Shown one piece after another: positions 1 to 35,697 of a stretch of DNA of 35,697 bases (its first letter is position 1; every line of letters starts with the position of its first letter). A program made the position numbers and the translations under genes. A model generated the notes under the pieces. The model saw only the letters and a program-made list of their open reading frames with translations, had not been told where the DNA came from and did no database searches. The DNA lies in NCBI GenBank assembly GCA_003990765.1, contig RBNJ01000243.1, forward strand, positions 1-35,697. Reading direction: 5' to 3'. The stretch comes from Jimgerdemannia flammicorona (taxonomy: Eukaryota).

Positions 1-1877
1 TGCCCTTTATTACTTCTGTCTATAATTCTAATAATACAATGTCATCCAAACTCTTAACCAATGCCCCATGGGCCCAACCCTCCCCCCTCGACCTCCCCCT
101 GCCTAAGCACAACCCAACCACCCACTACCTGAACCCTCTCACCACTCTTCCAGGAGATACACTGTACCAAACCCCTGTGATTCCTCCCACCCAGCCCCCA
201 CCCTCACTACTAGCCATTCAAAATGTCCAATAACAATCATTCTCAATGGGCCACCTTGTCCCCAACCCCAACCTGCTATCCCTCCTCAAATATATGAACT
301 CAATGCTCAGCCAACCCAATCTACATGGCCAGAGCCCAACCAAGGGTCAGCCATTTGTCCCCAACCCCACCCACCAGTCTCTGGCAAAGCTCTCCCCATC
401 TCCCCCCTTCCCCTTCCTCCAAGGCCTACAGCCCTAACTGGTCCATGATATGTCTCCAAAAACCCTCCAATACCTCGCACTCACCAAGCCAATGTTCAGG
501 CATTTGTACCACTCCTCCCTCCTGACCAACATTGAAACATTCCTCACACTTGAATACTCTACCATCCACCAAGTGTCCAGACCAAAAGTTCAACATCACA
601 TTCCACTGTAGGACTCACCACTACACCACTCAGAACTTGGGGGGCAACCACTGCCTCACTCATTTGCTCCAAAGCCAGAGTCCATTCCAATCCCACTCCT
701 TACCAATTCCAACCTGCTGCCAGGCTTTAGGCCACAGATCTCCACCCAAGCCCTGTAGACACTCCAAACCCTTGCCAAGCTGAAAATTCTCCACCAGAAC
801 ACCACCCAGTAGAAGCCTGTCTCACCACCACATCCATGATCTCCAATCCTCCTCAGCTTCATCACCATGCCACCAAAGTCCAATTTTCTTAGTGCCATCC
901 ACCACCCCCCACCAGAAGCCGGTAAACTACATCCTCCTGCTCCCATCCATGGTCACCATTGCAAGCAGGTCACCAGAGTCACCACAAGGGGAATACCGAA
1001 CCTCCCACAACCTCTGCATGAGTGGCATCTACTCCCAGCCTCTTAGCTCACTCACCCTCTGCAATCACCAAGCTCTCAAGTAGTGAAGCCACTTAGTGAA
1101 GTCAACTAAGCCCAGCCCACCTCTTTCCAAGAGCAGTGTGAGCACCTCCTAACCCACCTGGCTTCGCCACCCTCTCTAGATATGACCTCACCATCTTCAA
1201 CAGCCCCCTGACCACCCAAGTTGGGAAATCCAAATGATATTCTACATACCATAGCTTCGGCATCCAATATATATTTAGCACTATCACCCTTCTGACTAGG
1301 GACATATACCAACCTCTCCATCACAGTAGAACATTTCCCCACTCCAGAAGTTGTCAGTTCCACCATGCACAGGGAAGAAGAGATCTGAACACTGAGAAGT
1401 AGATCTCCAAGTAACACACTGGTTTGCCAGCTGGCACTACTGTCCCAATTACATTGCCACCATCAATTCCAGCACCCAGTACCAGAGTCTCACATTTGTG
1501 CCAGTTTAGTTTAGCACCAGAATCCCTCTCATACCATTCCACAGACCTCTGTAACTCCCCCACATCCATCAAAGAGCCCAGCCCAACCACTATATTATCA
1601 GCAAAGGCCCCCACCTTCCAATTAATCCCTAAAATGTCCAAACCCCCAATCTGATGCCAAATTCTGTCCAGTAGAGGCTCCAAGGAGAGGGCATACAATA
1701 TGGGTGATAAGGGGTCCCCTTGTGGCACTTCATGCCCTAGGGGAAAGGTCACCTCTCTATGGCCATTGATGACCAATGCTGCCTAACTGTCCTCCAAGAG
1801 ACCAATCAACAACCCTTGGAACCCTGGGGGGATACCAATCTGTTTCAGTACTCCCTCCAGCCAGATCCTCTGAACTC
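1..1877 (-). mobile_element. 5'-truncated, degenerate non-LTR retrotransposon (L1/Tx1-like LINE): 3' part of ORF2 (RT and C-terminus)
   Basis: The minus strand reads VQRIWLEGVLKQIGIP...VPQGDPLSPILYALSLEPL...KVGAFADNIVVG...SGAKLNWHKCE...YLEIY (RT motifs; FADD appears as FADN). It starts abruptly at ~1877, just after where KAYD would lie. Near position 1 it resembles the 3' UTR of the LINE at 2489-8378 (gtaataaagggca vs gtaataaatggta), so the poly(A) end probably lies just outside the window. Many stop codons, few CpG. Confidence 0.9.
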
Positions 1878-2455
1878 TAAAAGATATTTTAGAAACTTCT
1901 TAAATTTGAAGTGATAGATCTCATTTTTAAAAACCATCTCTTTTAAGTAGATACTGTCTTTGGGATTGAGAATAAAGGAGTGGTAAAAGGAGAAAATATG
2001 AGCAGATAGATAGATAAAATCTTGCTATTCAGAATACTTACTATTTATATCTACAATATACTCCAAAGTTAAAAAATATATCTTTGACTATAATTTCTAG
2101 TAAGCTTCTATTTCTTAGCATTTTCTATTTTGTTGTGTAATTTTCATAATCTGGTGCTGAAATTTCTCCATCATATTTATCATTACATTCTGATAAGGAT
2201 ATTTCTTTATCTAATGTTATCTAAAAAATAGTAAAATATATTAAGCTCAAGCTGTATTGATTGTAATGTTTCAGAATTACTATAATAACTACATTTTTAT
2301 ACCCTTCTCCTCAATGATTTAGAAGAATTTTGAATTATATTACCTAGGAATTTTTTTTAGTTACAATAGTAAAAAACTAATGTATTAAATAATATCAAAA
2401 TTAATATTCACTTTGATATTACTCATAGACAGACTTGATTTTATTTTTGTTATTT
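1878..2455 (-). pseudogene. Heavily mutated AT-rich intronless ORF of probable bacterial (MRE-like) origin; function unknown
   Basis: One minus frame reads ...KIKSVYE*YQSEY*F(TGA)YYLIH*FFTIVTKKNS*VI*FKILLNH(TGA)GEGYKNVVIIVILKHY...EISLSECNDKYDGEISAPDYENYTTK... It is continuous if TAA/TAG are read as mutated CAA/CAG and TGA as Trp. It lies immediately downstream of the HAD-like ORF and is cut by the left LINE. The start codon is uncertain. Confidence 0.45.
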
Positions 2456-2473
2456 TATTTATCACTTTTTAAT

Positions 2474-2488
2474 AATGAGAAGAACACA
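2474..2488 (+). repeat. Left target-site duplication of the full-length LINE
   Basis: aatgagaagaacaca (2474-2488) vs aataagaagaataca (8379-8393): 13/15 identical and both mismatches are transitions. Joining the flanks restores a reading frame (...GLLFLVNFIC[V/I]LLIIKK). Confidence 0.75.
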
Positions 2489-5400
2489 TGTACTCTCTCT
2501 AGTAATATTTAGGTTATACAACTTTTGGAAAGTACTTATAATATTATTTTTGGAGAAAAGAAACTAGCAATATAGTGACTGACAGACAATCTGAGATATA
2601 GACTGAACAGGGTGACCCAAGTATGTTTGACTGATAGCATGTAGGGAGGGGCTCTGGTCTGGAGGAGAGTATGAGAGGTCTGCTGGTGAGAGGACATGGA
2701 AGAGAAGAGAGTAGTAGTAGAGGACAGGAGTCAGGAAGGACAAGCTTTACAGAGACAGTGAAGGAGAGACAGTAGGTATCTGGGCTGGAGAGCTGGCTGA
2801 GGAAAGGCAAGAAGATGGTGAAGACAGTAGAGCATAGGGGAGTAGCCTTTAGTAGAGGGAGCAGTAGAGCTAGAGGTATAGTGGCTAGGGTGAGTATGAT
2901 GGCTGATGGCAATAAGACTGTCAATCTGGAAAAAAATCCAGATGTGACTGCTGATGATAGGGCTGAGAGGATGGAGTGTAGATGGTAGAGAGATTTAGCA
3001 GATAGTGTGACAGACCTGGTAGTGGCCCCATTACTCAAGAAGTCAATCTTGGAGTTTATGGTTACTTTGTATTTCTAGAACTTAGCAGTAATAGTGAAAA
3101 TAGTACTGGGGCTAATTGCTAAGCAGGTGGCTAGAGCAGCATCAGTGAAGTTTCTGAAGAGATTGAAGGGAGTGGAGGTGGGCTTTGAGGAGGCTGGGTC
3201 TTTGAAGGATGTGCTGAAGACTAAACTGACTGTTAGAGAGATGTGTGTTTTAATGATATACTGCTTGAGATGGGACCCCAGGGTGGTGCAGCTATTGATA
3301 AAAGGAGTGCCCATAGTGACCATAGTGGAGTTGAGGAGGAGAGTCAAGGAAGTTATGGCTGAGTATGGGGAGGTAGTGGATGTTAAATTTAGGGTCTGGA
3401 AAGGGACCTCATTTGGGACTGGAGATATTGATGTCAGGATTCAGTTAGCAGAGAAAAAGGCTACTGGGAAGGCAAGGAACTGACCTTTGATGATAGTCTA
3501 GAGAGTAATCTTGTACAAGGTGATGAGAGTGAAGGAGAGTAAGGAGAAGGAAGAGAACTTGTTAGAAGTACTGGAAGAGCTGAGTGATACAGTAGAGTGG
3601 TAGGTGAAGGCTTGAAAGACTTATATAGAGTTAACACATTTGGAGATAGTAGATGAGAAGTAGATTTGAATAGACAAGGGGTAGTGGGAATGGGCCCAGA
3701 GATACAAGAGGCAGAGGGAGCTGCTGGCTAACCTGGAGAGTAAAACAAAGAAGGATGCAGATGGAATTGAGGAGGCAGGGGGAGCCAAAGCAAGCATCTG
3801 GGTCAGTGAGAGTAGAGAGAATGGAGGGAAGAGACCAGGAGAGGACAGAGAGGTGACTGGTAATAACCTATATACAGATGATATGTTTGAAGTCTGAGAG
3901 GAGGCCTGAGAGGACTCCCCTACTCTTACTCCTCTTATCAGATAAGGTCCAGCTTCTAGGAGCAGAGTGGCAGAGAATGTGTCTATGTAGGGGGTCCAGT
4001 GAGTACAATTTGAAGTTCCTGAGGTGGTAAAAGGGGGACAAGTAGTAGCAGTTGATAAGGAGAAACTGGTGGATGTCTCAGAGGAGTGAGATGAGTCTGT
4101 AAGTATAGGAACTGATACCACAATGCTGGATGGAGAGAGGCCAGCAACTTTAGAGAGAAAGGAGGTGGGGAACCTACTTTGGGTATGCAGGATAATGAAT
4201 AACTTAGTGGTTGAAAAGTTGGAGGAAGTGGACCTTAGAGTGATAAGTGATAAGTATTGGGCATGGATTCTGTAAGGTAATGGAGTAATGGTGGCATTGA
4301 AGGCAGAAATCCTTATAGTGTACTTGGAGGAGGAAGAATATGAAGTGGATAAGGAGAGGGAGACAGAGCTGGCAGTTGTTGCTGGTGAGCAGGCCACCTA
4401 CTGTTGGGTTAAGTATCATAGATTGCAGCTCTGATAGGAGGCCTGCCTAGAGTACTATGATGATTTTGAGGAAAAGGTAAATGGAGAGATAAATGAGCTA
4501 TTGGCTGGATTGGAGGCTAAGAGGGCTGAAGAGGAAGAGGGGTCTGCTGAACATAATCTGGATATGGTACAGAAAGTAATAAGTATAAAGCAGTAGAGGA
4601 TAAACTTGATAATATATAATATTTCCTTATGAATAGTATAACTAACATTTTTTCTTTGAATATAAATAGGTTATAGAGCTCTTCTTGATATAGGAACATT
4701 TTTACTTAGCTAAAGAGATTGGAGACTGATCTTTTCCTTTTACAGGATATCAAATGTGAGAATGATTTGGATAGGCTGGAATGGATGAAGAAATAGAGAG
4801 GTGAGATAGTTTGAAAGAGTAAGATTGGAATTCTAGTTTAGAGAGGCAGAGGGAAAATATATGATATGAGGAGCTGGAGAGATAGATTGGTCTAAGGAGA
4901 GTAGATACAAACAGGTTGGGAGCCAGTTACAGTAGATTTCTACTACTGCCCTACTGTATGGGGTAAGCATATAGATTGGGTAAAGGGTCTCTAAGAGAGT
5001 GGAGCCCTTATAGAGGCTAGAATGGATATGCTTGGTGGGGACTTTAATATAGTCAGAGATGTACTGGTGGATAGAACCAATGGAGGACAGAGAGCTGAGG
5101 GTAGGAGTGGAGGGCATAGTAATATAGAAGAAAGTAGAAAGGCTAAGTGCTCTAGTGAATGCTAGCAGGGAGTTTTGGTGAGATAGGAGGGTGTACATAC
5201 ATTGGGCAGGTGGCCTGGGGATAAGGATTGACTAGATTCTAACAGTAAGCTGCTGGGGTTTGGATGTTTAGAAGTTGCTGGAGACAAAGTGGTGTCTATG
5301 GTTGAATAATTAGGAGCTGCTAGGATAGAGACATTTTGGGGAGAGTGGGGACAGGCCTGGACATTGGTGCCTCAATTCCTCTTTATTAGATGATAGAGTA

Positions 5401-8378
5401 TTGTGAGATAAGTGGGCTGAAGACATTCAACAGAAGGTGGAGAACTGGAGGCAAGAAGGTGCCCCAGTTGGTATTAGGTATATGAGGATGAAAGAGACTG
5501 CTAGAGTCTACTAGAGTGAGGCTGGCAAGGAGGCTGGAAGACAGAGAAAGTAAAGAGTGAGATGAGCTTCTGCTAGACTGGCTAGACTCTTGAAAGATTG
5601 GGCAGAGCTAGTAACACTAGAGGGGGGAGAGGATTGGAGATTAATGTGAGTAAAAATGGAGGTTGGGGAATTATAACAGATGTTGTAGGAAGAGGAGAAG
5701 GTATAGGTGTAGAGTTTGGTGGCATGGTTACATTAGTAGGGTTTGGAGGAAGGGAAAAGATCTTCTAAGTATCTCAAGGGCCCTTCAGATAAGAAGAATG
5801 AAGTAGAGGTGGGAGAGGGTACTAGACTCTAATGGTTTACTAGTGTATGATATATAAGACATTATTGGATCATTAAAGGAGTAATGGATTGGTTTATAGA
5901 GTAAGGAGGAGGGTGGGGCTGATACTGCCACTATTAACTAGATATTGGAGGATTGGCACTCCTTATAGGCAGAAGGGCTGAGTGGCTTGATGATACCAGT
6001 TCAAGAGGAGAAGATCTTCTAGGTTCTTGCCACAACTATGCTGGACACAGTATCTGGAGAAGATGGTCTGCCTTGAAACTTCTGGAGGAAGATAGTAGGA
6101 GTCCCTGGAGTACTGGGAGAGCTGATGGCATTATGTGATTTGATACTATAGTCAGAGAGATGAATGGGAGAGCAGGATCTGAGGCTGGTGACACTGCTCT
6201 ATAAGAATAAGAGAAGGAGAGAGGACTGGAAGAACTAGTAGTCAATCATACTGCTAGATATAGATAGAAAGTTGGTTACTAAGGTATTAGTTGTAAGGCT
6301 ACAGAAGGTGACCTGATAAGTCTTGGGTATTGAACAGAGGGGTTTTATAAAGGCTGGCTCATTAGGGATAGCATAGCTTGGATATATAGAGTTATTGAAG
6401 GGGTATGAGCTTGTGGACTAGATGGGTGACTGGTCTTCCTAGATCAGAAGAAGGCATATGACCAAGTGAGGCAAGTCTGGTTGGTGAAGGTATTGGATAG
6501 GATTGGAGTACCTCACCAGTTTCAGTTGGCAATAGTCAGTCTACTGAAAGAGAGTCAGGCTGTACTCATGTATAATGGGCATAGAGGGGTGATATTTCCT
6601 CTGAGTAGAAATGTGCCCCAGGGGGACCCACTGTTCCCCATTCTGTATACTCTTTCTCTAGAGCCTTTGATGGATAGAATTAGACAGAAGATAGTTAGGC
6701 TCTCAATTTTTAGAATTGGGTAAAAAGTTAGTACCTTTGCAGATGATATAGTGATCAGCCCAAGATTAGTTGCTGATGTTGAGGAGTTCAAGGAGACAGT
6801 AAAGTGGTATGAGGTACACTCTGGGGCTAAACTCAATTGGCATAAGTGTGAAACAATAGTGTTAGGCAATAGTCTAGTGAGAGGAGATATCATTGGAACA
6901 ATTGTCTCTACTGGAGAGGCAGTGTAGTACTTGGGTATCTATTTATCAGTATATGGGTCAGTCCTATAAAGACTTTGGTGGAAATAGAGAATTGCAATCT
7001 GGGGGTAGACCTTGCAGAGTTGGGGAGGTTGCCACTTGTCTTTGACAGGATGTGTTTTGATTTTGAATATCTACTGATTGCTAAAGCTATAGTATTTGAC
7101 CTATCACCTGGACTTCTCAGCCTAGGTGATAAAGAGACTGATGAAACTGGCCAAGAGATAGATCTGGGCTAGAAGAAGAAGTCAGATCAGCTGAGAGGTC
7201 TTGTCCTTATCAGTAGTGAGAGAAGGTCTTGGACTAGTTGACTTTCCGAAGAGACTGTACTACCTGAGAGCATGATGGTTAAAGAGAGTAGTAGAGTTGA
7301 GAGAGAGTGGCTGGATCTCTCTGATGCAAAAGGTCTGAGAGATGAGGTTCTTACTAAGAGGCTCTATAGAAGATCTACTATCCTTAGTTAGGTTTTGAAA
7401 CACTAGACATATGAGGTACAAAGGCTTCTGGTGAGAAGTGACAGATAGGGTGTACTATATTGGAATATACTGGCAGAGAAATAAAGAGGAGGTGCCTTGG
7501 GACTCAGTAATGTGAAGATGAGACTGAATATTGTTAGTGGGTATTCTCCTAATTGAGTTTGACATTAGTGATGAGATCAAGTGCTAGAGAGGACCAGGCC
7601 AGGATCTGTAGTCTGGTGAATGATAGTTGGCAGATATCAGAGAGAAGTGGAACTGATATAAGATCTGGGTCTGAAGTATTGAGGTGAGGAGATAGCTGCT
7701 GCTGAAGTACTAGATGATCTGATGGTATATGCTATAGAGAAATATTATGCTCAACTTCTACTTGAGTTACCTTATTAAGGGGAGATACTTCAACTGTAAG
7801 GAGTATCACAATATAGGGCAGAAAGGGGGATGTATACAGATACCAGAATATTGGCTAGGAGAGTATGAGATACTTAGTGACTTTTAGCTGACTATTGGAA
7901 ATCAATTAGGTATAGTGTGTAGAGGGGATAGTGAGCAGGGTCAGTGGGAGAATTTGAGAGATAGATTGGTGAGGGGGGTAAGAAAGGAGTAGCTTACTTT
8001 AGATTGGATTTTGGTAATTTGGATAGGGCTAGCAAATTACTGGTTATTTGTTTTTAAGGATAGAAGGAGACTGAGTTTGGGGGTGCAGCTATTGAGATAG
8101 CAAGGGCTTATAGAAGACATTATGATAGGCTGGTGACTTGGTTGGGGTTTGCAGAGTGGTCAGAGATATTACTTAGTAGAGAAAATCTGTGAGTAGAGTA
8201 GGGAGAGAATTGAGATAGTGGGTGAGAAAGTGATCTTTATTTATGAAAGTGTGAGGGGGGGCTCTCCTATGGGGATTGGATAGTAGGAGGTAATACTGTA
8301 ACTATATTAATAGACTGGTAATAAATGGTAAAGTCTAAGTAACTATAAAAAAAAAATAAAAATAAAAAAATAAAAAAA
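2489..8378 (+). mobile_element. Full-length (~5.9 kb) degenerate L1/Tx1-like LINE: ORF1 (RRM-like), ORF2 (APE endonuclease + RT), poly(A) tail
   Basis: ORF1-like segment LLIKGVP...VMAEYGEVVDVKFRVWKGTSFGTGDIDVRIQL (3094-3483). ORF2 from ~4629 has APE motifs IFSLNIN, DLFLLQD, LGGDFNIV and RID. RT motifs: SGEDGLP, LVTLLYKNK..DWKN**SI (=NWRPI), EQRGF, LDQKKAYDQV, PQGDPLFP, FADD, SGAKLNWHKCE, YLGI. A-rich tail at 8347-8380 and a flanking TSD. Purine-rich sense strand, full of stops. Confidence 0.93.
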
Positions 8379-8393
8379 AATAAGAAGAATACA
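8379..8393 (+). repeat. Right target-site duplication of the full-length LINE
   Basis: aataagaagaataca directly after the poly(A) tail; matches 2474-2488 at 13/15. Confidence 0.75.
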
Positions 8394-9348
8394 AATAAAG
8401 TTCACCAGAAAAAGCAGACCATAAATAGTATCAGCTTTGTCTCAATTTTGTCTTCTTACTTACTAATTGTACTGAGCAATCTTGACTTACTTTTGGATTT
8501 TCAACTTTTCTTATTTTTGATAATATTCAGTAGTAGCTTTTATAAAGTTTTCATTTTTAAGATCTTCTACAATGGTAGTTTTAACATGATAGATATTAGA
8601 GGCTTTGATACATCTGTTGGGAGTATAATCAGATAGAATCAAATATTTATTAAGGAAAAATTTTCTTATTTTTTCTATTATAACTAAATTATTATTAATA
8701 AAAATATTAAAGTCTGGGTTCTTCTCTTTCAATCATACTCAATGAGTGAGATGTCAATTATCTCTATCTTTAGCAGGAGGTTTGGTTTTGATAAATAATA
8801 AACAGATATTAGGAAAGATCTCTAACATTTTCTGAAAAGTTTTTGTTTTTCTAAGATTAACTTATAGAATTACCAGCTGAATCCTTATATCTTCCTTTCA
8901 GAGTGACAGTTAAAATAATTAATTCCTCAATTAATTAACTATCCTGGAATACTAATAACAATTCCTTTTCAATAAAAAGAAAAGACAAACAATTATAAAA
9001 AGTAGGTTGATCACTATAATGTTACTTATTATTTTTAGGGGGTTTTTTTTTTAATTTTTTTCTTTCTTTCCAATTATTAAGATTAATTCTTTCCTTTTCA
9101 TTAGAATCATCAGGATCAATGTAGGAAAATTCTCAACAATTAGTGTTTATTTTAGTATTAGGAGAAAATTAATAACCTTCATTATTATAAAGTATAATTT
9201 CTGCTTTATTCAAAATCTTTTAAAGTATTCCGCGAAATTTATACAAACATTCATCCCAATCGCAAATAATTTTTAACTTTCTCCCTTTGAGTTTGACTTG
9301 CTCTTTGATAAAAGTGTAAAGGGAATCAATTTTGTTTTGATTATTCAC
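8379..9348 (-). pseudogene. HAD-superfamily phosphatase/nucleotidase-like pseudogene with C-terminal hydrophobic segment, probably from a Mollicutes-related endobacterium; last codons continue at 2473-2459
   Basis: From GTG 9348: (M)NNQNKIDSLYTFIKEQVKLKGRKLKIICDWDECL (HAD motif I, DxD). After frameshifts: ...LIEELIILTVT...H(TGA)V(TGA)LKEKNPDFNIFINNN (likely decayed motif IV DIFIDDN)...YLILSDY...NIYHVKTTI-EDLKNENF...TIYGLLFLVNFICILLI. Intronless, AT-rich, K/N/I-rich. The MRE attribution is from my recollection of similar MRE proteins and is not verified by search. Confidence 0.6.
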
Positions 9349-9362
9349 TTTAATAATTTTAT

Positions 9363-9500
9363 TTATTGATTGTGTGGCTTTGGACAAGTGATATCTTTGA
9401 ACAAAGGGGCGAATATTGTGATAAAGGTATTCTTGCTGCTCATATTTCATAGGAAGAGGCACCAGCACTGGAAATGATAATGTCTTAATTTTTTCTATGC
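9363..9500 (-). mobile_element. C-terminal remnant of a DNA-transposon transposase (possibly Sola-type)
   Basis: IEKIKTLSFPVLVPLPMKYEQQEYLYHNIRPFV, then after a frameshift FKDITCPKPHNQ* (stop 9363-9365). This resembles the xxQxYLYxxIRPFV...DITCPKP C-terminus I recall from fungal DNA-transposon proteins. Confidence 0.5.
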
Positions 9501-9600
9501 GCTAAACGAACGTTTGTCAAGAAACGATCCTAGTAGTAGTGGCGAACGTATCTAAGATTTACGAGACCTCACGAAGTGACTTCTCTGGTTCTCGGGCGTG

Positions 9601-9693
9601 ATAATGCTCTTAAGAATTTACACACTAAGGGGTTCTCAACCCTGTTGTAGAAAATCACGCAATCTCACGACATTCTTAAGTAGAGCACGATAT
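9601..9693. repeat. Imperfect inverted repeat; candidate DNA-transposon terminus
   Basis: tgctc...ttaagaat (9605-9617) is an inverted, gapped match to attcttaag-tag-agcacg (9672-9689), which is followed by ATAT (9690-9693). On the minus strand this reads ATAT|CGTGCTCTACTTAAG, which looks like a TIR plus 4-bp target. Confidence 0.35.
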
Positions 9694-9764
9694 TTTATTT
9701 TCATACATGCAAACATATCCCTAATTTAAGCACATTATCATGAAAAAAGTACCCAACCCACTTT

Positions 9765-11807
9765 TTAGAACCACTTTTTCCATGGACTATCGCTGGCCCT
9801 AATTGGAGAGGAAAAGCCGGATTTCATGGATGATTCACCAAGATTTGCCTCGGACCTCTTCATATCCTTCACCGAAAGTCTTGTCTTCAGGAAGACGCGC
9901 TTGAAGACCAGAATTGAATGTATCGTTTTCGAGAGGGAACCCATATCTTCAAGGGAGCGAGGCAAAATATCATCCGCCCATTCCCACATCACGAAGACCC
10001 CCTTTCCTACACAGCACATCACCTGCATGAAGAGGTGGCAACCTGCAAGTGTAGTCGGTATTTAGAACGATTTTCTTTAGAAAAAAAAACCCCCCGAGAA
10101 TGAGTCACAATACAAACCTATCACATGCGAGGCCACTACCTTCAGCTTGCGGCACTGCTGTAGATCCACGCCGGAGACCGTCATTGCCACCCTCTTCAGA
10201 TGATTCTTCATCCCCTTGGCAATCTTGGAGAGATCACTCCTGAGTTTGCTCTCGCTGCAGCCTTGAGTCCCACCGGACACTTCCACGAGTCCGGAGTGAG
10301 GACTCTCGATGAAGACGGAGGATTGATCGGAGAACACACCATCCCACAAATTATGCTCTAAGTTCCGGCTTTTGATGAGGTCGCAGTTTCCCTTCTCGCA
10401 CCTAGAGAATTGAAGTCAGATAATTCACTCTTTTGTTGTCTTTGAAGTTTTTCATAGCCATTCCGAAATTTAATTACCAGAAACTCTCAAGATCAGCAAC
10501 ATCTTGGAAGATCCAATCAAATAATGGCTGCAAGTACTTCACTGTGAGTTGCCGCTCGTCCATTGGCCTTGACAGTTCGCCTCGTCCTTCGAGGCCAGAG
10601 CAGCTGCAACGAAAAGAGTTAGTTACTAATCAGCTGTAATTCATAAGTGACCAACAAATACGCACAAGTGATCGTATAGCCGCTTAACGAGCCTCTCCGT
10701 TGCTGTCGTTGACTTCAAGGCATCGATATAACTTCTAAGCTCTTGCAAGGTTTCCTTTTTTTATTGAAAATAATCAGATCTTAGATTTTGAACCGGTACA
10801 TAATGGTGAAATGCATATGCCTACCCCCTCAACCAGCGGGACATTATCAACGTTTGGGAGAGCTAGAATATCTTTAAGGTTTTGGAGTTCTTCAGCTGTC
10901 AACATCTCCTTCACCTTCGTCTGCATAATGGATGGTTCTTGAAGTGTCGTGCGGGAAGAGATGCGAACAACTCCAAGAGCAGCCAGCCTGAGAGAAGAAA
11001 AGAGAATGAGAATGCAGAATCATTTGTGGTGCATAGCAGGTGAAGTAAATATAAACAACTCTTTATCTAAATCGCCTTTGCTTCTTTTGCCCACTTCAAG
11101 ACGCTTCGGAGCTTTGTGACAAATGATGGCTCGTCCTATAACGGTTAAAACGCGAGCTCAGAAAATTTTAATGTAATCAACGAACAATAACTGACAATAC
11201 ACGTACTTCAATTTCGATTTCTTCACTGTCCGCAGCATCGTCATAAGCGGTACCTGATTCTCCCTCGAGTTCCTCGTCAAATAGATCACCGGGTTCAAGA
11301 ACACTTCCTTCTTCCTCTCCGTCATCAGATCTGGCGCCGCAGTGCCGCTTTTTAAAATCGTCAGCAACGCTCTCCATCAAAGACAACATGGTGCGCTTTC
11401 CTTTATGAAGGACACGAATCTACCAAATCTCTGAATCCACCAAGCTGTTCCGTGGTTGAGTTGGCGGAGTTGGCGAAAACTGCAGCAAAGAAATCTCGAC
11501 GCTTGCTTGTCTGCGATATCCGTTGGAATGACAGTTTACTCGAGGCATTCGCACGCAATGATATTTAAAAAGCATAACTTGGTTGAAAATTTACCATCAC
11601 CCATTCTTTCAAACGTCTGGCGTATTTCCTGACATATGAATACTTATTCGATATCGAATCTGAGGTCGAAATCTTGACAAGGGACCCGCAGTAAGAGCCC
11701 AGTATTTCTTCTGCTTTGAAATACGGAGGCTGTTCTTTGATGAAGGTGTGAAAATGGCTCCATTCCCTCATGGGGTGGACTGTAAAGAACACGTTGATGG
11801 CTGCCAT
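9765..11807 (-). pseudogene. Multi-exon PD-(D/E)xK restriction-endonuclease-like gene (Crinkler/CR-REase-like), frameshifted
   Basis: About 8 GT-AG exons: MAAINVFFTVHPMREWSHF...; an acidic linker; LAALGVVRIS...; ERQLTVKYLQPLFDWIFQDVADLESFW|CEKG...SRNLEHNLWDGVFS...SGLVEVSGG...KLRSDLSKIAKGMKNHL...VVASHVIG|CHLFMQVM...DSPWKKWF*. The D-G...E-x-S spacing fits the PD-(D/E)xK fold. Frame breaks near 11410 and 11070. Confidence 0.55.
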
Positions 11808-12669
11808 TTCGCGCGTTAGAAATCTTGATGGCGTGCAGGTTTAACCTCGCATTTACTTTCTTCCGCTGGATGTTTATAGAGCCACTGATCGTCCGTTAGC
11901 TTGGGAACGTCATTATGATTGGTTTTTGCATCGATCGTGATTGGTTCTTGGAATGTGACGCCTGCTTTTTTTGTGACACCCATTTTGACCCTTGAAAAGC
12001 GTCCAAACGACGACAAAATTCTTCCCTAGGCCATAGAACTCGTTCTAAGGCTGAGGGACTCGTCCGGGGGACGTTTACCTGCGAGCCATGGCTGTCCCTA
12101 CGCTGATAAACTCGTTCAAAGCTTATGGACTTGTCCGGGCCAAGCCAAGGTCGCAGGAAGGAAGAATCAACGTTATGTTTTCGCATTCCTCCTCCCCGTT
12201 GCGATTGTTTGCGTCTTTTTTGTCAGGTCCAACTGACGACTGCTTTTTTGTGTAGACAACGGTATCAGCACCGAGGGAACCGCGCTCTGGCCGAGTCTCT
12301 GAAGCAGAACATGAACCCTCACCGGGCCGAATCTCTACAGTATGTCAGATTTGAAGATTGTTTGTAGCTGCGTGACGAGATCCTGACGCATGCTCGCTCA
12401 TCCATCAGGGAATATTATCGGTAACGAGGGAGCCCGTACCCTGACTGAGTCTCAAAAGCAGAGTTTGGTTCTCATCAAGCTGAAATTCTAAGTAGGTCGG
12501 AACCGAGTAAACCACTTTTTTTTTTTTTGGGTTACATGAGATTCAATTGACAGGCTGTGTGTGCTTGCTCATATAGGTATACTTTGATGGAAGGTCGGGA
12601 ATCGGGAATGTAACACGTCGACAGGATACGAGCATAGAGTCGGAATTAGAGGAATAAAGATGTATATTC

Positions 12670-12862
12670 AGGAAGTCCATCTCTGGGTGCAATTCGCTGG
12701 CGGATCTGAATCTGGATATGTTGTACCAAGCTTACACGCATGGCTTTGAGGCATCCACCTTCCATCAACGGTGCGATGATCGAGGCCTCGAATTCCGCCC
12801 TCGCTGGGGCGCCAACCTTCATGGTCAGTGATTACGAGGTGTTTGCCGTTTCGGCGAAGTGA
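12670..12862 (+). pseudogene. TLDc-domain gene remnant with internal deletion
   Basis: DMLYQAYTHGFEASTFHQRCDDRG (TLDc N-terminal LLY..S.HGF...FH..CD..G motif) is joined out of frame at ~12788 to NSALAGAPTFMVSDYEVFAVSAK* (TLDc C-terminal F.V..YEVF motif). The middle of the domain is missing. Confidence 0.7.
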
Positions 12863-12962
12863 GGTGACAATGCGAGGAGGTGACATCGAATATTTATATG
12901 CATACAATTCGCAACCATGATGAAATGCGAAGGTTTATTCATTCGTGAGGTTAAACTCAGAA

Positions 12963-12982
12963 ATATATATATATATATATAT
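12963..12982. repeat. (AT)n microsatellite
   Basis: About 10 AT units, directly visible. Confidence 0.9.
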
Positions 12983-13877
12983 AAGATAAAACATCCACCA
13001 GTGTCTATTCTTCTGAATCACCCATCCTTGTCATCCCGATGACCAGTTTTTCGCTGATCGACTTTCAAGGAAATGTTCGAGGTATTGGGTGAAACGATGT
13101 CTAGGGTAGATGTATGGCTAAACATCCAAGACGTGGCCTCGATCGTCACCTCATACGTTATCCGATGCAATATCGATTGCTGCGGGGATTAAGACGCGAC
13201 TGCGCCAAACGACGACTCACACGAATTGGACCATTGACTATTATACCATATTTAGCCTAACATGACGATAAAAAATATATATACTACGAACCAGGACAGA
13301 CCGGGGCCATACCGTCCGAAGAAATATTAAACGGAGTCACTCGGGCAGATCCATTTGGACAAAGGAGTCTGTTTGCGTTGTCTTCCAACTGATTTGTCGC
13401 CAAAAGTCCAAACTCTGCATCCAAATGGCAAACGCTGTTCATACCCTTCACAGTTCCTCTACAGGCTGCAGGAGATATGAAACAAGTAACCTATAGCGTG
13501 AACGGATGATTCACAAGCATAATGTCATGTGTAAGATAAGTGATCTAAGAAGTTCTTTTTTGATGAACAGCGATAGCAATCGTCACGTTCCCGATGGGGA
13601 ATACAAGGTGTGCGAGCTGTTACAGTATCCTCTCGTTAGAAGGACTCGTCGTCCATAATGAGGCAATAAAGTTCTCATTAAATATTCGCAGGCAGGCATA
13701 CTATGCGAACCGACCTCTGCTTGGCGCTCCTGGCATTTTCATATACATAGGCTGATGTGTAAGAATAATAAATAACACCGCACCCATCCCTCTACAAAAA
13801 AATTGGAGCGTGCTTATTTGTGCGCAAAATTTAGCGGTTTATAATCGCTTGTCGACTACATGAGGGAATATAAGAAA

Positions 13878-13887
13878 CCCCCCCCCC

Positions 13888-13922
<35 letters not shown>
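13878..13922 (+). repeat. C-run followed by poly(A) run
   Basis: About C11 then about A34, directly visible. Confidence 0.9.
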
Positions 13923-13924
<2 letters not shown>

Positions 13925-14062
13925 GAGAGATTGAAAAGATATATTTTTTTACCTTGTTTACTCTAACTATCTTATGTGGCGAGCAAAGCAACGGCAAAAA
14001 TAACTCTTCAAGCCTGATGCTCGAGTGATGTCAAATGTTCACTTTGTCTGGTTTTGTTGCAG

Positions 14063-14881
14063 CACGCCCCATATATCAACAACTTCACGTTCCCTACCAC
14101 CCGACGCTCTTCAACATTGGAGCAATCAGAAGAAATCAATACGTCATTGAGATTGAACGTGAGCAAGTCGTCGAACTTGTCATCAACAGTAAGTACCCGA
14201 GTGTATCTGCAATATTTGGATGTCAACGATCTAATGTTCATTCGCTAATGTCATCTCTGTTACTGTGCTTATCGGCATGCTTCACGCATCTTCCAGACGC
14301 TGACATGGGAGAGCATCCGTTCCATTTCGTATGTATCAACGCGCATACGGACTCACAGATCTCGGCTTCCATATTTTACGCCATTTTACAACTCGCTACC
14401 CGAACCCTTGACCGTGATCCCCAGCACGGCCACACCTTCTACGTTCTCAGGTTTGGCAACGGCACCTACAATCCACATAGGGATGCGAAACACCTGGACG
14501 CTATCAACCCGATTCGTAGGGACACTTCTACCATCCCGGCGGGTGGGTGGACGGTGATCAGGTAAGTTATGACAAAATTTGGGAAGTTTGCCAAAAGAAT
14601 TTTTTTTGGGGGACGAAATAGTACAAGGCCGATAATCCGGGCGTATGGGCCTTCATTGCCACATCGAGGTAACCTTTTCACGCAACGGCTCCAAATTAGG
14701 CTTTATGTATTTTAAAACGCTATATTCTCCTTTAAAATATTCCCAGTGGCATATGGAAGTCGGGCTTCTTGTTCAGTTCGTCGAACTCCCTTCCAAAATC
14801 TACGATCTGAAGTTGCCTCAGTCTGCGCTTGACCTGTGCAAATTTGATTACATGCATGCACGCAAGAAAGCTCTGGACTAG
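14063..14881 (+). pseudogene. 3' fragment of a multicopper oxidase (laccase-like, cupredoxin domain 3), frameshifted
   Basis: Spliced exons give YINNFTF../..PYHPTLF...EQVVELVINN|ADMGEHPFHF|HGHTFYVL...NPIRRDTSTIPAGGWTVIR|..ADNPGVW-LHCHIE|WHMEVGLLVQFVELP...ALD*. L3 and L4 copper motifs are present, with Leu at the T1 axial position. Apparent small deletions near 14090, 14620 and 14650. I found no L1/L2 (HWHG, WYHSH) exons upstream. Confidence 0.85.
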
Positions 14882-15079
14882 AAAAAGGGGAGAACATTGA
14901 AAATACAAGATAGATGTAATAAGACATACTAATAATAAATCAATTAAATTACCAAATGACGTCATATTGCCGGTGGGGTGGCTTGTGGGCACGGGATGAC
15001 ATCAGACGAACTGTCATTGACTAGCCTCGAACTACTTGCTACCGATTGATACTTCCCCGTCAGAAGAACCACCTGCAGC

Positions 15080-18000
15080 ATGGGAAACAAAGTCTCAAGC
15101 GCAACACATTCCACCGCAACAGCAGGGATCGACTCGTACGTCGCTGAGCTCGGTGACATCACATATGAGAGGAGGTATGTAGCGTCACTCGCGACCTTGA
15201 AACCCCCACTTGGTAGAGCACAACTAGTTGTGGCAAGAAAGCGTGCAGCGTCCGACACACATTGCATAACTGTGCGCATGGGGCAGGCCTCAGAGTGCTA
15301 GGGCAACGATTTGCATCCTCAGTAGCATCGATAGAGCGACACGGACTTGGACTCATCACTACTTCCTGTATCCCTTTCCATTGCGACCAGTTTGGGTAGC
15401 GCGCGATTCATGAAGACCATCCGCGGTCGACACAAAGACGGGTTGGTCGTGGTTAAAATCTTTGTCAAACCGGAGCCAGGCCTATCTCTAAAAACCTACG
15501 TCAAAACCGTTCAAGGTCGGTATTTCAATGCACTCTGGACCTGTGTATTTTTGAAACCATAATGACGTCGGACTTGCTTTACGTTTGTAATAATTTATAC
15601 AGAGGAACATGATGCTCTCGCCGAGGTGCCCAACGCCTTCGCGTATCAGCGGCTCCTCGAGACCGAGAAGGCGGCGTATCTGGTCCGCCAGTATTTCTAT
15701 AGCAGCTTGTATGACAGGATCAGGTGAGGGAGGCAAAGGGAATTGGGACAGGGAACCCGCATATCGGCGCTCAACAGCTATCTTTGTGCCGACTCTTTAT
15801 TTCAATACTCCAAACATCAAATCTAAACCCACAGCACACGCCCATTTCTCAATCTGATTGAGAAGAAATGGATCACGTATCAAATCCTCTGTGGCATCTC
15901 GGATGCGCATGCGCGGCAGGTGGGTGACTCGTTTGCATGATGCTCATTTGCGTTACCACGTTCTCGTCCCTGTCCCTCACACACATTTCGGTTTGCTTCG
16001 GCTCCATGAAGGTCTACCATGGTGATATCAAGACCGAAAACATCCAGGTCACTAGCTGGAACTGGGCCTACGTCACAGATTTCGCCTCTTTCAAGCCCAC
16101 ATACCTGCCTGAGGATAACCCTGCCGATTTCTCATTCTTCTTCGACACCTCTTCTCGACGTACTTGCTACCTCGCTCCCGAACGGTTCTACATGCCTGGT
16201 AGTGATATAGCAAAACGGATGGTGCGTTTTGTGGCCGCCTTCATATTGGCATTGATACGTGGCATGCTTTCACGGTCCTGATGTGCTGCCTTTTCTTTGT
16301 TGACAGAGTGAACTGGAATGGGGACAAAAATGTGGCGAGTTGACGGCGGCAATGGACATGTTTTCCGTAGGGTATGTCGGTAAAAATGGGAATTGGAAAT
16401 GGGTGTGATCAGGCAATATACTGTGTCAAGCTGATTGAAGAGAGGTTAATTTATTTTTTTATTTTTTATTGTTACAACTTCTAGGTGCGTCATTGCCGAA
16501 CTTTTCCTCGAAGGTACACCGATCTTTTCTCTCTCACAACTCTTCAAGTACCGGATTGGCGATTACGATCCTGGCCCGGAGCTTGACAAGATTGAAGATG
16601 ACGATATCAAGGTAATAAAATGTCTCAGAATGAAACGAGAGAATTCATGTCATGTGGTCATCGTGTGGGGATAGTGTTGGTTCGGGTTACGATGAAGAGG
16701 CACCATAATTTATAACGCGACCTTCCGGTCACCTTTTGTAGGCACTCGTGAAGCACATGATTCAGTTGGACCCGACGAAGCGGTACACTGCAGAGCAGTA
16801 CCTGGCCGAGTGGTACGTATTCGTTGAGTTTATGCATGATATCTTACCCTGTGACTTCATGGCACGCAATATCCATTTTATGCACTTGAAATTTGACTTT
16901 TTCCTCTCAATCCTGTTACCGCAATGTAGGCGCGGTGCTGCCTTTCCACAGTACTTCTACACTTTCCTCCATCAGTACATCAGCTCAGTAACAGACCCGC
17001 ATAACCACTACGTTGCCCAACCGTCCTCCCCTCAAGCCGACCTCGCAGACGCTCTCAACAGTACTGGCATCGGCCTTCCTCCCTCCGCTGGCAATGCATC
17101 CACCTCGCCCGCGAAGAAAACTGATGCCGACGAGAACATCGAGCGCGTGTATCACGATTTTGATAAGATTGCGTTCTTCTTGGGGTTCTATGGCGAGGAG
17201 CCGGGTTATGGGGATGGTGATGGAAGTGAAAGCGGAGAGAGGAAGGCCTTGGTTGGTTAGTATGAAGGTTTCTTGGTTATCTCTATGTTTGTGTCCTATT
17301 TGGAGTGACTGGTCAGTTGGGGATTTTGTAGTTCCATAATGAAGTCTCTGAAAACTTGACTATGGTAAATGTCCTTCGCGTGCTTCAGATCTACCGAGCA
17401 CCGCCGCGTCTACGGTATGCATAATCTTTTATCTTTGATATTGCTTGTTTACTTTGTACGCCGGGGGGACTTAGCCTTGGGTTTGTCTGGGCTTCAATTT
17501 TGGCCTGACATATATATTTAGCTGCTATTGCCGCCGACGCTCAATATTCCAAATTACGACTCGGCCGCGCCGCACAAGAAAAGGAGGTCCCAGAAGACGG
17601 GTACACATTTACAATTGTTGGCTCCGGAAGCATGCCTTAACGTTGGCCTCTCTCTCATCCAACTGCGTTTTCGAAATTGGGTTATACATATTAGATGACG
17701 GCGCTCTCATTTTCCTCTCTCTAATCTGCGCTATGGTCCGAAATACCGCCTACCCGTCACCTAAATTAATGGCCCTTGACATGTTCCTGGCCATCGGGGA
17801 ACATCTCGCTGATGTTATCAAGCTCGACCGCCTTGTGCCCTACCTGGTCACCATGTTACAGGACGACGTTGCGCTTGTGAAAGCTAGTGCGGTGAAAACG
17901 TTGACGCAGCTGGTATATACAGAATGGCATTAGTTAATCCGCAACCAAGTTATTTGTTGTTCATTCTATTGTGCATTCTATTCTACCTAGCTCTGCATGG

Positions 18001-21000
18001 TCGAGTCCATTTCCCCTATCAACGCCCGCATCTTTCCCGAGTATATTTTGCCCGCTGTTCGCGAGTTTGCCACCGACCCGGAGATCTTGGTGCGCGGGAC
18101 GTACGCGACCTGCATTGCGTTGCTGGCTGAGACGGCGTTGAGGTTTTTGGAAATGACGCAGGTGCAGCTTTGCTATGGATGTTGAAATATGCAGTGGGAT
18201 GAGTTTGGATTTTGCATATTACTATCGAATTAATCGAAATATTGAGGTAGCAAGCATGGTATTTGACGAATTTCTTGTTTTGCGGAATAGTTGTTGAAGG
18301 CTGACGGGGCGTTTGCGGGCGCGGAAGCGGATTTTGAAGAATTGGATTACGAGGTAGGCTATTTACATTTACGCACTGCGGCTGCTACTCCGAACCATAC
18401 ACGTATTAATCATTGAGCACAACTCTTCTATAATTATTCAACCAGGCGACATATGATTCCTCGTTACATGAACTGCAATCCATCATACAAGAGCAGGTCA
18501 CAACGCTCTTGATCGACCAGGAAAGTTCAGTCAAGCGCGCTTTGCTTACGAACATTACGTCGTTATGCATTTTCTTCGGCCGTCAGAAAGCCAATGATGT
18601 GTTGTTGAGTCATATGATCACGTACCTGAACGATAGAGACTGGATGTTGCGTTGGTATGTGTTATTTGTCCTCTCTGATATGTATAAATCATTAGGAGCC
18701 GCTTTGCGTTTATGACAAGAACCACTTTTGACTCATCCTTTATCCTATTTTTACTTGCCCTTCAAGCTCTTTCTTTGAGAGTATTATTGGTGTTGGCACC
18801 TTTGTCGGCGGGCGGAGCCTCGAGGAATATATCCTGCCATTGATGAGACAAGCTTTGACTGGTGGGTTAACTCAATAAGTCCGTTTTATGTATTGGTTCT
18901 CCAATAGGTGTTAATGAACTCCCACAAACCTACAGATTCGGAAGAATTCGTCGTGGAGAAGGCTCTTAACTCTCTGACAAGCCTGGCTGAGCTCGGTCTG
19001 TTCCAGAAGATGAAATTGTGGGAATTGGCTGGGATCATAGCGCCATTGCTTTGCCACCCAAGCATATGGATCCGATATGGTGCCGTAGCTTTCGTGGCTT
19101 CAGCAGGAAAGCTCTTACCACCCACGGATACATGGTGCATCATTTATCCGCTAATACGCCCCTTCTTGAAAGCGGATATTGCGGAGATTACCGAACTATC
19201 AATATTGACGAATGTGAAATCGCCCGTGAGTTTACTACTATTATTATTTGATTGCAAGCATTTATATTTTTTAGCATCGGGGTTGTTGAGGTTTTAACCG
19301 TACAGTTCTTGTCGGTCTAGCTCGCACGGCAGGTTTTTGAGCAGGCCATTGTGTGGGCAAACAAAACTTCTCCCAAAAGCATATTCTGGAAGCAGGCGCG
19401 GGATCGTAAAGGGAGCCTTACCGGTGGGATCGTGGCACCCAAAAACGCGTTAACCCAGAGTTCTTCGACGTCGACAACTTCCTCGGCCACAATGCGATAC
19501 GCAGGGTCGACATCTGAGAAAGCTTACAAATCCGATGAGTACGTATCGCACAACGCATCGTGGCAAGACTAGATTATGTCGAGCATGGCTGTAAGTTCTC
19601 ATCAAATGCGTTTTTTACCGTGTTACTTCTATATTAAACAGCGACGATCAGTACCTGGAAAGGCTTCGTGGACTTGGAATGACACCTGAAGATGAGGAAA
19701 AAATGAAAGCCATGCGAGAGTATATGTATAAATTATCGAGGACCAAGCTAAAGTATGTCATTTATTTTTCTGTACTTGCGATGTTATCCTTCTAGGTCAT
19801 AAGACGCGTGCTAATACATCTTGCCAATCTAGCGTACGGTCAAAATTGAACGAAGATGGTGTGGTTGTAGACGTAAAAATCCTAGACAATTTTATATATT
19901 TATTTTTCTCTTGTCGTTGCTGCGATGCAAACAATTTGATTTTTATACTGAATGCTTGCTTTGATAGGCCGGTAATTTGACGTTGTTAGACATGGGCATC
20001 AGCCATCGCACGGAGTTTTTGACACCTATATACTTCGACGATACTTCCAACCTCAACTTGGATGCGGTCATTATCCACAACGATGGCGCGAGGAAGGTGC
20101 GCATTATAATACGATGGTGTAGACTATCTATATAATTGATATAAAAGCTATTTGCCATGTTTTTTAACTGTCTTTGTAACCAAACATTGCCCCAACTCAC
20201 CCTCAACTCCCCCACCCTCGTCCTCCGGTTTATTATTTATTTACGAAGAGCGGGTCCATTAGAGGGTAATTAAAAGTTATATGATGTGCGCTTGTTTGAC
20301 AAACCTATATATCTCGGTTGGCTAATTTTCCTTCCATAAACTAGGTCAAGACGAGCATCTGTGTCGTCAACCGCCACCACCAGAACCACCGATCCCGTCT
20401 TATTGGACGCAGCTCTAAATCGTGTGGCAAGCGAGGCACGCCTGTATCCTCATATGATACATAAAACGGCCTCTACCAGCCAAATAGATCTAGGCCACAG
20501 TGTAGAGCCAATTTCAGAACCACCACACGGTCGGCATGCTCAAGACCCTACTTCTTCGGCCGACCTGCCATTCGCCATCCCAACGCCCATCCCGAGGAAA
20601 AAGCAATCATCGGCGGAATCGACAAGCCCGAATTTAAGCCCTAGCGAGTCGTCCAATTACTCTTCTAGTGCACCAACGTTAGACCAGAACGGCATTCCAG
20701 TGAAGTTCGTACGTCAAAGCAAATCGCGAATGCAGCTGATGACGTCATCCACGCCTGTTGAGCAGACCAAAGCGTTGGCGGAAACGAGCATGAGTATCAT
20801 GAACGCCATCGGCACCATGGAGATATCGGTGTTGAAGAATTCGACCATTCAAATTCAAGAGGACGATGTTGCACAGGCAAAAGAGAACGCAGACAAGCGA
20901 CCAGAAATGCAAGTGGGGCCAGTAATTGGAGGAGGGATGGGCGGCGGTGTGGAGATAAGAAGAGATGGCGGGTCTGTTTATTTCTCGACATCGTATGGTA

Positions 21001-23284
21001 GGTTCTGTGCATATTTGATGAGACGGTGTTCACCTAATGATTTGGTTCACCAATTGTGGTTTAATATGCCATGTAGAGGGAAGCGCCCGGCATCTTAAGA
21101 ACTTAATCAATAGAAGGACTTTGGAAGCTTTTCCAAATCTGATGCCAGGTTAGTTCCATGTTTTTATTCAGTTTTTCAGATTGCTCTGTAAATAATATGA
21201 GCGATTTGATTCGAATATCGACTTCTCATGATTGTAGAATTGGGACCAAAACTTACAACTATGATGCGTCATCGTCGCGCACCTGTGAAAAGCGGGGCGC
21301 CGCAATCTCGGTCTCTGCAAGCCTGGAAGCCAGAAGGTATGAAGGGCATTTAATTGGTTTAACAAAGCGCTGCTGGCGCCGCTGGTAGTAGTAGTTTAAA
21401 TTTTTAACCCCCTGTTGTTCATCATTTCTTCAGGCATTTTGGTCGCACATCTTGCCGAACATAAAGCATCCGTCAACCAGATTTGCCTGGCACCGGATCA
21501 GAATTTCTTTGCGTCATGTTCTGACGACGGGACAGTAAAGATATGGGATTGCTCAAGGCTGGAGAGGAATGTAACGAATCGATCAAGGGCTACCTATAAT
21601 CAACAAGGTTGGTGAAATCGTGGCATGTATATAATGAAGGTGTCTCTTTGCTCTGTTGTTCAATGTTTGCTGACATGTTCGACCATGATGTAGGCGGGCA
21701 TATCAAAGCAATGACATTCATCGAAAATACGTATAGCATCGCGTCGGCGTCAGATAACGGAAGCATACATGTGTTCCGGTAATCTATCATAATTTTACAA
21801 CCTCTCATGCACTTAATGTCCACAATGCCGCTCAACTATTGTCAACATTGTTCTTTATGTCAGGGTGGATTACATTGGAACTAGCTCGACACCGAAATAT
21901 GGCAAATGTCAAACAGTTCGTAAATATCAGTTGATCGACGAGTATGCCGTAGCAATTCTTCACTACAATACTGGTAAATCTTGCCCCATCGTTAATGTTA
22001 CTATCAAAAGGATTTGTATAATGCTGGGACTGATCTTTGCCACACACACACACGGTGATTTTTCGCTATGCAGAACCGGAGGATTGGAATGCGGAGACCA
22101 AATCCATCCTTCTTTTTGCTACTTCCCAAGGCAATATTTATGCACTCGATCTAAGGTCAATGCGAGTACTGTGGAAATTAAAAAATCAGAGCAGTCATGG
22201 TAAGCGTTGCACTTGTGAAACATTTTTCCGGCGCAACAGGCATGATTTCTGAATCAAACTTTACGACATACATAATCTACTGTTTTGTTCCATATCAGGT
22301 GTCATCACTTCGATGGTCTGTGACCGCCGCCGTGCCTGGCTCCTAGTCGGCACCACCCGTGGCATCCTGACCTTATACGACATTCGGTTCCAGATTGCAT
22401 TGCGATCTTGGGTTCATCCTAGCAAAAGCAGGATCAGCCGTTTGCTGTTGCATCCGAGTCTTGGGCGTGGAGTTATCATCGCGGCAGGGCGGAATGAGGT
22501 CTCCGTATGGAACATTGGCGACAAAGCAGAATGCAAAGAGGTGTTTGGTGTCAAGGATGAGAAGGCTACGGGAATCTCATTGCAGACCTTCAAGGTGAGC
22601 GATGCTGTTGTTTTCAGGGGCGTGTACTGGATATACATATATGTTGACTAATTTTGAACGGCAAATCGCAATGTGCATCGTTATCCTTATATTTAGATGT
22701 CCGAGCCACCGGCCGATAATGACATCTTGCGAAGCACCTTCACCTCGCACGAAGTTAATCTGGCCGACAACTCGGTCCGCGCCGTTATTTGTCCGCCCGA
22801 GTGCAATTTCATGATCACGGGCGGATCGGATCGAAAGATCCGCTTTTGGGATTATAAGCGTGTTGAAAATTCCTCGGTCGTGTTGGGCTTGGATATTGAT
22901 GAAGCGAAGCCAAAATACAGGTAAGCTCATTGTGTCTATCCCTTCTCATGGTTAATCCCGTTCTCGCCGCATAGGATCTGACATTCAGGATATTGCTCAC
23001 ACCACAGTACTCAAAACTTCGACGAGCTTACTTTCTACTACGAGTCCCAACCCTCCAACCGTACCGCCGCCAACAATCGTCGGCCGCAACCTTACTCGTC
23101 TTCCTCGAACTCTTCGAGAAGTGTTGGAATGTTAACTACGAACGCCACATCCAGCACTTTGGTACAGCAGCAACAATTGTTGAGGAACCATTTGGATTCG
23201 ATCACTGATGTCAAGATTACAGAGATACCGTATCCAATGCTTATTAGTGGGGACAGGGATGGTGTGATAAAGGTTATCGCTTGA
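15080..23284 (+). CDS. VPS15: Phosphoinositide 3-kinase regulatory subunit Vps15 (PIK3R4): kinase domain, HEAT repeats, WD40; many introns
   Basis: Myristoylation start MGNKVS. Kinase region [10 protein letters not shown]...[69 protein letters not shown] region [26 protein letters not shown]40 [27 protein letters not shown]. Ends [13 protein letters not shown] at 23284. The GT-AG junctions I checked keep frame. Confidence 0.96.
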
Positions 23285-24050
23285 GTGTGAGAATGGATAA
23301 GGATGGAAGTGCTCTTGTGGTAGGAACAGGACCATGGAAGTTTGGGACATTCGAAATCTAGTGTGTAATAGTATAATTGTATGTTCATAATCGTACAGCG
23401 TTCTCTGCATGCTATACTTGGCATTCCTTTGTAAATTATCCAGGCATTAATCTACATGTATCATCTCACGATGATAAATAAATAAATCTGCTTCGTACGA
23501 CTGTTTAGAGCCATATCGTTATCAGGGCTTCACTAGTTGATCTATCGACTCGCCGAGCTGTTTTGGGAGGAAGGGGATGTGAATGTAAATATGTGCGATG
23601 CTGTACATGGAATGAAATATATCTCTATCCGCGGCGCTCTCACGTCTCGACGGCCTAAAGATAAATTCTTTTGATGACAAGGCAAAGCAAATAACATACC
23701 GCCAGGGGCCCTCAGGATTGACGCCAAACTCGCAGGATTCCGGGTCGAGAGCAGGGAGGGTGAATAAAAACCTCGCATCGGAGATGGTTGCAAGGAACCC
23801 ACTATTGATTACCTCCCTGGTTTCTTGCGATGTTATGCACTTGGCATAATGTGGCTTGTGTCACAAAAAGCGTGCAAGAAATAATTATGTTATGGTATTT
23901 GTTATTGAAATTGAATAAAAAATGGTCCAAAAAGTATCTAGAGGGTTTCCGAAAATTTAAAGAAGTGTCGTTGTCTGTGTGCATTCTCTGGCACAACAAA
24001 TCGGCCAAAACACCATCCCCTTCCAATCATAAGCGTGCAGCACGCATTCA

Positions 24051-24526
24051 TCACATCTCCTTCCACTGGTAGCCGCACTTGGGATTGCAGCACTTGTAAA
24101 AGGTCGACATGGGCTCGTCCGCGGAACGGATCTGAATTTGCATGAAGTAGGCGCGTGGGTGCTCGCACTTGGGGCAGGGGGCTAGCATTTGGCGGAATAG
24201 GTAAGACACGTAAGGGAATGCGGAAGGCGCCGACGAAGAATAGGATAATACCTTCAGTGGAATCGACGTTCTGCCAGGCTTCGGCACCGCCGAGAACATC
24301 GTCGACCTCCTTACGTTGCAACCTCTTGCGGCTAGCGTGCTGGCGGTTATAATGGAATGGTTAGACGAGTGTTGGGTAATGGCTGACTACGTAATGGTGG
24401 GGAATTGGCTTTGTATACCTTGCCGTGGATTGGGAAGACGTATGGACAAGTCTGGCAGTAAAAAACCTGGCCGCTGCCGTCGTTCTGGACGAGGAGGACG
24501 TTTGCACAAGAGGGGCAGAAGAGCAT
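24051..24526 (-). CDS. RPC11: RNA polymerase III subunit C11 (TFIIS-like), 3 exons
   Basis: MLFCPSCANVLL...FYCQTCPYVFPIHGK|HASRKRLQRKEVDDVLGGAEAWQNVDSTE|APCPKCEHPRAYFMQIQIRSADEPMSTFYKCCNPKCGYQWKEM*: two zinc ribbons and the RSADEP motif. Confidence 0.96.
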
Positions 24527-24654
24527 GATGTGGCGCGGGAATATGTCACAAACACGAAAATTGTTGCTGAGCCGCCGCCGCCGTCACCGTGAGTCGACGA
24601 GTGCTTTTTTATACAGAACCGGAGGCCTTATCTTATCCCAACATCTACACCACA
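24527..24654. promoter_or_regulatory. Probable compact bidirectional promoter between RPC11 and glutaminyl-tRNA synthetase
   Basis: The divergent ATGs at 24526 (-) and 24655 (+) are separated by only 128 bp. Confidence 0.6.
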
Positions 24655-27601
24655 ATGTCTGATGCCGCTTTAATCTCACTATTCCAAAACATCGGCTTAA
24701 CCGAGCAGAAAGCAAAGGAAAGCGCAAAGAACAAGAAGCTCGCCCCCGCCCTCGAGACCTCAATCACCGAAGCTGGCTTTGCTACTACCGGCTGTGAGAA
24801 GGACATCGGCGCATTGCTGTATGCCCTGGCCTCCACCGTGACCAAGGATGCCCTGCCCCACCTCCCTTACATCGCCAAGCAGATTTCGAACGGGAAACTG
24901 AAGACAGTTGACCAAGTGTCAGGTGAGCCTTTGCAGCAGATAACAAAAAAAAAAAACGCGTATCAAACCGCGTTCTTCAGTTACAGCTAGCTCTACAAAT
25001 TCTTATCGACTACATCCATTGATCTCGAATAGCTGCCATAAAGTTTGTCGAGAGCGCCAAGGGCGAGATCGACACAAAGGCCTTCGACGAGGCCACCGGC
25101 GTTGGTGAGTACACGCGCGTCCCTACCCTCGGGTTTTGCTTTCCATCCGATAATTTCCTACCTCCGTGCATGCATTCTTATCAGCATCTGCTTCTCCCTT
25201 TCCCCGCCGCATTTTTCCACAGGCATTGTCGTCACCCCCGCCCAGATCTCTGCCGAGGTTGCCGCCTACTTCACTGCCAACCGCGACTCCCTCGTCGAAG
25301 GCCGCTATCGCCTCCTTGGCCCGACGCTCGCCAACGTGCGCAAACTCCCCAGCCTCCGTTGGGCCGATGGCGGCTCGGTCAAGAACGAGGTCGAGAAGCA
25401 GTTCACGGAGCTTGTGGGGCCCAAAGATGAGCGCGATCAGCCCGCCAAGGGCAAGAAAAAGGAGGCGGCTTCCGCCGCTGGAGCCGGAGCAGCCAGAACC
25501 GCGACGGCTAACAAGCCTGCCAATGACGTACCCAACATGTTCTTTGAGGGCGAGCTGGCCAAACTGCACAAGCCCGGCGGGAACAAGCAGATCAAGGAGG
25601 AGCTCATGGTCGAGCATCTCAAAGCCACAGGCGGGAAGGTTGTAACCAGGTTTCCGCCGGAACCGAATGGATTCTTGCATATTGGGCACGCTAAGGCCAT
25701 CAATGTGAATTTCGGGTACGCAAAGGCGCATAACGGGGTGTGTTATCTAAGATATGATGATACGAATCCGGAGGTATGTATACTTTTGAATGAAGTGGAG
25801 GTCGGACGGAAAATGAGAGAGGGATGATGAGTCGGTGAATCTGATCTTATCGCGGATGGTACCCCCCCCCTCTATACACGACGAACCGTCTGCTCACAAT
25901 CCCTCCTTGTTCATAGGCTGAAGAGGAGCGTTATTTTGTCTCAATTCTGGAGACCGTAAGGTGGCTCGGCTTCGAGCCGTGGAAGATCACATACTCGAGC
26001 GATTACTTTCAGGAGCTGTATGATTTGGCGATTGATTTGATTAAGCGTGACAAGGTAGGCTTTATGTGTGGTGGTTGGGTGAGATTGCATATCTTGTTTG
26101 GTGATGAATCGTTGATATGTCTGACGTGTCATTAATCATTTGCTTTATGTTTTCACAGGCGTATGTTTGCCACTGTACGGGCGAGGAGATCCACAAAAAC
26201 CGCGGCGGCGACGAAGGTGGTCCGCGTATTGCGTGCTCTCACCGCACCAGACCGATCGAAGAATCACTCATCGAATTCATCAAGATGAAAGAAGGACGGT
26301 ACAGCGAGGGCCAGGCGACCCTGCGCATGAAGATGAACCTGGAGGATGGAAATCCTCAGTTCTGGGACCTGATTGCCTACCGCGTGCTGTATACGCCGCA
26401 CCACCGCACTGGCTCTGACTGGTGTATCTATCCGACTTACGACTACACTCACTGTCTATGCGACTCGTTCGAGAACATAACGCACTCGCTCTGCACGCTT
26501 GAGTTTAGACAATCCCGCGAGAGCTACTACTGGCTGGTTGACGCGCTTGAGATCTACAAGCCCGTTCAATGGGAGTACGGTCGCTTGAACGTCACTAACA
26601 CCGTCATGTCAAAACGCAAGGTCCTCAAGCTTGTCAACGAGAAGTTCGTCAACGCCTGGGACGACCCGAGGTTGTTCACCCTTGTCGCCCTCCGCCGTCG
26701 TGGTGTCCCCCCGGAGGCGATCAACAACTTCGTCCGGGAACTCGGGGTCACAATGGCGTCAGCCACCATTGATGTCGCGCGCCTCGACAACCATGTTCGC
26801 GAATACCTTGACCGCCACTCGCCGCGCTTGATGGTGATACTGGAACCCATCCTCGTCACGCTCGAGAACCTGCCTGAGGACCACGTGGAGGAGCTGACGG
26901 TCCCCAACAAGCCGCGCGATCCGGCCATGGGCGAGCATGTGGTGCCCTTCACCAAACACCTCTACATTGATGCCTCCGACTTCCGCGAGCAAGATTCGGC
27001 CGATTACTTCCGCCTCGCTCCCGGTAAGACCGTTGGTCTACTCTACGTCAAGCACCCCATCACGTGCACACGCGTCGTCAAGGACCCGGTCACAGGCAAG
27101 GTCACGGAATTAGTGTGCCGGTACGAGAATAAGGACGAGGCTGTCAAGCCCAAGACATACATCCACTGGATCGCCCTCTCCCCTCGGCACGCTTCACCCG
27201 TCCGGCTGGACGAAGTGCGCGTCTACGGCTCTCTGTTCAAGCACTCCAATCCGCTGGACAAAACCCTCGTCCCTGGCGGATGGCTGTCGGACATCGACCC
27301 GGACTCACTGCACGTCACCACAGGCGCCCTGGCGGAGGTCGGCGTGTGGGACCAGTTGGCGAAGTGGATCGAAGCCACGGGCGCGAAGGAACCAGAGAGC
27401 ATGAGGTGGCAGTTCGTTAGGATCGGGTATTATTGCATGGATTTGGATAGCGAGATCAAGGTCGAGCCAGGGAAGAAGGTAGTGCCCCAGGAGGTCGTGA
27501 AGAGGTTCGTGGTGAACCGGACTGTGACGCTGAAGGAGGATACGAAAAAGGAGGAGGATAAGGACAAGAAGGGTGAGGCCAGGGATCCGAGGAAGAAGTG
27601 A
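24655..27601 (+). CDS. GLN4: Cytosolic glutaminyl-tRNA synthetase (5 exons)
   Basis: Eukaryotic N-terminal domain [22 protein letters not shown]. Catalytic motifs [19 protein letters not shown] (HIGH), [53 protein letters not shown]. Anticodon-binding region [11 protein letters not shown] and FVRIGYY. Introns at about 24923-25032, 25105-25222, 25774-25916 and 26055-26158. Confidence 0.97.
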
Positions 27602-27987
27602 ATGGCGGGTGTGATGGGGTGTTTCATTATCTTTTGGTTAAATAAATCGGTTTGGACCTACTTGTGAGTTCATGTAGAATGCATAATTGAAACGGGACGG
27701 ATTTTTTTATTGGTACGTTAATTGGATGGAACAGCCTGGTGTCAACCTACTTCCAACAAGCTTATGATCGCTAAAAATTAGACAATACATTGTTGAGTTG
27801 CAATATGTAGAAAACATTGAATTGATGCCCAAGTTAAATCATTTGATTTATTTCCAATATCAATACTTCTAATACATAGACAGAAATATCTCTACAGTGA
27901 CATTTGTCTATGAATTAAAAAAAAAAAATACATCTGTTTAAAACTGAATAAATTTACTCTGTCTAATAAAATGAATGCAGAAAATTT

Positions 27988-27991
<4 letters not shown>

Positions 27992-28030
<39 letters not shown>
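27992..28030. repeat. (AT)n microsatellite
   Basis: About 19 AT units, directly visible. Confidence 0.95.
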
Positions 28031-28033
<3 letters not shown>

Positions 28034-28253
28034 CACAACCCCCTCGCTTTCTGCCTGTCTGGAATTCTATCGATTCTCAAGGGGGGAGGGCTTTTTTTTT
28101 TTTTTTTAGAGAATAATAATAATAAACGGGTGTAATAGTGGAAAGGAAGGATGATAAACAAAAATCACATTGATATGGATCTCATTCCAAATAGTCCGTC
28201 GGAATAAATCCATTATATATATATATTTCTCGATAAAGCATCCGAAAAATATT

Positions 28254-29573
28254 TTAACCTCTGTCCAAGGTTTCGAGCCTGGAGTTCTCTTTCTTCCAGA
28301 TGCGAAGATCATCTGGGCCGCGAAACCCATATCCTTCCAACATCTTTATACAATGCTCATCCTTACATAAATTGGTCGGGAGTAATACCAGTTCAAGTTT
28401 TGGACACAAGACGAGTACTTTCTCCACAAACACCCCAGAAAGTTTGGGGTTATCGTCCAGCTCCAGCGATCGTAATTCAGGCCACCCGCCACCCTCCTGC
28501 CCCATCGCAGTCACCGCCGCCAAACCCGTAATAACGAGGCACGTGGAAAGTTCGATGCGTTCGAGGGCGGGTCCGTGACGCCACAGGACGGTCAGAAACG
28601 GGTCTCCCAGCCAAAAGGCCCCGCTAATCGAGAGTATTTTGATATTTGGGCAGCACGAGAGGAGGTAGTAGAGCGACGAGTCGGAGAACATGGGTTCCTC
28701 CGGGACGCTCAACGTCCAGAAGGAGCGGATGATGAGCGTAAAATCCTCCAATAGCGGGCAGTGCAGTCCGAGGGCGATAAGGCTCTGGTCCACGTTGACC
28801 GACACCGGGGGCGCGAAACATAACTGGCGCAGGTTCTTCAGCAGCCTCAGCTCGGATGGCAGACAGTCACCCGAGACGTCGTCGAAGGTGACCCTACGAA
28901 GGTCTGTGCACCGGCCCAGCGCGGTGCGGAGCGGGACGTCAAGTTCAATCGCGTTGAACTTGAGTTCTTCCAAATGCGGGGACAAGGCCGCGACGAACTC
29001 GGCAAGACGTACGTTGTATGTCTCCGTGGGTATCTCGATCCCGTAGAGTTCGACGGACCTTATTCCCACACAAAGGGGCTCGATCCGGTCGAAAAAGTCG
29101 ATGAAGCATCGGATGTCTTGGATCTCTGGATTCACTTGGCACTCTAGCTCAATTACGAGATAACGCAGGTTTGGTGGTTTCATCGCCACAATTGCCGCGA
29201 AGCTATCTATAAGTTTCCCGGGTTCGGCGGTATCCATCCGGATGCCGAGGTGAATGGTTTGTATTAATTGATAATCGCCGAGTCCAAGACGTTTGGATTC
29301 GAGTAGTAAATCGACGAGTCGGAGGACATCGATGATACTATCGGAAAAAGAATCGTGCTTGAGTTCGAGCTTCCGAAACAGCTCGTCATTGGAGACCAGT
29401 GGGCGTGCCTCGAGATACCAACTCTTGCAGACCATGGAGCTGGCCATGACATCAACCCGCGACTGGAACCACCCGCCAGCGTCAAGGACATAGAGAAGCG
29501 CCTGGCGCACAATCTCGGGTGGTAGACTTGGGGGATCTTGGTCGGGCTTGCTGAAAGGCATCGAGAGAGCCAT
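28254..29573 (-). CDS. Intronless F-box / RNI-like leucine-rich-repeat protein (439 aa)
   Basis: N-terminal F-box-like SLPPEIVRQALLYV...MASSMVCKSWY, then LRR-like segments PPNLRYLVI, PHLEELKF, CPLLEDFTL, CPNIKILSI, PALERIEL, WPELRSLEL, CPKLELV. Uninterrupted ORF. Confidence 0.8.
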   Translation of the reverse strand: MALSMPFSKPDQDPPSLPPEIVRQALLYVLDAGGWFQSRVDVMASSMVCKSWYLEARPLVSNDELFRKLELKHDSFSDSIIDVLRLVDLLLESKRLGLGDYQLIQTIHLGIRMDTAEPGKLIDSFAAIVAMKPPNLRYLVIELECQVNPEIQDIRCFIDFFDRIEPLCVGIRSVELYGIEIPTETYNVRLAEFVAALSPHLEELKFNAIELDVPLRTALGRCTDLRRVTFDDVSGDCLPSELRLLKNLRQLCFAPPVSVNVDQSLIALGLHCPLLEDFTLIIRSFWTLSVPEEPMFSDSSLYYLLSCCPNIKILSISGAFWLGDPFLTVLWRHGPALERIELSTCLVITGLAAVTAMGQEGGGWPELRSLELDDNPKLSGVFVEKVLVLCPKLELVLLPTNLCKDEHCIKMLEGYGFRGPDDLRIWKKENSRLETLDRG

Positions 29574-29879
29574 GAGGGCTGGCGGAGTAACGATAGTGAA
29601 ATTCAGTATTATTACGGAGGGCTTTTATAAGAGAGCGGGATGTGTTGTTTGGTACGGAATACCATACATTCTTTACTTTCGCACGGTGTGCAAGAACCAG
29701 AATTTGTTTATGACGCCACGTGAATGTGACGAAATTAGCCCTTCAACCCGAGCTATCATTGGTTGCTAGGTTTCCGCCTGCATCTCAAAAAATATTTAAA
29801 CTTTCCCTTTCCAGCTATCCATATATATAGGTAGTCACTCGGCTTATATACCCTCTTCAAACTACAGACATGCCAATTA

Positions 29880-30812
29880 GAATAGTCTAGTCCTCCTACC
29901 GACAACGTCGTCTTTCTTCCATTCCCGAAGCAGCTCGCTCACGGCCGTCACCGCGAGCGGCAAATTCGAGCATTCGCACGACCCCGCGAACTTCAAACAT
30001 GGCCGTCGCGTCGTCTCAAACTCGAACCAACCGGAGGATCCGTCTCAAGATCCCGACACCTTCATTTCGGGCCAGCGCGAGAGCATGTTCTCCAGCGCCA
30101 AGGCGAGGCTATGGCGCGAGTTCTTCAGATGTGGTGTCGAGTGAACGGAGAGCTGTTCCAGCTTTGCTCGGTCCGGACATCCGACACCCGCTCAACCCAC
30201 CTTCACCGTGTCGAGCTGCGTTTCCTCCTTGGCCCCGGGTGCCGCCGCCCTACTCATGGGCCTGAGCTCCGTCCGGACGACCTCTCGATGGTCGTGTCGG
30301 ATTCGAGATCGCGATTAAGGAGGGTGCCATTGTCCGGAGAGAGGCCAACTGTGGGCCGGCTAGCGGCCGTGGAACGAAGACGGCTGTCCATTTGTCGGGA
30401 TAAAAGAGCCCGAGCGACGGGATGTCTGCGCAACTCTGTTGCATGGCCGAAAGGAACCTCTCGCGCTTGCGGATACGGCCCAGCTTGTCGCTCGGAGTCT
30501 CTTTAATGGGCAAACTTGAACAAATCCTCTTGGTCCTCCTGATCATAATAAGCTTTGTCAGTCAGGATGATAAATAGCCTTGGAGTCATTCGGGGACGAG
30601 GTCGTCCACCAAAACCCTGGAACCGTTTGATTTCAGAGCATTACGGCAAGCCGAGCTGATACGAGGTGGAAGGAGCGCGGCGAACCAGCGCAGCTTTTTA
30701 TCGTAGTAAAAATATTTTAAGTGCGCTAGTGGTTCAAGATTTTTCGTCCGGGATCATGGGCACAGACCATGGACGCGGCCGTGTCAAGGAGGGCGAGGAT
30801 GTTTGTTTCCAT
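29880..30812 (-). pseudogene. Probable decayed tandem paralog of the F-box/LRR gene
   Basis: GC-rich coding-like DNA with fragments in the same order as the neighbour: LDTAASMVCA ~ VDVMASSMVCK; RERFLSAMQQSCADIPSLGL ~ FIDFFDRIEPLCVGIRSVEL; QLASLRTMAPSL ~ RLAEFVAALSPHL. Multiple stops and frameshifts. The similarity is weak. Confidence 0.4.
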
Positions 30813-31130
30813 GATGTCCCAGTTTGGCGTTGAGATAAGTTTTCCAATCCATCCGATTTTGATTGATCGGATGATGCATACAGAAATCTTGCCACCCAAC
30901 ACAAATGCAATCATTTCAAACACCGTCCTGTACTTGAGTGCCGACTACGCACAACACTATATTACTTGTATATCATACAAATATATCAAACGAACATGTA
31001 ATATACGAAGAATGTAAAAATAAAAAAGGATCGGCAAACCGACAAACAAAAGGACGGAAATAAAGAGTTCTGTACAAGAAAAACATTTGCTCTCAGACAA
31101 AAAAATACACGAAAAAATTCTGATGAAATG

Positions 31131-31164
<34 letters not shown>

Positions 31165-31179
31165 AAAAAAAAAAAAAAA

Positions 31180-31226
<47 letters not shown>
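31131..31226 (+). repeat. ~96-bp poly(A) tract with two T interruptions
   Basis: Directly visible. Confidence 0.95.
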
Positions 31227-31227
<1 letters not shown>

Positions 31228-31439
31228 CACCCGGTGATCGGCGATGTCGGTAAATGCAACAAAAAGTAAATAATAATAATAAATAGAAGAAATGAAAGAC
31301 AGGGTATGCAATATAAGCACAGAACATAGGGTCGTATTTGGGCTTCGTAAATCGGAAGAGGTGACGTGAAATACATGAATATTGTGGATTTCAGTACCCG
31401 TTCGTAAAGTGGCGTTGCCTTAATTACATTCCTTTTTTT

Positions 31440-31670
31440 GGTGCTCTAATCTCAAAATATCCTCTCACTGATCGCCAGCATCCTTTTGTACAGCTGCTCC
31501 GCCTTGTCGTACTTGCGCTCCGCCTTATTGTACTTACGCTCCGCCTGTTGTACTTGCGCTCCGCCTTGTCGTACTTTCCTTGGGTTTTGTAAGCACGGCT
31601 TGGTTGTTTAGAGATGATGCCATGTGTATATGCTTGTACTCGCCCTGGCTAAGTAGAGCAGCAAGATCGC
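31440..31670 (-). pseudogene. Degenerate TPR-coding remnants beyond the NLR stop codon, including a 21-bp x4 tandem repeat
   Basis: Minus-strand fragments HMASSLNNQA, QGKYDKAER, KYDKAEQLYKRMLAISERI. 31496-31576 is four copies of about gctccgccttgtcgtacttgc. Confidence 0.75.
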
Positions 31671-34600
31671 TCAGACTTGTTGCTTTGTGCGGGTGTTCTG
31701 ACTGATTACCGGCGCCTGTTGGCAGAGTGGCTCCGCCTTATCGTACTTGCCCTGGCTTTTGTAGAGATTTTTCAGAGTTGTCACTGTCTGCGGGTGCTCT
31801 GGTCCCAACGTCTTCTCCCTAATTACCAGTACACGTTTGTAGAGCGGCGCCGCCTCACCGTACTTGCCCTGGCGCCCGTAGACCCAAGCCAGCTTATTCA
31901 GAGTTGTTGCTATGTGCGGGTGCTCTGATCCAAACGCCTTCTCTCTAATTATCAGTGCCCGTTGGTACAGCGGTTCCGCCTCGTCGTACCTCCCTTGGCT
32001 ATGGTAGAGCCCAGCCAGAGTGCACAGGGTTATTGCTATGTTCGGGTGATTTGGTTCCAACGTCTTCTCCTTGATCGCCAGCGCCCGTTTGAGGAGCGGC
32101 TCCGCCTTGTAGTACTTGTTTTGTGCGGAATAGAGCGCAGCCAGGTTGTTCAGGGATGTTGCTGTTGCTGTGTTTGGGTACTCTGGTCTCAACACCTCCT
32201 CACGGATCACCAGCGCCCGTTCGTACAGCTGCTCCGCCTTGTCGTACTTGTGTTGTTTGTAATAGACCACAGCCAAATTGTTCAGAGATAGCGCCGTCTC
32301 TGGGAGATCTGATCCCAAAGTCTTCTCCTTGATGGCCAGCGCTCGTTCGAACAGCGGCTCCGCCGTATCGTACTTGTTTTGTGTGTAGTAGAGCGCAGCC
32401 AGATTGTTCAACGATGTTGTCGTGTGTTGGTGCTCTGGCCCAAACACTTTCTCCATGATCCTCAGCGTTCGTTCGAGCAGTGGCCCCGCCTTATCATATT
32501 GGTATTGTGTGCGATAGAGCATTGCCAATTTGTTCAGAGATGCTGCCGTTTCTAGGTGTTCTGATCCCAACGCCTTCTCCACGATCGTCAGCGCCCGTTC
32601 GAACAACTGTTCCGCCTTATCGTACTTTTTTTGTGTGCAATAAATCGTAGCCAACGTGGTCAGAGGTGATGCCATATCTGAGTGCTCTAATCCCACCTCC
32701 TGGATCGCCAGCGCCCGTACGAATAGTGGCTCCGCCTTATCGTACTTGTTTTGTGTGTAATAGAGCGCAGCCAGATTGTTCAGCGATGTTGTCGTGTGTG
32801 TGTGCTCTGGTCCAAACACTTTCTCCATGATCCTCAGCGTTCGTTCGAGCAGTGGCCCCGCCTTATCATATTGGTATTGTGTGCGATAGAGCATTGCCAA
32901 TTTGTTCAGAGATGCTGCCGTTTCTAGGTGTTCTGATCCCAACGCCTTCTCCACGATCGCCAGCGCCCGTTCGAACAACTGTTCCGCCTTATCGTGCTTT
33001 TTTTGTGTGCAATAAATCGTAGCCAACGTGGCCAGAGGTGATGCCATATCTGAGTGCTCTAATCCCACCTTCTCCTGGATCGCCAGCGCCCGTACGAACA
33101 GCGGCTCCGCCTTATCGTACTTGTTTTGTGTGTAATAGAGCGCAGCCAGATTGTTCAGCGATGTTGTCGTGTGTGTGTGCTCTGGTCCAAACACTTTCTC
33201 CATGATCCTCAGCGTTCGTTCGAGCAGTGGCCCCGGATTATCATATTGGTATTGTGTGCGATATAGCATTGCCAATTTGTTCAGAGATGCTGCCGTTTCT
33301 AGGTGTTCTGATCCCAACGCCTTCTCCATGATCGCCAGCGCCCGTTCGAACAACTGTTCCGCCTTATCGTACTTATTTTGTGTGCAATAAATCATAGCCA
33401 ACGTGGTCAGAGGTGATGCCATATCTGAGTGCTCTAATCCCAATACCTTCTCCTGGATCGCCAGCGCCCGTACGAATAGCGGCTCCGCCTTATCGTACTT
33501 GTTTTGCGTGTAATAGAGCGCAGCCAGATTGTTCAGCGATGTTGTCGTGTGTGTGTGCTCTGGTCCAAACACTTTCTCCACGACCCCCAGCGTTCGTTCG
33601 AGCAATGGCCCCGGATCATCATATTGGTATTGTGTGCGATAGAGCATTGCCAATTTGTTCAGAGATGCTGCCGTTTCTAGGTGTTCTGATCCCAACGCCT
33701 TCTCCATGATCGCCAGCGCCCGTTCGAACAACTGTTCCGCCTTATCGTACTTGGTTTGTGTGCAATAAATCGTAGCTAACGTGGTCAGAGGTGATGCCAT
33801 ATCCGAGTGCTCTAATCCCAATACCTTCTCCTGGATCGCCAGCGCCCGTACGAATAGTGGCTCCGCCTTATCGTACTTGTTTTGCGTGTAATAGAGCGCA
33901 GCCAGATTGTTCAGCGATGTTGTCGTGTGTGTGTGCTCTGGTCCAAACACTTTCTCCATGATCCTCAGTGTTCGTTCGAGCAATGGCCCCGGATTATCAT
34001 ATTGGTATTGTGTGCGATAGAGCATTGTCAATTTGTTCAAAGATGCTGCCGTTTCTAGGTGTTCTGATCCCAACGCCTTCTCCATGATCGCCAGCGCCCG
34101 TTCGAACAACTGTTTCGCCTTATCGTACTTGTTTTGTGTGCAATAAATCGTAGCCAACGTGGTCAGAGGTGATGCCATATCTGAGTGATCTAATCCCAAT
34201 ACCTTCTCTTGGATCGCCAGCGCCCGTACGAATAGCGGCTCCGCCTTATCGTACTTGTTTTGTGTGTAACAGAGCATAGCCGACTTGATCAGAGATGATA
34301 CCGTTTTTAGGCTCTCTAATTCCAACATCTTCTCTTCAATCGCCAGCGCCCGTTCGAGCAACAACTTAACCTCTTTGCCCTGGTTGTCGTAGAGTGCAGC
34401 TAGATAGTTCAAAAATGTTGCCATGTTTAGGTGCTCCGATCTCAACACCTTCTCATAGATCGCCGGTGCTGGTTTCGCCTTGTCGCACTTACGCTCGCTT
34501 TTGCAGAACAGAGCTAGATTGTCCAGAGGTGATGTTTTTGCGTCCTTTGATCCCAATGTCATTTCACAGATCGCCAGCAATCCCGATACTAACTTAGCCA

Positions 34601-35697
34601 TCCGTGAGAGCTCTTGGTAAATGACACTCATAATTGTTTGCTGAAATAGGCTAAAGGAAAAGACTTGGGATTCAGCGGCTATTTGATCCGGATTCTTCAG
34701 TTGAGCAATAACGTGTCGAATATGTGGAAGGTTTACTTCGTTTGCCTTTTGGACCTGAGGATTGCGATAGTCTACGGAGACGATTTCCTTGCTCAAAACT
34801 GCAACAATGATATCTATACATCGCAGATGCTCCCTGCTTTTCGCCGCACGATTGATCTTCACGATGCTTTCTAGCCGCGTCGGCTGTTCACTGCTTTCCA
34901 TCGCATCACGAACGACGGCTTGTATCACGCGGTGGATCGCAAGCATGTCACTGGTTGGGTCGAGAATATTTGTACCACCTTCAGTGTTGTCATTGTTTTT
35001 GCTGTTGATATCTGTGGTATTTCGCCGAATAATCGAAAACTCGACAAGTGTGTCAATCGCAGCTAGAACAATCTCGTCATGCTGTCGTTGGAATAGGGAT
35101 GTCGGTATTGCATCTGGTTGGAGAAAGGCGCAAACATGAAGAATTCGTGTTGCCAATAGATTTCGCTCCTTGATTTCTTTAAACGACAACTTCCACACTG
35201 TAGATACTGAGTCCTTGTAAGCGTTCGGATTGGCATAATCGCCGCTGACAAGCAACTTATTAGGATTGCTTCTAAGCTGCTTTAGATAAGCTTCAAAGGT
35301 CGTTTTAGTTATTTCAATATAAGAGCGCGCAATATTGATAGCCAGCGGGAAGTAGTCCAGCTCTTGCACAATGCTTTGAGCGTGCGTTGATTTGGCTTCG
35401 ATTGTTTTGGTGCCATCAGACGGAGGTCGTGAGCCAATTAGAAGATGAAGGGCCTCTTCGTTAGTCATCTTGTCCACTTCGATTACAGTCGCCCATGATG
35501 AAGAGACATGATTGCGAGTTGTTACAATAATATCTCCATCAGTTGCAGAAATGAAACGGTCCACGTCGTCAGTGTTATCCATGTTATCCAGAAGCAGAAG
35601 CCAGCTTGTCCTTGATTTGAACCATTTGTGAATCTCGAAAATGAGCGCCTCGTCACCTCCAGACTTATCCGCCTTGGTCTCTATCCCAAGCTCCTTC
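31671..35697 (-). CDS. Fungal NLR-like STAND protein: NB-ARC + TPR array (5' end outside window)
   Basis: The frame stays open to the window edge: ...HKWFKSRTSWLLLLDNMD (Walker B), DIIVTTRN (sensor-1/RNBS-B), LDYFPLAI (GLPL-like), VWKLSF, CAFLQPDAIP, LAIHRVIQ (MHD-like). Then more than 20 42-aa kinesin-light-chain-type TPRs (SLNNLAALY..QNKYDKAEPL..RALAI.EK.LG.EH). Confidence 0.92.
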   Translation of the reverse strand, partial: KELGIETKADKSGGDEALIFEIHKWFKSRTSWLLLLDNMDNTDDVDRFISATDGDIIVTTRNHVSSSWATVIEVDKMTNEEALHLLIGSRPPSDGTKTIEAKSTHAQSIVQELDYFPLAINIARSYIEITKTTFEAYLKQLRSNPNKLLVSGDYANPNAYKDSVSTVWKLSFKEIKERNLLATRILHVCAFLQPDAIPTSLFQRQHDEIVLAAIDTLVEFSIIRRNTTDINSKNNDNTEGGTNILDPTSDMLAIHRVIQAVVRDAMESSEQPTRLESIVKINRAAKSREHLRCIDIIVAVLSKEIVSVDYRNPQVQKANEVNLPHIRHVIAQLKNPDQIAAESQVFSFSLFQQTIMSVIYQELSRMAKLVSGLLAICEMTLGSKDAKTSPLDNLALFCKSERKCDKAKPAPAIYEKVLRSEHLNMATFLNYLAALYDNQGKEVKLLLERALAIEEKMLELESLKTVSSLIKSAMLCYTQNKYDKAEPLFVRALAIQEKVLGLDHSDMASPLTTLATIYCTQNKYDKAKQLFERALAIMEKALGSEHLETAASLNKLTMLYRTQYQYDNPGPLLERTLRIMEKVFGPEHTHTTTSLNNLAALYYTQNKYDKAEPLFVRALAIQEKVLGLEHSDMASPLTTLATIYCTQTKYDKAEQLFERALAIMEKALGSEHLETAASLNKLAMLYRTQYQYDDPGPLLERTLGVVEKVFGPEHTHTTTSLNNLAALYYTQNKYDKAEPLFVRALAIQEKVLGLEHSDMASPLTTLAMIYCTQNKYDKAEQLFERALAIMEKALGSEHLETAASLNKLAMLYRTQYQYDNPGPLLERTLRIMEKVFGPEHTHTTTSLNNLAALYYTQNKYDKAEPLFVRALAIQEKVGLEHSDMASPLATLATIYCTQKKHDKAEQLFERALAIVEKALGSEHLETAASLNKLAMLYRTQYQYDKAGPLLERTLRIMEKVFGPEHTHTTTSLNNLAALYYTQNKYDKAEPLFVRALAIQEVGLEHSDMASPLTTLATIYCTQKKYDKAEQLFERALTIVEKALGSEHLETAASLNKLAMLYRTQYQYDKAGPLLERTLRIMEKVFGPEHQHTTTSLNNLAALYYTQNKYDTAEPLFERALAIKEKTLGSDLPETALSLNNLAVVYYKQHKYDKAEQLYERALVIREEVLRPEYPNTATATSLNNLAALYSAQNKYYKAEPLLKRALAIKEKTLEPNHPNIAITLCTLAGLYHSQGRYDEAEPLYQRALIIREKAFGSEHPHIATTLNKLAWVYGRQGKYGEAAPLYKRVLVIREKTLGPEHPQTVTTLKNLYKSQGKYDKAEPLCQQAPVISQNTRTKQQV
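32340..34270 (-). repeat. Higher-order tandem repeat inside the NLR: about 5 near-identical units of three TPRs (378 bp)
   Basis: Anchor tgtcgtgtgt at 33921, 33543, 33165, 32790 and 32418 gives periods of 378, 378, 375 and 372 bp. Confidence 0.95.

Follow-up and report, generated by a model that had tools for sequence, protein, structure and literature searches.

A probable fragment of Mollicutes-related endobacterial DNA, split by a retrotransposon, in fungal-type DNA of Jimgerdemannia flammicorona

The window analyzed here is the whole of a 35,697-nucleotide stretch of Jimgerdemannia flammicorona DNA (contig RBNJ01000243.1). Towards its left end lie two AT-rich blocks carrying the remains of a HAD-family gene, separated by a LINE and bounded by a second one, and further right lies a short second fragment with the 3′ end of a HAD-family gene (Table 1). 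The window also encodes a eukaryote-type GlnRS, a VPS15-like helical domain and a TFIIS zinc ribbon; the best long-form matches of the GlnRS, in Modicella reniformis (58%) and Sorochytrium (56%), point to a fungus. The G+C content is 23% at 1878-2488, 25% at 8394-9350 and 48% in the genes at 9501-31000. These genes have a CpG observed/expected ratio of 1.06, against 0.0–0.2 in the blocks and 0.00–0.06 in the LINEs. The contiguity of the blocks with their flanking sequence is taken as it stands in the assembly.

Table 1 Features of the window discussed in the text.
Feature	Position	Strand	Description
LINE 1	1..1877	-	Non-LTR retrotransposon remnant, 5′-truncated at 1877; 3′ end reaches position 1 or lies outside the window
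AT-rich remainder of fragment A	1878..2365	-	Assigned by composition
Decayed 3′ flank of HAD-family gene	2366..2440	-	Conserved 45-nt core probably persists here as a remnant
HAD-family pseudogene, 3′ end	2441..2488	-	End of membrane anchor and basic tail (P0004 residues 322-345); holds left TSD copy
LINE 2	2489..8378	+	Near full-length, heavily decayed non-LTR retrotransposon inside the pseudogene; ~5.9 kb
TSD, right copy	8379..8393		AATAAGAAGAATACA
HAD-family pseudogene, main body	8394..9348	-	Assigned by alignment to P0004
DUF7869 gene tail	9363..9498	-	Last 46 codons (one frameshift) and stop codon; upstream of the HAD gene
Fragment B	13980..14078	+	99 bp: last 7 codons and stop of a HAD-family gene, ~30 nt, conserved 45-nt core

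A sequence-only reading had proposed that the AT-rich blocks are two halves of one unit, split by a LINE with a 15-bp target-site duplication (TSD), and both parts of this proposal hold. An intact 346-residue relative (P0004), our reference for the pseudogene alignment, crosses the excised joint without a gap: when 2488 is joined to 8394 by coordinates, it runs through the joint as ...LFLVNFICVLLIIKKW (tblastn, two HSPs, E 9e-62), and a frameshift-aware alignment is likewise gap-free there. The two flanking copies, AATGAGAAGAACACA (2474-2488) and AATAAGAAGAATACA (8379-8393), agree at 13 of 15 bases, both mismatches being transitions, and removing one of them keeps the frame in register with P0004. 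The intervening LINE 2 carries an RVT_1 domain at ~6259-6940 (profile positions 9-203 of 205, E 2.2e-18) and an A-rich tail at ~8346-8378, with a CpG ratio of 0.00 over 5890 nt. For LINE 1 the RVT_1 match, at ~1482-1782, spans only profile positions 106-192 (E 1.3e-9 to 1.7e-10) and the CpG ratio is 0.06; the 5′ truncation point of this minus-strand element forms the left edge of the AT-rich block (1877/1878). The pair shares with non-LTR insertion by target-primed reverse transcription its poly-A tail, 15-bp duplication, reverse transcriptase domain and, in LINE 1, 5′ truncation. The mechanism is ordinary here; the LINE sense strands are oddly poor in C (11% C, 31% G).

Where two ORFs had been suspected between 1878 and 9348, there is a single gene. 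It runs from 9348 to 8394 and from 2488 to 2441, and the frame thought to be restored by excision is the C-terminal membrane anchor of this same gene. Over its whole length 321 codons can be matched to P0004, 157 of them identical. It begins with GTG (9348-9346), where its relatives have ATG, and is interrupted by at least four frameshifts (near 9240, 9209, 8865/8860 and ~2461) as well as at least seven stops in the donor's own code (9171, 8513, 8489, 8465, 8462 and two in inserted codons). The D-W-D motif is kept, while the DFDIFIDD of the relatives has become DFNIFINN, with loss of the catalytic Asp pair. Judged from its reading frame, the window copy is a dead pseudogene. Its seven TGA codons lie at 9212, 9135, 8756, 8741, 8735, 8444 and 2464; six align with tryptophans of P0004 (2464 with W337) and the seventh with a tryptophan of a further relative, P0005. 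Since TGA means tryptophan in the donor and not in the host, a full-length protein would not have been made in the nucleus at any time since arrival.

The AT-rich DNA beyond the gene, from 1878 to ~2365, has no detectable coding content: under translation table 4 no ORF of more than 45 residues lies wholly inside it, the longer ones reaching into LINE 1 or LINE 2. It has no match to any fetched locus, and five genomes of the family of DhMRE, an endobacterium introduced below, give only short AT-rich matches. Its 23% G+C and lack of CpG suggest further donor DNA. Between this part and the gene, 2366-2440 can be aligned in a transition-tolerant manner with 13960-14130, the surroundings of fragment B, at a score of 70 to which the gene's last codons contribute (200 shuffles: mean 37, sd 6, maximum 57). 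This points, if weakly, to a probable remnant of the 45-nt core.

What kind of protein did the gene encode? The HAD character first read from its motifs is upheld by the family alignment, in which all 13 aligned members share the N-terminal D-x-D (D-W-D) and the late D-D, and by the predicted fold, which is HAD-like (AlphaFold2 on the family alignment: pLDDT 84, pTM 0.80). Structural comparison with VIA-align places the model of the family representative near the class B acid phosphatase AphA (Z 11.6, 181 residues aligned, rmsd 3.8), the deoxyribonucleotidase-like 3bwv (Z 10.5) and the mitochondrial deoxyribonucleotidase (Z 9.5); the ten best rows also include a non-HAD chain, PEX4-PEX22 (Z 10.0). 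No sequence match in Pfam, NCBIfam or the PDB backs the assignment, and Foldseek returned nothing at E ≤ 0.001. On the strength of the model, the gene is a member of a small, unnamed family of predicted HAD-fold phosphatases with a C-terminal membrane anchor. The family appears to share its fold with AphA and the 5′(3′)-deoxyribonucleotidases (155–181 residues aligned), but differs from them by its lack of a sequence-profile match, by a large, poorly predicted insert (residues 71-112) and by a long C-terminal helix that ends as the anchor. Its role in bacteria would probably be the dephosphorylation of nucleotides at the membrane.

In the genomes scanned, this family is narrowly distributed. 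When 185,579 prokaryote species (GTDB), each represented by one genome, were scanned by pattern, there were 63 matches and two confirmed loci, both loci in 'Endosymbiont DhMRE of Dentiscutata heterogama', the sole carrier among the scanned genomes; collection scans of this kind use short peptide patterns and may overlook relatives. An HMM search found three full paralogues on the 649-kb DhMRE chromosome (E 8e-50, 1e-39 and 5e-32), each with in-frame TGA. Samples of its class and its order, with 399 and 298 scored genomes, each gave DhMRE itself as the single match. All 33 loci fetched have 27–37% G+C. In 30 of them one frame stays open across the match only under table 4, with 2–12 in-frame TGA each, and the loci together hold 148 TGA and 47 TGG. 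One relative, on a 204-kb contig, is flanked by genes for YchF, TatD, a pseudouridine synthase and an AP endonuclease, in all of which TGA stands for tryptophan. The closest relative, L003, is a soil contig of 1.9 kb, 73% identical to the window copy in DNA (1109 columns) and 44% in protein. With ten TGA codons, its HAD gene needs table 4 to be read intact, and this reading frame suggests that L003 comes from an endobacterium. In the tree the window copy groups with L003 as its sister (100/99) within a set of TGA-using copies, and it has a longer branch (0.91 against 0.48). The proposal that DNA of a Mollicutes endobacterium sits in a fungal-type chromosome and was later struck by host LINEs is supported by the DhMRE relatives, the TGA codons, the tree and the insertions themselves.

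The foreign DNA does not end at 9348 as first proposed; it extends to about 9500, with 9499-9245 matching L003 at 77% over 283 nt. The added part is the tail of a second gene, separated from the HAD gene by a spacer at 9349-9362. The upstream ORF of L003, a Pfam DUF7869 protein (E 2.1e-16), matches the window by tblastn at 25 of 34 residues (9498-9397) and 11 of 12 (9401-9366), so that window and L003 have the order DUF7869 tail, spacer and HAD gene in common. An ORF apparently starting at 9450 was rejected, as it results from reading on from this tail into the HAD gene. DUF7869 is otherwise eukaryotic: Atlas clusters are 96–100% Eukaryota. Its 288 close relatives, some from clusters of 119–285 members, include named ones in assemblies of Ambispora, Diversispora and Geosiphon, and two are named as proteins of 'Candidatus Moeniiplasma glomeromycotorum' metagenome-assembled genomes, on contigs of 124.8 and 27.3 kb. 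Neither DhMRE nor four genomes from the same family yielded DUF7869, and the control of one of these searches had no match anywhere either.

We propose that fragment A, at least 1.7 kb on the minus strand (1878-2488 and 8394-9500), is probably a chromosomal piece from a Mollicutes-related endobacterium (MRE), and that it passed into the nuclear genome of its fungal host and has decayed there. In donor order it holds the 3′ end of the DUF7869 gene, the complete HAD-fold phosphatase gene, its 3′ flank and further AT-rich DNA. The route of entry may have been that of NUMTs and Wolbachia inserts, with free endobacterial DNA captured while a break in nuclear DNA was being repaired. Afterwards one LINE jumped into the HAD gene, leaving the 15-bp duplication, and the other truncates the fragment at its left. 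The region lost CpG as the LINEs did, its G+C fell from about 33% to 23–25%, and the gene took on its stops and frameshifts and lost the catalytic pair. The comparison with L003 is consistent with such decay: G or C in L003 is A or T in the window at 157 of 361 sites, and A or T in L003 is G or C at 79 of 748. The mutation signature once thought to be shared with the LINEs is shared only in part, as the blocks show their CpG loss but not their strong strand skew.

The strongest competing view arises from fragment B. It is 84–93% identical to L003, L009 and L010, and is followed directly by a truncated multicopper-oxidase fragment, with Cu-oxidase_2 as the only domain downstream of fragment B. 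An exact 26-mer of the core (14037-14062) is present in all three contigs and once in the window, where none is expected by chance; past the core all four flanks differ, and the end of fragment B coincides, to the nucleotide, with junctions in three code-4 contigs. Capture of random fragments does not predict such an end, which is an unexplained feature. DUF7869, HAD gene and core could accordingly form a mobile element with a defined end, present in endobacteria and fungal nuclei, with A and B as insertion remnants and the TGA-bearing HAD gene as cargo acquired in a code-4 genome. The eukaryote type and many relatives of DUF7869, the L009 flank of 58% G+C (unlike endobacterial DNA), the occurrence of two fragments of the unit 4.5 kb apart in the window and a protein fusing DUF7869 and HAD (P0029) fit this idea. 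Yet no inverted core occurs in the window (both strands, up to three mismatches), nor was the core found in five DhMRE-family genomes or IMG/VR, and in L010 it lies 500 bp from the HAD gene with unrelated sequence on either side. Moreover, the ~490 bp past the decayed core of fragment A still have 23% G+C, where LINEs under equal decay have 43–51%, which suggests that donor DNA continues beyond the supposed end. Finally, the L003 HAD gene, intact under table 4 alone, would be maintained in a bacterium. We regard a mobile element as unlikely, though it is the alternative that survives best.

Much less probable is that the HAD family is fungal by origin and was passed to endobacteria, the window copy being a host paralogue in decay, with TGA arisen by mutation of TGG. 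Transfer between the partners is described only from fungus to MRE in the excerpts of PMC10507103 and PMC11423566; one relative, L013, with four TGG and no TGA, shows that standard-code copies of the family exist; and G-to-A change has hit the window copy heavily (58 G>A and 49 C>T relative to L003, five D-to-N changes). Decay of TGG should strike both of its G's, however, and the tryptophan positions hold six TGA, one TGG and no TAG or TAA, with five TGAs common to the window and L003. The copy is also intronless, far poorer in G+C than the genome around it and nested in TGA-using sequences, and a code-4 contig matches it in the neighbouring gene and the spacer.

Could an endobacterial contig simply have been misjoined to fungal sequence? 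MRE contigs do occur inside Mucoromycota assemblies, according to the excerpts of PMC10507103 and PMC11423566. Contamination had been judged unlikely from the start, and rightly so: the gene is interrupted by a eukaryotic LINE that has a poly-A tail and is flanked by a 15-bp duplication, another LINE truncates the gene's fragment, stops and frameshifts abound even in the donor code, CpG loss matches that of the adjoining LINEs, and four false joins would be required. We consider this explanation slightly weaker still. A mitochondrial (NUMT, also table 4) or viral source is scarcely credible, for all the AT-richness, the TGA at tryptophan positions and the language-model look-alikes of P0004 that include phage clusters (scores ≤0.89, leads only), since relatives occur on the DhMRE chromosome and have bacterial housekeeping genes as neighbours, and none of 55 pattern matches in viral contigs was confirmed.

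An endobacterial fragment A would find its place in a known class of events. DNA of endosymbionts and organelles is found in nuclei, from Wolbachia in insects and nematodes to NUMTs and NUPTs. Fragment A resembles these inserts in being non-functional, in keeping donor composition and gene order, in its pseudogene decay and in the later arrival of host transposons. It differs in its donor, a Mollicutes-related endobacterium of fungi, in a TGA code that would be untranslatable in the nucleus from the start, and in being accompanied by a second fragment that ends at a conserved 45-nt core.

Within the partnership itself, host-to-MRE transfer is known for MGMT and PknD/LRR genes (PMC10507103, in excerpt), and L003, with a eukaryote-type DUF7869 beside a code-4 gene, is a similar mosaic; for fragment A the direction would be reversed. 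According to the excerpt of PMC5982333, known MRE are not among the bacteria that donated genes to Rhizophagus irregularis, and transfer from MRE to a fungal nucleus is not described in the excerpts of the literature on MRE-fungus transfer, these three papers included. Fragment A would thus be a record of DNA passage from a fungal endosymbiont to the nucleus of its host.

The foreign AT-rich DNA near the left end of the window (fragment A) lies in two blocks on either side of a non-LTR retrotransposon, LINE 2. This element carries a reverse transcriptase, has a poly-A tail at its 3' end and is flanked by a target-site duplication in which 13 of 15 bases are identical and both mismatches are transitions. 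The sequence-only reading had described two blocks split by a LINE with a 15-bp duplication, and this description holds. An endonuclease domain was not detected in the read-through frames of LINE 2. On its other side the left block abuts LINE 1, which is truncated at its 5' end at the edge of the AT-rich DNA, because the match to the reverse transcriptase profile sets in as late as position 106 of the profile, some 31 codons away from window position 1877. The two elements give no blastn match to each other and are related at the protein level only. Their sense strands are both C-poor and G-rich (11.3% C, 31.1% G and a GC skew of about +0.5 in LINE 2) and contain nearly no CpG (observed/expected 0.00–0.06), while the dinucleotide CT occurs in LINE 2 at twice its expectation. 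The poverty in C and the strand skew could be due to a strand-specific mutation process or to native composition.

Features of the window, with positions, strands and particulars
Feature	Position	Strand	Particulars
LINE 1	1–1877	-	5'-truncated
Fragment A, left block	1878–2488	-	23% G+C
Target-site duplication, left copy	2474–2488		AATGAGAAGAACACA
LINE 2	2489–8378	+	inside HAD-family pseudogene
Reverse transcriptase of LINE 2	~6259–6940	+	RVT_1 profile 9–203 of 205, E 2.2e-18
A-rich tail of LINE 2	~8346–8378	+	
Target-site duplication, right copy	8379–8393		AATAAGAAGAATACA
Fragment A, right block	8394–~9500	-	25% G+C over 8394–9350
Pseudogene frameshifts	near 9240, 9209, 8865/8860, 2461	-	
Pseudogene stops	9171, 8513, 8489, 8465, 8462	-	two more within inserted codons
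HAD motif I of pseudogene	~9267–9244	-	ICDWDECL
Pseudogene codon at Met of P0004	9348	-	GTG
End of DUF7869 gene	9498–9366	-	last 46 residues of the ORF upstream in L003
C/A run	13870–13922		~10 C, then ~43 A
Fragment B	13980–14078	+	end of a HAD-family gene (last seven codons with stop), ~30 nt, ~45-nt core
Multicopper-oxidase fragment	14063–14900	+	Cu-oxidase_2 (C-terminal domain) only
tRNA-Pro(tgg)	23309–23405	+	97 nt
TPR_10/TPR_12 open frame	31671–35696	-	1341 aa, runs off the window

What had the retrotransposon interrupted? When the broken minus-strand frame was read through, with X at stops, it matched an intact protein of 346 residues, P0004 (E 3e-27), and a second protein, P0005, which were the sole two at E ≤ 0.1 among 650 candidates. 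The start of P0004 coincides with the start of the AT-rich block, and its C-terminus is a hydrophobic anchor followed by a basic tail. After LINE 2 had been excised by a scripted coordinate join, 2488 to 8394, residues 174–337 of P0004 aligned in a single frame through the joint (...LFLVNFICVLLIIKKW), and the excised window gave two HSPs with this protein at a joint E of 9e-62. Excision does therefore restore a frame, as had been proposed, but this frame is the C-terminal membrane anchor of the gene with the HAD motifs and not a second ORF. The two minus-strand ORFs read earlier are one gene.

A frameshift-aware alignment to P0004 matches 321 codons, 157 of them identical, and counts at least seven stops, at least four frameshifts and seven TGA codons. 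The copy in the window is a pseudogene without function. Scans of its ORF pieces against Pfam, NCBIfam and PDB sequences gave chance-level rows only. The stretch 1878–2445 matched nothing past the last codons of the gene in six-frame tblastn and blastn searches against all fetched loci, and BLAST against five genomes of the family of DhMRE, the endobacterium of Dentiscutata heterogama, gave short AT-rich matches only (E 1e-4 to 1e-2).

The relatives of this gene are found in few places. A peptide-pattern scan of 185,579 prokaryote species, one genome each, produced 63 pattern matches, of which two encode relatives, both in the entry 'Endosymbiont DhMRE of Dentiscutata heterogama'. An HMM search of this genome of a Mollicutes-related endobacterium (MRE) recovered three full paralogues (E 8e-50, 1e-39 and 5e-32) as well as two short pieces, and in-frame TGA occurs in every one of them. 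DhMRE itself was the one match among 399 scored genomes of its class (two more were unscored) and among 298 scored genomes of its order (three unscored). A scan of JGI metagenomes added 31 confirmed loci. A viral origin of fragment A was rejected, with none of 55 pattern matches on viral contigs confirmed as a relative and a 26-mer of the conserved core described below absent from the viral contigs of IMG/VR.

All 33 relative loci have 27–37% G+C, and in 30 of them (the exceptions being L009, L013 and L033) a single frame stays open across the match only when TGA, which occurs 2–12 times in each, is read as sense; summed over the table of loci, TGA outnumbers TGG by 148 to 47. A contig of 204 kb carries one relative in the company of genes for YchF, TatD, a pseudouridine synthase, an AP endonuclease and an integrase, in each of which TGA is read as tryptophan. 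In the window copy six of the seven TGA codons stand at tryptophans of P0004 and the seventh at a tryptophan of P0005; five are likewise TGA in L003, a soil contig whose intact HAD gene uses ten TGA and one TGG. Decay of TGG is disfavoured as their source, because TAG or TAA would then be expected too, and neither occurs at a tryptophan position of the window copy.

A maximum-likelihood tree of 37 rows, made up of the window copy, 23 loci, L013 in addition and 12 database proteins, pairs the window copy with L003 as its sister (100/99). This pair is nested in a radiation of TGA-using copies, over three clades of which the three DhMRE paralogues are spread. The branch of the window copy is about twice as long as that of L003 (0.91 vs 0.48). 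The tree omits the partial or near-duplicate loci L009, L010, L012, L014, L022, L026–L028, L030 and L033, as well as L034 and L036, which take the same places as L002 and L001. One locus on a metagenome contig, L013 (349–1057), carries TGG four times, TGA never and a single frameshift; standard-code copies therefore exist somewhere, and L013 is possibly a copy that lives in, or is adapted to, a standard-code genome. An intron in L013 was considered and rejected in favour of a one-base frameshift. The endobacterial donor proposed from the sequence is supported: both confirmed loci of the species scan lie in DhMRE, TGA stands at tryptophan positions, and the window copy is nested among TGA-using copies. 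Among the species genomes scanned, homologues occur in a named MRE genome only, and their TGA is read as tryptophan.

Fragment A reaches further to the right than 9348, where its boundary had been set. The segment 9499–9245 matches L003 at 77% over 283 nt, and the end of the ORF upstream of the HAD gene in L003 is preserved there (25 of 34 and 11 of 12 residues identical, with one frameshift); the foreign DNA ends at about 9500, where CpG reappears too. An ORF that seems to start at 9450 is the tail of this upstream gene. The ORF in L003 encodes a DUF7869 protein (Pfam E 2.1e-16), so that window and soil contig share the gene order DUF7869–HAD. DUF7869 is a eukaryote-type family whose Atlas clusters are 96–100% Eukaryota. 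Of 554 candidates, 288 are relatives of the L003 protein at E ≤ 1e-5; those named from assemblies include proteins of Ambispora leptoticha (73%), Geosiphon pyriformis (63%) and Diversispora eburnea (62%), and two are MAG proteins of 'Candidatus Moeniiplasma glomeromycotorum' (57% and 54%, on contigs of 124.8 and 27.3 kb). No DUF7869 member turned up in DhMRE or in four genomes of the DhMRE family, a weak negative because the controls of that search matched nothing.

A eukaryote-type transposon gene beside a code-4 gene (TGA as tryptophan) fits an endobacterial genome, because MRE are described as having numerous mobile elements (PMC4916391) and genes taken up from their hosts (PMC10507103), and their contigs are reported within Glomeromycotina assemblies (PMC10507103, PMC11423566). 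The same adjacency in L003 would also be explained if DUF7869, HAD gene and core formed a unit that is mobile as a whole in both the endobacterium and the fungal nucleus, which we consider unlikely.

For integration of endobacterial DNA, the reading we prefer, the state of fragment A itself is informative. Both blocks are far poorer in G+C than the genes at 9501–31000 (48%), and their CpG observed/expected ratios of 0.0 and 0.2 compare with 1.06 in the neighbouring genes. Over 1109 aligned columns window and L003 are 72.8% identical; a G or C of L003 is A or T in the window at 157 of 361 sites (43.5%), among them 58 G>A and 49 C>T, and an A or T is G or C at 79 of 748 (10.6%). Stops, frameshifts, CpG loss and drift towards A/T are the decay of a pseudogene under host mutation pressure, in keeping with a nuclear integrant. 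A mutation signature shared with the LINEs had been claimed, and it survives for the loss of CpG but not for the strand skew of the LINE sense strands (11% C, 31% G), which is absent from the blocks.

In the assembly the putative join of fragment A to host DNA is backed by an inserted LINE with its target-site duplication, by a truncating LINE and by eukaryotic genes over 26 kb of the same contig. Among these genes, to its right, are those for a glutaminyl-tRNA synthetase (GlnRS), which has the N-terminal domains of eukaryotes and is interrupted by a gap the size of an intron, and for a very long protein of TPR_10/TPR_12 repeats; a TFIIS zinc ribbon and a VPS15-like helical domain are encoded there too. 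The best matches of the GlnRS in its long form are fungal (Modicella reniformis 58%, Sorochytrium 56%, only over-long entries being compared); since that search took in such entries alone, the GlnRS would place the host as a fungus and no finer. The TPR frame contains some 20 TPR_10/TPR_12 units that are nearly identical to one another (Pfam E 3e-224 and 2e-196), and the tRNA-Pro(tgg), given its length, probably contains an intron.

Taken together, homologues in DhMRE alone among the species genomes scanned, the TGA signature, LINE insertion and pseudogene decay support the view that fragment A is endobacterial DNA integrated into the fungal chromosome, as the sequence-only reading had proposed. 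It would be older than two LINE insertions and much decay. Endobacterial DNA would have become part of a fungal chromosome, where the donor gene would have been dead on arrival because of its genetic code; a LINE would then have cut it, and erosion would have followed.

A second, shorter trace of the same kind lies further to the right. The HAD codons and stop of fragment B are identical to those of L009, and the final 85 nt of L003, directly past its HAD stop, match 13995–14078 (+) at 87%; two further code-4 contigs align there as well, L009 at 84% and L010 at 93%. The corresponding segments of the contigs are 1800–1884 of L003, 840–926 of L009 and 981–1023 of L010. The core contains a 26-mer that is exact in all three contigs; the window has it a single time, where chance alone would give none. 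Past the core, window and contigs all diverge at once, and in L010 the sequence on the upstream side is unrelated too. Fragment B is not depleted in CpG. Fragment A appears to retain a decayed core 3' of its stop (score 70; shuffles mean 37, sd 6, maximum 57), beyond which lie about 490 bp of equally AT-rich DNA with no homologue in the fetched loci or the five DhMRE-family genomes. The core is not a tRNA, tmRNA or Rfam family, and it was not found with up to three mismatches in those five genomes.

Directly next to the core in the window comes a multicopper-oxidase fragment truncated at its 5' end. It shows gaps that resemble introns and, close to its start, an apparent frameshift, and the window lacks the gene's upstream two thirds. 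The segment 9501–13979 holds no other oxidase domains or exons on either strand, and no Pfam domain in six read-through frames; a simple inversion separating fragments A and B accordingly finds no support. The C/A run immediately before fragment B may represent the tail of a retroposon, or else an artefact of assembly. Judged from these alignments, random-fragment capture would not predict a junction of fragment B at the same nucleotide as the junctions of three code-4 contigs, whereas such a coincidence would be expected at the terminus of a mobile or linear element of endobacteria. It is nevertheless improbable in our estimate that DUF7869, HAD gene and core are such an element of MRE, with the core as its physical end, which repeatedly reaches the nucleus and joins host DNA there. 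A loose analogue of this end would be the T-DNA border, fragment B joining host DNA at 14078 beside the broken oxidase gene. If true, the element would be a cross-kingdom vehicle between endobacterium and fungus and would explain the eukaryote-type transposon gene inside code-4 genomes.

And what might the gene have encoded before its proposed transfer? The C-terminal 112 residues, which are uninterrupted, served as the query of an exhaustive HMMER search through 1.84 billion proteins; 46 family members reach E ≤ 0.001, eight of them E ≤ 1e-10. Ten clusters looked up carry no meaningful names ('hypothetical protein' and one HIT-family label) and come from ENA, JGI/IMG, Logan, MetaClust and one SRC read record, none from NCBI or UniRef. 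K177 and the HAD signatures are invariant in 13 of 13 aligned members: D30-W31-D32, which stands where the first strand ends and corresponds to motif I (D-x-D-x-[TV]), and D228-D229, the acidic pair of motif IV. The window copy keeps motif I and has lost motif IV, with NN for DD (DFNIFINN). Curated HAD profiles of Pfam and NCBIfam match neither the window pieces nor P0004, and a PDB sequence search was empty.

An AlphaFold2 model from the 13-member alignment (pLDDT 84, pTM 0.80) ends in a long C-terminal helix, and VIA-align over model residues 1–270 recovers the Rossmann-like HAD core. Its best match is the class B acid phosphatase AphA (Z 11.6, 181 residues aligned, rmsd 3.8), along with the deoxyribonucleotidase-like 3bwv (Z 10.5) and deoxyribonucleotidases (Z 9.0–9.5, the mitochondrial 5'(3')-deoxyribonucleotidase at 9.5); the ten best rows include one unrelated chain, PEX4-PEX22 (Z 10.0). 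Foldseek gave no match at E ≤ 0.001, its top rows nonetheless being HAD proteins. We read the family as predicted membrane-anchored HAD phosphatases, which probably act on nucleotides and may serve nucleotide scavenging in reduced endobacteria. Some members are composite: P0006 has two HAD modules in tandem, P0011 (863 aa, on a 124.9-kb contig) fuses two with a HIT domain and a C-terminal anchor, and P0029 joins the end of a DUF7869 protein to the second half of a HAD protein.

Endosymbiont DNA in host nuclei is already known, and for MRE and their fungi the accessible portions of the literature describe the opposite direction only and hold no description of endobacterial DNA fixed in a fungal nucleus. 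If the insert is verified, traffic between endobacterium and fungus runs both ways, and contamination is not always the source of 'MRE signatures' in fungal assemblies. The insert would also mark an endobacterial association, past or present, in the host fungal lineage in a way that can be dated, and reveal a family of predicted membrane-anchored HAD phosphatases without a name, of which DhMRE has three paralogues.
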